IMG/VR virus record: IMGVR_UViG_3300037722_000708
Span: 6,001 to 70,000 of that record
Reading direction: 5' to 3' (one strand)
DNA length: 64,000 nucleotides
DNA from: a virus
Taxonomy: Duplodnaviria > Caudoviricetes
Below the pieces are notes generated by a model. The model was not told the origin of the DNA and did no database searches. It saw only the letters and a list, made by a program, of their open reading frames with translations. The stretch's first letter is position 1, and every line of letters begins with the position of its first letter. Shown here in pieces: positions 1 to 64,000 of this stretch. The position numbers and the translations under genes are program-made.

Positions 1-71
1 CCATCCTGCAGAACTGCCTATACCAGCAGCACTTCCTAAGGCAGCTCCTCCAACAGCAATTAGCATAGCCA

Positions 72-542
72 TTAGTCGATTACTCCATGAAATCTAAAAC
101 AGTAGGATATTTTTTTTCTCCATTCTTCAGTAAAAGGCTCCTCTATAACTTGTTTTCTTTTTGCATAAGCGTGTAGTAAATGCTCTTGTCCATTCTTAAA
201 AGTAACTATACCTGAATGACATGAAAACATTTTGTCTTTAAACAAAACTACATCACCCATTTTTCTGTCAACTATTCGCCTCTTTTCCATGTTATCTGCG
301 AAATGCCTGATGAAGGCATCATTCATAGGGTTTCTATGATAGTTAACTGCATCGTAGTTACTGAGACCTAAATCCTTTGCTATTAGTACAACTAAACCTG
401 CACAGTCGATACCGACGTCTGGGTTGCGTCCCTGATGTCTCCAGGGTATTCCTAAGTATTTTCTGGCTTGTTCTTGTATTGTCTCACGATTAATACGAGC
501 CGGCACTTGCGTAGCTGATAAGTTCATCTTGTCCTGGAACAA
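72..542 (-). CDS. NlpC/P60 phage tail-associated peptidase
   Basis: YLGIPWRHQGR, GIDCAGLV, CHSGI and LLHAY motifs; follows the hub gene; likely start at 527. Confidence 0.88.
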   Translation of the reverse strand: MFQDKMNLSATQVPARINRETIQEQARKYLGIPWRHQGRNPDVGIDCAGLVVLIAKDLGLSNYDAVNYHRNPMNDAFIRHFADNMEKRRIVDRKMGDVVLFKDKMFSCHSGIVTFKNGQEHLLHAYAKRKQVIEEPFTEEWRKKISYCFRFHGVID

Positions 543-2109
543 ATGGTTCCCCCCTGTAGTTTAATACATTATTGAATTTGTTCGTGCAAGTCTCAAGTCT
601 TTTATCACATCCTGGATAGAGACGTACTTTTGTACCTGAATATATTTCAAAAGATATGGGCAAATACACTGTTAAAACTCTAGTGGTAGCATCCCAGTTT
701 TTGATCTCAGTTACTCTGCCTGTGTTTAGTCCACTCTCGATTACTAAAGCTCCGTAGTTAAACCAGCCATCGTCATTAGCCCTTGTGTCTGATACCTCTA
801 GTTTTATATTCTTTCTGTCATTTACCGAAGACACTACAGCGGATCGAGACCACGCTTCTTTGCATATAAGAACAGCGGTTCCATCAGTAGTAGATGCGTC
901 GACTGTTGTACTATAAGCCGGTTGAGAAACATCAGTAGTGCCAGCCGTTGTGACTTCGTACATTCTGTTTTCATAAAGGTCTTCGTATGTGTTGTCAGTG
1001 ACTGTGTCAGTTAAACTCAACTGCACATCATCGATACAACTGTTTACTATAAGTCCGGTTATGAGGGTGCCCATAAATCTTATTCTAATAGTACGGGTGC
1101 CTGTAGGTACTGCAACTGCTGAAACTAGACGAGAAGCCCAAGTGTCCTCCGGAAGTATTTCTTCGTCCCCTGTATCATACATTGTGCTTATTGGATTACC
1201 TGAACTATCCAAAAACTGTACAAGAACCCGCCCAGTGTCGTCTGGTGCGCTATTTGCTCTCATACAGGAAAAGTCTGCTGTTACGTTTTCAGCATCTACT
1301 TCAGTGAGGTTTATCCCAAAAGTATTTACTAAAGAAATATCTTGTCTCATTTCAAAACTAGAGCACCTGCCACCCACCACAAATAAGGATCCAGAAGAAG
1401 CTGTAAGGTCGTAACTATTACTGGTAATTGTCATTACTCCACTCAAAACTTCCCAACCAGTAACTGACACAGTATCCGCGGCTTCTGCGTCAGCATCAAA
1501 AACTCCGTTATTTACTAGCTGATCCCATAAAATGGACGTCGTGGATTTTGTGACAACCCGGAAAGTCTCGCCGGCAGCAACATCTTGTGACCTGCCCAGA
1601 ACTGTAGGCCTTATAAATACCGCGCATTTTGGGTCTCCTAGATCGGCCCTACATTCCGCTTGGTACAAACCGCAAATAGTTTGACTAAGTTGTTGAGTTA
1701 ATCCTCTTAGTTCAGCTTTGAATATCCCTTTCTGGGAAAGAGAAACTTCGCCTAGTCTTCCTCGTCGCTGTTTTAGCACACCTTGTGACAAATCTGACCA
1801 ATTTACTAAACTTATTTTTACCTCGCAATTGTCAAATAAACCTGCACGTAAGTCTATTTCTGTTATGTCGTCGCTATTGAAAACACCTTCCACTTCCAAG
1901 TTATCTACTGACAGCCCCACGTCATTATTAACCGCTGACCGGTTATAACCACTTCGGGCTCTGTACGTGTCGCCGCCGTAATCTATATCCCGATCAAGAT
2001 CTGTGAAGAAGAATTCTTCTCCATCCGTTCGCGTTAATTGCCAAATAGTTGCGAGTGTCGTCACTGCTTGTTCAAGGTGAGCTTTTAAAGGAGCACTTAT
2101 TGTCTTCAT
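490..2109 (-). CDS. GTA-like tail hub/baseplate protein (DUF2163 + BR0599-type C-terminus) with central insertion
   Basis: N-terminal FFFTDLDRDI..G.TY and CRADLGD..C; C-terminal GCDKRLETC..KFNN.LNYRGEPFVPG. Confidence 0.85.
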   Translation of the reverse strand: MKTISAPLKAHLEQAVTTLATIWQLTRTDGEEFFFTDLDRDIDYGGDTYRARSGYNRSAVNNDVGLSVDNLEVEGVFNSDDITEIDLRAGLFDNCEVKISLVNWSDLSQGVLKQRRGRLGEVSLSQKGIFKAELRGLTQQLSQTICGLYQAECRADLGDPKCAVFIRPTVLGRSQDVAAGETFRVVTKSTTSILWDQLVNNGVFDADAEAADTVSVTGWEVLSGVMTITSNSYDLTASSGSLFVVGGRCSSFEMRQDISLVNTFGINLTEVDAENVTADFSCMRANSAPDDTGRVLVQFLDSSGNPISTMYDTGDEEILPEDTWASRLVSAVAVPTGTRTIRIRFMGTLITGLIVNSCIDDVQLSLTDTVTDNTYEDLYENRMYEVTTAGTTDVSQPAYSTTVDASTTDGTAVLICKEAWSRSAVVSSVNDRKNIKLEVSDTRANDDGWFNYGALVIESGLNTGRVTEIKNWDATTRVLTVYLPISFEIYSGTKVRLYPGCDKRLETCTNKFNNVLNYRGEPFVPGQDELISYASAGSY

Positions 2110-2732
2110 GTTATGTCCCTCACCTCTAGAAGCGGAATAGACTCCCAGCTCTCAATATTGTAGAAATCATGAGAAGGCGCGAAATGGTCAGTGTCAAAAC
2201 GCACAGGAACATCAAATTGACAATCGACCTCGACAGTTTGGCCTGTGGTTGCAGCCAGAGTAGACCCAAGAGTGATTATGCCTGTGGTTGTGTCTACTTG
2301 GAAGTTGCTACCGCCTACACCTTCCTCTATCGAAACGCTGTTTACCCACACCTCAACTGTTCCCTCTACAGGTTTAGTTATATCTCGGTCATAATTTACA
2401 CTACCAGATGTATATCTTTTGAAAATCTGGAAGTCTGTTGTGCTAGTGTCTGTTGTGCCTATTGATTGTTGAGATATCTCGAAATCCCCCCAATCTTTAA
2501 ACCGGAAACCATAAGCTCGTCCCTGCCTTGCATAAAAGAAAGCTCGTATCGCGTCCATATCCTCGTGCGTTTTTATTCCATGCAGAGCATCGTAAGAAGC
2601 CCTTACTTTTGACCAATCAATATTCCTTTTCTCGCGCCCTGAGGACAACTCAAGAATAGTTGTCTTAAACATAGGACCGCCGGAAGACCCATAAGAGATT
2701 GCAGGTGGAAATTGTACTTCATGGAAAGACAT
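2106..2732 (-). CDS. DUF2460/TIGR02217 distal tail protein
   Basis: MSFHEVQFP..ISYGSSGGP.F.T, FFYARQGRAYGFRFKDWGD and FDVPVRFDTD motifs. Confidence 0.92.
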   Translation of the reverse strand: MSFHEVQFPPAISYGSSGGPMFKTTILELSSGREKRNIDWSKVRASYDALHGIKTHEDMDAIRAFFYARQGRAYGFRFKDWGDFEISQQSIGTTDTSTTDFQIFKRYTSGSVNYDRDITKPVEGTVEVWVNSVSIEEGVGGSNFQVDTTTGIITLGSTLAATTGQTVEVDCQFDVPVRFDTDHFAPSHDFYNIESWESIPLLEVRDIT

Positions 2733-2733
2733 C

Positions 2734-5244
2734 TTAGTTGTTCCTTGCTGCTGCGCGGCTCATTGTTCTCGATAGTTTAGCCGCTATTTGTCCTTCGGAC
2801 CTTTTAAACGAGTTTGCATCAGGGGTTGAGATATTAAAGTTTACATTGTTTACGTTTCCGCCTTGGTTATTCCCTATGTCTACAGGCACTTTTCTTCCGC
2901 CTGACAAAGGTATCACTGCCTCATTGGGATGCAGGATAGCAGGGAAGCCGCCAGAAGTCAATCCGCCAGAATCAAAGCTCGGTGCATTACGCATTGAAGA
3001 GGCGCTAATTATGCTAGTTGAAACAGGCTGAGTTGAGATACCGCCGTCCTTAAATAAGCCGCCAATCAAACTCCCAATTCCCCCGCCGCTACTACTTCCG
3101 CCAAATAATCCTCCAAGAATAGAGCTTCCACCACCGCTACTGAAATACTCAGACATAGGCTTAAGCACAGCTTGCTGCAATGCTATGCGCGTTATAGCCT
3201 CAGACAGCCCGTCAAGACTTAACTCACCATTCTCAACAAAGTTGGTCAAAGAGTCTTCCAACGACGAGAATACTGCTGTAAACACACCCTCTGAGGCATC
3301 CGCTGCATCACCAAAGCTTTCTTGCAGCTTCATAGCCGCGCGCTCTATGCCAGCTTCCCAATTGCTAGCCTCTTCAAGGTCTTTCTTATAGGCTTCTTTC
3401 ATTTTGTTTTTGAATACAGCGTCTACTTTATTGCCGTACTCTTCCCATGACAGTCCAAGCTCTGCTAGGGTTGTTTTTTGCTTCTCATACCACTCTTGCA
3501 CTACCGCAACAGCTCCTCCTGTTTCATTTCTCATTGTGTCGTATTCAGAGTTCAGCGATTTTATGTATTTGTCTCTTGCTTTCTGAAGTTTCTTAAGCGC
3601 TTTCTCGTCTGCCTCGTCACCTGCAGCACTACCGCCGCCAAACTTATTGTTAAGTTGGTTGGGATCATTCTTGTTGAGTTCAGCAAGTTTCTTGATATTT
3701 GATAAGTTGCCCTCGAATTCTTTCTTAAACTTACCAATTTGGTCAGTTGAATAAGCTTCTTTGTGCGCCTCAGCTAGTTTGTTCGCAAGGTCAATCTCTT
3801 GCTCAGTAACTGGTAGGCGGTCAATCTGTATTGTAGTAAGATCAAGAATAGCGTCTTGAACTTTTATAGCTTTGTTCACATCCAAAAGGGCGATAATAGA
3901 CGCCGCTTTCGCAGCGTATGTTCCAAAGCCATTAACAAGATTTTCCAGAATGGATATGACTGCGTTAGCCGCTGTGGTAAACATAAGTTTCAATGCAGTT
4001 GGGAAATTCTCAAACACTATTTCCAAAGCGTCTGCAGTGAATTTTGCTGTGGATAAGATAAAATTGAACGTGCCGGATACAACATCAGTCAATGCAGGCA
4101 GGTCCTTGGACGCAGTACCCACCATGCCTTGAATGCCGCGAGCAATCATTTCAAACACAGTCACAACAAGATTTATAATAGGCTCAATCACCCCGTAGAA
4201 TGTCTGCCATGCAGCTTGCATAATCTGGAAACCAGAAGCGGTAGTCTCTCCCATCGTGTAAGTCTGTCTCCCAAAATAAGCAACAGCAGCACCCGCTGCA
4301 ACAAAAGCAACTATTAATGCCCCTAAGGGGTTGGTGATAAGAGCAACTGACATTTTGGCAAACGCCGACACAACTTGCTGCCCCACGACTATAGCAAGGC
4401 CAGCCGCCGCGCCTGCAACAATGTCTAAGTTAGCCGCCAAACCTTTTAAAGCATTCCCTATTAATTTGCTAGAGCCTGTCATGCGGGAAAAGTCTCTTGC
4501 AATGTTCACAACTGCGTTACTAAGAAGTTGGAAACCTTGACTACCTGTGACGTCTACTTTAGCAAACAAAGTAGCAAGATCTTTTTCAGCAGCTTTAAAA
4601 GCATTAACAACGATCTCAGGGGTGATCTTGCCTTGCGACGCTAGCTCTTTTAAGGCTGTTATACTCTTAAGACCCAAATAGTCTGCGATAACCTCAGCGA
4701 CTTTTTGTGCTTGTTCAATAATCGAGCGTAGTTCGTCGCCTTTAAAACCAGACCCAATAGCTTGCGCGAACTGCGTGGTGACAGCTCTAACCTCTGGCCC
4801 TTGTGTACCGGAAGCTATTAAGGCTTGGTTGAAGCCTTCGACCAGGTTTGTTTGTTCTTTGTAAGTTAAACCCAGGTTCTTTGTGGCAAGGCCGACCCGC
4901 TGGAATAGCTGAGCGTTAGCTTCAAGCGAGGAACGAGTCCTGTCCGATATCTGTCTAAGTTCATCATAAACAGCGTTCAGTTCTTTTGTCGTGTTTGTTG
5001 CAAGTCTAAGTTTGTTGTCGATGGTAACGGCAGCATCTTGCAGGCGCAAGAATTGCTGCGCAACAACTCCTATTCCTAATCCTGCGAATAGCGACCGCAT
5101 TCCGCCCAGAGAACGAGTTAATTTTTGAAATTGAGTCTCAGTCGTCTTAGCTCGATTACCTAGATTCTCGAGCGCCCTATCTGCTTTGTTAGCGCCTTGC
5201 ACGGCTGGCTGGCTGTCCACTCCGACGCGTAGGGTTGTTTCCAT
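2734..5244 (-). CDS. Tail tape measure protein
   Basis: 836 aa, Ala/Gly-rich and helical, tape-measure N-terminal motif (QFAQAIGSG.KGDELRSI.EQA), C-terminal AILHPNEAVIP; position after the chaperones. Confidence 0.92.
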   Translation of the reverse strand: METTLRVGVDSQPAVQGANKADRALENLGNRAKTTETQFQKLTRSLGGMRSLFAGLGIGVVAQQFLRLQDAAVTIDNKLRLATNTTKELNAVYDELRQISDRTRSSLEANAQLFQRVGLATKNLGLTYKEQTNLVEGFNQALIASGTQGPEVRAVTTQFAQAIGSGFKGDELRSIIEQAQKVAEVIADYLGLKSITALKELASQGKITPEIVVNAFKAAEKDLATLFAKVDVTGSQGFQLLSNAVVNIARDFSRMTGSSKLIGNALKGLAANLDIVAGAAAGLAIVVGQQVVSAFAKMSVALITNPLGALIVAFVAAGAAVAYFGRQTYTMGETTASGFQIMQAAWQTFYGVIEPIINLVVTVFEMIARGIQGMVGTASKDLPALTDVVSGTFNFILSTAKFTADALEIVFENFPTALKLMFTTAANAVISILENLVNGFGTYAAKAASIIALLDVNKAIKVQDAILDLTTIQIDRLPVTEQEIDLANKLAEAHKEAYSTDQIGKFKKEFEGNLSNIKKLAELNKNDPNQLNNKFGGGSAAGDEADEKALKKLQKARDKYIKSLNSEYDTMRNETGGAVAVVQEWYEKQKTTLAELGLSWEEYGNKVDAVFKNKMKEAYKKDLEEASNWEAGIERAAMKLQESFGDAADASEGVFTAVFSSLEDSLTNFVENGELSLDGLSEAITRIALQQAVLKPMSEYFSSGGGSSILGGLFGGSSSGGGIGSLIGGLFKDGGISTQPVSTSIISASSMRNAPSFDSGGLTSGGFPAILHPNEAVIPLSGGRKVPVDIGNNQGGNVNNVNFNISTPDANSFKRSEGQIAAKLSRTMSRAAARNN

Positions 5245-5575
5245 GAGTTACACCTTTTTCCTCTAAGTATGCTTTGTCACAAACTCTTGCATAATGCAAA
5301 ATACAGTGCCTTTGGTCAAGCGTATCATATCCATACAAATTACAAAAGGCTTCTATTTCAGATAAAGGTATAGGGTTGGGTTTGCCTTGAAAATCGGCTG
5401 TTCTAGAACCCTGCAACATAATGAAAGCATTGTGGTACTCAATTGCCTCATTTATAAGCTCGGGTTTAGTTGCAAGAGCGGCAGGTTTTTTTCCTTTTAT
5501 TTTTTCCTGTTCTTTTAGAAACTGCACACGATCCCCGTATTTTACGAACCATCGAATGCAGTCTGCTAGTTTTTT
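5189..5575 (-). CDS. Tail assembly chaperone, -1 frameshift extension (GT-like)
   Basis: The -1 frame is open from the A AAA AAC heptamer (5569-5575) into track ORF 5189..5527; contains PNPIPLSEIEAFC. Confidence 0.7.
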   Translation of the reverse strand, partial: KKLADCIRWFVKYGDRVQFLKEQEKIKGKKPAALATKPELINEAIEYHNAFIMLQGSRTADFQGKPNPIPLSEIEAFCNLYGYDTLDQRHCILHYARVCDKAYLEEKGVTHGNNPTRRSGQPASRARR

Positions 5576-5961
5576 TCAATTTCCTCAGAAGTATCTTGTG
5601 AAAAGTTTGAAATTTTTCTTGCTTCTTCGATAACGCGTTCTCGAACCCATTCAACACGAGACAAAACGTCCTCTGCTTTTTCTATTGAATAAGGCACCTC
5701 AGTATTGTTCTCAAATACGTTTTTCCAGTCCAGTACAACATAGCGAGCAAGACAGAACGTCATAATGTCTAGCATCTCCTCATCTGAAAGTTCTTTCCTC
5801 ATTTTGTCGTAAGGAGATCTTTTAGCTGAGAAGGCTTTCTGGAAATCCGGATTAGAGAGTGAGGCAATCTTAAAGCTTGCCTCCCCTCCAAAGTCGACCC
5901 AGACGCCTTCTACTTTTTTGGCTGGGTCCATTTGGAAATTACTAAGATCAAATTTAGGCAT
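5566..5961 (-). CDS. Tail assembly chaperone (G-like)
   Basis: 131 aa between tail tube and tape measure; EGVWVD and VVLDWKNV motifs; ends at the slippery site. Confidence 0.8.
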   Translation of the reverse strand: MPKFDLSNFQMDPAKKVEGVWVDFGGEASFKIASLSNPDFQKAFSAKRSPYDKMRKELSDEEMLDIMTFCLARYVVLDWKNVFENNTEVPYSIEKAEDVLSRVEWVRERVIEEARKISNFSQDTSEEIEKN

Positions 5962-5970
5962 GTACTACTC

Positions 5971-7197
5971 CTATGTGGATGCATCATTTGCAACTGGTCG
6001 ACGGGAAAGCTGAACTTGGTAAGTACCAGCTGAGTTTATAATAGCTTCTAGGCTGGCACTTGCAAAGATATCTGTGTCTAATCCACCTGCAACAATTTCC
6101 ATAGATGTATACTTGCATCGAGGCAGTGTAAGGATATACGCGTTGCCGTCTGAGTCTTGAACCATCAAAGTCAGTTGGAATGCGGTCGATGCTCTGAACC
6201 TGTCAAACAAAGACGAGTCCTCAAAATAAAGCTCAATATCGCCTGTAATTTGAAGCCTTCCGGCAACAACTCCGATAAAGCCAAGAGTACCAATTGCCTC
6301 TTGTCCTCGAAGAGCATTGTTTATAGACAGAGACAAGGAGTTAAACCTGAAAGTGTCACCGCCTGGGTCTCCGTCGAACGTGATAGCGGTCACATCATTA
6401 ACTGCGTTCATCACGTTGCTTGTAGAAGCTGGAACAATGCTCGCGCTGGCAAACTGTGCCTCCGTCATAACACCGTCTCGCGCTAACACGGAGAAGGTAG
6501 TTGTTAGAATAGAGCCTGTTGCAAAGTCAAGTGACCACTCACCGATTTTAGATCCTGTGAAATTCCAGTACTCAACAGTATTAAGATCAGTAAAGGATTT
6601 CTGGAAGGTAAATGACTTACTAGTTGTGCCGTTGCGGACATAATCAAGAGGTATTACCGAGATTGGGTATCCCTCAGCTTCGGTTGCTACGTCAGTCAGA
6701 GGTTTAATACCGAGAGTCGCGGTCGCGACAGAGGTTACCTCTGCATAAAAACGGCCTGCAACGGGGAAACCTACGATCTCCACAAACTGCCCTACTGCGA
6801 CACCTGCAAGGTCAGCCGTAAAGTCTGTAGCGGCTGAGGCCGTTAGTACCCAGGTATTTGGCGTACCTGCAGTTTTTGTCAAGGTTATATCGTCGGCCTC
6901 AACTACTTCTGTTGCTACGCTCTGCCATGTTGAGAACATAGCGGCTTCAATAATGTCGTCGTAGCTCTGATAAGACAGCTCTCCGTTAATATCGCCACCA
7001 GCGGAAAGACTGGTTTGGATTGTATCGGGCGTCATTCGATCAGCTCTGATCTCCTGAGACGAGGTAAAATCTGCAGAGTTATTTAAGCTCTCGGACGTAA
7101 AGCGTAGTGCTTGAAGTGCGGGAGTGTTTGGAGTAGTGTTCTCAGTAACTTCTGCGACATAGCGCATAGCTACTCTATTTGCGGTTGCGAATGTCAT
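5971..7197 (-). CDS. Major tail tube protein
   Basis: LRFTSESL, SQEIRADR, GGDINGELSY and ITGDIELYFED motifs; context. Confidence 0.85.
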   Translation of the reverse strand: MTFATANRVAMRYVAEVTENTTPNTPALQALRFTSESLNNSADFTSSQEIRADRMTPDTIQTSLSAGGDINGELSYQSYDDIIEAAMFSTWQSVATEVVEADDITLTKTAGTPNTWVLTASAATDFTADLAGVAVGQFVEIVGFPVAGRFYAEVTSVATATLGIKPLTDVATEAEGYPISVIPLDYVRNGTTSKSFTFQKSFTDLNTVEYWNFTGSKIGEWSLDFATGSILTTTFSVLARDGVMTEAQFASASIVPASTSNVMNAVNDVTAITFDGDPGGDTFRFNSLSLSINNALRGQEAIGTLGFIGVVAGRLQITGDIELYFEDSSLFDRFRASTAFQLTLMVQDSDGNAYILTLPRCKYTSMEIVAGGLDTDIFASASLEAIINSAGTYQVQLSRRPVANDAST

Positions 7198-7211
7198 GGT
7201 CTTAGTCCTCC

Positions 7212-7619
7212 TCAGAACAATGTATCACGAATATAAGGACAAATTACGTTTACGTGGAACCAAGGCTTGTCCTCACCAATGGTTTTTATAGACGGCGGCA
7301 CTTGGAACCTAATCCCTGTTGCGCTGTGAGACCAGTTCCTGAAAATATTAGCAACTGTATCGGCAAGTTGCAAGGCTTCTTTATCTCCTTTAGCAATAGG
7401 AGCAAAAATACTGACGATAACAGTACCTGGATGACGATAAAAATTTGTCTCATCGCCAAAAGAAGCTTGTCTCGCGTCTGCATTTATTACGGTTAGCCTT
7501 ACCCACGAGGTACCGTCAGTGGGTTTGAACTTCTGGTTTCGATACTGCACAGATGTAGTTGTCGACCATTGCGCGTCGAATCTTCCTCGTATTGCGTTAT
7601 GCTCTGCTTCGTACGACAT
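7212..7619 (-). CDS. Tail terminator protein
   Basis: WVRLTV..ADARQAS.G and G.VIVSIFAP..KG motifs; neck-tail position. Confidence 0.75.
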   Translation of the reverse strand: MSYEAEHNAIRGRFDAQWSTTTSVQYRNQKFKPTDGTSWVRLTVINADARQASFGDETNFYRHPGTVIVSIFAPIAKGDKEALQLADTVANIFRNWSHSATGIRFQVPPSIKTIGEDKPWFHVNVICPYIRDTLF

Positions 7620-8020
7620 TATAGCGCTCCATAAAAGTCTGCAGTTGCTGCGACATTAACTGTCACCATTCCTTGCGGTGCTTGTCTGGAACTTCCTTGT
7701 TCTAGTTCCCCTATATAATCCAAGTTATTCGCCATCCAAATAATATCGCCTAGTACAGCGCTTGCAACCACTCCATCCAAGACCGCAACAGTTGAGGCGC
7801 CGGTGTGGCTGTACAATTCCTCATTAACGGCGGAGGAGGGGGAACCTATACTCGGTATCCAGTTTCCTCTTGCCCGGCCAGTATCAACTGGGGTTGAATA
7901 AACAATCCTTGAATCCAAGTCAAGAGCTATCTTCCTAAAAATAGTCTGCGCTTGTTCGCGGCTCAATTTCCCGAACTTCTTTAAGTCTATGCTAAATTCA
8001 TTTGCACTTTTTCCAGCCAT
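7619..8020 (-). CDS. HK97 gp10-like tail completion protein
   Basis: TPVDTGRARGNW, NNLDYIGELEQGSSRQAPQGMV. Confidence 0.85.
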   Translation of the reverse strand: MAGKSANEFSIDLKKFGKLSREQAQTIFRKIALDLDSRIVYSTPVDTGRARGNWIPSIGSPSSAVNEELYSHTGASTVAVLDGVVASAVLGDIIWMANNLDYIGELEQGSSRQAPQGMVTVNVAATADFYGAL

Positions 8021-8391
8021 TAATTGTTCACCAGCATCTTATGCACCACAGCTACGCCAGCAGGTGCTATGGGTTTTGTTCCAACTATATCGTATGCAAT
8101 AGAGCCTACCATAACTTTATCATTTGAAGAAGGCTCGATACTCGCAGCAGCCAGTTCGTTTGCGCTCATAACTATGAGATTCTTGCTCATCTCTACAAGT
8201 TCTTGTGAGAAGTCATTGTACTCTCTCGGCAAGGGTAGCACAACTACCACAACTTGAGTATCTGTGTTGGTTAAAGTAGCGCCCCCTGTGTCTGGATCGT
8301 AAACAGACACGACCGACCTCAGATATGCAGTTTGCCCATATTTTGTGAGTAACGCTAATGCTTTGTCGCGTAAATTTGTATAAAAAGTCAT
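8020..8391 (-). CDS. Head closure/stopper protein
   Basis: L..YGQ...LR, YDP.TG and V.PIAPAGVAV motifs; position. Confidence 0.65.
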   Translation of the reverse strand: MTFYTNLRDKALALLTKYGQTAYLRSVVSVYDPDTGGATLTNTDTQVVVVVLPLPREYNDFSQELVEMSKNLIVMSANELAAASIEPSSNDKVMVGSIAYDIVGTKPIAPAGVAVVHKMLVNN

Positions 8392-8867
8392 GCTCTCAAC
8401 AATGAGTTAGCTGTTACCATAGGACCCAGTAGAGCATAAATATGCGTCATAACAGATCCACCCCTTAGACGAGCGGCGGCGTCGTACTCAACCTCTATAA
8501 CGTCTACCTTCTCTTTAGTTACCGCGACATCATCCACCAGTATCCCCTCTAAGTCATAGGTACCGTCTCGGAAAATGTCTGCCATAATATACATAGCTTC
8601 CTTAACTTTTAGGGGAGCTCCGTCCTCACCAACTTGATAGCCATCGTCGTCGTATGCAAGATCACGCGGCCAAGAAAGCCTCTGATCTTCTGTGGATTTT
8701 TTCCCTCTAAAACGAAACTCTCTGTCGATCCAATCAGTGGCTTTTATCATATACACTTCTTTATCTGCAGTGTCCAGTGCCGCCCAGTCCGTGTTAGCGC
8801 GTTCTAACCAGTAAGCGTCTGTGTTAGCCAGTGTGTCGTAAACATTTGTCCCAACGGTAACGGCCAT
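8388..8867 (-). CDS. Head-tail adaptor (DnaT-like ssDNA-binding family)
   Basis: KATDWID..F.FRGKK....QRLSWPRD and EKVDVIEVEY motifs. Confidence 0.75.
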   Translation of the reverse strand: MAVTVGTNVYDTLANTDAYWLERANTDWAALDTADKEVYMIKATDWIDREFRFRGKKSTEDQRLSWPRDLAYDDDGYQVGEDGAPLKVKEAMYIMADIFRDGTYDLEGILVDDVAVTKEKVDVIEVEYDAAARLRGGSVMTHIYALLGPMVTANSLLRA

Positions 8868-9340
8868 TAGTGGACTCCTTGTGCTGTAGTTAGTTGAGCA
8901 ACAGCAGACTTAATAGAAGCAAGAGCGTCTCGTGTTTGCTGGATTGTTTCTTTATTTTCTCTTGAAGATAGTTCAGTTGCTTGGATCCTCAATGCATAAG
9001 GTTGTATCTCTGAAAGGAAGACTTCTTTAGACTTACTTTCAGTTTTTTCGTACTTGTCCGTGAGCGCTGTTATACTATCTTTGACTGAGACCAAGGTGGC
9101 AGTAGTAGCAGCAGACTGTATTTGTACCGCTTGTAAAGTAGAAGCCACATATAAAATACCCGCTACACATAAAGCAATACCGACCTTCATAGCCGTATCG
9201 ATAAAAGAAACTTCTGAGGTTTTTAAGTAAGCAGTGGATTGCTGCCGAGGAATACACTCGGTGAGCTTTCTTATGTGCTCGCTCGTTTCTTGTTGTGCGT
9301 TGATAAGCTCGCGAATGTGATCTGTCATAACAATCCCCAA
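8867..9340 (-). CDS. Hypothetical membrane-anchored coiled-coil protein
   Basis: One hydrophobic segment (VGIALCVAGILYVA) followed by a helical region. Confidence 0.6.
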   Translation of the reverse strand: MGIVMTDHIRELINAQQETSEHIRKLTECIPRQQSTAYLKTSEVSFIDTAMKVGIALCVAGILYVASTLQAVQIQSAATTATLVSVKDSITALTDKYEKTESKSKEVFLSEIQPYALRIQATELSSRENKETIQQTRDALASIKSAVAQLTTAQGVH

Positions 9341-9343
9341 TAA

Positions 9344-9372
9344 AAGGGGCAGCCTAGTGTTAGACGCCCCTT
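9344..9372 (-). terminator. Putative intrinsic terminator
   Basis: AAGGGGC/GCCCCTT inverted repeat with a T-run on the minus strand. Confidence 0.5.
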
Positions 9373-9397
9373 GTTTGTGTGTGCACGCGCCAGAAAA

Positions 9398-9727
9398 TTA
9401 CTTCTTAGCTGCTTTCTTAGCTTCTGCTGCTTCTTTTTCAGCGAGGGCTTTTTCTTCTGCTGCAAGGTCTTCCGCTTGCTTTAGTTTCTTAGCTTCCTCT
9501 GCTGCTTGATCGGCGGCTAGCTTCTTTGTGCGTTTGTCGATAAGCTCTTGCTCTTTCAATTCTTCTTCAGCTGTTTTTTGCTCTCGTAGAGCAATTTCTG
9601 CTGCTGCTTTTGCTTTGTCGAAAGGCTTTAAAAGAGGGTTAGCTTTTAATTGTCTTTTGTCTGCATAACCGAAAAACTTACCATTTTTACTAACAGGAAC
9701 TACATCACTGATATCTGCGTTGGCCAT
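9398..9727 (-). CDS. Hypothetical Lys/Ala/Glu-rich protein downstream of the capsid gene
   Basis: 109 aa ORF with RBS (AGGAG); low-complexity helical tail. Confidence 0.7.
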   Translation of the reverse strand: MANADISDVVPVSKNGKFFGYADKRQLKANPLLKPFDKAKAAAEIALREQKTAEEELKEQELIDKRTKKLAADQAAEEAKKLKQAEDLAAEEKALAEKEAAEAKKAAKK

Positions 9728-9754
9728 TTTATGCTCCTAGAAAAGGTTGAAGAT

Positions 9755-9778
9755 GGAGAGCCACCTAAGCGGCTCTCC
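9755..9778 (-). terminator. Hairpin after major capsid gene
   Basis: GGAGAGCC/GGCTCTCC 8-bp inverted repeat. Confidence 0.5.
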
Positions 9779-9786
9779 TAATTAGA

Positions 9787-11013
9787 TTATGACGATGCTG
9801 CTAGAGTAGCTGCACGTCTTACTTGAGTTGCAAGCATTGGGTCAAGGACCTGCACACCATACAATGCATCAAGCGCAATGTTGTTCTTCGCAGTGTCACC
9901 ATCATACCACATACGAGCACGCACAGACAATCCTGTTACAGGATCAGTTACTGTAGTGATCTCGGCGCCTTTACCGTCTCCAGTCATCGGAAGCGGTGCA
10001 AATGCAAGAGCAAATGCATTGCGGTGGAACATAAGGTTACGAAGGTTGGCAGACTCTTCAATAGCATTCAAAGTTGCGAATGTTACCACAGTAGAGATAG
10101 CCGCCGTCTTGCGCAATGCTGGGTAGAAGGTAAGCGTAGCAGCCCCTGCTATCAGCGTGGCATCAGCAGTCAAGATGTACACTGTAGGATCACCTGTGAC
10201 TACGAAGGTGTCACCAATCTTGAGTGTCTCTGTACCTGTACCATTCTCAACTGCCATAGTTGCAACGTTTGCCAATACCTCTGCTGTCACACTAAATGCA
10301 GTATCGCCGCCAGCTGTGGACGCTGTTGCTGTGGACGTCATAGTGGGTCCAGAAACATCAGCATTCTGAGTTGCGAACACTTCTACTCCAAAACGTTCAC
10401 CAAGTGAGCCGTTCATAAGAGCTGCTGTGTTGTTACCCTCACCAGTGATACGTGCCTCATGGAAGATACCCATATCAAGGAAAGCAGCTTCAACACCGCT
10501 GTCCACAAGATAGTGCATCATGCCTTGAGTCATTGGCACTTCGTTATCCCGAAGAACTTTACGAGGGCCAGTGATCCAGCTGGATGAAGCTGTTCCAGAA
10601 ATGAAAGCTTTAGGACCTACGTATGCTCCAAGAGCATGTAGATCTTGGTCAATCTTATCTGCAAGAGCGTAAGCTGCTGGTGCAATGTGTTCGCTTACAA
10701 TGCGTTCAGATGAATATGCAATCTCTTGGTCATTAAGTCCGAATTTTACTTCTTTCCAGCTGTCCAGTGTGATCTGCACGTTTTGACCTGTTACATCTTG
10801 CGCTGTAGAACCCGTATTGGGTGTGTGGGTCTTCGCTACAAAATGAGAAGGTCTGCGAATGTTGATCGTATCGCCAAGCGCTCGACCAGTAGTGTTCCGT
10901 TCAATTTCTGCCCCGCGGTGAACTCGGCCAGCCATGCCTAATGCTTTAAACAGCTGGATAAGAGCCTCGTTAGCAAAAAAAGTCGGATTGTAGTTTCCAA
11001 GAATGTTAGCCAT
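9787..11013 (-). CDS. Major capsid protein (P22 coat-like, with insertion domain)
   Basis: GDTINIRRP, FHRNAFALAFAPL and LDALYGVQVLDP motifs; follows scaffold. Confidence 0.9.
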   Translation of the reverse strand: MANILGNYNPTFFANEALIQLFKALGMAGRVHRGAEIERNTTGRALGDTINIRRPSHFVAKTHTPNTGSTAQDVTGQNVQITLDSWKEVKFGLNDQEIAYSSERIVSEHIAPAAYALADKIDQDLHALGAYVGPKAFISGTASSSWITGPRKVLRDNEVPMTQGMMHYLVDSGVEAAFLDMGIFHEARITGEGNNTAALMNGSLGERFGVEVFATQNADVSGPTMTSTATASTAGGDTAFSVTAEVLANVATMAVENGTGTETLKIGDTFVVTGDPTVYILTADATLIAGAATLTFYPALRKTAAISTVVTFATLNAIEESANLRNLMFHRNAFALAFAPLPMTGDGKGAEITTVTDPVTGLSVRARMWYDGDTAKNNIALDALYGVQVLDPMLATQVRRAATLAASS

Positions 11014-11061
11014 TGTATTTCTCCATACTTTATTTTTGCGTTAAAAATGTACGGGAAGCGA

Positions 11062-11841
11062 TTAGCCTTCTACGATCTGAAGTGTTGTACCAGCTTTTTG
11101 TGCAGCTTCTTTTGCTGCTTGGTAGGTACGAGGGTTCTGAGCCTCTGTCTTCGTAATCGAGTAAGCCGATCCTTTTCCGCCTTGTCCGCCTCCAGCGCCA
11201 ATACCTGAAGAACCAGGATACCAATGAGGGGCTTTCTCTTTCATGTTATCAAGCCACTCTGCAACTGTTAGCGGGTCTTTTCCGCTTTTACCAATAATCA
11301 ATGCACCATTGCCATCACGAGCAACAAGGTTGTCTTTATCATCAAGAGTGAACGTTTGTTTAGCTCTGTAGATGACATCTTCAATGGCGGTTGGGACTAT
11401 TCCAAGTTTGGATGCTGCTTGTCGTACATTGCTGTCTACAATTAGCGTCTTTACTTTGGTATCCTTCTCTCCAAGGCCTGTTTCCAATTCTGATATTTTG
11501 CTCGTCGCTGCTTCAAGTTTTTTCTCGTAGTCGCTTTTAAGCGCTTCTACACGCTTCGAGATGACTTCGTCGATCTTTCCCTCAGCAATAAGCTTCGTAT
11601 CTTCGTCGTTTGCCATTTTGTCCAGCAAAGCAGTTACTTGCTTCTGGTCAAAACCAGACCATTGTTTTTCCATTTCAGTTAATTTTTCAGCAAGCGCTTT
11701 TTTCTCTGCAAGGATCTCGTTGTTCTTTGTAGAGAGGCCACCTGTTGCTGCTTTAACTGCCTCGTTAATCATTTCCTGAATTCTTGGATCCTTAGGATCG
11801 AGTTCAGCACCTTCGCCTCCAGCGTTGGATTCTCCTGGCAT
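11062..11841 (-). CDS. Capsid scaffolding protein
   Basis: Coiled coil with LIAEGKIDEV and EW...MKEKAPHWYP..SG.GA.G motifs; precedes MCP. Confidence 0.8.
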   Translation of the reverse strand: MPGESNAGGEGAELDPKDPRIQEMINEAVKAATGGLSTKNNEILAEKKALAEKLTEMEKQWSGFDQKQVTALLDKMANDEDTKLIAEGKIDEVISKRVEALKSDYEKKLEAATSKISELETGLGEKDTKVKTLIVDSNVRQAASKLGIVPTAIEDVIYRAKQTFTLDDKDNLVARDGNGALIIGKSGKDPLTVAEWLDNMKEKAPHWYPGSSGIGAGGGQGGKGSAYSITKTEAQNPRTYQAAKEAAQKAGTTLQIVEG

Positions 11842-11958
11842 ATTTAATGCTCCTATTTAGTAAAAGTTTCAGCTCTGCCTAGACTTAAGATGAGGCTCTA
11901 CCTATCGCAAGTCAATGAAATAATCCCACACTTCTTTGCATATTGCAACCACGACTTA

Positions 11959-12657
11959 TTACTTTTTGCATAATTTGTTAAAAGCCTGAGCCCATATTTT
12001 GCAAAGCTCTGATCTCACAATATCGTCGTAGGTAAACTCAAACAGCGCAGCCAGTGGGACGTGGCCCTCCTCGAACGCCTCAACACAAGCGGATAGACCG
12101 TTGTAGACATTCAAATCAGTTTGCTCGACATCCCCAGATATTATAACCTGCGTGTTCTGTCCTATGCGTGTCAGAATGGCTTTCATCTCAGTTGGCGTGG
12201 TGTTCTGGGCTTCGTCAATAATTAGTATTGTGTTATCGTATGTAAGACCCCGAATATGCTCGATGGGCGATATCTCTATTTTCTGCGAAGCTACAGCGGC
12301 TTCGTATTTTGTGACAGACATCTGTTGTTTAAACACATCAACTAAGGGCCTACACCAAGGCGCCATTTTTTGCTCCAAGGAACCCGGGATAAAACCTGCA
12401 CTATCCCCCACCCCTCTTAGCGGGCGCGTTAAAACTATTTTGTCCACTCGTCCTTTTGCTATCTGGTTGGCTGCGTATGAGCAGGCGAGATAAGTTTTCC
12501 CTGTACCGGCTGGTCCTACAACAATAAGGCAATCCTCGTCCTCCAGCATCTCGAGGAACTCCGCTTGTGCTTCGTTTAAGGGTCGTAAGTTAACTTCTTT
12601 AAAAGATGTCTTGTGTTTGTCTTGTCTTTGTTTTCTTTTTGATTGTTTTTTTGCCAT
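11959..12657 (-). CDS. phoH: PhoH-like ATPase
   Basis: GPAGTGKT Walker A, RGLTYDN..LIIDEAQN, GD..Q.DL, DDIVRS. Confidence 0.95.
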   Translation of the reverse strand: MAKKQSKRKQRQDKHKTSFKEVNLRPLNEAQAEFLEMLEDEDCLIVVGPAGTGKTYLACSYAANQIAKGRVDKIVLTRPLRGVGDSAGFIPGSLEQKMAPWCRPLVDVFKQQMSVTKYEAAVASQKIEISPIEHIRGLTYDNTILIIDEAQNTTPTEMKAILTRIGQNTQVIISGDVEQTDLNVYNGLSACVEAFEEGHVPLAALFEFTYDDIVRSELCKIWAQAFNKLCKK

Positions 12658-12660
12658 GAT

Positions 12661-13713
12661 TTATCCAAATGCTTGTTTGTACGCTTCGGGCATCTTCGCC
12701 TTCAATTGGTCTAAGGTGTAAAGCCTGCCTGCGTCGTTGTGAAAAGATTCAAGAGTCACGCCGCCCTTTCTCCAAAGATCGTAACGTCGCACGCCAAGAA
12801 CCTCACTCTGGAAAGAAGCGCTCTGCGTTTTAAACCACTGGTAATATGTTAAGTCGGAGGGTACTTGCCCGTCCATGGATGCACGTGTTCCGGCTGGCAT
12901 ATCGTCAATATCAAAACCAAGCTCTCGCCAAGACTTCGTCACAGCCACTGTGGTTGACCGGCAGCTTGGATGAGCCGGCGGACGCGGGCCTACTCCAACT
13001 GGGTAAAGTTTACCATCCCTAAAACGGCATATCTCGGACGTACGCCCATCGAGTGTGGACACCCAGCGCACGCTGCTTATTAAATCTGAGTTTTCTTCCC
13101 ACACAGCTTGCCTTGCCATAGATGCCGCATGATTTATAAACGTACGAGCTAACATCTCAGCCCCTCGCCTTGTTACCTCGCGCACACCATCTTTGTATTT
13201 TAAACTACCGGACCCCACAACCTCACGTATAATCTCGTCGGTCGCCGACCCCTCTATTAAGCCAGATTGGATAGCGCGGTATGTTCGCGACAGATCATCC
13301 GCCTCCAGCTTAGCCAACCACTCATCCAATGTTGCCCCCTTCATAGGGCGGGCAAGGGTAGTTGTTATAAAAGCAAGGTTGGGGGTAACAATATCAATAG
13401 CAACGGGTATCGCCTTACGCAGTGCAGTGCTCTCCACGTCTGAGGAGAATTCTGCTGTCTCAGTAGACGCCTTTTTCATATAAACAGAAAGGTCTGCGTG
13501 AGCCACTTGCAAAATCTCTCTTATCTTTTTATGTAGAGCCTTTGCCCGCGCTGCGCTGTGATTTGTTGTGGGTAAGTCGATTATTGCACTTGCAAGTTTC
13601 TTGTCGATAGAGCGCAGTATTGCCCGTGCCTCTTTTGCATGTGTGTTTGAAAGCCGCACCAAGCGTATTTGCTGCGCTATCTGAAAGGATAATAGGTCGT
13701 CATTTACACTCAT
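12661..13713 (-). CDS. Minor head protein (SPP1 gp7/Mu F family)
   Basis: WVSTLDGRTSEICR..DG and PPAHPSCRST motifs. Confidence 0.9.
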   Translation of the reverse strand: MSVNDDLLSFQIAQQIRLVRLSNTHAKEARAILRSIDKKLASAIIDLPTTNHSAARAKALHKKIREILQVAHADLSVYMKKASTETAEFSSDVESTALRKAIPVAIDIVTPNLAFITTTLARPMKGATLDEWLAKLEADDLSRTYRAIQSGLIEGSATDEIIREVVGSGSLKYKDGVREVTRRGAEMLARTFINHAASMARQAVWEENSDLISSVRWVSTLDGRTSEICRFRDGKLYPVGVGPRPPAHPSCRSTTVAVTKSWRELGFDIDDMPAGTRASMDGQVPSDLTYYQWFKTQSASFQSEVLGVRRYDLWRKGGVTLESFHNDAGRLYTLDQLKAKMPEAYKQAFG

Positions 13714-15131
13714 GTCTCAACTTCTGGTACTATGTCAACTGATTCTCCTCCAAGGCCCGTATCCGTGTCTGCTTGAGCCTCAAACTCGCCTTCGTCATCA
13801 ATTTTATCTTTTTCCTCTTGCGCTGTACGCGACATCGACATGACCTCGCCCTCTTGCAAGTTGCTATGTAGTGTATCACGCGAAATAGCACCCGTCTGCC
13901 AAGATTTCACAAGAGCCATAAGCATATTAGCATCAATTTTCGCGTCAACAAAGTCTTTGTTTAGCTTGATAACAATATCAGACGTAACACCCATCCACTC
14001 AGCTGCCCACTCCGCAAGCCGAGTTATGCCCATCTCAACCGTCTGCAGTGTATCCATTACAAGGGACGTCTCACCACGTGCGCGTAGCCTTGCCGTCTCT
14101 GCCTTCTCTTGCACTCGAGTTGTGTCTTTAATCATACGCGCGCCAAGGGTTGCCATACGGTCTTCTTTATCTTGCATAGCCAGACGTTGCGCCTCGATAC
14201 CTTTCCCTGAGAACTCCAGCATACCCGCCTTGGAATCCTCTGGCAAATACCAGATAGTACCGGCGCCGATTGCTGTCGGTTTTGATTTGGAGTCCAGTGT
14301 GCCCGCTATCCATGGGGTAGGTTGAGCTGTCAAATACAAAGCGTGCTCGTAGTCGGCTGAGTTGCGATAATGCGCCAAGTTCATATTACATAAGTCTATG
14401 AAAGGTGGCTTTGTAGGCTCAGGCCTGTGGTCATAAGGATTAAAGAACACAAAAGGAATGTAAGTTAAAGCTTTACCATTGACCAAAGGAATTTGTGCCA
14501 CGCCATCGCGAATGGCTACGGGTTTCTTATCCTCATCCAAGCCCATAACCCATCGTTGCACCGTATATTGACCATCAACAAGCGTAAGCTCTAACCATTG
14601 CTCTTTTTCAACCATATAGTCGCCCATGACAGTTTCACGAAGAACAAGTTTAGTCAAAACCTTTTTGCCACCTATAAACTCCTCGCGCCAATCTGTGATA
14701 TTGGTGGCTGAGTATGTAACTAAATGCGGAATAGTGCCAACCTGCACAACAGAATTTGGATAATCGAGCAGCACGCCGTAGCGCCCCATAGACAGGACTT
14801 CGCGTGCAACTTCCTCAATAAACATTTGTAAAGGCATACACTCGTTGGTCGCAGATTTCTCCCAAGGCTCAAGGGCTGAGGGCAATATTATGACTGGATC
14901 GTTGCGAAAAATCATACCGGTCATACCGCGGAGAGTCCGCTCGGCGACAGAATAGAATGACGCCCGCGTGGTGTAGGCATCGTAGGCGGCGGGTTGCATG
15001 CCGGAGGGCTTTGGGAGATACCGAGTGCCTTGCTCTTTTATTGTGTCCTCGCCATCAAGGCAGTGCCCCACTTTGTCCCATTGATCCATGAAACGTGCGT
15101 AATACCTGTGCTGTGTTGTAATATCACTCAT
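13710..15131 (-). CDS. Portal protein (DUF4055 type)
   Basis: YLPKPSG..AYDAY..RASFY and NLAHYRNSADYEHAL..TAQP motifs; between TerL and head genes. Confidence 0.9.
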   Translation of the reverse strand: MSDITTQHRYYARFMDQWDKVGHCLDGEDTIKEQGTRYLPKPSGMQPAAYDAYTTRASFYSVAERTLRGMTGMIFRNDPVIILPSALEPWEKSATNECMPLQMFIEEVAREVLSMGRYGVLLDYPNSVVQVGTIPHLVTYSATNITDWREEFIGGKKVLTKLVLRETVMGDYMVEKEQWLELTLVDGQYTVQRWVMGLDEDKKPVAIRDGVAQIPLVNGKALTYIPFVFFNPYDHRPEPTKPPFIDLCNMNLAHYRNSADYEHALYLTAQPTPWIAGTLDSKSKPTAIGAGTIWYLPEDSKAGMLEFSGKGIEAQRLAMQDKEDRMATLGARMIKDTTRVQEKAETARLRARGETSLVMDTLQTVEMGITRLAEWAAEWMGVTSDIVIKLNKDFVDAKIDANMLMALVKSWQTGAISRDTLHSNLQEGEVMSMSRTAQEEKDKIDDEGEFEAQADTDTGLGGESVDIVPEVET

Positions 15132-15179
15132 GCTAGTACCTCATTTGCAGTGTAATGCAAGATCTTTTATTGTTCAAGG
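15131..15179 (-). promoter_or_regulatory. Putative sigma70 promoter for the portal/head operon
   Basis: Minus strand TTGAAC-17 nt-TACACT upstream of the portal ATG. Confidence 0.45.
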
Positions 15180-15180
15180 C

Positions 15181-18100
15181 TTAATAAGCCCCCGCCAAGA
15201 AACCAACCCCAGTTATGCCTTTGCCTACCTGCAATTCTGTAAGACCCCAAACCATGGCATCTAAACGGTCTGGTGACTCCTCGCCCGACAGTGCCTCCCA
15301 TACGCACAACTGATCTTCTAGCACCGGGAGCGAGCCGACTATGTGAGACCGCCCCTGCTCAAACAAAGCCGCCACCGGCTCGGCGCGGGCAATTTTACCT
15401 CTCGAGGCATAGACAATTTTCACAGCAACAGAGCTGTCCTCCGTTTGAATAGTGTGACGAACCATTTCACCACCTTGGTTCCCCTCAGCTATTACTCGAT
15501 CTGCCCCGTATACATTATACGCCATAACAGCTTTCTTTGCCCATTCGCCTGGCGTATAGACACCTGAATAATCAGCCAAGACATAACCATGTTTCTCGTA
15601 GTCAATAGCACAGACAATAATTCCACATTCGTTGGATTCCCCTGTAGTCGACGAGGTGGCTGGGTCAACTGCAACCACGATACGAAGCGCTTGATTGCGC
15701 CAATCGAACTCCCTGATCCGAGTTGCATCAAGAACCTCCCGCGACCAAAGCGCGCCCTCTGCCTCTTCAAGGACAACCCCCATGAGCTCTTGCTCACCAA
15801 GACGCGTGCCCTCATATTTGGTAATAACTGTTGTAAAAAAGTTTTCGGCAAGGTTGGCTCTATTGTCATAAGTTGAACCCCGCGTTACTTTACAGTTGGG
15901 GTCTTTCATGAGCTCTAAGATGAGCTTCTTCGGTTTCGGAGTAGTTGAAATAAAAGCTTGTGGATTAACCCCAAGGCGTAAACCAAACATAGCCAAATCC
16001 CAGGTCTCGGGACGACGCCATGAGGCTAATTCATCGCAGTTGTGGACAAGGATAGAGTTAGCAAAATACTCAGGCGTCTCCGCTACCTTCAAGCAATACA
16101 CGTCTTGTTCCCCCGTTGGTTGCCATGTTGACGCAATGCTGATTGCAGTGTGGCTCCCAAGTGACAGTACGCGATGGCAACTCAATTCTCCTAAATTAAC
16201 CCATCCTTCGTTAGTATATATGGGGTGCTCGTACGTTCCAACCAGAACAGCCCCGTTACTAAAGGTGACTTTACCTACAGCCGCTTTACGCTTACTGTTT
16301 GCGAGTATCGGCTTGGGGCCATCTCGTGTTACTACAAGATCACCTGGTTTCAGAGATTGAATGCACACCTCACCTGCGGGCGTGCTAACTTTCGTACCCT
16401 TTATAAAGCACCAAATATAGTCATGCTGAGGGCCGCGCAGGCGTTCCGGCTCGTCTGCTGAGTACAGGGTTGCAATAGCGCCATTCTCCCACGTCAGGCG
16501 CCTCTTTGACGGTTCGTAGGTCGGTTTACCTATGTACACTCCATCATCCGTCTTGTCCCCTGACCAACACACAGCTAAAATACCTGAGTTGTGTGTTATT
16601 AAGTAATCTCGTGTCACTAAAAAAGAACCATCCTTATTTCCAACCTGGATACACTGCGTTGGAACAGACTCGCAAGGTTCAATTGACTCTATCAAGCGTG
16701 TTCTCTTCCTATTTGAACTTGTTACACGCTCAAGTTTTCTCTTAAGCCTGCAACAATCCAAACCACTGGGTGGTTTTGCAAAAATAACCTCGTAGCAAAC
16801 TTTATGGCAAGGATTCTGTGGTGGAAGAGCTTGTATACTACCCGCTCTAAATCCCAAACTTTGCGCAAGCTCTCTAAAACCTGCAATTAGAAGGGGGTTC
16901 GTATTACTGAAGTAGCAGGTCCCACCTGAAAGAACTCCTCCGTCGCTATCCATCAAACCTTGAAGAAGACATAATCGTTGCTCGATTGAACCTTGCAAAT
17001 AGGCTTCTGGTATATACTTATTTTTAAGAAAACCATTCTTCCTGAGTAATGTTATAAGCCCCTCAACTTCTCCTTTGTAACGATCAACTTTGAAACCCTC
17101 AGCTTTAATATGCTCTATTATCTCAGAATCTCTAGGGTCTATTGAAATCTCTCCGCTATCACTTGTACCATCCCCCAACCATACACCAAGTACGTAAGGC
17201 GGAATAGGGAGTTCTTTTTCTTCAAAGGCTACAGGTGCACATAACTCTACTGCATGGTTTTTTAAGTCCCCTCTATCGTGCTCAAATAATGACTTCATTA
17301 TTTGAGTAGTATCTTTGATAGAAGGCGCCCATTTTCCATCACGACGTTCCTTCCTACTCAAGGTTATCCATTTATGATTAAGACTTGCAATTATAGGCTC
17401 TACTTTGGCAACTTGGACACGAGCACAAGGAACATTAAAAATAGGCGATTTAGCAATAACAGGCGTGGGTCTACCATCAGCTCCAAAGACAATATCTCCT
17501 TCTTTTAAAGTTTCTATTGTCTTAAAACCATGGGTCGTTGCAACTTCAGTATCAAGGGCAAGCGCCTCACCTTCAACCATCACATCGCGCGCATCGGAGG
17601 CCGTTGGCGCAATAAGGCCCAAACGCTTGCAGCCTGTCTTAACTTTTAAACGCGCTGTTTCCGCCCCCGTTCGAGTGTTATGGGTGGGTATCAATTGCCT
17701 TCCTGCAAGATAAAGGTTAGACGGAGAGGCAACTGTTATACAGCGGACAGGAACAGACGGAACCTCCTCAACTGCCACAATATAACGTCTACGACTTATT
17801 TTAGCTCGTTCTACTTTTCTTGACAGCTTGGCTAGTACAAAAGGCGACCTAAAACGCACTGTATAAACGTCTTTAGTATATCGTCTCTCACCAGCCACTT
17901 TGTAATACCCTGGAAGCTTCTTGATTGTCGCCTTTAAACCTAATCCCAGCGCAAGATCAAATATTTTTTCAGCTAGCTTGGGTTTGACACTTGTTATCTC
18001 GTACTCGCCTCTTTCGCTAACAAAGCCATCTGTGTCGACTAAACCTTGCATCAAAGCTTTTCGTTGTTCCGTAGACCCTCGTAAATACTGCTCAGGTATA

Positions 18101-18906
18101 TGCTTGTCGTTCAAAACTCCAAGCGTTTTCAAATCTGCGTGTAGGGAACCTGAAGAAACAAAGCAACCATTAGTATTGCTCGGCGGCACATGGTTTTTGT
18201 ACTTCATTCCATACATGTTAGCGCGTCCAGTGCTTTTAGATGACTGTATGTGTTTGTTGCACACTACGCCACGTTTTTTAAGCTCTTGCAGAATACCTGC
18301 ATCCATAGTTGTTATAACAGCAGATCCTGTACTCCCGTCGCCGAGCCACACGCCTAAAACGTAGGGATCGACGAGCAACTCCTGTTCTTTGTAGCTAAGT
18401 GGCTCACATACAGGTATAGAATTCCGTCTCTCGCCCACACATGTGAGCGTTTTTCTTATTTCCTCGGTTGTTACAGTACGAAACTTAGCTCCACCGCTAT
18501 AAGTTGTGCGAACTGTCCACAAGTGCTCAGCGTCGGCTGTTATTTTGGCACCATCTGAGAAACAAACTTCGTAACATTTCCTACCATATAGAACGGGGTG
18601 AACTTGAAGAATGGCCGTCTCGTTGCCTTGCTCGTCAAAAACGATGTTGTCAGTTGTCAGTGTGCCCATGGTTGTCCAGCCGTCCGAGGTCAAGATGGGC
18701 GTATCAAGAGCCAAAGCTTTCCCGGCCCCGCGTCCCGCAAGGTAGAGCCAGTGTGTCCATGTACCACTTGGGAGTGTCTGCTCGGGGCGCGCTAAAAATG
18801 ACCAGTCGTGCAGATAGCCATCAGCTTCGAGGGGGGAAAGGGATGCCCACCAAGCCGCCTGCATATCTTTGGGTAGTGTTCTTGCTTGCTCAATTGTGAT
18901 TCTCAT
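15181..18906 (-). CDS. terL: Terminase large subunit interrupted by three inteins (about 444 aa spliced)
   Basis: After removing inteins: GRGAGK|T Walker A, LRGPQHDYIW|CDELASW Walker B, VVAVDPA and SPDRLDAMVW nuclease motifs. Confidence 0.93.
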   Translation of the reverse strand: MRITIEQARTLPKDMQAAWWASLSPLEADGYLHDWSFLARPEQTLPSGTWTHWLYLAGRGAGKALALDTPILTSDGWTTMGTLTTDNIVFDEQGNETAILQVHPVLYGRKCYEVCFSDGAKITADAEHLWTVRTTYSGGAKFRTVTTEEIRKTLTCVGERRNSIPVCEPLSYKEQELLVDPYVLGVWLGDGSTGSAVITTMDAGILQELKKRGVVCNKHIQSSKSTGRANMYGMKYKNHVPPSNTNGCFVSSGSLHADLKTLGVLNDKHIPEQYLRGSTEQRKALMQGLVDTDGFVSERGEYEITSVKPKLAEKIFDLALGLGLKATIKKLPGYYKVAGERRYTKDVYTVRFRSPFVLAKLSRKVERAKISRRRYIVAVEEVPSVPVRCITVASPSNLYLAGRQLIPTHNTRTGAETARLKVKTGCKRLGLIAPTASDARDVMVEGEALALDTEVATTHGFKTIETLKEGDIVFGADGRPTPVIAKSPIFNVPCARVQVAKVEPIIASLNHKWITLSRKERRDGKWAPSIKDTTQIMKSLFEHDRGDLKNHAVELCAPVAFEEKELPIPPYVLGVWLGDGTSDSGEISIDPRDSEIIEHIKAEGFKVDRYKGEVEGLITLLRKNGFLKNKYIPEAYLQGSIEQRLCLLQGLMDSDGGVLSGGTCYFSNTNPLLIAGFRELAQSLGFRAGSIQALPPQNPCHKVCYEVIFAKPPSGLDCCRLKRKLERVTSSNRKRTRLIESIEPCESVPTQCIQVGNKDGSFLVTRDYLITHNSGILAVCWSGDKTDDGVYIGKPTYEPSKRRLTWENGAIATLYSADEPERLRGPQHDYIWCFIKGTKVSTPAGEVCIQSLKPGDLVVTRDGPKPILANSKRKAAVGKVTFSNGAVLVGTYEHPIYTNEGWVNLGELSCHRVLSLGSHTAISIASTWQPTGEQDVYCLKVAETPEYFANSILVHNCDELASWRRPETWDLAMFGLRLGVNPQAFISTTPKPKKLILELMKDPNCKVTRGSTYDNRANLAENFFTTVITKYEGTRLGEQELMGVVLEEAEGALWSREVLDATRIREFDWRNQALRIVVAVDPATSSTTGESNECGIIVCAIDYEKHGYVLADYSGVYTPGEWAKKAVMAYNVYGADRVIAEGNQGGEMVRHTIQTEDSSVAVKIVYASRGKIARAEPVAALFEQGRSHIVGSLPVLEDQLCVWEALSGEESPDRLDAMVWGLTELQVGKGITGVGFLAGAY
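16039..16410 (-). mobile_element. Mini-intein 3 in TerL (124 aa, no endonuclease)
   Basis: Starts CFIKGT, block B TYEHPIY, ends VHN before +1 Cys. Confidence 0.9.
16588..17565 (-). mobile_element. Intein 2 in TerL (326 aa, class-3-like, LAGLIDADG endonuclease)
   Basis: Starts ALALDT; NHKW, QCIQV and THN|S; LGVWLGDG and GLMDSDG motifs. Confidence 0.9.
17677..18717 (-). mobile_element. Intein 1 in TerL P-loop (347 aa, class-3-like, LAGLIDADG endonuclease)
   Basis: Starts ALALDT; EHLW, RCITV and PTHN|T; LGVWLGDG and GLVDTDG motifs. Confidence 0.9.
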
Positions 18907-18948
18907 GCAAGAGAGTATAAGGCAGTTTTAAACAAAATAAAAGAGTGC

Positions 18949-19164
18949 TCATTCATCCTCAAGCTTGGATAAAAGTTCAGTGGCCGCGTCATGCACAGCA
19001 ACCACCTCCTCCAAAGGTGTAGAGTAGCTCTCATGCATAGCTTGTCTGAACTTTATTATAGCATGCTCTGTGTGCAGTGCCCGCCCTATTTCGCAGCTAC
19101 AGTGAGTTAGAGCACCTGGGTCTGAAATATAAGTTCCTGTATCTTTGCATCTTTCACACGCCAT
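18949..19164 (-). CDS. Small Zn-binding hypothetical protein
   Basis: CERCKDTG...HCSC motif. Confidence 0.65.
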   Translation of the reverse strand: MACERCKDTGTYISDPGALTHCSCEIGRALHTEHAIIKFRQAMHESYSTPLEEVVAVHDAATELLSKLEDE

Positions 19165-19372
19165 CTGTCTGCCTTTTAACATAATTGTAAGCTTCTTGTA
19201 CTTGTCTATCACTCGCTTTGTCGAGCGCTTGCAGCAACGTCTCATCTTCGTACGCATGCAGCTTTGAGCGGAGAACCACTTTATCGACAGCTGAGAGCTT
19301 GGCCGCTTTTATAAAGTCAATCAAGTTTTTCAAAGACAACAGTCTCCCCGTGTTTAACTTGGAAAGGGCCAT
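19154..19372 (-). CDS. Hypothetical protein
   Basis: 72 aa ORF tightly packed in the minus-strand run. Confidence 0.6.
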   Translation of the reverse strand: MALSKLNTGRLLSLKNLIDFIKAAKLSAVDKVVLRSKLHAYEDETLLQALDKASDRQVQEAYNYVKRQTDGV

Positions 19373-19477
19373 ACTTTTCGAAGAGCTCCCGCTGCCTCTG
19401 AGGCCTATTCACAATCAAGTCGCCCGGCTCTGTCCATATCGGCTAATTGGCAAATAGGAATATGTGTAATGTTTTCA

Positions 19478-20266
19478 TTAAATATCCTTAATAGCGCGGA
19501 AGATCGCGCTGTAATCGCAGGCATAAAAACCTGAGTGGTGGATCGGGTTCAATTCCACAATTCCGATACTCGAATTGTGAAAAAGGTCTAAGGTGTAGTC
19601 GAGCAACCCCTCCTCTTTTAAAAAGAAGGCTACGCGGTGCGCGAACGCTTTATAGCGGGCGGCGAGTGAGATGTCTTCTTCAGGTTCCGATTGGTTGCGC
19701 TTGTTTTCCATCCACGGATCAAACAAAGTCGTATTCTCAAGGGGCGTACGGGCTTCTACGCAGCCGGCACCGGTAACTGGAACCCCATCAACTACGAATA
19801 CTCTGTATTCGTAGTTCATAGGCGTAAATTCTTGCACTATGCACTCACCTTCAAGACGTACAAATTCCCATTCGTAATGTTCAAGGAGTTGGTTCTTTAT
19901 GTCAGATTTAGGCTTTGAGGTGTCTCGCGATAAATGGCACAACGACATTTTCTGAGTACAATGCTTTACAACAAATTGTTCGAGTGTCTCCATAATAGCA
20001 TCTGGGGAGAACTTGCAGGTTATGATCTTGCGGTTCGCATGTTCAAGGAAAGTCTTTGTCTTGTAGTATTCACGCACGAGTTTGTTTTGGTGTTGGCGTG
20101 GCCACTTTGGGTTATCTGGGTATTTACCGTGCCCAATACAGATGCTGCTGCCAGTAATTGTGCGGTCAGTTACTACGGGCCCATATCTGAGCGCAGTTGC
20201 GAGTTGGATCTGATCCTCTATGAAGTCCTCGCGGTCACGGGAGGATCTGCCAAAAAAATGTATCAT
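19478..20266 (-). CDS. ATP-grasp-like protein (R2K/DUF4343-like)
   Basis: IVQEFTPMNYEYRVFVV.G..VTGAG, YTLDL and IVELNP..SGFYA motifs. Confidence 0.65.
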   Translation of the reverse strand: MIHFFGRSSRDREDFIEDQIQLATALRYGPVVTDRTITGSSICIGHGKYPDNPKWPRQHQNKLVREYYKTKTFLEHANRKIITCKFSPDAIMETLEQFVVKHCTQKMSLCHLSRDTSKPKSDIKNQLLEHYEWEFVRLEGECIVQEFTPMNYEYRVFVVDGVPVTGAGCVEARTPLENTTLFDPWMENKRNQSEPEEDISLAARYKAFAHRVAFFLKEEGLLDYTLDLFHNSSIGIVELNPIHHSGFYACDYSAIFRAIKDI

Positions 20267-20445
20267 ATTAAGCCTTTCTTTAAGGCGAGCCACTCAGGTG
20301 CAAAGATTGTACAGCTTTTATCATAGATGCGGCAAACGGTCTTCGGGAAAAACTCGAGCTTGTTATCTATGCGCACACAGTAGGCGAGAGGGGTGTCTCT
20401 CTCCTCCACATGGGCATCAAAACTTATGCGTACATCATCATCCAT
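20263..20445 (-). CDS. Small conserved phage protein
   Basis: FFPKT...IFAPEWLA.KKGLI motif typical of a common phage family. Confidence 0.7.
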   Translation of the reverse strand: MDDDVRISFDAHVEERDTPLAYCVRIDNKLEFFPKTVCRIYDKSCTIFAPEWLALKKGLI

Positions 20446-20689
20446 ATGTGTATTATGCATTGGGGCGGTGGGTGTTGACCACTGGAAATTGAGAAATGAA
20501 ATTTGGAAAATATTTTCGGGGGTGAGGGGGTGGGCGGAGGTTCTTGGCGAGATGGGGGTGGGGTTATGTTAAATAGGTTTTAGATAGCGCTAGAATGCTG
20601 AGCAACCAGGGGCTCCTCCTCAAAATGTTGCAGGTTGGGGCGGTGGGTTTTCTGAGAAAAGGGGGTGTCGTTTCGATACGCTGTGTATG

Positions 20690-20705
20690 TTAATGTCTTG
20701 TTAAC
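20690..20705 (+). promoter_or_regulatory. CtrA box
   Basis: TTAA-TGTCTTG-TTAAC, exact match to consensus. Confidence 0.5.
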
Positions 20706-20725
20706 ACATTAACAACACCTAATAT

Positions 20726-20759
20726 GAAAGGCACATGATGCAATCACCATGTGCCTTTC
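20726..20759 (-). terminator. Hairpin ending the small early cassette
   Basis: 12-bp perfect inverted repeat GAAAGGCACATG/CATGTGCCTTTC. Confidence 0.6.
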
Positions 20760-20780
20760 TTCGCGGGGGATAAATAAATT

Positions 20781-20867
20781 TTATTTTAACCGATTGATAT
20801 CAAACACCACTGCTACTTTTGTTATATCAAATGTCTGTGTGTTGTTTGTTTTGTTTGCATTTTCCAT
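20781..20867 (-). CDS. 28-aa micropeptide
   Basis: AAGGAG RBS; MENANKTNNTQTFDITKVAVVFDINRLK; own promoter and hairpin. Confidence 0.5.
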   Translation of the reverse strand: MENANKTNNTQTFDITKVAVVFDINRLK

Positions 20868-20901
20868 TTTGTTTCTCCTTGTTATCATCACCATATAATT
20901 A

Positions 20902-20934
20902 ATTATATCATGAAAGGTCTCAACAATTCCTTAA
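20902..20934 (-). promoter_or_regulatory. CtrA-type promoter
   Basis: TTAA-N7-TTGAG, 11 nt, TG-A-TATAAT. Confidence 0.6.
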
Positions 20935-20970
20935 CAAAGGAAACAAATATTATATTTATTTTGTGCCTCA

Positions 20971-21099
20971 TTATGCCGCATCACACAGCCCGTCTATGTG
21001 TGTCTTTGCGTCTGTGTAGTCATTGAATATATGTGTGCCTGTGTTATCCCTTATAATATACACATGTCCATTATACTTTACGTCTTTAATCTTTGTCAT
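20971..21099 (-). CDS. 42-aa hypothetical peptide
   Basis: Open frame MTKIKDVKYNGHVYIIRDN... in the early region; weak RBS. Confidence 0.4.
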   Translation of the reverse strand: MTKIKDVKYNGHVYIIRDNTGTHIFNDYTDAKTHIDGLCDAA

Positions 21100-21204
21100 G
21101 TCATTAGCTTTTTATAATTAATCATCATATTTAATCATAACATGTCTGCCATAATATATTATTAATTACATAATCAATTAAGATCAAATGCCACACAAAG
21201 CAAA

Positions 21205-21232
21205 GCGGGCATTCAAACAAATGAATGCCCGC
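21205..21232 (-). terminator. Intrinsic terminator
   Basis: 11-bp inverted repeat GCGGGCATTCA/TGAATGCCCGC followed by TTTGCTTT on the minus strand. Confidence 0.7.
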
Positions 21233-21256
21233 CCCGATGATTAACGTTGGAGAACG

Positions 21257-21485
21257 TTAATTGATAAATCCTTTTTCCTTCAACATCTCATACAATGCCA
21301 TAATATCCTCTGCTGTGCCATGTTTTATTAATTCAAAGGAAGCGCGGACCTTTTTACAAATTGCTCTGTTCTGCTTGCCCAAATCTTCCCCGGACATATA
21401 AATAAACATTATTCGGCTACCGTTAAGTTGGCTGCGCGGCAAAAGCTAGAACCTCAGCACAAAAATTTTTCAATTCCTTACTCAT
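21257..21485 (-). pseudogene. 62-aa gene split by a 40-nt insertion copied from the dpdA start
   Basis: GGAG RBS and ATG at 21485; deleting 40 nt gives a continuous frame MSKELK...AQPEDLGK...GFIN. Confidence 0.65.
21390..21430. repeat. 41-bp exact dispersed repeat, copy 1 (copy 2 at 56139-56179)
   Basis: CCGGACATATAAATAAACATTATTCGGCTACCGTTAAGTTG is identical at both loci. Confidence 0.95.
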
Positions 21486-21517
21486 TTTTAAATCTCCATT
21501 TAATTAATCATCATTCC

Positions 21518-21533
21518 TTAAAGAAGGATTAAC
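21518..21533 (+). promoter_or_regulatory. CtrA box
   Basis: TTAA-AGAAGGA-TTAAC exact match. Confidence 0.55.
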
Positions 21534-21786
21534 ATAACAACAATTTCTTTGCCTTTAAAAATGTGTCATACGCCACATTTTGGCTTGGCTCAAATTGCAC
21601 AATCGCAGGATCAGGTTGTACCTCGTAATTCGGCTCGCCGTCCTTTGTGCAGCGATAAATCACAAAAACATTTGTAAATTCCTCCTGCACACAATAAAGG
21701 ATCTTTTGATTGTACTTATTGCAGGTTGTGTAATAAGCACGGCAAAATCCTGTGTCCTCCGAATGAAAGCTCATTAATACACCCAT
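21529..21786 (-). CDS. Hypothetical early protein
   Basis: 85 aa with GGAGG RBS; FHSEDTGFCRAYY...YRCTKDGEP motif. Confidence 0.7.
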   Translation of the reverse strand: MGVLMSFHSEDTGFCRAYYTTCNKYNQKILYCVQEEFTNVFVIYRCTKDGEPNYEVQPDPAIVQFEPSQNVAYDTFLKAKKLLLC

Positions 21787-21797
21787 CTTATTCCTCC

Positions 21798-22067
21798 TTA
21801 AAATACGCGCTTGTAAAGGCTGAATACCAACACATTGTTGACTATTTCAAATGACACGCGCAAAGTATCATCCCAGACTTTCCTTTCGAATTGTTGCTCA
21901 AAATCCCACACAATGTCACATACGCGATGAAATTGCACAGTCCCATCCGAGCAAGGTAAAAATTCAACATGAGTCACATTATCATTGCGGCTTTTCACAC
22001 ACGCTTTTTTGATATGACGTAAATTACTTAATTCATGAATGAATTGTTTTGTATTTAAATTAGGCAT
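21798..22067 (-). CDS. Hypothetical early protein
   Basis: 89 aa with AAGGAG RBS behind a TGCTATAAT promoter. Confidence 0.7.
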   Translation of the reverse strand: MPNLNTKQFIHELSNLRHIKKACVKSRNDNVTHVEFLPCSDGTVQFHRVCDIVWDFEQQFERKVWDDTLRVSFEIVNNVLVFSLYKRVF

Positions 22068-22097
22068 TTGGGTTCTCCTTATTAATCATCATTCCTT

Positions 22098-22133
22098 ATT
22101 ATAGCATGCTATTCCTTAAAGAAGGATTTTAAC
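22098..22133 (-). promoter_or_regulatory. CtrA-type promoter (half-site)
   Basis: TTAAG, 11 nt, TATAAT (TGCTATAAT); same geometry as the other copies. Confidence 0.55.
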
Positions 22134-22236
22134 ATAACAATCTTTATTAAGGGAAGCTGTCCCTCCAAGCTTTTTCACAATGTGCGGGAAGGCATATTGC
22201 ATTGCTTCCCCTAGCGTGTCCGCGAAAAACACTATT

Positions 22237-22503
22237 TTATAGCGAGTAATACCCGCCAAAGACTTCAACATTATGTAAGCCAGCGAGAAGAAAGCGCAGA
22301 TGTGCCATTTTATGCACATATACAATATGCTTTACTCTCCTGTTTTTAAGGTCAGAGTCGTCATATACAACGATCCGAAACTCACTTGTTGGAAAGCCCC
22401 ACTCGTCCTCCACAATTTCATAAGTATAGGAAGCAGGTTTATTTATACCGCGAAAAAGGGCGGCTACAACCTTAAGTTGCTGGGTATCTTTAACGTCAAT
22501 CAT
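22237..22503 (-). CDS. Hypothetical early protein
   Basis: 88 aa with AAGGAG RBS. Confidence 0.65.
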   Translation of the reverse strand: MIDVKDTQQLKVVAALFRGINKPASYTYEIVEDEWGFPTSEFRIVVYDDSDLKNRRVKHIVYVHKMAHLRFLLAGLHNVEVFGGYYSL

Positions 22504-22534
22504 AATAGTTCTCCTTTAAATCATCATATAATTA

Positions 22535-22567
22535 ATTATAGCATAGAAAGTGTTAATAAGACCTTAA
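22535..22567 (-). promoter_or_regulatory. CtrA-type promoter
   Basis: TTAA-N7-TTAAC, 11 nt, TATAAT with extended TG. Confidence 0.7.
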
Positions 22568-22614
22568 TAAAGGTACCAAAATGCACAATTTTAAATTGTT
22601 TATTTTTGTTTGTG

Positions 22615-22646
22615 TTAAGGAAATATTAAGGTTTATGGTGTATAAT
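22615..22646 (+). promoter_or_regulatory. Divergent CtrA-type promoter into non-coding DNA
   Basis: TTAA-GGAAATA-TTAA, 11 nt, TATAAT (GTGTATAAT). Confidence 0.55.
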
Positions 22647-23278
22647 CATAATTGTAGAACTGTTTAAATTTTTATCTTGTTTTTACCTAAATGTGAGGTA
22701 TTAACAAAACCTTAATATTGGATAAAATTTTACCTAAATTTTAGGAGGATTCTCGCTGTCTCCAGGCAAGGGGAGGGTGGTTTTGTTGTTTTTCGTCAGC
22801 GAAAACCCTTTCGAGATCTAAAATTTCTAGAAATCCCTTTCGAGAGGTGAAAATTTTCGAGGAGGTTTGGAAGATGAGAAGGTTTGGATGGGCTTTTGGG
22901 TTTTGGTTTGTAGTTTGTTGTGGGATTGTTCGCGTAAATTTGAGTTTTGGCTGCGGTCTGATGGTTTTTGGGATGGAATGTACCTGAGAGGACATTAGAG
23001 GGGGTTCATCGAGGGTTTTTCGAGGTTGGGATGGAAGATTAGGAGAGGCTAATGGACGGTTTTGATTTTCAGCGAGGTGTGTGCGAGGACCCATTCTCCA
23101 GGTCTGAGAGGGTTTTTGTAGATATACTCGAAAAAGAAATACAAGAGCAAATCAACCTTTTGTTAGAGAATACTGCGGTTTATTGCAGAAAAAGCTTTAA
23201 AAGCGCATCAGGGCAGTGCTAGCACGAGAATGTTGCAGGCCGCACCTCGACTCGAATTGAAACAAAATAGGGGTGGGG

Positions 23279-23662
23279 TTAAGGCAGGTGCACCAAAACC
23301 TCGAGTTCCTGAGCATCTGGATAAGGAGACGCTTCGTCCTCAACCAATCCCTGCACAACCTTAAGCATAGACGCAAGACGCGCCTTAGAATCTTGAAGAT
23401 CAATGGAGAGAGGGCCTCCATCCTCGCCTGTAACCTCAATAGCTTTCAAAGTCGAATGCACATAGGGCGTTGCTTTAGCTGCCGCCGCAACCCTTAGATC
23501 AATTGGGTTTCCAGGATCAGCAGCAGTCATGAGCAAGAACACCACGGGGTCAAAGTTCTGGATGTTTAGTTGCTTGTATATCTCATCCTGAGCCATAGCA
23601 AGGAGAGCTTGTGCCCGCGTAGCCTTGCCTCGTTTCCTACCTACCATACTTGTATTTGCCAT
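23279..23662 (-). CDS. Probable terminase small subunit
   Basis: DPVVFLL, LRVAAAAKATPYVHSTL.AIEVTGEDGGP motif typical of alphaproteobacterial phage TerS. Confidence 0.7.
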   Translation of the reverse strand: MANTSMVGRKRGKATRAQALLAMAQDEIYKQLNIQNFDPVVFLLMTAADPGNPIDLRVAAAAKATPYVHSTLKAIEVTGEDGGPLSIDLQDSKARLASMLKVVQGLVEDEASPYPDAQELEVLVHLP

Positions 23663-23806
23663 CGACCGCAATGCCCCTGTTTAAACCGCAATAAGTATAC
23701 TACATAACTTTTTAAAAATAATCAAGAGAGCATTCCTTTTTCTTTCAAACCGCCCAAATGCTTGGACAAAAGAGTTAAACCTCAAGGTACTTCCTTTTTC
23801 TTTTTG

Positions 23807-23875
23807 CATAACACCTCTTTAATTAACATAACACCTCTTTAATTAACATAACACCTCTTTAATTAACATAACACC
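23807..23875. repeat. 20-bp tandem direct repeat, about 3.5 copies
   Basis: CATAACACCTCTTTAATTAA x3 plus CATAACACC. Confidence 0.95.
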
Positions 23876-24233
23876 AAACACACTTAAACCACAGTAACCA
23901 CACCCACCATCTATTTCCAGTACAAGAACCAATTCTCCCAGCAGTCTCGAACCGCGAAAAACTGCAAAAAACCAATTCTCCTAATTAAACACAATGCACG
24001 TGTTATGTGACGCGTAAGTTATGCGTTACGTGAAGCAGAGCATAAATCATCAACTGGATCAATCATTTGGAATTTGTTGTTCAACCACCAAACCACAGTA
24101 ACCACAGTAAAACAACATTTTTTTCAAAACAAATCCTCCTACATGTGCGCGTGCGATGTGTTTAATAAACTCCCACCTGAATAACCTCAATTTCCATCTT
24201 TCAAAATCGCCCATCTCCAACTATATTGCTCTA

Positions 24234-24590
24234 ATGGAACAATACAAGAACATAGATCTCCTTTGCGAAATCCTAGAAATGTCGCGTGAGCGAATTATCG
24301 GCATCATGAAAACAGGGGGCACAAAGGAGCGGGCAGCAACCTACTATCTCAGCCCATACTACTACTGCGCTGTCAAAAAGGACCGCCTACTCCCCAACAA
24401 ACTGTACGAAGACGACACCCAACCAACCCTCTGGGAGAAAATCTGCTTCAAACAAGGCCGCACCCTCTACCGCACCTTAGATGGCAACACACCACCCCCA
24501 GAGGAACCCTTACTGCTCTCAGATACAACCTTTGAATGGTTTATAGGCCCCCTATCCAGCTTGCCAGATGCCAACACAACTCAAAAATAA
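24234..24590 (+). CDS. Hypothetical protein (rare plus-strand ORF)
   Basis: 118 aa open frame in a C/A-skewed region; no RBS evident. Confidence 0.4.
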   Translation: MEQYKNIDLLCEILEMSRERIIGIMKTGGTKERAATYYLSPYYYCAVKKDRLLPNKLYEDDTQPTLWEKICFKQGRTLYRTLDGNTPPPEEPLLLSDTTFEWFIGPLSSLPDANTTQK

Positions 24591-25190
24591 GGCGCGTACA
24601 CCATCATCTCCCACCCAGGCCCCTACCCATGTACCCAACCATCCCACAATACCGCGCATTCATCAAAAACTCAAAACTAGCCATCCTGTACATTGAACCC
24701 AATATCCAGCGCATAACTTGTGCAATCATGAATGTAGTTCCTACATTCATAGATTCACAGCCCTTACCACAATTTATAATTGATTTTTACGGCGTGTTGA
24801 CTATCCAATAGAGGATATGCATTTGTAGGCATAAAGTTGCCTTCGTGTTCATCGTTCATTATACCGCTCGTCGTTCTTAAATATCTCTCTAACTGTCTAC
24901 CTAATTCTAAAGCCACCTCATGTTCTGTCATTGCGCGCCCCTATGTTGCAACGCAACAATAGCACACAAGGTCATGCCTGGACAACACACTTTATCCAGT
25001 ATCAGCTTTCAACTTTTTAAACCGTCTAAGGCGAGATTTCTTTAATCAAAGCTGTGCTTCCCTCGCTAGACTCACCGGCAAGCTTGAGGGCGTGGGATCT
25101 CCCATAATATCATAAAGTGCATATCATCTAATACCATATATCCAATTAAGGCGTCCTCAAGATCCTTGCGTATTATTAAAAGTATAGCAT

Positions 25191-25385
25191 CTAGTACATA
25201 TTTAAAGTACCTGTAATAAAATATTTTCTTTTACCAGAGCCGCCAAGCTCGCAATTTAATATGTCAATTTCTTGCTCGTACTTTTCTGGGAAGTCTAAAT
25301 CACTCTCTATTTTATTGCCCGCCGCATCATAAAACCCTTCAGGCATATGCCCATCTACACTGTACACGTGCTGTAAGCCACCCAT
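25191..25385 (-). CDS. Hypothetical protein
   Basis: 64 aa ORF in the minus-strand run. Confidence 0.55.
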   Translation of the reverse strand: MGGLQHVYSVDGHMPEGFYDAAGNKIESDLDFPEKYEQEIDILNCELGGSGKRKYFITGTLNMY

Positions 25386-25390
25386 TCAAA

Positions 25391-25691
25391 TCATATCCTC
25401 GATGTCTCCTTGGGCACGCCGTTTAATATAGCTGCGTTCGCATCCTCGAGCGTATACCGGCCTGCATGAGACATATCCCCACCACCGTTTATGTTCAATC
25501 GACCATATAATCCAATCACAAGCCTCCCATTTATGAATGCCTCTGTGTAGCCAGAAGATGTCATAATACGCAGACCGTTTTCCCAGTCCTTGCCGCGCCT
25601 TTCATTGATAAGGACTTGCAGAAAACCCTCCCTAGCTTCTTTTTGGATCTCCTCGACTGTGTTTTTTGTCGAATTTGGTTGAAATACTCAT
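25391..25691 (-). pseudogene. About 99-aa gene with an apparent 1-nt insertion in an A6 run
   Basis: ATGA overlap with the zur stop; span is 301 nt (3n+1); removing one A at 25662-25667 opens the frame. Confidence 0.5.
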
Positions 25692-26080
25692 TTTTGTTCC
25701 TTTCTACAATTCTGGCAGGTTCCATATGCCTCGGAGCACACAAAATCAACTTTGAAGCCAGAAGATAGTCCGCAGCATTGCCTCTGCGTAATATCTCCAC
25801 ATACTGTACATATTTCTACATGCACGTGTTCGCATTGCAATGTTTTTAATATGTATTTATGCTGGCTAAAAATCTGCAGCACAAAACCGTGCTTAACCAA
25901 GAAGTCAAGCGCCCTGTACACAGTTGGCGGTTGACGGTTGACGTTTCCAACCTTCATTTTGTCTAAAATCTCATAGGCAGTCAAAGGTCCCGCCTTTAAG
26001 ATTCTGTATACAGCGCCCTTGTTCGCGCTGTACCGCAAGCCGTTCTCACGGCAATATTTTTCGAGATGCATGTTGTTCAA
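25688..26080 (-). CDS. zur: Fur-family (Zur-like) regulator
   Basis: PLTAYEILD, PPTVYRALDFLVKHG, H..ICTVCG and C..C motifs. Confidence 0.8.
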   Translation of the reverse strand: MNNMHLEKYCRENGLRYSANKGAVYRILKAGPLTAYEILDKMKVGNVNRQPPTVYRALDFLVKHGFVLQIFSQHKYILKTLQCEHVHVEICTVCGDITQRQCCGLSSGFKVDFVCSEAYGTCQNCRKEQK

Positions 26081-26233
26081 CTTTCATTGCGATCTCCCTC
26101 GCCCTAATATAATGGGGGTAGAACAGATCGTTTGTTGAGGGTGGGTTGCTTTTTACTATATAATACAAATCAAGTAGTGCCTTTTCAGTTGCAGTCATTT
26201 CATTTCTCCACACAGTTATTTTGTTAATGTAAT

Positions 26234-26265
26234 AATATTATACAATAACTAAGTTATAATTGCAA
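26234..26265 (-). promoter_or_regulatory. sigma70 promoter with palindromic operator (26245-26257)
   Basis: TTGCAA-17-TATAAT; the spacer contains ATAACTTAGTTAT. Confidence 0.85.
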
Positions 26266-27414
26266 GTTTTTCATTTTTACTTTTATTGTAGACAGCGCCT
26301 CAGAAACAGCCTCCTGCACTATGTCCCTGTCCCCTGCGGCAATAACACAGCCAACGCGCTCCCTTGAGCTCTTCACAGCATCAACCTTGTGACCCGCCTT
26401 ATAGAACACTCGTGCATGAGCTATACCCTCTATCCTCAAAGCCTCGTCCACCCCCGTTATTTCCTCAATTACGCCCGGTTGCACAGTGAGAAACTGTATT
26501 TGCACAATGTCAGCCGCCCCGACCCCTTTGTGCCCTTGTGCCATTCCACAGGCAAGGCGGATGGTGGCGTCTGCCATATCAAAGCCAGTTGCGAGTTTAA
26601 CCAGCCTTGGGTCCTCACCCCCAGATATCCTTGGCATGCACTCGATTATGTAGAAACCATCGGCTCCAAGTATCAGTTGGGCGTAAATAGGGCAATTAGC
26701 ATATCCAAGAGCAGTGCAGGCACGCCCAAGTATCAGTTCAAGGTTTTCGTCGCCAAGGTCTAAGTGCTTGTCATATGTTTTTGTCAGTGCAACGCCGAAC
26801 GTCTGGTCAGACAGGCGGCTGCCATCTCTTATGGCGGCTGTGTACAGCTTAAAGACCCCATCTGTCACAAAGCCATTAACTCCCACCTCCACCCCCTCTA
26901 TGAATTCTTGAATGATAGCGATCCCCGACTCAGATGCCCCCTGAGCCACCTTTATCGCCTCTTGCAATCCGTCGATATCCACAAAAGACACGCCCGTCTG
27001 CCCTATCCCATCCACAGGTTTTACCACAAAAGGCGCGCATAAGTCCACCACAGCGTCTCCATACACAGAGCGCGGTACCTTTAAACCTGCCTGGTGCAGG
27101 ATCTCGCGCGTCCGGCCTTTCTGCATCGGCAACTCTGCAACCTCAGGTGACACATATGCTTTTAATCCGTGCATCTTGGCATATTTGGCCATAATGTAGA
27201 CCGCTTTATCAGAGCCTCCAGACACCACAGCATCAAAACCGGTCAGTTGCACAATAGTCTCGTAATCGTACCTGTTACAACTGACCACTTCATGGGCGAG
27301 GTCCGAGGCTTCAAGGCCCCTCTCGTCCACCACTGTGACATGCAACCCAAGATCAAGTGCGGCCTCAACCAAAGGCAATTGCGCCTGCCCGCCTCCTATA
27401 ATAAGCAGCTTCAT
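26254..27414 (-). CDS. ATP-grasp amide ligase (CPS-like, polysaccharide-cluster type)
   Basis: IIGGG..Q, VVKPVDG.G..GV, IQEFIEG.E and IIECMPRISGG motifs. Confidence 0.85.
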   Translation of the reverse strand: MKLLIIGGGQAQLPLVEAALDLGLHVTVVDERGLEASDLAHEVVSCNRYDYETIVQLTGFDAVVSGGSDKAVYIMAKYAKMHGLKAYVSPEVAELPMQKGRTREILHQAGLKVPRSVYGDAVVDLCAPFVVKPVDGIGQTGVSFVDIDGLQEAIKVAQGASESGIAIIQEFIEGVEVGVNGFVTDGVFKLYTAAIRDGSRLSDQTFGVALTKTYDKHLDLGDENLELILGRACTALGYANCPIYAQLILGADGFYIIECMPRISGGEDPRLVKLATGFDMADATIRLACGMAQGHKGVGAADIVQIQFLTVQPGVIEEITGVDEALRIEGIAHARVFYKAGHKVDAVKSSRERVGCVIAAGDRDIVQEAVSEALSTIKVKMKNLQL

Positions 27415-27941
27415 TCCGCCTCCAATATGTGTACAAGGTTTGCTGCTCGCTCGTTAGTGCTCCTCAAAGCAGCGGATACGTCTATAAGTTTTCCGTATGG
27501 AAAGGCGGCTAAGAACAGCTCTGGATCCACCTCGCAAATAGCGGCTAGTGTTTTGACAGTCGAGTCGTGTGTAACAATGACAGCCGGTTCTTTTACGCTG
27601 TTGAGGAAGTCTCTTGTCCTGTTTAGAACGTCAAGATAATTCTCGCCTCCCTGAGGCCGTTTGAAGAACTTGTCTCTAAGTGTGACGTTCTTAGGCTTAT
27701 CCCTCAATGCCCCATAACTTTTGGCGCAAAGTCTTACATCTGTCTCATACTCAGCTGTAATCAACTGCACCGTCTGCTGTGCTCTTGGCTGTGGCGACGC
27801 AAACACCTTCATAGCGTGTTTTTTAAGGAAACCTCTTGCCTCTTTTACAAGGTCCACCGCCCCCTCTTTTATAGGGGTGTCGTCGTCGCAGTACACATTA
27901 GTGTTTTCTGGTGGCGCGTGCCTAATTGCGAATAGCTTCAT
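27411..27941 (-). CDS. Histidine phosphatase (phosphoglycerate mutase-like)
   Basis: IRHA, FASPQPRAQQT, GGEN and VIVTHD motifs. Confidence 0.85.
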   Translation of the reverse strand: MKLFAIRHAPPENTNVYCDDDTPIKEGAVDLVKEARGFLKKHAMKVFASPQPRAQQTVQLITAEYETDVRLCAKSYGALRDKPKNVTLRDKFFKRPQGGENYLDVLNRTRDFLNSVKEPAVIVTHDSTVKTLAAICEVDPELFLAAFPYGKLIDVSAALRSTNERAANLVHILEAE

Positions 27942-28734
27942 AAAATGCTCCTATCTTTTTCATGGCTATAGCAGCTCGCCTTTGCGAACTTATGGTTGAG
28001 CGCCCTGCTATGTGTGGGGTGGTTACAACATCTTTGTGCTGCAAATCGTTCTCAAAGTCGCATACATATTTCCGTATATGACCAAGAAACGGCACTATGT
28101 TGTCACTCACCACTTCTTTACGTGCAACATTTATAAGCACAGATCCTTTTTTCATTTGTTCAAACTGCTTTTTATCGAGAAAATTTCTCGTCTCGTCGTT
28201 TAAGCTAAGATGAATGGACACCACATCACATCGCTCAAGCAACTCGTTCAAAGACACTTTTTCCATGTCACGCCGCGTTGATACAAGCACATTGAAGCCC
28301 ATGCCTCGCATCAAGCTCGCGGTTTCTGTGCCTGTGCTGCCCATGCCTATGACGCCCACTGTCATCTCACAAGGTTCCTTTGGGATGGTGTGTTCGTCAA
28401 CTAAGTCTAAGCCGCGCCCATAATACATTGTGAAGGACAGCACGTAATATGCAATTGGGATGCCTGCACAGTTTTCGCATATCTCAAGTTGGATGTTTTT
28501 TCGCGTCAAATACTGTGTGTCCACATTGTCAAGGCCAACACCAAAGCGCATGACCATCTTTAAATTTGGGAATTTGTTTATTGTTTGTTCGTCTAAGACA
28601 TCATTGCCGAGAATTATGGTATCGTGGTCGAACACTTTTGTGTCTAGACAAGTATTAAAGTCTTTCTCCCCGTCTAGATCGCTAAGAAACTGCTTGTTTG
28701 CTTTTAGCGATCCAGGTGTCACTAGTGTTTTCAT
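27922..28734 (-). CDS. D-isomer-specific 2-hydroxyacid dehydrogenase (SerA-like)
   Basis: RFGVGLDNVD, GVIGMGSTG, INVAR and TTPHIAG motifs. Confidence 0.9.
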   Translation of the reverse strand: MKTLVTPGSLKANKQFLSDLDGEKDFNTCLDTKVFDHDTIILGNDVLDEQTINKFPNLKMVMRFGVGLDNVDTQYLTRKNIQLEICENCAGIPIAYYVLSFTMYYGRGLDLVDEHTIPKEPCEMTVGVIGMGSTGTETASLMRGMGFNVLVSTRRDMEKVSLNELLERCDVVSIHLSLNDETRNFLDKKQFEQMKKGSVLINVARKEVVSDNIVPFLGHIRKYVCDFENDLQHKDVVTTPHIAGRSTISSQRRAAIAMKKIGAFYEAIRN

Positions 28735-28764
28735 TTCCTGCTCCTGATTATGACAATGTTATAT

Positions 28765-28795
28765 TATGATAGTACAACTTAGTTATAATTGCAAG
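28765..28795 (-). promoter_or_regulatory. sigma70 promoter with operator (28774-28786, 1 mismatch)
   Basis: TTGCAA-17-TATCAT; ACAACTTAGTTAT. Confidence 0.75.
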
Positions 28796-28799
28796 TTTC

Positions 28800-29180
28800 T
28801 CATGACTGGTATTTGCCATACCCTTTAGGGTCAGCTTTTATCAGAGCAAGACGAAGGTCCTCACGCACCCATCCATATGCATGGAGAGAGTGCCTTAGAT
28901 CGGCGCCCGAGTAAGGAGAAGGGGCGCCGGTACGTCTGCGTTCCTCGCCCTCTCTCAGTATTTTAAAGATGAATTCTGCGGCGTCTCTGTGCTCTTTGTT
29001 CTTGTAGCCCCTTAAAGACATTGCCGCGTCCCTGTCGGATTCCGCCACTCCCATGTCAAATGATGCACCAGTGCCTCTCTTGGGTTTGAAGCCCGTCCCA
29101 TCGCAAGCATCGCACACGTAAGTATTAAACATGACCTTCCCCGTCCCAAGGCATACAGGACACCTAGTCGTCATAGACAT
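28800..29180 (-). CDS. DnaJ-type Zn-finger hypothetical protein
   Basis: CPVCLGTG and CDACDGTG repeats. Confidence 0.7.
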   Translation of the reverse strand: MSMTTRCPVCLGTGKVMFNTYVCDACDGTGFKPKRGTGASFDMGVAESDRDAAMSLRGYKNKEHRDAAEFIFKILREGEERRRTGAPSPYSGADLRHSLHAYGWVREDLRLALIKADPKGYGKYQS

Positions 29181-29443
29181 CTATCACCGCCTTAAAGTTG
29201 TTTTTTAATTTTGCTATGAGCTCTGTGTCGCCAATTAACCTGTTTTCAGCGCCGCATTCGGGACAGTGTCATCGTCCCTCATCTGGCAACCAGTACCCGT
29301 GAGGCCTCACATACACAGCAACATACCTCCGTTTTTGCTCGTAGATCTGCTAGTTCAGCCTTCAAGTGGTCTACATTCCTCTCGGCTTCCTCAATCCATC
29401 GTTGTATTTGTGTCTGCTGGATGTCAATAAGTTCTTGTTTCAT
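29164..29443 (-). pseudogene. Zn-ribbon gene with a frameshift and an internal TGA
   Basis: AAGGA RBS; span 280 nt (3n+1); CCVC in frame 1; in frame 2 TGA (29269-29271) precedes HCPECG. Confidence 0.5.
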
Positions 29444-29590
29444 TCAAAATTCCTTATGTTTTCGATTGTTTCTATAGGGCCGCCAGTTCGGCTCTTAGCC
29501 ATTCGTACAGGCGCTTCAAGTGTGCCTGTATAATTTGTGACTGAACAGTTTGCTCATAATCCATCTTTCTGCGAAAAAATGAATTGTAAC

Positions 29591-29603
29591 ATAACTTAGT
29601 TAT
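29591..29603. promoter_or_regulatory. Palindromic operator
   Basis: ATAACTTAGTTAT, perfect, within a TTTACA...TACAAT-like promoter. Confidence 0.75.
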
Positions 29604-29710
29604 ATTTGTAAAATTTAAAAGAAACCCACCGTGTAGTAGCACGGCGGGCTCTTAACCACAGGATAACACTTATATTATACAATGTCTGTATAATTACACC
29701 AAGGCGTATT

Positions 29711-30090
29711 CTAGGCATCAGTAATCGTGTGTTGAAGCCATTCAGCAGGTAGTTCAATTTCTTCATAGCAATCAGGTAAGCCAGCTTGTGACCAGTAATC
29801 TTTCCAATCACAAAATCTGGGATCATTTGAAAGACTAGAGATATAAGTACCATCGGGGGAAGTTTGTATTTCTGCCCATGTAGTGGTACGTGCTGCTTTT
29901 GGATTGTCAGTACCTTTGCACTTGCCAATCACTCCATTTTCAACTATGTAACCTTCTAGCTGCCAATCACTCCATTTTCAACTATGTAACCTTGAGACTG
30001 CCAATAATCAGCAGCTAGAAGGTTTATATAAGATAAGACCTGCTCAATTGTATAGCCATCTTTAGCGATAAGGATTAAATGTCTGTCCAT
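29711..30090 (-). pseudogene. 113-aa gene frameshifted by a 38-bp tandem duplication
   Basis: 33-bp copies at 29923-29955 and 29961-29993; removing 38 nt gives an open frame MDRHLILIAK...HTITDA. Confidence 0.75.
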
Positions 30091-30821
30091 GAAATACCCC
30101 ATTTCTGAGCTAAATAGTTGCCTATTACGTTTAGCTCGTTGTCGTTTAGGGCGCGGTTAAAGATAACTATTTCTGAAACTGTTCCCAAGAAGGCGTTGTA
30201 GCCATAGCTGTAGCGTGCACCGACGACAAAGTCTGTTGGAGTAGCTAAAACATCACCAGAACCTGAAATCCCCAAAACGCCATTATATCTAGCCTCCCTG
30301 CTTAAAAGGCCATCTGCTCTTAAACTCACTATGTTTGGGTTTGTCGGGTTGCCAAGAACAATGGTTGGATTAATAAAGGACGATGGATAAACTTTGTAAG
30401 TTCCTTCCCCTGTGTCTTCTAATCTTAACGGGCTACTAGAACCAACAGCCCACGACCAAGGATTATCATAGGTATTTCCTGTATCAGCTTGTGTTACAGA
30501 CAGGATCGTAAAGTCAGTTGTGGCAAGATCAACAATCGGATCATCAACATTTAAATAATGTCCAGAAGTAGCGCCACCCTTAAAGTGCAAAGTATTTCTA
30601 CCGTTGAGTGTGTGTGTTCCTGTTTCTGGTTGTTCTACGGCTATGTCTTGTATGGCATGTCGGTTATTTCCGCTCTTATCGTTCCACTGTGACACTGCCC
30701 CTGCAACTGAGGTAATTGTGTTTTCGTCAGAGGCGTCAAGCCATAGTGCTAGCTAGGCTATTGCAATAGGGGAGAATGAAGCTGGTACACCAAAAGAAAA
30801 ACCGTTAAAACCTATAATCAT
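30075..30821 (-). pseudogene. LamG/concanavalin-like (putative head-fibre) gene with an in-frame TAG at codon 23
   Basis: AAGGAG RBS and ATG at 30821; MIIGFNGFSFG...A*LALWLDASD...SQWNDKSGNNRHA; G.VSEIVIFNRAL. Confidence 0.75.
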
Positions 30822-30872
30822 TTTAGCACTCCTTATCGTTAAAGTAACAGGAAGAGAGGAATACATCAATAC

Positions 30873-30902
30873 AAAACTGCCTCATAAAAATGAGGCAGTT
30901 TT
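30873..30902. terminator. Bidirectional intrinsic terminator
   Basis: 13-bp inverted repeat AAAACTGCCTCAT/ATGAGGCAGTTTT. Confidence 0.75.
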
Positions 30903-31061
30903 AATCTGTTCTGTTCCCATGTAGATTATACACGGCTAAGCGGCAAGCGCCAGCGGAAAGTAATTATCATTTGCGTTTAACGGATACTATCAAAGATAAG
31001 CAAAGCAATCAAGATTTTTCGCCAAAAAGTTCGTAGTGAGCGTCAATACCCTCAGGTGTTG

Positions 31062-31289
31062 TTATACTATCTCCTCAAAGTAACCGACGAGATAGAAGTT
31101 GCGGACTTCTGGATTGTCAGAAAATTGTGTCTCAAGTTCTTCTTCTGTTCCGTACACACGAAACTCGTTAGTAGGAAGTGACAGTGTAAATTTAAGATCT
31201 CCAACAAAAGAGGCTACCGTAGCCGATATTTTACCAGCTCCATACACTTGGAAAAGACGGTCTCTGTTAAAAACAAACTTTGCATACAT
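31062..31289 (-). CDS. Hypothetical protein
   Basis: 75 aa, AAGGAG RBS, CtrA-type promoter upstream. Confidence 0.7.
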   Translation of the reverse strand: MYAKFVFNRDRLFQVYGAGKISATVASFVGDLKFTLSLPTNEFRVYGTEEELETQFSDNPEVRNFYLVGYFEEIV

Positions 31290-31320
31290 TAAACTACTCC
31301 TTAATTAATCATCATAATTT

Positions 31321-31353
31321 ATTATAACAGGTAGACCTTTAAGAAAGTATTAA
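31321..31353 (-). promoter_or_regulatory. CtrA-type promoter
   Basis: TTAA-N7-TTAAA, 11 nt, TATAAT. Confidence 0.65.
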
Positions 31354-31401
31354 TTTTCATATTAATAATTAGTTGCTATAATTAACTATTAGAACAAAGG
31401 A

Positions 31402-31611
31402 GTGGCAATTATGCTTATAGAAAAATTTAGAAAAGGTATGAGAACTATTTACGAAGGTGTACGAGAGGCTCTTCCCAATGACGTTAATCGTCTTCCTGAA
31501 GAAGTAAGAGAACCCCTTCCCAATGACGTTAACCGATTACCTCAGGAGACAAGGATTATCTACACAGGTGTACGCGAGTCATTGCCAGATGACGTTTTCA
31601 CACTTGACTAA
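31402..31611 (+). CDS. Small internally repeated protein
   Basis: AAGGAG RBS, TGCTATAAT promoter, three VRExLPxDV repeats. Confidence 0.75.
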   Translation: MAIMLIEKFRKGMRTIYEGVREALPNDVNRLPEEVREPLPNDVNRLPQETRIIYTGVRESLPDDVFTLD

Positions 31612-31666
31612 TGGTGGACGCGCCGCTATTGCAAGCGGGTCCTGAATATTTCTATCCAGTCGAACC

Positions 31667-31996
31667 TTATCGCGCCCATTTAAAGAGGAAAAATTTTAGT
31701 TTATCCCAGAGAGATAACTTCATGGTATCAGCCACACACTCGTAAGAATGGAAACCAAAACCATTAGGTATTCCTTTTTCGTCGAAGCTAATCTTGCCGT
31801 AGTAGACGCTAGAAAGTCGTACACAATCCTGTACATAACTAAGATCGCCAACTTTCCTTGCTATAGGTTTTGTGAGCATCCTGTCCATACGTACAACTCG
31901 CTGTTTAAACGTTACGCGAATGTCGTTCTTGTTGAAGACACGCCCGTGTTGTGTGTAACCATGTCTCCTTAGGAATCTAATTAACTTATGTTTCAT
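31667..31996 (-). CDS. Hypothetical protein
   Basis: 109 aa; ATGA overlap with the upstream gene. Confidence 0.65.
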   Translation of the reverse strand: MKHKLIRFLRRHGYTQHGRVFNKNDIRVTFKQRVVRMDRMLTKPIARKVGDLSYVQDCVRLSSVYYGKISFDEKGIPNGFGFHSYECVADTMKLSLWDKLKFFLFKWAR

Positions 31997-32517
31997 TTGA
32001 ATGCCTCCCCAGCACTAATTTGTTTATAAGATTCAGTTAAACCTTTTAAATCAACTCTCATAATAGCGCAATTGAAGACAAAACCATACTCACAATATAG
32101 ACGCTCAATTTGCCCAATCTTTTTCTTAGGCCCGCAACCTATCTCTAAGTGCCGTCCTATAAAGGTATTCTCGATCTCTCGTTTTAGTACTGCGGCCTCG
32201 GCCTCGAGTTCGGCAAGCTTCGAACGCAGCTTAGATGTAGCCTCCCAATCCTCTTTCGTCACCATGTCTAAGGGCACGTCCGGTAGGTCGGCCTTCCTGC
32301 ATTTAGAACAAAGTTCTGGACAAGCCTCCCAATCACGCAATTTTTCTGCAAGACTGCGACTGTTTTCCTCATGTATTTGCTGCTGAGACTTCTGGTTCCA
32401 TGGACTGATTGTCTGCGATGCTTTAAAAGTCTTTGTTATATTCTTGCCGCACCGCTCGCATGCTTTAAAGCCGTAGGAGTGGTCTGCAATCTCATCAAAT
32501 GTTCTCGTTATTCTCAT
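31993..32517 (-). CDS. Zn-ribbon hypothetical protein
   Basis: CERCGK...CSKC. Confidence 0.65.
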   Translation of the reverse strand: MRITRTFDEIADHSYGFKACERCGKNITKTFKASQTISPWNQKSQQQIHEENSRSLAEKLRDWEACPELCSKCRKADLPDVPLDMVTKEDWEATSKLRSKLAELEAEAAVLKREIENTFIGRHLEIGCGPKKKIGQIERLYCEYGFVFNCAIMRVDLKGLTESYKQISAGEAFK

Positions 32518-32734
32518 TTTCTCTCTCCCAAATTGTTTCTTCGACAACCCCTTCTCCTTTACATTTTTCGCACCGTATCAGCTCTACATCATCCGGCCGC
32601 GGTATACGTAGAAACTTTTTGCCCCTGCATTCTGGGCAAATCTTTGTGTCTTTTTTGTCAGAAGAATCTTCGTCTACTTGTCCAGTAGCACGATCTACAA
32701 TACTTTTGGCTATTTGGTTGATATCTTTTTTCAT
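32495..32734 (-). CDS. Small Zn-finger protein
   Basis: CPECRG...CEKCKGEG. Confidence 0.65.
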   Translation of the reverse strand: MKKDINQIAKSIVDRATGQVDEDSSDKKDTKICPECRGKKFLRIPRPDDVELIRCEKCKGEGVVEETIWERENENNENI

Positions 32735-32777
32735 ACTTAAACCACTAATTCAAACTGATACAATACCTTTTTAAAGA

Positions 32778-33170
32778 TCACCGTTCTCCTTTAAGTCCTT
32801 TATGTGGTTCAATGCTGTATTTTTCACATATAATAAAGACTTGTTCTTTGTATATTTTGTCGTAGTTGCGTAAGAACATAGCGCATTGCGTTAGTTTAGC
32901 TTTTAGCATCGACTGCATGACTCCCGTTCTACATTTTCCAAGTATTCGTAGAACAGTTTGTATGGCTTGCTTCATGTCTTCACATTGCTTGCTGAGTTCG
33001 CGGTCGAATTCTTCTCCTGTGTAAAATACTTCTTTACCGTGCCCAGAGGTAATAAATTTATCCAGGAGTATTTCCACTGTTTCTGCTAAGTCCTCGTTCC
33101 CAAGAGCTTCTACTTTTTCGAGCACAGCAAAGTGCTCATTTTTCCAACCAACAAAACGTTCTTCCTTCAT
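32778..33170 (-). CDS. Hypothetical protein
   Basis: 130 aa, tightly packed. Confidence 0.65.
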   Translation of the reverse strand: MKEERFVGWKNEHFAVLEKVEALGNEDLAETVEILLDKFITSGHGKEVFYTGEEFDRELSKQCEDMKQAIQTVLRILGKCRTGVMQSMLKAKLTQCAMFLRNYDKIYKEQVFIICEKYSIEPHKGLKGER

Positions 33171-33640
33171 AGCAGATTATTCTCTCTAAACGCTTCTTCT
33201 ACTATTGGTATATCGTCTTCATGAATACCAACCCTGCGTGCAAAATCTTTTCTACCAAATTGGTCATAAACAGCGAAAACATCCCCTATGGTTGACAGTG
33301 ACTGCCACCGCGTAAGCGAGTCAAAAAGCTTCTTTTTGTGTATATCCTTAGTTAATTCAATAACAATAGAAAGCGGTGTCTCCGGCCCTTGCCTACAAGG
33401 AGGAGGCGGGCGCCAGTCGCCAAGAAATTTATCAAATAGTTCTTCTAGTCTTTTTCGACCGCTAGTTCCTATGTAGCCGCGCCTTATGTGCCATTTAAAT
33501 GCACCCCAGCTTTTTGAGGCGTAAGCATGTGCCGCCTCTTCTAACGTTTCAAAAGAATCTTGTAAGCCGTGTACTATTCGCATATCAAGTTGATTGTGTG
33601 TTCTATTTTCTGGCTTATTGACAATATCTGCTATTAGCAT
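33167..33640 (-). CDS. Hypothetical protein
   Basis: 157 aa directly downstream of rtcB. Confidence 0.65.
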   Translation of the reverse strand: MLIADIVNKPENRTHNQLDMRIVHGLQDSFETLEEAAHAYASKSWGAFKWHIRRGYIGTSGRKRLEELFDKFLGDWRPPPPCRQGPETPLSIVIELTKDIHKKKLFDSLTRWQSLSTIGDVFAVYDQFGRKDFARRVGIHEDDIPIVEEAFRENNLL

Positions 33641-33642
33641 AA

Positions 33643-34716
33643 CTACCCTTTCACGTTTAAAAATGGTTGGACATAACTGACGACCTCTAATATATTAGCT
33701 TTCACTTGCGTGCTAATTACTTCTCCCAAATTCTTGTACGCGTCCGGAGCCTCGTCAATTCTGTTTTCTGTGACATCTCCCACAACATGCGCCATCTGGC
33801 GTTTAAATTCCTCGAAGTCCAACTGTGCTTTTGCTTGTGTTCTCGACAATCTGCGCCCTGCACCATGAGAGCTTGACCATAACGCCTTCCTATTTCCCAA
33901 GCCACGGGTTATATATGACCCGACTTGCATATTTCCTGGGATTACACCGAGCATATTTTTCTCTGCATGTGTCGCGCCTTTACGGTGGATAAATAACCCA
34001 TGCGAGTAGTCAAGATGGTTGTGATTTCTATTTATGAGATCAAAGAGATTTATGTCTACATTCATGGCGGCTAAAACAAGCCGGATCATAGCTTTTCGGT
34101 TTTCAAGAGCATAGTTGAGGCACTGATCCATATCATGTATATATTGGAGCCCCTCGCGCGAATATGCATACCAGCCGAGATCAGAGGTCTCTTTTTCTTG
34201 ACGCGTCATCCAATAAGTCGCAACTTCATGCCCGAAACCTCTGGAACCACTGTGAATTATTATCCACACGTCCTTTTTCTCGTCCTCACCAAGCTCTATG
34301 AAGTGATTGCCTCCACCCAGCGAAGCAAATTGCTCGTAGACTTTTCTTTTTTCTAGGGCTTGTCTTATGGCGGGGGAGTGTTGGTGAATAGAAAAAGGAA
34401 GCGGTATACTTTCTCCGTGGTAAGAATCGCCGCATGGAACAAACGTGTGTATTCGTGCATGGAGTTCTTTGAGATCGCCGAGCGTTTCGCGTTTAACGCA
34501 CGTGTTTATTGCACAGACGCCACAACCAATGTCATACCCAACCCAAGCTGGCACGACCCAGTCTTTTAATGCAAGGACAGCGCCGATGGGTGCTGAGTAG
34601 CCTTTATGGGCGTCTGGCATCAACGCACCTCTACGAAAAGCTGGATGGTTTACGCAAGTAATCCACTGTTTGAGCGTCTCGCTGTCTATATCGTCGCAGA
34701 AGATATTAATCGTCAT
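33643..34716 (-). CDS. rtcB: RtcB 3'-phosphate RNA ligase
   Basis: LMPDAHKGY, VGYDIGCG, SLGGGNHFIE, HSGSRG, NHN, HRKGAT, SSHGAGR, IDEAPDAYK. Confidence 0.95.
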   Translation of the reverse strand: MTINIFCDDIDSETLKQWITCVNHPAFRRGALMPDAHKGYSAPIGAVLALKDWVVPAWVGYDIGCGVCAINTCVKRETLGDLKELHARIHTFVPCGDSYHGESIPLPFSIHQHSPAIRQALEKRKVYEQFASLGGGNHFIELGEDEKKDVWIIIHSGSRGFGHEVATYWMTRQEKETSDLGWYAYSREGLQYIHDMDQCLNYALENRKAMIRLVLAAMNVDINLFDLINRNHNHLDYSHGLFIHRKGATHAEKNMLGVIPGNMQVGSYITRGLGNRKALWSSSHGAGRRLSRTQAKAQLDFEEFKRQMAHVVGDVTENRIDEAPDAYKNLGEVISTQVKANILEVVSYVQPFLNVKG

Positions 34717-34804
34717 TTTTATCTTTTCTTGTAAGTCGTTACAACAAGAACCATCCTCAGGCCTACGTCCGGTGAGTGCTTACAGCACCGCAACCAAGTG
34801 GTCA

Positions 34805-34833
34805 TTTTAGTATAACTTACTTATTTTTACAAG
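34805..34833 (-). promoter_or_regulatory. rtcB promoter with operator (34812-34824, 1 mismatch)
   Basis: TTGTAA-17-TAAAAT; ATAACTTACTTAT. Confidence 0.7.
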
Positions 34834-35618
34834 TTTTCAATACACTCGATAGCTGTAATCTCTGAGGATGTTCCACAGCCAAGGTCCATTTCAAGTACAA
34901 TATTTGTCTCTCCTTGTATTGTACGAAGGCTGGTTTTTATTTTATCGCTGTAACCGGTTGCCACAGAGTCTCTTTCAAAAATAAAGCAGGTCCGTATTCC
35001 ATCGTAAAAAGGCAAGTGCACAGTTGGAACAACAAGGCAGTTGTGGTAAAGCTTTGCATGGTTGTAACCTTTAAGATAGTCACAATACTTAAACGCGCTG
35101 TACTGGTGTAGCTGCGCCCATTGCACCCAACCAACAAAGCAAATTTTTGGTATCTCGTCTATTGCATAATCAAGCTTTGCAGGGCTTAGACCGTCGTTAC
35201 AGTGTTGGATTAAGGTGTCTGCATTGTGCAAAAGTTCTTTAACTATGACTTCATCCGCTTTTATAGTAAAGCTATTCCCACAGCTATTGGCATAAGAAAG
35301 TCGTTTGAGGACGTCCTTTTTGAGTTCGTTTACGTTGTCGATGGGTTGTCTTATTGCAGTTTCTTCGAAATAAATGGGGAAAGAGCTATGGTCAAGATTT
35401 AACACAGACACCATGCCGTGTGTCGATTTAGTAGAAGCTGTTCCTTTCGGAGGTTTTTGAAATACAGCCAGTGTAGAGTTTGTGCTTATTCTTTTTAACG
35501 CTCGTTGTAAATCAGACGGGTCGTTCTCAAAGGCATCGAGAACCTCCCGTCCAAATTGCAGTAAGAATGCGCGATCAATAGCCTCTGGCCGATCTTGAAC
35601 TGAAGCTGGGTCCGCCAT
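34827..35618 (-). CDS. Diverged second capsid-like protein
   Basis: IDRAFLLQF.REV, FQK..KGTASTKS.HG.V.VLNLDH and VGWVQW..L motifs resemble alphaproteobacterial podovirus-type capsids. Confidence 0.6.
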   Translation of the reverse strand: MADPASVQDRPEAIDRAFLLQFGREVLDAFENDPSDLQRALKRISTNSTLAVFQKPPKGTASTKSTHGMVSVLNLDHSSFPIYFEETAIRQPIDNVNELKKDVLKRLSYANSCGNSFTIKADEVIVKELLHNADTLIQHCNDGLSPAKLDYAIDEIPKICFVGWVQWAQLHQYSAFKYCDYLKGYNHAKLYHNCLVVPTVHLPFYDGIRTCFIFERDSVATGYSDKIKTSLRTIQGETNIVLEMDLGCGTSSEITAIECIENL

Positions 35619-35847
35619 TCTTTTTAACCTCTATATTTATTCCGTCGTCTACAATTTCAAGCTGAGCCTCGTCAACCCACATACCGTCTGGAATTTTGTC
35701 AGCGCCCTCTTTCATAGCAGGTTGGACGCTGTATCGTAGGCAGCCATTTAACCATTGGCACCGAGCATCAATGATACCTGTTAATTGCGATACTCTGTCT
35801 CGTGCACGGGCACCAAGTGCATATTTAAAAGTAACTTTTTCACTCAT
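35575..35847 (-). CDS. Hypothetical protein
   Basis: AAGGA RBS; LG..ARDRVS..TGI..ARCQWLNGCLRYSVQP motif of a common phage family. Confidence 0.75.
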   Translation of the reverse strand: MSEKVTFKYALGARARDRVSQLTGIIDARCQWLNGCLRYSVQPAMKEGADKIPDGMWVDEAQLEIVDDGINIEVKKNGGPSFSSRSARGY

Positions 35848-35867
35848 TTTATTTTCCTTATAAAAGT

Positions 35868-35905
35868 GGTCCTCCCCATTCTGTAACCTGAACAAGGGGA
35901 GGACC
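35868..35905 (-). other. 10-bp hairpin closing the ncRNA region
   Basis: GGTCCTCCCC/GGGGAGGACC perfect inverted repeat. Confidence 0.7.
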
Positions 35906-35909
35906 TGGT

Positions 35910-36095
35910 CTGTGACTTTGTAGGACTACCGGCGTTTAATGTGCACCATTAAACTGAGACAAACGCTCTGCCGCTGAGCTAACCGCCCCTAAAGGATACA
36001 CCACGACTTAGATGTATCCATGGTGGGCGGTACGAGATTCGAACTCGTGACCTTTTGGTTATTTGTATGCACAACTTGAAATAGTCCACACAGTA
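35910..36095 (-). ncRNA. Circularly permuted tRNA-like RNA B (YrlA-like topology, with encoded CCA)
   Basis: T-arm ACGAG-TTCGAAT-CTCGT, ACCGCCC-A-CCA (36021-36048), 32-nt hairpin linker, then GGGCGGT-TA-GCTC-AGCGGCA-GAGC (35965-35988); closing stem GGACTA/TAGTCC. Confidence 0.8.
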
Positions 36096-36149
36096 ATGCT
36101 CAATTTGGAATGAATAGTCTAAGTTTCAAAACGGCTTAATACATGGGTG

Positions 36150-44568: not shown

Positions 44569-44729
44569 TCAAGTTGCTCTCTTTTAGTTGCCGCTGACGT
44601 GTCGCCCGCACCATATCGCACAAAAACGAAAGAATCATTGTAAGACGTGATTCTTCCATATTCCTGAGCACCGTGGGGAGCTGTATATTTTACAGCTCGC
44701 CCGATGTCTTCTTCTGTTGGATCAATCAA
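44559..44729 (-). CDS. 56-aa hypothetical protein (below the track cutoff)
   Basis: TTG start; IDPTEEDIGRAVKY...GRITSYNDSFVFVRY; fills the gap exactly. Confidence 0.6.
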   Translation of the reverse strand: MIDPTEEDIGRAVKYTAPHGAQEYGRITSYNDSFVFVRYGAGDTSAATKREQLEWN

Positions 44730-45531
44730 GACTAATCTCTTCTGTGTGTCTATACTTTAGACTCTCATGCGTCATTTTCACATCATTAAATGAGGCATTT
44801 AAGGCTTGCACAAGGTAGGAAATATATACACGGCGCTTGGTTATAGATTTTGCTTTGACCTCGCCCTCCATAAACATAAGCTTGTTCCGGAGTGCAAGTA
44901 TAGGTGAGCTTTTGGGCAAGTTCGCACCTGTTGCTAATCTCGTGAAAAAGTAGTCTGTTTTTGAGTTTCGCATAGAGACTAAATAGTGCACCGCAACAAG
45001 GATAGAGGGAGGTATCTGTATGTCTTTTCTTATCTCAGCTATAAAGGCCGCTGAGTCAAATAAAGTCTTCTCCCTCTGTAGGTACGCTATTGCATCGGTG
45101 GGAGTTATTTTGAGCTTGCGGGGGTGATAGGTGCCATCTTCAAAGTCAAATAAGATACGAAGGGAGGCGGCAATTATTTTCATATCCACCCTGTTAACTG
45201 GCTCAAAACCGTGAATCTTAAGGTGGTCAGCAAGACTCCTCGGTTTACCTGTGTCCATTGTCTTGATTGCGTCTTTTGTTACACCCTCGAATACCGGAAC
45301 AGACACTTTCGCGTTTGCTTTAACGATAGCGTGTAGCCTGTGCTGCCCGTCTAGTAAAGTGCCGTCGTCTGCAATAATAATAGCAGCCCCGTTTACTTTC
45401 CATTCGTTCTTTACCATCTGGTCGGCATAGCGGTCAATCGTCTTGTGGTTTAGATAGCGATTAACGGTGTTCTTGTCAAGCAGTTTCAGTGCTTGGTTTC
45501 GATCGATCTGTTGGATTGTTTGTTTATACAT
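44722..45531 (-). CDS. ParB-like (DGQHR motif) DNA-associated protein
   Basis: NR.LN, YADQM...EW..NG and LLDGQHRL.AIV motifs. Confidence 0.7.
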   Translation of the reverse strand: MYKQTIQQIDRNQALKLLDKNTVNRYLNHKTIDRYADQMVKNEWKVNGAAIIIADDGTLLDGQHRLHAIVKANAKVSVPVFEGVTKDAIKTMDTGKPRSLADHLKIHGFEPVNRVDMKIIAASLRILFDFEDGTYHPRKLKITPTDAIAYLQREKTLFDSAAFIAEIRKDIQIPPSILVAVHYLVSMRNSKTDYFFTRLATGANLPKSSPILALRNKLMFMEGEVKAKSITKRRVYISYLVQALNASFNDVKMTHESLKYRHTEEISLD

Positions 45532-45949
45532 TTTTCACCTCTGGTTGTTTTTGGTCAGCAATAAACGCAATGCACCGCATAAGCTTTGCACGAGTCGGCT
45601 TGTCTTTAACATTATAATATGTGCGTACAAGCGTTAGCGTCTCTTTGTCGTACGTTAAATCGACAGGTATATCACTATGTGGCAAGCTTGCGTGCTCCTT
45701 TTCAATCCCCGAAAAGAAGAAGTTGAGGGGCACACCTAGTACTTTGCTGAAAGTGTACAGCCGGCTTGCACTTACGCGGTTAGCTCCGCGCTCATATTTC
45801 TGTACTTGCTGGAATGTTACACCAACGGAACTCGCTAACTTGTCTTGGCTCAAACCCATAAGCATTCTGCGCTCGCGGATACGCTTGCCAACATGCTTAT
45901 CTACAGAATCCGCTGTTCCTTTTGTTTTTCTAATCATAATAAAATCCAC
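45524..45949 (-). CDS. XRE-family HTH regulator (alphaproteobacterial type)
   Basis: VDKHVGKRIR.RR...GLSQ..LA..VGVTFQQVQKYERGANRVSASRL. Confidence 0.92.
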   Translation of the reverse strand: MDFIMIRKTKGTADSVDKHVGKRIRERRMLMGLSQDKLASSVGVTFQQVQKYERGANRVSASRLYTFSKVLGVPLNFFFSGIEKEHASLPHSDIPVDLTYDKETLTLVRTYYNVKDKPTRAKLMRCIAFIADQKQPEVKNV

Positions 45950-45961
45950 TCTTTTGTTGTA

Positions 45962-45998
45962 ATAACTAAGTTATATAACATATATCATGAATTGTGAA
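45962..45998 (-). promoter_or_regulatory. Promoter with operator (45962-45974) upstream of the XRE gene
   Basis: TTCACA-17-TATAAC overlapping ATAACTAAGTTAT. Confidence 0.8.
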
Positions 45999-46005
45999 AT
46001 TTTAT

Positions 46006-46260
46006 TTAGGTTATTGGTTTTTCTTCACGTAGCGCCCAAGCAAGGCCAAGCAGGTATCTATCGGACACAGGCTCCCCCTCCATTATGCGACGCAGGGTCT
46101 CCGAACATACCTCAGCAAAACGATTGCCCTCTATGGCACACGAACTAAAAGCCTCTTGCATAAGCATCAGTTTAGCAGTTCCTAAACTGATTATAAACGT
46201 GTGTGCTAAATGAGCGCAGGGATGCACTTCACCAACTTTTAGTGTGCCTCTAGAACTCAT
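46006..46260 (-). CDS. Hypothetical protein
   Basis: 84 aa; GEPVSDRYLLGLAW motif. Confidence 0.6.
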   Translation of the reverse strand: MSSRGTLKVGEVHPCAHLAHTFIISLGTAKLMLMQEAFSSCAIEGNRFAEVCSETLRRIMEGEPVSDRYLLGLAWALREEKPIT

Positions 46261-46275
46261 CGTATTCCTCTGTGT

Positions 46276-46524
46276 CTAAGACTCTAAGCATGCATTTTGG
46301 TATCTTGTATTCAAAAGTGCAATACTAGAAGAAAGGTCAGTCCTACAATTGTAGCCAGACCAACCGTTCGAGACAGCGCCATCGGTGTAGCAAATGCTGT
46401 ATGCAAAGCCTTTAACCTCGCCCGACTCTATACGCTTTCGGATGCTTTCAAGGTCCTCAAGCATGTCAGCTAAGGCTTCTTTCTGGTTGTCTGACATTCG
46501 CTGAGTTAAATCTACGAGTTCCAT
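46276..46524 (-). CDS. Hypothetical protein
   Basis: 82 aa. Confidence 0.6.
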   Translation of the reverse strand: MELVDLTQRMSDNQKEALADMLEDLESIRKRIESGEVKGFAYSICYTDGAVSNGWSGYNCRTDLSSSIALLNTRYQNACLES

Positions 46525-46946
46525 AGTTTGTCCTTTAATTCGCGAACAAATTCAGCGCATGTCGTGAAGTGCGTCAGTTGCAGGAATTCTTTTTTGGAAA
46601 AAAACTCTCTCTTGCCCACTAAACGCTCCATGTCTTGAGTGTTTTCAATTAACCACCAGCCTACATTATTAACCCTAATCCACACATACGCGAGACCGCC
46701 TGCCTCTTTACGCGCAACTGCCCAGTTCAACTGCTCCTGACTCATATCAACACGCACTGCTGTGCTATCACGGACAGGAAGCTCCCTAAGTTGTTTTCCT
46801 TCAAGCCAGAACTCTCGCCCCCGCCAACAGACATTAGAATCTGGGATACCAGACGCTAGTTTATCCTCAATTCTTTGGATGTCGCAACCTTGCAGATCAC
46901 GAACTAGATATTTTCGAAGTGTTCCCCAAGACGAGCTTTCAGACAT
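46512..46946 (-). CDS. PD-(D/E)xK Holliday junction resolvase-like nuclease
   Basis: RIE...SGIPD.N.C..G.EFWLEGK and EQ..W motifs. Confidence 0.75.
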   Translation of the reverse strand: MSESSSWGTLRKYLVRDLQGCDIQRIEDKLASGIPDSNVCWRGREFWLEGKQLRELPVRDSTAVRVDMSQEQLNWAVARKEAGGLAYVWIRVNNVGWWLIENTQDMERLVGKREFFSKKEFLQLTHFTTCAEFVRELKDKLWNS

Positions 46947-47484
46947 GGACTTTGCTATAGTTGGCTGTGAACATGTTGGCAGGTAGACAATGCGTCTTCA
47001 TACCGTCAACTATTATATAATCGCCATTGTTTACTCTAAACAACTGACCTTGAGCGGCAAGTATACCTGTGGTAATGTTAAGGTTTACGTCTTCCCACTC
47101 GTTGGCGTATGCGTAGTCATAAAGTAATTGACCTGCAGGCTCCAGAACCTCTACCTTGTCTCTGTCAGGAATTATATCTGGGAAGAAATTAAAAGGGGAC
47201 ACTTTCCTGTGGTAAACCTCTGTGCCGTCTTTCTTTTGGAATTGAACCCAGCCATGCGGTTTTTCTCGTTGTTGGTCTTTTGACACCGGGCCGGGCGCTT
47301 CCCTCAATGTGAGCCAGCACAAACTGCTCTTCTCTAAGTGTTCAATGAAGTAGTGCTTTCCATCTTGTGACAAAACCACTCTTGGCTCTGGAATAGTTAT
47401 GCCTTCATATTCTATATCTGGATGCCATTGGAACGCTTGTACTTGTTTTGGCAATCGGTCGTATTTTTCAAGAACAGCTTTCAT
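46939..47484 (-). CDS. Hypothetical protein
   Basis: 181 aa; VQAFQW and GDYII motifs. Confidence 0.65.
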   Translation of the reverse strand: MKAVLEKYDRLPKQVQAFQWHPDIEYEGITIPEPRVVLSQDGKHYFIEHLEKSSLCWLTLREAPGPVSKDQQREKPHGWVQFQKKDGTEVYHRKVSPFNFFPDIIPDRDKVEVLEPAGQLLYDYAYANEWEDVNLNITTGILAAQGQLFRVNNGDYIIVDGMKTHCLPANMFTANYSKVHV

Positions 47485-47939
47485 TTTCTTTTTAGTACCT
47501 CCGTTATATCGTGTAAGACTTTGACCAAGTCTTGGATGACCTCGACGTTTTTACCATTCACAAAACGCATTATAGAAGACGTCCCCACCGCCCCCGCCAT
47601 TTGTGGAACCACAGAGCGTATTGTGCTTTGGTGTCCCAGCGCGGTTGTTAGCATCTCGTCAAACGTGTCTAAGAGAGCTTTTTTGAATTCATCGTCAGGC
47701 ATTTCCTCAGTTTTGAGAGTTATGGCAAAGTAGATGCAGGTTGCAAGCGCAGCATTCAAAGTGACACTAACGCCCTGCTGATCTTTGTTTTTCATAGCCT
47801 CGTTAAACAGTAAGCACCAGATGGCGGGGGCAATATGCATCATGACGCCTGGGAAGTGAAGCTTTACCTCCTCCATTATAGCATCATGTCTAAATTCCGG
47901 ATCAATCTGGCTTAGTAGTTTCTCGAAGTCTACAGGCAT
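47481..47939 (-). CDS. Hypothetical protein
   Basis: 152 aa, ATGA-coupled. Confidence 0.6.
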   Translation of the reverse strand: MPVDFEKLLSQIDPEFRHDAIMEEVKLHFPGVMMHIAPAIWCLLFNEAMKNKDQQGVSVTLNAALATCIYFAITLKTEEMPDDEFKKALLDTFDEMLTTALGHQSTIRSVVPQMAGAVGTSSIMRFVNGKNVEVIQDLVKVLHDITEVLKRK

Positions 47940-48259
47940 CCCTTTACCTTCCAGCCACGAGTTGGATGCAAATACTTAAAGACTTGTTTTCCCATCAATT
48001 CTGCATCAAGGCTATTATTCTCGTTAAAATCGTTTAGTTGTGTTGCCGAACGCAAATTATTCTTTATTCTAAAATAGCGTTCAAGGCGACGAAGGCTGGT
48101 TGGGCTCGAGTTCCTACGTAGTAGCAACTTATCACCGTGCGTTTTATGCTTGCGTCTTTCGGGACGTGGTTTACCGTCTTTAGGCAGGACAGGGTAGAAA
48201 CCAGCCTTCGGCTTTCTTTTCCATCTAGCTATATCTAGACTTCTTTGTTCTTCATCCAT
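47930..48259 (-). CDS. Basic hypothetical protein
   Basis: 109 aa, Arg/Lys-rich; YLHPTRGW. Confidence 0.6.
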   Translation of the reverse strand: MDEEQRSLDIARWKRKPKAGFYPVLPKDGKPRPERRKHKTHGDKLLLRRNSSPTSLRRLERYFRIKNNLRSATQLNDFNENNSLDAELMGKQVFKYLHPTRGWKVKGCL

Positions 48260-48830
48260 GTTTTATCTCTCCGTCACAGGTTGCATTTGGGCAGCGTATT
48301 TCTTTACCTTCAAGCCATACATTGGACGCTCTAAAAATGAAACCGCAGTCTAAGCATTCACATTTTATCTGGCGTGTTGTCTGTTTCTTCTTACCACCCT
48401 TAAGAATAAACCTGTGCTCTAGAACTGTTCCAGGATAAGGACCAATCGCGTCTAAAATATCTTGCGCCCATTCAAACCATCCAGGCCCCGCCTCTGTTGC
48501 TGTCATTTGGCCACATAGTCCTAAAGACGTTGCGACACGCCTAAACTCTTTGCCGTGCCCCTCGCCCTCTTCCATAGCCGTGTGCACTAGCTCGTGTGTC
48601 AAAATATCAGCTATTCTAGCAGCATCCTTTTCTTTTGGAGCAATAAAAATTTCAAATGTGTCATCTTGTGCACAATCTGCACTCCAACACTCGCCAATAG
48701 CGCGTGACCTTTCTCCTTTTGAGGTAAACCCGATGGAGGCGCGTATTCTTTCCGGCAGGGGGCTGCCAACTCGTTCAAAGTGAGGACGAGCTCTTTCGAT
48801 AAAAAGTTGTAGCCATTGTTCCCTAGTCAT
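48252..48830 (-). CDS. SprT-like zinc metalloprotease
   Basis: EIFI.P, LTHELVH, GHGKEF and C-terminal CxxC..CxxC. Confidence 0.8.
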   Translation of the reverse strand: MTREQWLQLFIERARPHFERVGSPLPERIRASIGFTSKGERSRAIGECWSADCAQDDTFEIFIAPKEKDAARIADILTHELVHTAMEEGEGHGKEFRRVATSLGLCGQMTATEAGPGWFEWAQDILDAIGPYPGTVLEHRFILKGGKKKQTTRQIKCECLDCGFIFRASNVWLEGKEIRCPNATCDGEIKHG

Positions 48831-48837
48831 AAGTTAA

Positions 48838-49029
48838 TCATATGGTTACTGTTTCATTTCTCAAAGCAGTTTTCCAGTAACGTGTGTAATCATCTAAGGA
48901 TATTTTACGAGAATCGTAAAGGTCGGTCATAAGATCGTTTGTTCTATGGTCACCAGATAGGAGCATCACTGATCCGCACCAAAGATTACCTTCTTCGTCA
49001 ATAACTGGTTCAGTGCAGCTTACCAACAT
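48838..49029 (-). CDS. Hypothetical protein
   Basis: 63 aa, packed operon. Confidence 0.5.
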   Translation of the reverse strand: MLVSCTEPVIDEEGNLWCGSVMLLSGDHRTNDLMTDLYDSRKISLDDYTRYWKTALRNETVTI

Positions 49030-49255
49030 ATCCCCCACTTGGGTTCGCAAGGATTTCTTTGTTGTCTGTGAATAGCAGAGCCCACTCGTAGTCAATTAAA
49101 TCCCAATCAAGTTTGCTTTTTTTATTAAGATCGTTAATTGCTTTAACCCACCTCATGCCATCCACTTTAGAATCGAAGGTAATATTGTCTGTTTCGACAA
49201 CACCGTTTAAAGGCGACTTATTATTATATTCTTTGATTACTCTTAATACAGGCAT
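49010..49255 (-). CDS. Hypothetical protein
   Basis: 81 aa. Confidence 0.55.
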   Translation of the reverse strand: MPVLRVIKEYNNKSPLNGVVETDNITFDSKVDGMRWVKAINDLNKKSKLDWDLIDYEWALLFTDNKEILANPSGGYVGKLH

Positions 49256-49258
49256 TTA

Positions 49259-49531
49259 TTAACCCATGAAGCAAGCAACAATATTAGTCGCTGTTGTGCC
49301 GGTGTGCATAACTCTTTTCACAAGCAAAGGATGGTAACCGGTTTGTGCGCCCACATAAGTTACAGGAGCTGTATCATTAGCTAGGATGACTGTTAAATCC
49401 CCTGCTGTACCGATATAAATTCTCGCTATTTTGGCCAGATCAGCTGTGTCACTGGGCTCGACAGCGACTGCACTAGGTGTGGGAGAGCACCAACCGGCTC
49501 CTTTGTCGTCAGTTAATGTAACTTCTTGCAT
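49259..49531 (-). CDS. Head-spike base protein (RcGTA Rcc01079-like)
   Basis: AV.PSD.ADL, IYIGTAGDLTV and PL.VKRV..TGTTAT.IVA motifs. Confidence 0.75.
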   Translation of the reverse strand: MQEVTLTDDKGAGWCSPTPSAVAVEPSDTADLAKIARIYIGTAGDLTVILANDTAPVTYVGAQTGYHPLLVKRVMHTGTTATNIVACFMG

Positions 49532-49585
49532 TTATACCTCCTATTTTATTAGGACATTATGAGGATAAAGAGGCTCGGGATCAAC

Positions 49586-51559
49586 TCATTTTGCCTCACT
49601 CCAGTTATTACCTGTGGACGCCGAGGCAAATACTGGGACGGCTAGCGGCATGGAGGTTTCCATTATATGCTGCATTTCCTTGAATGCCTCTGTGCCAATT
49701 GCTGTTCGCGGAATGGACACATTCATTTCGTCGTGAACTGTAATATGCGGTACAAGAACCTCGAACAAACCGCTCTCGTACATCTCAACCATAGCTTGTT
49801 TCATGAGGTCAGCCGCTGATCCTTGCAATAATGCGTTCAATGCTTTGTGCGTTTGAGCGCGGCGCACACCATACCGCGATGGGTGCTCTAGCTTTTCAAG
49901 CAAGGCATCGTCTTTACAATTAAACAGCTTATTATTGTACTCCCACTTGGTGAAGCGCCTGCGTCGTCCAAGTATTGTAGTGATATGGCCTTTCTGAGCA
50001 GCTCGCCTGGTGGCTGTATCATAGATAGCTTTCAAGAACGGCATCTCCGTGTGGAAAGTGGTCAAGATTTTCTCGGCTTCGTCAAAACTGCAACCGAGTT
50101 GAGCTGCCATGGTCGCGACACCCATGCCGTAAACCACGCCGAAGTTGACACTCTTTGCTTTCTTACGTTCAACACCTGATATCTCAGCCGCTAGCTGGTG
50201 GAAATCTGTATTGGCATCATTGCGGTACATGTCCACAGCAACGCTTGCATCTATGCCGGGTGTCAAGTGGGCATAGTGCACACAGAACCTATACTCGATC
50301 TGCGACCAATCAGCAGAACCCCAATCATGATCCTCCTCAGGTATGAAAACAGATCTAAGAAGAGGCCCCATAACAGGATCACGCGCCGGAATATTCTGAA
50401 GGTTTGGGTTGGAGGATGAGAAGCGCCCGGAAACTGTTCCATAAGCATCAGACCTAAGTTGATTAAAGTTGCAGTGGATACGCCCGCTCACATGCCCGTC
50501 TAAGATATAGTTGTTTAAGAATGTGCCGCCAGTCTTCTCGTACCCTCTTTGCTTCGTTATCAGCTGCGCTATTACTGACGGGTGAGCCTCAAGCCAGTCT
50601 TTACGGAAAGAGGGGTTTCCGCTCAGTGTTCTTGGATAGGGTATTTGGAGCTCGTCAAATGCAGACGCGATGGACGGTCCTGACCACACATCAACATGAA
50701 GCCCAGACACACGGGTTATTTGTTCTGAGGCTTCTTTGCCCGCTTTTTGTATCCAGTCAAGAGCCTCCTCAGCCTTCCCAATATCTACACGAACACCGCA
50801 CTGCCGCATTTGTATAAGCAGAGGAGTTAGTCGGCTTTCCATCTCGAAAAGAGAAGTTAATCCCTGTGCCTCCAAAGCAATACACTGCTTGTCGTAGATC
50901 TCAAGTGGCAAAATGGTGTCCATCTCCCCATAAGTGGCTGCGTGTCCTGGGTCAACCATATCCATATGACGAATAAAATCTTTGCCATAAACAGACCCAA
51001 GACTCTCTGTGAGCTTTCCCTCTCCAAGATATTGCTGCGCCAGGACTTCCAGCTTGTATGAGCGCTTGTTCTCGTCAATCAAAGGCTCTGCTGTCTGCAC
51101 ATCGCGTATCTTGCCTTTAGGAAAACTTATCCCTTGCTCTGCTTTCAACCAGTCTAAGTCGTAAATAAGATTTGCGCCTACAATCTCACCCTCGTATTCC
51201 TTAGCCTCTTGTCTGAATTGGTCCCAGAATTTCTCAGGATTAGCCATACAGCGATCCGTGTTTACATGAGCAGTTGGATAATAGGTTGCGCCCTCTCTGT
51301 CTTTTGCAATTGCAACGCCAACTATCTTACCGTCTTTCCTATGGGCACCTGACCCCATAGTGGACAGTTTGGGATCGAGTGTTTCGATGTCGAGGCCAAT
51401 ACGGGGGCGGTGTTTAAACGTCTGCAATGAGGAAGGGGGCTCGTAGCCTAGTCGTGCAGAGGCGTTTGGGTTCCAGTCTTCTTTTTTGCCGCTCTTACGT
51501 GAGCTTTCGATGACTTGTTCTTCCCAAAAAATTCCAATTTCGTCGCCAAATGCCGGCAT
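49586..51559 (-). CDS. polA: Family A DNA polymerase with 3'-5' exonuclease
   Basis: GLDIET, GRFSSSNPNLQNIP, ADWSQIEYR, AKSVNFGVVYG, LQGSAAD, TVHDE. Confidence 0.95.
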   Translation of the reverse strand: MPAFGDEIGIFWEEQVIESSRKSGKKEDWNPNASARLGYEPPSSLQTFKHRPRIGLDIETLDPKLSTMGSGAHRKDGKIVGVAIAKDREGATYYPTAHVNTDRCMANPEKFWDQFRQEAKEYEGEIVGANLIYDLDWLKAEQGISFPKGKIRDVQTAEPLIDENKRSYKLEVLAQQYLGEGKLTESLGSVYGKDFIRHMDMVDPGHAATYGEMDTILPLEIYDKQCIALEAQGLTSLFEMESRLTPLLIQMRQCGVRVDIGKAEEALDWIQKAGKEASEQITRVSGLHVDVWSGPSIASAFDELQIPYPRTLSGNPSFRKDWLEAHPSVIAQLITKQRGYEKTGGTFLNNYILDGHVSGRIHCNFNQLRSDAYGTVSGRFSSSNPNLQNIPARDPVMGPLLRSVFIPEEDHDWGSADWSQIEYRFCVHYAHLTPGIDASVAVDMYRNDANTDFHQLAAEISGVERKKAKSVNFGVVYGMGVATMAAQLGCSFDEAEKILTTFHTEMPFLKAIYDTATRRAAQKGHITTILGRRRRFTKWEYNNKLFNCKDDALLEKLEHPSRYGVRRAQTHKALNALLQGSAADLMKQAMVEMYESGLFEVLVPHITVHDEMNVSIPRTAIGTEAFKEMQHIMETSMPLAVPVFASASTGNNWSEAK

Positions 51560-51567
51560 AAAACCCC

Positions 51568-52398
51568 CTACGCCAGTGACGCATACAACTGTATTTGTAA
51601 ATTAAGAATTAGCCCGTGCTGTACACAATATCTTGCTGCATACTCATGATTAGCTTGATTTTCTCGCATGTTCAGAAGGCCCGGTTCCCAAAAACTTATA
51701 ACTTCGTCAACTTTAGCCCGTGTATCAATATCAGCATTTTTTGCTTTTTTTGGTGTTTCGTTATAAATATTCATGGGCGATATGTACACAGGTTTTCTTT
51801 TCACTGCAATCCAGTCATGCGCCCAGATGGGAATTTGCGAATAAGCAGAGTTCTCGTCGGCACACATCACGAATTTTAAGCAATCTGCTCGATCGAGAAT
51901 ATCCTCGCGAGGCATTAAATAACGAAGTGCTACGCCCTTCTTCTCTACGCATTTAGGAGATACAACAAGAACAGTGCCTGCAGGTAGATCACCTGGAGGT
52001 TGTGTGCCATTACTTTCTATCTGCACATCTCGGAAACTGTATCCAACAGTGTGACAAAATTCTGTGAGGTTGGGTTGCAGTAAAGGTTCTCCTCCTGTAA
52101 TCACTAAAGGCATCTTACGTCTTATTGCCCATTTAGGCGGCTGCCCCATGTAGTAGTTTTCTATGGTCTCTGTGATTTTGTTGCTGATCTCAGAGAACGT
52201 AATTTCGTCACCTTGGTCAAAGAACGTGTCGCAAAATCCGCAAGCAAGATTACACTTTGCAAGCCGTATAAAGAAAGCGGGTTCTCCTCTAAAAGGCCCT
52301 TCCCCTTGCAATGTCATAAACATCGAGGTTACCAACAGCGTATTTTCGGGGGCATCTTTGAAGTAAGCCCTACCAACTATTTCGTTCTTACCAAACAT
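51568..52398 (-). CDS. queE: 7-carboxy-7-deazaguanine synthase
   Basis: TLQGEG, RLAKCNLACGFCDT (CxxxCxxC), ITGGEP, VVSPK. Confidence 0.93.
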   Translation of the reverse strand: MFGKNEIVGRAYFKDAPENTLLVTSMFMTLQGEGPFRGEPAFFIRLAKCNLACGFCDTFFDQGDEITFSEISNKITETIENYYMGQPPKWAIRRKMPLVITGGEPLLQPNLTEFCHTVGYSFRDVQIESNGTQPPGDLPAGTVLVVSPKCVEKKGVALRYLMPREDILDRADCLKFVMCADENSAYSQIPIWAHDWIAVKRKPVYISPMNIYNETPKKAKNADIDTRAKVDEVISFWEPGLLNMRENQANHEYAARYCVQHGLILNLQIQLYASLA

Positions 52399-53360
52399 TA
52401 AACTTTCCTTCCAATTACAAGACCTTTACAATTAGCTCCTTTCCAAGAGCACGCTTTTGGCCAGTTGCTAGGATCGAAGTGCGTTGCCTGTTGTAATACC
52501 AAAGATAGGTATTTCGGGTGCCACATTGTTATTTCCTCCACTGGCGACTTAATCTCAGCCTCTATTTTCGCATGGCCTTTGCCCGCGGTTATTTTATCTG
52601 GGCAAATATGCATCATATCCTCAGACAGAAGCACGACCATTTCAAAAGCTTCTCTCCATTCTGCTGTTATCTCAAAATCTACGTCCACGATCTGCGCTGT
52701 GAGATTAATAACCATGTCGGGCATCTCTGTGGCAAGCCGCGTTGAGCGAACCCAAGAGTTATCCGCCCAGTTGAATGAAACAGAATTGTCCACAAAAGAC
52801 ATATATTGTAGTTCAACATTGCGTGCGACAATATACTCAACAACCCAGCTTGGCAACGTTATGTCTACATCTTTCGCCCATGATCCGCAAGCAGCACAAA
52901 CCACCGAAATATTATTAGTTGCATACACGTTACCATTCTTTATCCGCACAGCATTTGCCCATGCTTTTGTTCTGTCCTCAGACATGAACTTACAGACGTT
53001 CTTTAAGGCGGGCACAAAACCCCTTGGTACTTGCAGAGGGTCGCCAGCGGGCATGCTGTATATAAAGTCCTCAGGGTTTAGCGTCTCGATGGTTACTCGG
53101 CGTCTGCTCTTGGATATTACTATCTTGTTCTCCACAACTTTAAGCTTAAGATCTTCCTCACCCAAAACGGTGACTGCTTGGTAAAACTCTTTGGCTGGCA
53201 CCATAAAAGAGTCCTCGAAGTCAACCTCAGCTGCTGCCGTCATTCGCGAATTTGTTGCGAACATCATTCCGGATCGCACACAGATATGAGATAGATGTGA
53301 CGCATCATTGGGCGCTACGGCCGCTTTTACTTTAAGGTATGCCTCGAGAAACGTTGCCAT
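52398..53360 (-). CDS. Sliding clamp (DNA polymerase III beta-like)
   Basis: 320 aa with repeated ATN motifs and three-domain periodicity; replication context. Confidence 0.6.
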   Translation of the reverse strand: MATFLEAYLKVKAAVAPNDASHLSHICVRSGMMFATNSRMTAAAEVDFEDSFMVPAKEFYQAVTVLGEEDLKLKVVENKIVISKSRRRVTIETLNPEDFIYSMPAGDPLQVPRGFVPALKNVCKFMSEDRTKAWANAVRIKNGNVYATNNISVVCAACGSWAKDVDITLPSWVVEYIVARNVELQYMSFVDNSVSFNWADNSWVRSTRLATEMPDMVINLTAQIVDVDFEITAEWREAFEMVVLLSEDMMHICPDKITAGKGHAKIEAEIKSPVEEITMWHPKYLSLVLQQATHFDPSNWPKACSWKGANCKGLVIGRKV

Positions 53361-53361
53361 A

Positions 53362-53958
53362 TCAGATCAGTCCTTTATCCACACATGCCCAAAACAATTT
53401 GCCAGTTGCGCGAACATCTTCCATAGCATCGTGCGCCCCTTCAAAGCCAGCCGGATCAACGAGTATTTTGTAGGCTTCCATCAAAGAAGGCCATTTGTAG
53501 CCGCCCCTTGTTGCATTAGGTATTTTAAGGACAGGCGTCAATGCTTTCATAGTGCACAAATGAGGCTTCTCGCGGTACAATGTTTGATCGGCTGCTATAC
53601 GGCTATATGCAACCAGCATAATGACCTCGTCGAATGCAACATTGTGGCACACACATTTATCCGCGTTCCTAAGTAGCTGATTAAACATAGGGATCACCAC
53701 TTTATACGACAGCCCATACTTCTGTACTATGTCATCCGTTATGCCATGGACATCACTTGCCGCTTTGGGTATTGGAGCAACCACTCCTCTAAATTCGGGT
53801 AATGCTATAAGATTAATCTCAGCCAAAATACGCCTTGTGTCGTCATCAAACAGCTGTGCTCCGAGTTGTACTAGGTAGGGTTGGTCTGCTCTTCCTAGAT
53901 TTTCTTTGCCTTTGTGAAAACCTGTTGTCTCTGTATCAAATACTAGCGTGGTTGGCAT
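53362..53958 (-). CDS. DEDDh 3'-5' exonuclease
   Basis: FDTETTG, CHNVAFD, AHDAMEDV. Confidence 0.9.
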   Translation of the reverse strand: MPTTLVFDTETTGFHKGKENLGRADQPYLVQLGAQLFDDDTRRILAEINLIALPEFRGVVAPIPKAASDVHGITDDIVQKYGLSYKVVIPMFNQLLRNADKCVCHNVAFDEVIMLVAYSRIAADQTLYREKPHLCTMKALTPVLKIPNATRGGYKWPSLMEAYKILVDPAGFEGAHDAMEDVRATGKLFWACVDKGLI

Positions 53959-53966
53959 CTTTTCTC

Positions 53967-55187
53967 CTATGAATAAAGTATGAGTTTCTTTTCTGCTCGA
54001 GTAATCACTGTGTACAACCATTTCTTTCGCATGGAAATGTCGTTGCTGCGCATCCTGTCATCACAAATAAGCACGGTTGGCCATTGCGAACCCTGGCTCT
54101 TGTGTCCTGTTATAGCATACCCATAAGCAAAATGTTCCACAGCATCAAGATTAGGAAAAGACAACCTTTTCCCATAATAAGTTTCCTCGAAAGGACCAGG
54201 ATCGCAAAAGTAGTGCGATTCTTCGTTTTCGTATTCTATTTTCAATCCTAATGTTGCGCCCACTTTCTCTGCATCAGATATAGCTTTGCAGCTAACACCG
54301 TTCAGCAATCCCTCCTCATGGTCGTTTCTCAAGCATATAAGCTTGTCTCCAGCTAAAGGATAAAGTTTCTCGTAACCTTTGAGTTTTCGGAGACGTTTGT
54401 TTAGTTTATGTCTTGTTGAGTTCATACCGGTTAGCACTTGGTCAGCTTCAAGTGCAAGATCCCAATCAAAATCAGCTTTGGGTCTGATTATGCAATCTTC
54501 GTACTCGCGCATTGTGGGAAAAATACCTTTTCTTACTTCATGTGCAAGCTTTATTATGTTGGAGTCTTGCGCCTGCCGGTGTATTTCTGTGAGCATGTAA
54601 TCTGGTTTTGAGTTTGTCCAAGCACCTTTTCCTTTAACAGGTGGAAGCTGTCCTGGGTCTCCAAGTACAAGTACAGGCGTATTAAAAGTGAGTATGTCTT
54701 TCGCTATTATCTCGTCAATCATAGAGCACTCGTCTAAGATTATTAAACTAGCCTCTTTCATATGCGGCGCATCATATTTGTCTTTGAGTTCAAACATTGC
54801 ACGCGACTTGCTCTCTATATCCTTCAGTTCTTTACGCAGCCGCTCTAGCTTAGGTATATTTATTTCGCGCTTTTTGGTTAGCTCCTCCGCTATCTCAGCT
54901 TTGAGTTCCTTAATAGCTTTTGTGTTTGAATTGCCCACAGGATTGTATATGAGCGAGTGGAGCGTGGTTGCACCTGGACAGCCTTTGTCTCTGAGTACAG
55001 ATGCTGCTTTACCTGTGAACGCTGCAAACCGTACAGTGCCCGGCACTTGAGAGGCAAAGTGCTTAGCAAGTGTAGTCTTACCTGTTCCCGCATACCCCGC
55101 AAGATAGAAAGGTGTATAGCGATCTGGTCCCCTAAACCATCTGTCCACAGCTTTTAAAGCACCCTCTTGTTCTCCTGTCCAAGCCAT
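53967..55187 (-). CDS. RecD/Dda-like SF1B helicase
   Basis: GYAGTGKT, TLHSLIY, DECSMI, LGDPGQLPPV, TGHKSQGSQW, YTVITRA. Confidence 0.92.
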   Translation of the reverse strand: MAWTGEQEGALKAVDRWFRGPDRYTPFYLAGYAGTGKTTLAKHFASQVPGTVRFAAFTGKAASVLRDKGCPGATTLHSLIYNPVGNSNTKAIKELKAEIAEELTKKREINIPKLERLRKELKDIESKSRAMFELKDKYDAPHMKEASLIILDECSMIDEIIAKDILTFNTPVLVLGDPGQLPPVKGKGAWTNSKPDYMLTEIHRQAQDSNIIKLAHEVRKGIFPTMREYEDCIIRPKADFDWDLALEADQVLTGMNSTRHKLNKRLRKLKGYEKLYPLAGDKLICLRNDHEEGLLNGVSCKAISDAEKVGATLGLKIEYENEESHYFCDPGPFEETYYGKRLSFPNLDAVEHFAYGYAITGHKSQGSQWPTVLICDDRMRSNDISMRKKWLYTVITRAEKKLILYS

Positions 55188-56158
55188 TAAGTTTCTCCGA
55201 AAAGCGTTTGCTGAGTGCATATCTCTCGCGTTTTTTTATTTTCGCGCGCAAAAGCAACAAACTTTGCGAGCTCACCCATGCAGACAAGAGACCTTGGCCT
55301 AACATCTGTCTGAACTTGTTCAAGTGTGAACCCATAGTTTTCTATGGCTGCAATAACCTGTTCTCGCCTATATGGTAGCATATTGTCAATGTGGGTAGGC
55401 TCTCGCTTCTGTTTTCCGCCCTCGTATGTGACGAAATAGTTGGCATAACGCTTTCCTTCGAACACGTCCAGCTTGCCATATGCTGCGTGAATGATCCAAG
55501 CGGCTGAGTCGACCGAAAACCATGGCACGTCTGCAATCATATTGTTACCTGTGGTCGCCAATCCATGTGTCATATGGCCAGGATATCTCTCGTGTAGTAG
55601 AAAATGCCTCTCTTGTGACCAGATCTTCCGCAATCCTTCGTGCACGTCATTTCGTGGCGAGATACAAAGGTATTTTGCTATCTCAGCAAGCTCGAACATA
55701 CGTTCGTCCGGCTCACCTTGGTGGAACACAGGCAAGATACGCTCGCCAAACCGGTCAACCAATTTAGCGTAATTAATATCTGATATCTCGATAGCTTCTT
55801 TCACCTCGTCAGCTGTTGGATCTCGCCCTCGTTCGCCTGGAATCTTGTCAAGATTAATCATCCATATTTGGTCAAACAAGATGCCCGCGTTCTTCTCAAA
55901 CTTGTCGTAGGATCTAAAAACGTCTTCAAGTCTTGTCTCTTCACCTGCGTTCCATGCTGTGAACGCGCCAGAGTCCAGCATTATGAATTTTGGGAAATCC
56001 ATGTTGCCATTCTCTGCCTCTTTTTTGGTGAAGTTAAGCCAATTCTGTACAGCACGCTCGTACGCCCCGTGCAATGAGAACAAGCGGTGCGTGCAAAGCT
56101 TGTTCTCAATGTTTTGGAATTTGTCGTTACGCGGCGTGCCGGACATATAAATAAACAT
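55187..56158 (-). CDS. dpdA: DpdA-like DNA 7-deazaguanine transglycosylase
   Basis: TGT-fold motifs LDSGAFTAW, NLDKIPG, PVFHQGE, HGLA, SVDS..W; lies within the que cluster. Confidence 0.82.
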   Translation of the reverse strand: MFIYMSGTPRNDKFQNIENKLCTHRLFSLHGAYERAVQNWLNFTKKEAENGNMDFPKFIMLDSGAFTAWNAGEETRLEDVFRSYDKFEKNAGILFDQIWMINLDKIPGERGRDPTADEVKEAIEISDINYAKLVDRFGERILPVFHQGEPDERMFELAEIAKYLCISPRNDVHEGLRKIWSQERHFLLHERYPGHMTHGLATTGNNMIADVPWFSVDSAAWIIHAAYGKLDVFEGKRYANYFVTYEGGKQKREPTHIDNMLPYRREQVIAAIENYGFTLEQVQTDVRPRSLVCMGELAKFVAFARENKKTREICTQQTLFGET

Positions 56159-56179
56159 TATTCGGCTACCGTTAAGTTG
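56139..56179. repeat. 41-bp exact dispersed repeat, source copy
   Basis: Spans the TAATG junction between the 74-aa gene and dpdA; identical to 21390-21430. Confidence 0.95.
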
Positions 56180-56382
56180 TCTATTGCCACAGCAAGATTG
56201 TGCTCCTCTGAGCATAATAAAAAACATTTCGCAGCTTCGTCCTCTGCTTCAAAAACTGTTGGTAATTGTTGAAGGCAATCAGGACTAGCTGTGCTTATGT
56301 AACTGGCTTCTTTCCCTCGCCGAGTGTCGCGCCACGCCTGGGCGGCTACAATCAGCTTTTCCACTGCTTCTTCGCGTTTCAT
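56158..56382 (-). CDS. Hypothetical protein
   Basis: 74 aa, TAATG-coupled to dpdA. Confidence 0.65.
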   Translation of the reverse strand: MKREEAVEKLIVAAQAWRDTRRGKEASYISTASPDCLQQLPTVFEAEDEAAKCFLLCSEEHNLAVAIDNLTVAE

Positions 56383-56384
56383 TG

Positions 56385-57047
56385 CTACTCTCCTGGAACT
56401 GTTGGCTCTATGTTTGTGTAGTCAAGGTGCACGTACACGTGGTTGCCTGTCACATACAAAACTCTTCCCCACGTTTCAATGTTCCCGTCTTCATCTGTAA
56501 AACCAACAATTTGTTTCTCGAAAAGCGGGTTGCAATCCTCGTCGCTACGCTTATAAAAACCATCCTCAGGCCGGTTTGGGTCATCCACCCCTACAAGGTC
56601 AACTGAGGGGACGAGTGCACTTGGGCGGTAATATTCCACTGTAGGCCAAAAAGGGATGCCTCCGCGAGGCGTAAACTCGCCTACAACTTTTATATAGACA
56701 GGGTCTAGCAGGTTGACTAGGTCATTCACTATCCGGCGTACGCAAGATTCGTGGAATTCGCCAAAATTGCGGTAAGAACCTAGATACAGTTTTAGCGATT
56801 TTGATTCTACACAGCGTTCGCGTGGCTCATAGTCAATGACTATCTTTGCAAAATCAGGTTGTCCTGTCTTAGGGCAAAGTGACGTAAACTCGGGCGCCTC
56901 AATATGCACTGTACCACCTGCGTCAGGGCCTTCATTCATTGGGTTCGGGAAGTATTCAAGAAGCTTTGGGTCTGCGTCTTCATACTTGTACTTTGTGTTG
57001 TTAGATCCGAGAGACTTTAAGTCCTCGGCTTTTGATAATTTTTCCAT
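56385..57047 (-). CDS. queF: PreQ0 reductase QueF (unimodular) with C-terminal extension
   Basis: [22 protein letters not shown] QueF motif, FHES, PRGGI. Confidence 0.92.
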
Positions 57048-57134
57048 AGTTATTTCCTCTCTGAAAACAATAATAAAGTTATAATGCTGTGTACAAAACT
57101 GCAAGAACAGGTATGTACACAGCAAGTATAGGTG

Positions 57135-58520
57135 TTAGTCTATAAGATGCATGAACTCAGCACGGCAATCAGGCTCGTTGCGTATAGCGCCTCGTAGAGC
57201 AGAGGTTACCGTGTGACTGCCAGCTGTCTTAACTCCGCGAGACTCCATACACAGATGCCTACAATTGAGGATTACGCCTACACCTACAGGGTTAAGCTCG
57301 TTGACGAGGGCGTCTGCAATTTGATTGGTGAGACGTTCTTGCACTTGAAGTCGGCGAGAGTAGACATTGACCAGCCGGCTGAGTTTTGACAAACCCACAA
57401 TCTTTTTGTGAGGAATATACCCAATATGAGCCACCCCAAAGAAAGGTGCAATGTGGTGCTCGCAATTATGCACCGCTATGCCATTTGCAAAGAACGTTTT
57501 AGTCTCTGGAACAGTCATACACCACACGTCTTCTTTGTAGTCGAGTTTCTCCACGCCTAGTACAATGTGGTTGGCAGCTAATTTTCCTTTGCTAGTGGCT
57601 GCACCTCGTATTTTTCGATCCTCAGGGGATAAGTTGTCCCAGTATGCTTTAACGCTTTCCGAACGTTTTTTCCTTACGTCGAGTCTTTTCGACGATTCTG
57701 CTACGGACTTTAAACGATTTTCATTACTAGCTAGCTTTTCAGTTCGTTTATGTTTTTTGTTGTGTTCGCCAGTTGTTAGAGCCTCAAGGTTTTCAGGTGC
57801 ATTATTCCAGCTTAATTCGTCTTCGTGACGCACAACTATGTGCTGCTCGTACGCCAACTCGTGGCCTATTTGACCCAGCACGAAACGGTGCTCAGGTAAA
57901 GTGCCTTTCTCACCATTGATAAGTAAGTTATCAGCTTTCTTTTTATGCGTGAGGTTAGCTAGCAGAGTTGGGTATACTTGCCGGCCGGTATCGAGAACGC
58001 CTCTATACAAGGAACAAAGCCTGTCTCCTGGTTGTAAGTTTTGAGCTTCTACAAATTCTCCGGAGACTAGCAAGATTCTGTGGTCGGGTGTACATATCAG
58101 CGCATCGTTGTCCGTGTATAAACGGACAAGACCTGCGTCTTTTTGGGTAACACGAGGGTGCTCTGCTTGTGTTAAAGATAACTCTTTGGTTTGCGGATCT
58201 ACTGTGTAAACCCAGTCCTTATGCTTCAAATGTTTTATTGGAACACGTCCTTTAGGAGTCTCGACAAAAGTAGAACCTACTACACAATGGCTCCAAACTG
58301 GGATGTCTTTAACAAGCACAATCTGATCGCAGCCTTCAGCCCCATCCTCGAATACTTTCATGACGTCTTTAGGCTCTTGGGCATAACCTGCGAACCACTC
58401 TCTCCAAGCTTTGGCCACTCGTTTTGGTGTCTCGAGTAGCCCCTCCCGTGTGGGATCATCGCCAAGACGCACCAGCATCTCGTAAACTAATTGCTCGTCT
58501 GTTGCTTCTTCTAATTGCAT
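57135..58520 (-). CDS. folE: GTP cyclohydrolase I with intein (187 aa spliced)
   Basis: REGL.ETP.RVAKAW, SH|[29 protein letters not shown]. Confidence 0.95.
57465..58286 (-). mobile_element. Intein in FolE carrying an HNH-type endonuclease (274 aa)
   Basis: Starts CVVGST, block B CTPDHRI, ends VHN|C; internal EHR...[12 protein letters not shown]....EHNKKH. Confidence 0.88.
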
Positions 58521-59296
58521 ATTCCTGCTTCCTTGTAAAACTCAGTTAAATCCTGATTATAGGCTGGAGACGAAGGCAACTCCATAACACCATCCTTAAC
58601 CGCTCTAAGCACAAGTGGGTCTGGGATAACCGCCTCGTCAAAACCTTTGGCTCGCAACAAAGTTGCATGGTCGTTTCCAGTTGGCGGATACAATCCGTCG
58701 TAGCTCGTGTGCGTATAAGCAAGAGCAGCATAGCACCCAGGCAAGTCTCGGGCAAGCTCTACTGATTGTGCTTTGGTTAAAAACATTAGTGGGGTATGAA
58801 TTAAGACGGGACCAGGAGCACCACCTTCTCCTGTGAACATTCCTTGCTCAAGGGCTTCCTCGACAGCATCGATAAAAACACGTCTGCAATCTGGATACCC
58901 ACCAAAGTCTTCTTGGCAGACGCCAGTAATCATGTTGTCTATGCCAAGACAGTAAGCTCTATTAGCTGCAATAGTCAAAAAGAGCAGGTTACGAGCTGGG
59001 ACAAAAGTCTTCTCAAGTCCGCCTGGTAGCACAGTATAGTCTTTATATTGTTCCAACGTCTCATCTGCGTTTGTCAGCGGAGAAGTCCCAGCCAAGATAG
59101 GGCCTACTTCGATAATCTCGTGTGACGCAACGTCCAGAATGCTCGCTACTCTTTTAGCCGACTCTATTTCGCGTGCATGTTTCTGCCCATAATCGAAAGT
59201 TACTGCGTGTAGCTCCTTACATCCCTGTTGTAAAGCCCAAAAACCGCATGTCGTAGAATCCTGCCCTCCGGACAAGATGAGTAATGCTCGATCCAT
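58511..59296 (-). CDS. queC: 7-cyano-7-deazaguanine synthase (variant lacking the C-terminal Zn cysteines)
   Basis: [33 protein letters not shown]. Confidence 0.92.
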
Positions 59297-59316
59297 CTCT
59301 TATCTCCTTAAAATAA

Positions 59317-59340
59317 AAACCATGGCTTGTGCCATGGTTT
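59317..59340 (-). terminator. Intrinsic terminator
   Basis: AAACCATGGC/GCCATGGTTT inverted repeat with a T-rich tail. Confidence 0.65.
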
Positions 59341-59378
59341 AAACATAGAAGATATTCTCTGGTCAAACAAGATGCCAG

Positions 59379-60011
59379 TTAGGATTTACGCCGCGGTGTG
59401 TGAGGCAGAGGGGCTCTCATTCCAGGTGGGAAAGTCAAGAAGTAACGCGCCACGCCTTTGTTGTTCATTTCTGTTCTGATACCGTAGCCTTTTATTTTGT
59501 TGATATCCCAGTAGATACCGCTCTTGACTGAATTCTCAGACCACGTTTTACCACCGTTGACTTTGGAGCATACCGTAATGAGCTCTTGCATCGTTGCACC
59601 GTCTTTCAGAGCATCGACAAGCGCTGCTTGCTTTGTCCTCTCACGACATGGGTATATTGTTTTGGCGGTTGGCTGAGCGTCAAGGCTAATGGTGCCTTTT
59701 GTTCGTGGGCGCATCCCTCTTACTGCTGGAATAAGCTCCTCAAAACGAATTGCTTTTTCTCTAATCAAAGGAAAGGTTCTCTCCGCTCCACTGACCTTGT
59801 CTTTGAATTTTTTCAAATCCGAACCACTTAAATCGTTATAAAGAGCAAGCATTTCTTGCCCCGAGAATTCTTCTGCAAGGTCTTTCTCGTCTGATACCAC
59901 CCACACGCTGCCATTAATAGCGAGCTTTGGGTCTGTCATAAATTGTTTTACTTGTGCATTATCAGCTACTGCAACTGAATGCTTCTTCTTACTTTGGGTT
60001 ACTATGTACAT
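59379..60011 (-). CDS. Putative DNA-binding protein with C-terminal winged HTH
   Basis: KQAALVDAL..GAT.QEL...W...SV...I...KGY pattern; own promoter TTGATT-17-TATAAT (60046-60074). Confidence 0.55.
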   Translation of the reverse strand: MYIVTQSKKKHSVAVADNAQVKQFMTDPKLAINGSVWVVSDEKDLAEEFSGQEMLALYNDLSGSDLKKFKDKVSGAERTFPLIREKAIRFEELIPAVRGMRPRTKGTISLDAQPTAKTIYPCRERTKQAALVDALKDGATMQELITVCSKVNGGKTWSENSVKSGIYWDINKIKGYGIRTEMNNKGVARYFLTFPPGMRAPLPHTPRRKS

Positions 60012-60096
60012 TTTGTCCGCTCCTGTTGGTTTAGGTCATACTTTAATTATAAGTTAGTTGTAGTGAGAAATCAAGAAAAATGTTCCTGACGCAAAA

Positions 60097-60131
60097 TCTC
60101 GGCAGTCAAGAGCGGAAGAAGACTGCCGAGA
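60097..60131 (-). terminator. Hairpin/terminator after queD
   Basis: 11-bp inverted repeat TCTCGGCAGTC/GACTGCCGAGA followed by TTTT. Confidence 0.6.
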
Positions 60132-60186
60132 ATGCACTGTGTGTACAAGTGTATTTTTATTGTATAACAGGACGCTTTACAAATGA

Positions 60187-60750
60187 TTAAACAGGAAACT
60201 TTGCCATACAATTTGGTGTCTCCCAAACTTTTATGGCTTTTAAATGTCCTTTTCCTTGGCTACGCTCCTCAACCTTCGGTGCTAAACGCTCAAACCAATG
60301 TTTGGCAAGGTTTTCAGCGGTCGGGACAAAAGGCACAACGTACATCTTGCCGCAGATGGCAGACAAGGCGCCGTTCGGCAATTCAACATAGTTTCTCTTT
60401 TGCATCAATTGGTCTAAGATTTGTCTCCCCGATAAATGATCTACGCCAGGTTCTGGCAAAAAGAAAGGTTCCTCTCTTGTTAATGCAGGTACGAATTTGT
60501 CAAGAAGAGGATCTTTATCCCACAAAATTAAACCATGGTCACAAGGGAGGTCTATCTCATTCATCATCTCTTCTTTAAGGAAACCAAAATCGAGGACCAT
60601 GCCCTCTTGTTCACCTTCCTCGAAAAGCTCTCCAACACAGTCGGCTATGATTTTGTACCTGTGCCCGTGCAAATTCCTGCACTTTGATCCGTGATAAGTC
60701 ACCCTGTGGGCTGCGTCTATACTGATCTCTCTTGTTATTTCAAAATCCAT
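60187..60750 (-). CDS. queD: 6-carboxy-tetrahydropterin synthase
   Basis: DAAHRV, CRNLHGHRY, DFG.LK, CDHG, PTAENLA, VWETP. Confidence 0.93.
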   Translation of the reverse strand: MDFEITREISIDAAHRVTYHGSKCRNLHGHRYKIIADCVGELFEEGEQEGMVLDFGFLKEEMMNEIDLPCDHGLILWDKDPLLDKFVPALTREEPFFLPEPGVDHLSGRQILDQLMQKRNYVELPNGALSAICGKMYVVPFVPTAENLAKHWFERLAPKVEERSQGKGHLKAIKVWETPNCMAKFPV

Positions 60751-60992
60751 TTTACCTTACTCCTTATGAAAACAATAGGCCTCTCACCTACCCAATTAAA
60801 TATTCTTCTCGATATAAAGCCCCTTACGACACTGACTCCTGTGAAGATGCATACGATAGACACGTTCTCAGCTGCGGTTACTTCGATATCATACATTTTA
60901 AACACTATTAGCTGCACTATAATAGAGACAATAAAGGCAAAAAACGTAGACACAAAGGCCTCAATGAAAGACATTGCTTTTGACTGGTTCAT
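60735..60992 (-). CDS. Small membrane protein often adjacent to phage que genes
   Basis: QSK..SFIEA, two hydrophobic helices, FT.VSVVRG..SRRIFN. Confidence 0.7.
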   Translation of the reverse strand: MNQSKAMSFIEAFVSTFFAFIVSIIVQLIVFKMYDIEVTAAENVSIVCIFTGVSVVRGFISRRIFNWVGERPIVFIRSKVKWILK

Positions 60993-62530
60993 ATAGTTGC
61001 ACCTATTGGATAGAAGCGGTTAGTCATAGGATTAAGTATGGTAACACTCTTTTTAGCACGCGATGCTGCTACATAAAATACTCTAGATTCAGACGAGGGC
61101 TCTTTTACAAGCTCGCGGTAGGAAGCAACCGACATATCAGTGCACAAAAGCACATGATCCGCCTCTCCGCCTTTGACTCCATGTATGGTTGATATTGTTA
61201 TTCTTGGTGTATCGAGTAATGACTCGCCGCGCAATTTTACCTCACGGTAGTACTCCCTCTCATGGGTTGGCATCCGTAGCACTTTCATCCAGTCATCGTT
61301 TGTTCTTAAACCGAAATTAGCACACAGTTGCGCATGGTCGTATTCCATCTCGTCTTCTACGTCTGCTGTCTTGCTTTCAACAAGATTGCTATGCAGATAT
61401 GAGTATAGCAGTTTAACAGCTGCCCCTGATATCTTTTTACCTTTACGAAGAGCTTCCCAATACAATATAGCTCGAACCCTGTCGTTACCAACAGACGATT
61501 TGCCATCATACATGAAAGGAAAGCCTTTAAGGTACAGGTATTCACGCATTGAATTTAGCAGATATTTATTACGCGCAAGCATCAACCAGGTGCCATCTTC
61601 TATCTTCACATGTTCTATTCTGTTTACACGTTCAACTACACCCCCCTCAGCATAAGGTGCCCATTCTTTATAAAAACGTTTGCCAATATTAGCAACTATC
61701 GTTTGGCACACGTCGAAGACGTTTCGCTTCAAACGGTAGGATATAGGGAGGATCTTTTTCTCACCTTTCAATGCAAGGAAGTAGTCCACGTCTGCACCTG
61801 CCCACTCATAAATAGCTTGGTCGTCATCCCCTGCGAAGAATTGCTGTGGTGTATTCTCTGCTAATTTCTCAACAACTCGCCATTGCAGTGCAGACAAATC
61901 CTGTGCCTCGTCTACTATGAGTGCGTCAAAATACGGTTTTATTCCTTTGTTCAAATAAATTTCCAGCATATCAGTGAAGTCAAGCAAACCTTGCGCCTCT
62001 TTAAAAGACTTTAGTGACTGCCGGACATATTCTACTTCATTAAAGTCTACTTTGGAATCCTCGCACATTTTACGTAAAGGCGTCTGGGTTATACGTGCAA
62101 AAGACAGTAAAGACAGATACTTGTCTCCCTGTATCCTGCTACCTCTAAACATAGACCCCTCCTCAGACTCTGGTGTCCGCGTGACCTCCATGCCAATGTG
62201 CGCACCAAATTCTTTGTAATTTTGAACGCTCATTATTTCTTGCGGTGTGAGAGCTAGCTGGTTGAATGCAAATGAATGCAACGTACTGAAGTAAGGAAGG
62301 TCGTCAGGGTGTATGCCAAATTTCTCAGAACAGCGCTCCATGGCCTCTTGTGCTGCTTTGCGTGTGAAAGTAAAGTAACCGATACGGTGCGATGGTGTAC
62401 CGTTCTCAAAAAGGCTGTCAACTATGTTCAAAAGAGCGGTTGTCTTACCGCATCCTGGTCCTCCTAAAACAAGCGTGAGCATTATTCCTCCTTGGATCTG
62501 GTAATAACTGCGTCCATCGGAACACTCCAC
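60989..62530 (-). CDS. UvrD/Rep-like SF1A helicase
   Basis: GGPGCGKTT, VDEAQD, GDDDQAIY, TIHGVKGGEAD, YVAASRAK. Confidence 0.92.
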   Translation of the reverse strand: MECSDGRSYYQIQGGIMLTLVLGGPGCGKTTALLNIVDSLFENGTPSHRIGYFTFTRKAAQEAMERCSEKFGIHPDDLPYFSTLHSFAFNQLALTPQEIMSVQNYKEFGAHIGMEVTRTPESEEGSMFRGSRIQGDKYLSLLSFARITQTPLRKMCEDSKVDFNEVEYVRQSLKSFKEAQGLLDFTDMLEIYLNKGIKPYFDALIVDEAQDLSALQWRVVEKLAENTPQQFFAGDDDQAIYEWAGADVDYFLALKGEKKILPISYRLKRNVFDVCQTIVANIGKRFYKEWAPYAEGGVVERVNRIEHVKIEDGTWLMLARNKYLLNSMREYLYLKGFPFMYDGKSSVGNDRVRAILYWEALRKGKKISGAAVKLLYSYLHSNLVESKTADVEDEMEYDHAQLCANFGLRTNDDWMKVLRMPTHEREYYREVKLRGESLLDTPRITISTIHGVKGGEADHVLLCTDMSVASYRELVKEPSSESRVFYVAASRAKKSVTILNPMTNRFYPIGATI

Positions 62531-63990
62531 AAGCGTATAGACTCGCCTTGGATGGTTGTGCCTTTGTCGTTATAGACAACACCCATGGTTTCGCGTAAAT
62601 ATTGGTGCAGCTCCCTATCATCGTACAAGATGTGATTCTGCTTTAAATAGCGCTTAAAGTCATTAATTCTAAAGTACACAATTTTTGCGTCCTCATCAAC
62701 ATAAGCATGGCCTTTGAGAAGCCTATCTCGCTGGACGTGACTGCGTCCCTCAATAAATTCTTTTAAAGCGTCCACAATTTGAGTACGTGGATCAGAATCA
62801 GGGGGCGGTATGACGTCCTCAGAGTGGTTTAACCAATCTTGCATGAGTTCGTCAAATTTCTGCTGCTGCAAGATGGGCATTATCTTAGACGTTGCATCCA
62901 CAATATGCGCGCGAAATCTTTTCTGGTTCAATAAGTCGTGGGCTGTTTTTATGATGCAGCGCACACCATCCACATTGAAACAATACATAGGAGGGTTGGT
63001 TAAGATCTTGGAAAAACCCCCGATCTCGAAAGGCATATCTAAGCTTCTTGATCCTACACCAAAAGCTCGCTTTAGACACTTGCCTCTTTGGCAAAAGCTT
63101 TTTAGCGGCTCTTGACTACACTGGTATCCGTAGTCTTTCGTTGCCGCTGATTTTATGGTGGTCTTTAGTTCTTGAAGGGGAAGTTTGTTGTCGCCCAATT
63201 GTTCGTTGTACGATATGCACTTGGATTCCACTGCCTCGTTTGAGTTGTACTTCCGCTTTAGATAAACACACATGTTCAGAAAGAAATTGTTCCGCCCTCC
63301 ATCGGGAGGGCCGTTTTCCCATATACACTCGATACAAGGAGGGCCGTCTACAAAATCTTGCTTAGAGCCTTTTTCTGCCCTAGAATTTATTTTCGGAGCA
63401 ACATTAGTCAAATAGTCCTCCGTTACACCCGCGGCAAACTTCTCAACGAAAGGAAGAAACTCGTCCAAAGTTAGCGTCTTGAACGTTTGCTTCTCCTCGC
63501 TGTCAACCACAACGCACTGCCGAGACTCACCATAATAAGGAAGGTTGATCCAGTTGCCTGTGTCCTCTTTGCTTGCCCTTGCAACTTGTTTTGGGAAAAT
63601 CTCAGATCCTGCGACGCCCAACTCACCTGCCCAATGCTTTAGAACATCCACAAGCAGTTTAGCCTGCACACCTTCTGGACAAAAGAGCCAGATATGCACT
63701 CCGTTGGACTTGGACCGGGTAACAAAAACAGGCAGTTTTCTAACGCGCCAAACAAGGTCGTTCACGTCTATACTATAATCGTCTATGTCGATGGCTGAGA
63801 AATAAGCAGCGTTGTTAATAGTGAGCGGAATTATACCAATTCCACTTTTCCCCTCCACATGATCCTTATAGTTAGTAAGCGTAGGTGCTTTGTCTATTGT
63901 GCTAGCACGGCCAGATAGTTTACCTGAGGACTCTTGCCTCACTACAACATACTGGCCGTACCTGAGTTCGTAACCACGGAAAAGTCGCAT
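62482..63990 (-). CDS. Archaeo-eukaryotic-type primase (possibly 5'-truncated at the window edge)
   Basis: AIDIDD, RSKSNG.HIW, GNWINLPY, PPC and GGRNN motifs; frame stays open to position 64000. Confidence 0.8.
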   Translation of the reverse strand: MRLFRGYELRYGQYVVVRQESSGKLSGRASTIDKAPTLTNYKDHVEGKSGIGIIPLTINNAAYFSAIDIDDYSIDVNDLVWRVRKLPVFVTRSKSNGVHIWLFCPEGVQAKLLVDVLKHWAGELGVAGSEIFPKQVARASKEDTGNWINLPYYGESRQCVVVDSEEKQTFKTLTLDEFLPFVEKFAAGVTEDYLTNVAPKINSRAEKGSKQDFVDGPPCIECIWENGPPDGGRNNFFLNMCVYLKRKYNSNEAVESKCISYNEQLGDNKLPLQELKTTIKSAATKDYGYQCSQEPLKSFCQRGKCLKRAFGVGSRSLDMPFEIGGFSKILTNPPMYCFNVDGVRCIIKTAHDLLNQKRFRAHIVDATSKIMPILQQQKFDELMQDWLNHSEDVIPPPDSDPRTQIVDALKEFIEGRSHVQRDRLLKGHAYVDEDAKIVYFRINDFKRYLKQNHILYDDRELHQYLRETMGVVYNDKGTTIQGESIRLWSVPMDAVITRSKEE

Positions 63991-64000
63991 AAATCTTTCC

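Follow-up and report, generated by a model that had tools for sequence, protein, structure and literature searches.

A three-gene operon of this marine-type phage encodes a protein of the 2-hydroxyacid dehydrogenase family (DH), a histidine phosphatase (HP) and an ATP-grasp ligase (AG). The conservation of the three genes as a cassette, a second phage copy and the fusion of DH to HP in bacteria support the conclusion that the three proteins work as one unit. The cassette is mobile and of bacterial origin, has spread across phyla and into phages, and has been kept by at least two related phages. We tentatively propose that it supplies an acyl donor and then ligates it to an amine acceptor outside the 7-deazaguanine DNA pathway of the phage. 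Membership of the cassette in that pathway is not supported, and nothing ties it to a modified base.

Layout and regulation of the operon

The operon lies within a window of 64,000 nucleotides, the whole stretch of DNA that was analysed, and has the following features:

28766..28794, minus strand: operon promoter, sigma-70-like, TTGCAA-17-TATCAT (consensus scan, 9/12 matches; a consensus-level assignment)
28774..28786, no strand assigned: 13-bp palindromic operator, one-mismatch copy (ACAACTTAGTTAT; palindrome count)
27922..28734, minus strand: DH, D-isomer 2-hydroxyacid dehydrogenase family, 270 aa (ORF list and Pfam)
27411..27941, minus strand: HP, histidine phosphatase superfamily branch 1, 176 aa (ORF list and Pfam)
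26254..27414, minus strand: AG, L-amino-acid-ligase-type ATP-grasp carboxylate ligase, 386 aa (ORF list and Pfam)
26237..26265, minus strand: next promoter, TTGCAA-17-TATAAT, with a perfect operator inside at 26245-26257
25688..26080, minus strand: Fur/Zur-family regulator gene (Pfam FUR, 1.1e-06; NCBIfam Zur, 2.6e-17, below the cut-off)

The reading frames overlap, by 20 nt for DH and HP and by 4 nt for HP and AG, and a Shine-Dalgarno-like sequence is present at the start of each. DH is preceded by a single sigma-70-like site, which overlaps a one-mismatch copy of the palindrome ATAACTNAGTTAT; this 13-bp palindrome is found in 8 copies in the window, compared with 0.14 expected by chance. A scan of the minus strand inside DH, HP and AG gave no promoter-like or terminator-like site. 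The layout TTGCAA-operator-TATAAT occurs again at 26265-26237, where the promoter extends over the AG stop codon and delimits the operon on its 3′ side, and twice in a second, phage-like contig (L084). The reading frames, their overlaps and the lone promoter-like site bear out the initial annotation, which had described three overlapping genes sharing one promoter. The Fur/Zur-family protein, whose gene is kept beside the cassette, is a candidate repressor for the palindromic operator. The GC contents of AG (51.6%), HP (48.0%) and DH (43.3%), compared with 45.4 ± 2.3% for the other genes, gave no clear sign for or against recent acquisition of the operon.

Families and conserved residues of the three proteins

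DH matched both domains of its family above the curated Pfam cut-offs, 2-Hacid_dh_C (PF02826) at 4.7e-27 (94.9 bits versus 25.1) and 2-Hacid_dh (PF00389) at 1.6e-10 (41.2 bits versus 24.6). It keeps the GxGxxG motif and the catalytic arginine, acidic residue and histidine by which the D-2-hydroxyacid dehydrogenases are recognised: its GMGSTG, NVAR, CDF-EN and TPHIAG segments align with the matching positions of the phosphoglycerate dehydrogenase (PGDH) structures 2ekl and 1wwk. In PGDH of the SerA type an Arg-Ser...Lys/Thr motif binds phosphate, and an acidic residue binds the ribose of NAD. Both are replaced in DH, where LGNDVLD aligns to vrSRTKVT of 2ekl and vrSKPKVT of 1wwk, and VLVSTRRD aligns to VLAYD and ILLYD respectively. 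The best NCBIfam scores, 90-98 bits, reached none of the equivalog cut-offs of 389-454, and the SerA models gave 90.3 bits against a cut-off of 454 (TIGR01327) and 60.7 against 404 (PRK11790). The motifs and the equivalog scores lend no support to SerA and 3-phosphoglycerate as assignments for DH, and serine supply was rejected on the same grounds. The best solved relatives of DH by sequence are short phosphoglycerate dehydrogenases. The earlier description of DH as SerA-like therefore stands at the level of the family but not as an identity. DH looks NADP(H)-dependent and, because it also lacks the phosphate-binding motif of SerA, is probably a 2-oxo-acid reductase.

HP was correctly recognised as a histidine phosphatase from the outset, matching His_Phos_1 (PF00300) at 5.5e-10 with 39.7 bits against a curated cut-off of 21.7. 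The RH(G/A) motif, the arginine, the glutamate and the second histidine are kept across the clade, and appear in HP as IRHA, PRAQQT, GGENY and VTHDS. In a profile search its best solved relatives were PhoE, TIGAR, CobC, the phosphoserine phosphatase PspA and glucosyl-3-phosphoglycerate phosphatase.

AG contains an ATP-grasp_3 domain (PF02655; 1.2e-08, 35.7 bits versus 23.2) and, at its C terminus, LAL_C2 (PF18603; 2e-16, 60.5 bits versus 29.4). An alignment of 27 homologues has 29 invariant columns, among them K132, E176, Q246, E258, R262 and G265-G266, with E170 nearly invariant; we infer that these conserved residues bind the nucleotide and Mg. The best profile match was PDB 4dim (4e-45), an uncharacterised protein, followed by the L-amino acid ligase BL00235 (1e-36) and then by CPSase, PurD and PurT. 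AG thus shares the ATP-grasp fold and LAL_C2 with 4dim and with the L-amino acid ligases (LALs; BL00235, which is PDB 3vot, and the BacD and RizA type), although its pairwise similarity to them is low (E values of 2e-11 and 9e-08). We know of no LAL that has both a 2-hydroxyacid dehydrogenase and a histidine phosphatase as partners. Structural look-alikes of AG are fused to glycosyltransferases (Bac_transf, GT2) and to FMN_dh, an alpha-hydroxy-acid oxidoreductase domain. Where AG had been called an amide-forming ATP-grasp enzyme, the Pfam matches and intact residues establish an ATP-grasp protein of the LAL type, for which amide formation is predicted.

Distribution of the cassette and of related ligases

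The phage-like contig L084 repeats the arrangement of DH, HP, AG and the zur-like gene (71, 73, 72 and 41% identity respectively), with perfect palindromic operators at both of the places equivalent to those of the phage cassette. Further copies are found in L085/L086 (DH 44%, HP 53% and AG 55% identical) and in L091, where the order DH-HP-AG is preceded by a DAHP-synthase-like gene. Among bacterial relatives of AG, HP adjoins the ligase gene in 9 of 11 loci and DH in 7 of 11. In three loci (L004, L088 and L089) the two are fused into a 461-463-aa protein with 2-Hacid_dh_C and His_Phos_1 domains, whose gene immediately precedes that of the AG homologue; fusion proteins of this kind form about 24 clusters. 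The DH domain of the fused bacterial forms is very divergent, with the arginine changed to lysine and, in one form, no catalytic histidine, so it may not be a working reductase everywhere. In L090, Pfam and PDB searches gave no match for two proteins encoded upstream of the ligase.

In the AG tree, the clade whose members have HP and/or DH as neighbours is supported at 100/100, and the phage protein groups with those of L084 and L086. The cassette is uncommon, accounting for a few dozen of 5.8 billion protein clusters. Searches of viral collections for AG and DH, including pattern scans of IMG/VR, yielded no relative of the clade, the window's own or a near-identical record possibly having been excluded. 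Three IMG/VR contigs picked up by a pattern of operator plus promoter look like chance matches, because none shares the DNA polymerase or AG. In PADLOC, DH, HP, AG and the L004 fusion protein matched no defence family at E <= 0.01. Two relatives of the cassette lie near LmuB-like or Avs-like genes, a proximity that we attribute to chance co-location in mobile islands. The Gracilibacteria genome that holds L004 contains TGT, a universal family, and gave weak QueC matches.

The sister clade of AG has a consistent setting of its own. Of 79 loci, 70 have an RmlB-like (dTDP-glucose 4,6-dehydratase) gene no more than 300 nt upstream of the ligase and 65 have a DegT-like aminotransferase gene no more than 300 nt downstream; where full flanks are available (55 loci), both genes are present within 3 kb in 52. 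Ligases of this clade stand between RmlB and DegT in many Thermoleophilia. This context points to N-acylation of amino sugars as their likely activity. With only about 33% identity to AG and a long branch between the two, the sister clade may use a different acceptor. Taken with the DH and HP neighbours of the cassette itself, these contexts suggest that AG may act on substrates other than two L-amino acids.

Proposed function and alternatives

From the gene structure, protein families, motifs, fusions and gene contexts described above we infer the substrates of the cassette, the order of its steps and its role in infection. DH, with its NADP(H)-type signature, would reduce a 2-oxo acid from central metabolism of the host to a D-2-hydroxy acid. 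HP would remove a phosphate from the precursor or the product; in the simplest case glycerate would arise from a phosphorylated C3 acid, and the order DAHP-synthase-like, DH, HP, AG in L091 suggests a 3-deoxy-aldonic acid as an alternative. AG would then activate the carboxylate as an acyl phosphate and join it to an amine, or possibly to a hydroxyl. Since the 70-kb phage record contains no PEP mutase (PF13714), DegT or epimerase/dehydratase gene, the substrates are probably supplied by the host. The leading candidate acceptor would be an amino sugar, as a nucleotide sugar or in an envelope glycan, and the next a free small amine or amino acid. The reductase signature and the catalytic residues intact in all three proteins agree with the original suggestion that a D-hydroxy acid is made and then amide-linked, but not with its start from 3-phosphoglycerate and SerA. 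Modification of a sugar, as in O-antigen clusters, had been offered as a second choice and remains plausible, with indirect support from the RmlB and DegT genes of the sister clade and from the look-alikes fused to glycosyltransferases. The proposal does not say what a siphophage would gain by decorating a host sugar.

VanH and VanA provide a precedent for this logic: a D-lactate dehydrogenase makes the hydroxy acid and the D-Ala-D-Lac ATP-grasp ligase joins it. VanH models match DH at 2e-19, far under their cut-off (70 versus 540 bits), and AG is of the LAL type, not the Ddl/VanA type (VanG model, 16.7 versus a cut-off of 495). The phage cassette also lacks VanX and has a phosphatase in its place. 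Two other characterised systems follow comparable logic: in phosphonate clusters, phosphonopyruvate is the proposed substrate of a VlpB-type reductase and the ATP-grasp genes beside it are interpreted as amide-forming (PMC8942020), and in Campylobacter jejuni amide formation by the ATP-grasp domain Cj1438C is followed by the phosphatase Cj1435 (PMC11800379).

It is possible, though somewhat unlikely, that the product is instead a free small molecule that manipulates the host or competitors, such as a hydroxyacyl- or aminoacyl-amide or ester, an antimetabolite, or a phosphonopeptide- or osmolyte-like compound. AG would in this case be a true LAL-type enzyme acting on soluble substrates, in keeping with its LAL_C2 domain and with BL00235 as its best solved match of known function. 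Two bacterial loci look more like such a pathway than like the acyl-donor scheme preferred here. In L091 the cassette is part of one long same-strand operon, phosphonate-like in content, with genes for aconitase subunits, a PEP-mutase-family protein (EEK-X5-NS), Iso_dh, the DAHP-synthase-like protein, an MFS-type exporter and a second phosphatase; in L086 it is accompanied by AsnB-like and Orn/DAP/Arg-type PLP decarboxylase genes. The stand-alone cassettes of two or three genes (L004, L088, L089) must draw on common metabolites, which would also suit a soluble product. The ATP-grasp ligases of phosphonate clusters are interpreted as peptide-forming (PMC8942020). By description, the cassette resembles the valinophos and phosphonoalamide types of these clusters, where a 2-oxo acid that carries a phosph(on)o group undergoes reduction and ATP-grasp ligases attach amino acids (PMC8942020). 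However, the phage has no PEP mutase, and the L091 homologue is one residue off the strict EDK-X5-NS motif (PMC8942020). Moreover, neither the phage nor L084 has an exporter or another tailoring gene, and the sister clade and structural kin of AG point to sugars.

The order of reactions could also be reversed, with HP acting after ligation on a phosphorylated amine. In the glucuronamide module of the Campylobacter jejuni HS:2 capsule, which also includes Cj1437, the ATP-grasp domain of Cj1438C uses serinol phosphate or ethanolamine phosphate to form an amide, after which the phosphatase Cj1435 acts (PMC11800379). Like the cassette, this module combines amide formation by an ATP-grasp enzyme with a dedicated phosphatase and a C2/C3 block derived from phosphorylated metabolites (PMC11800379). 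By analogy, DH would help to make a phosphorylated amine (phosphoserine, ethanolamine phosphate or similar), AG would link it to a carboxylate such as that of a uronic acid, and HP would dephosphorylate the product last. The short phosphoglycerate dehydrogenases related to DH, the presence of PspA among the relatives of HP, and the PLP decarboxylase of L086, which could convert phosphoserine to ethanolamine phosphate, fit this order. We nevertheless consider it unlikely. DH, without the PGDH phosphate motif and with an NADP(H)-type look, is ill-suited to oxidation of 3-phosphoglycerate, and the phage cassette neither contains nor adjoins an aminotransferase gene. The ATP-grasp domain of Cj1438C is TupA-like, a family absent from the Pfam matches of AG, and is fused to a glycosyltransferase; the published account of the module includes neither a histidine phosphatase nor a 2-hydroxyacid dehydrogenase (PMC11800379).

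The phage encodes FolE, QueD, QueE, QueC, QueF and DpdA-like genes at 51.5-60.8 kb, and a primary amine in its DNA, of the preQ1 type previously predicted, is therefore plausible. It is very improbable that the cassette places a D-hydroxyacyl group (for example glyceroyl) on the DNA, whether on the aminomethyl of dPreQ1 or on a sugar or amino-acid appendage made by a separate Nmad5/RimK-like/methyltransferase/glycosyltransferase operon, which is itself a more conventional candidate for base hypermodification. If true, no 7-deazaguanine hypermodification described so far would be as elaborate.

The lead hypothesis of the initial annotation, acylation of the preQ1 aminomethyl, free or in DNA, to give an N-acyl-dPreQ1 base, fared worst and is highly improbable. 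N-substituted dPreQ1 does occur naturally, in methyl and formyl forms (PMC10516641), and the AG family includes PurD/PurT-like enzymes that acylate amines on nucleotides. Yet an AG homologue was found in 0 of 129 DpdA-encoding and 0 of 55 QueF-encoding INPHARED records, which include the closest relatives R5C, R26L and Pan1 as well as Dp-1, and the IMG/VR pattern scans revealed no other viral AG or DH of the clade. Known dPreQ1 tailoring genes adjoin the 7-deazaguanine genes (PMC10516641), whereas the cassette lies about 23 kb from them under a different promoter/operator class, and its bacterial copies are in settings unrelated to DNA modification. DpdM (a methyltransferase) and DpdN (a formyltransferase), which would act on the amine proposed as acceptor, belong to other enzyme families than the cassette, and the main text of the same paper mentions no ATP-grasp enzyme (PMC10516641).

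For work on 7-deazaguanine modification the outcome is largely negative, as the cassette does not recur alongside dPreQ1 systems. Supply of an acyl donor paired with an ATP-grasp ligase is known from VanHA, capsule amidation and phosphonopeptide pathways; a full-text literature search with the three terms together found no description of an NADP(H)-type 2-oxo-acid reductase combined with a histidine phosphatase, to which it is often fused, and a LAL-type ligase. The identity of the product would name a new small biosynthetic module and would assign a function to the sister ligases flanked by RmlB and DegT as well. It would show, too, what the phage gains from the cassette: remodelling of the envelope, a metabolite or, with lower probability, a new modification of its DNA.

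Operon organization and operator sites

The cassette consists of genes for a D-2-hydroxyacid dehydrogenase family protein (DH), a histidine phosphatase (HP) and a LAL-type ATP-grasp ligase (AG). These genes and their candidate regulatory elements are as follows.

28794-28766, minus strand: promoter-like site TTGCAA-17-TATCAT, 5′ of DH
Within 28734-26254, minus strand: DH, ORF of 270 aa
Within 28734-26254, minus strand: HP, ORF of 176 aa
Within 28734-26254, minus strand: AG, ORF of 386 aa
25688-26080: Fur/Zur-family gene, at the end of the unit following AG
26245, 28774, 29591, 34812, 37108, 39267, 45962 and 57919: positions of operator copies in the window
61-73 and 2600-2612 of L084 (a second, phage-like contig): operator copies

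The genes overlap by 20 nt and 4 nt, and a Shine-Dalgarno-like sequence precedes each of the three starts. The ORFs, overlaps, Pfam families and single promoter-like site 5′ of DH bear out the initial annotation of three overlapping genes behind one promoter. This site overlaps a copy, with one mismatch, of the 13 bp palindrome ATAACTNAGTTAT, which is present in eight copies in the whole window (0.14 expected). A second, near-identical promoter/operator lies across the AG stop codon at the start of the next unit, whose last gene belongs to the Fur/Zur family.

L084 carries DH, HP, AG and a zur-like gene in the same order (71, 73, 72 and 41% identity respectively), with perfect operators at both equivalent positions. 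Gene order and operators therefore indicate that this regulatory system is shared by a second phage. The palindrome and the Fur/Zur-family gene are thus found together in two phages. Fur-family boxes have a 7-1-7 layout, similar to the 6-1-6 layout of ATAACTNAGTTAT. On these grounds the Fur-family protein of the phage is proposed as a candidate repressor for a regulon to which the cassette belongs.

By position, operator copy 34812 lies just upstream of rtcB, and copy 37108 just upstream of a 246-aa gene at 36340-37080. Just 5′ of the operon (28800-29180) is a 126-aa protein with a CxxC zinc-finger N-terminus and weak matches to DnaJ-CXXCXGXG, anti-TRAP and Q-like antiterminator models.

The three enzymes and their conservation

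DH scored above the curated Pfam cut-offs for 2-Hacid_dh_C/2-Hacid_dh, and retains GxGxxG and the catalytic Arg/acid/His positions. The family assigned initially was therefore correct, but the likeness to SerA was not borne out: LGND occupies the position of the Arg-Ser...Lys motif of short phosphoglycerate dehydrogenases, 'VLVSTRRD' replaces their acidic NAD-ribose-binding residue, and DH fell below every NCBIfam equivalog cut-off. These motifs suggest that DH is an NADP(H)-type 2-oxo-acid reductase rather than SerA. HP is a histidine phosphatase, as first annotated, scoring above the His_Phos_1 cut-off (Pfam) and retaining the RH, Arg, Glu and second His positions; it resembles the small-molecule phosphatases PhoE, TIGAR, CobC, PspA and glucosyl-3-phosphoglycerate phosphatase. 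AG exceeded the curated Pfam cut-offs for ATP-grasp_3 and LAL_C2 and retains the complete invariant core. Its nearest matches are the uncharacterised 4dim protein and the L-amino acid ligase BL00235, followed by CPSase, PurD and PurT.

Close relatives of AG formed 27 clusters (31-72% identity) among 5.8 billion proteins, and gene neighbourhoods were compared at 11 loci where they could be read. In L085/L086 an AsnB-like gene and a PLP decarboxylase accompany DH, HP and AG; L091 combines DH, HP and AG with an MFS transporter and a second phosphatase; the ligase precedes the phosphatase in L087 and L090. Neither DH nor HP was found in L092 or in the Acidiphilium plasmid copy, L093. In three loci a single 461-463-aa 2-Hacid_dh_C plus His_Phos_1 protein lies directly 5′ of the ligase.

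L004 (Gracilibacteria MAG), 8566-9957: fusion protein
L088, 493-1884: fusion protein
L089, 1518-2903: fusion protein

Such fusions, about 460 aa long, formed about 24 clusters, almost all metagenomic. The gene fusion, together with repeated adjacency, is good evidence for a single pathway involving all three enzymes. The fused DH domains are highly divergent and in some cases degenerate (Arg to Lys; no catalytic His in L089), a caveat for the predicted reductase step. In a maximum-likelihood tree the cassette clade had 100/100 support, and the phage grouped with L084, then L086.

In L093 (Acidiphilium multivorum plasmid NZ_CP041720.1, 112117-116323) the ligase stands alone, directly 3′ of an 876-aa SMC/LmuB-like ATPase, and IS elements and toxin-antitoxin genes abound in the region. 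The L091 ligase is nearly identical to that of L093.

Acceptor and product

Most likely, the cassette would convert a phosphorylated 2-oxo or hydroxy acid into a D-2-hydroxy acid, which would then be ligated to an amine; we infer all of these substrates. No PEP mutase, DegT or epimerase/dehydratase is encoded in the phage record, so the acceptor is probably supplied by the host.

The leading, if tentative, acceptor is an amino sugar. A sister clade of the ligase (about 33% identical; L005-L083, mostly Thermoleophilia with other MAGs, ligase around 10001-11100 of each) had no DH or HP nearby in the loci read. Of 79 loci among the matches listed, 70 had a dTDP-glucose 4,6-dehydratase (RmlB-like) homologue no more than 300 nt 5′ of the ligase, and 65 had a DegT/DnrJ/EryC1 aminotransferase homologue no more than 300 nt 3′ of it; of the 55 loci with full flanks, 52 carried both within 3 kb. 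Amino-deoxy sugars are classically made by way of these two enzymes. The sister-clade ligase is therefore predicted to be an uncharacterised ATP-dependent N-acylase of such a sugar. In the ESM Atlas, proteins that resemble AG in structure include fusions to Bac_transf, GT2 and FMN_dh, which may serve as leads only.

A free small molecule ranks next, close behind though unlikely in itself, and is favoured by the L091 operon, whose exporter, aconitase and PEP-mutase-family gene recall a natural-product pathway.

L091, 77-12926, same strand: aconitase large and small subunits, PEP-mutase-family protein, DapB_N-like, second 2-hydroxyacid dehydrogenase, Iso_dh
L091, continued after Iso_dh: protein without family label, class-II DAHP synthase(-like), DH, HP, AG, MFS transporter, second phosphatase

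Its PEP-mutase-family protein has the motif EEK-X5-NS; the Ppm signature is EDK-X5-NS (PMC8942020). The arrangement resembles a pathway yielding a free natural product, and the operon itself resembles a phosphonate-type gene cluster not yet described. Ranked third, and improbable, is a capsule-type order of steps (PMC11800379).

The proposal that the cassette acylates preQ1 fared worst, and is very unlikely: the ligase was present in none of the INPHARED phage records with a DpdA homologue (129) or a QueF homologue (55), among which are the closest relatives and the dPreQ1 phage Dp-1; no further viral copy emerged from pattern scans of IMG/VR; and known dPreQ1 tailoring genes adjoin 7-deazaguanine genes, with ATP-grasp absent from that paper's text (PMC10516641).

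The phage and its cassette

The window covers bases 6001-70000 of a 70-kb IMG/VR record, which is estimated to be about 90% complete. The phage DNA polymerase shares 55% identity with its counterparts in Dinoroseobacter phages R5C and R26L and Pseudanabaena phage Pan1. Two separate gene sets are also encoded.

51.5-60.8 kb: FolE, QueD, QueE, QueC, QueF and DpdA-like genes
39306-43041: operon of Nmad5, RimK-like ATP-grasp, Methyltransf_24/TylF-like methyltransferase and GT2 glycosyltransferase

One more gene in the Nmad5 operon matches a glycosyltransferase family in PHROG but nothing in Pfam. This operon is the more conventional candidate for making a hypermodified base or a glycan. Within the FolE-like GTP cyclohydrolase (57135-58520, 461 aa), residues 207-271 resemble an HNH endonuclease, suggesting an inserted intein or homing element.

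The three-enzyme cassette is real, rare, bacterial in origin and apparently undescribed so far; in each of two related phages it sits behind a phage operator.
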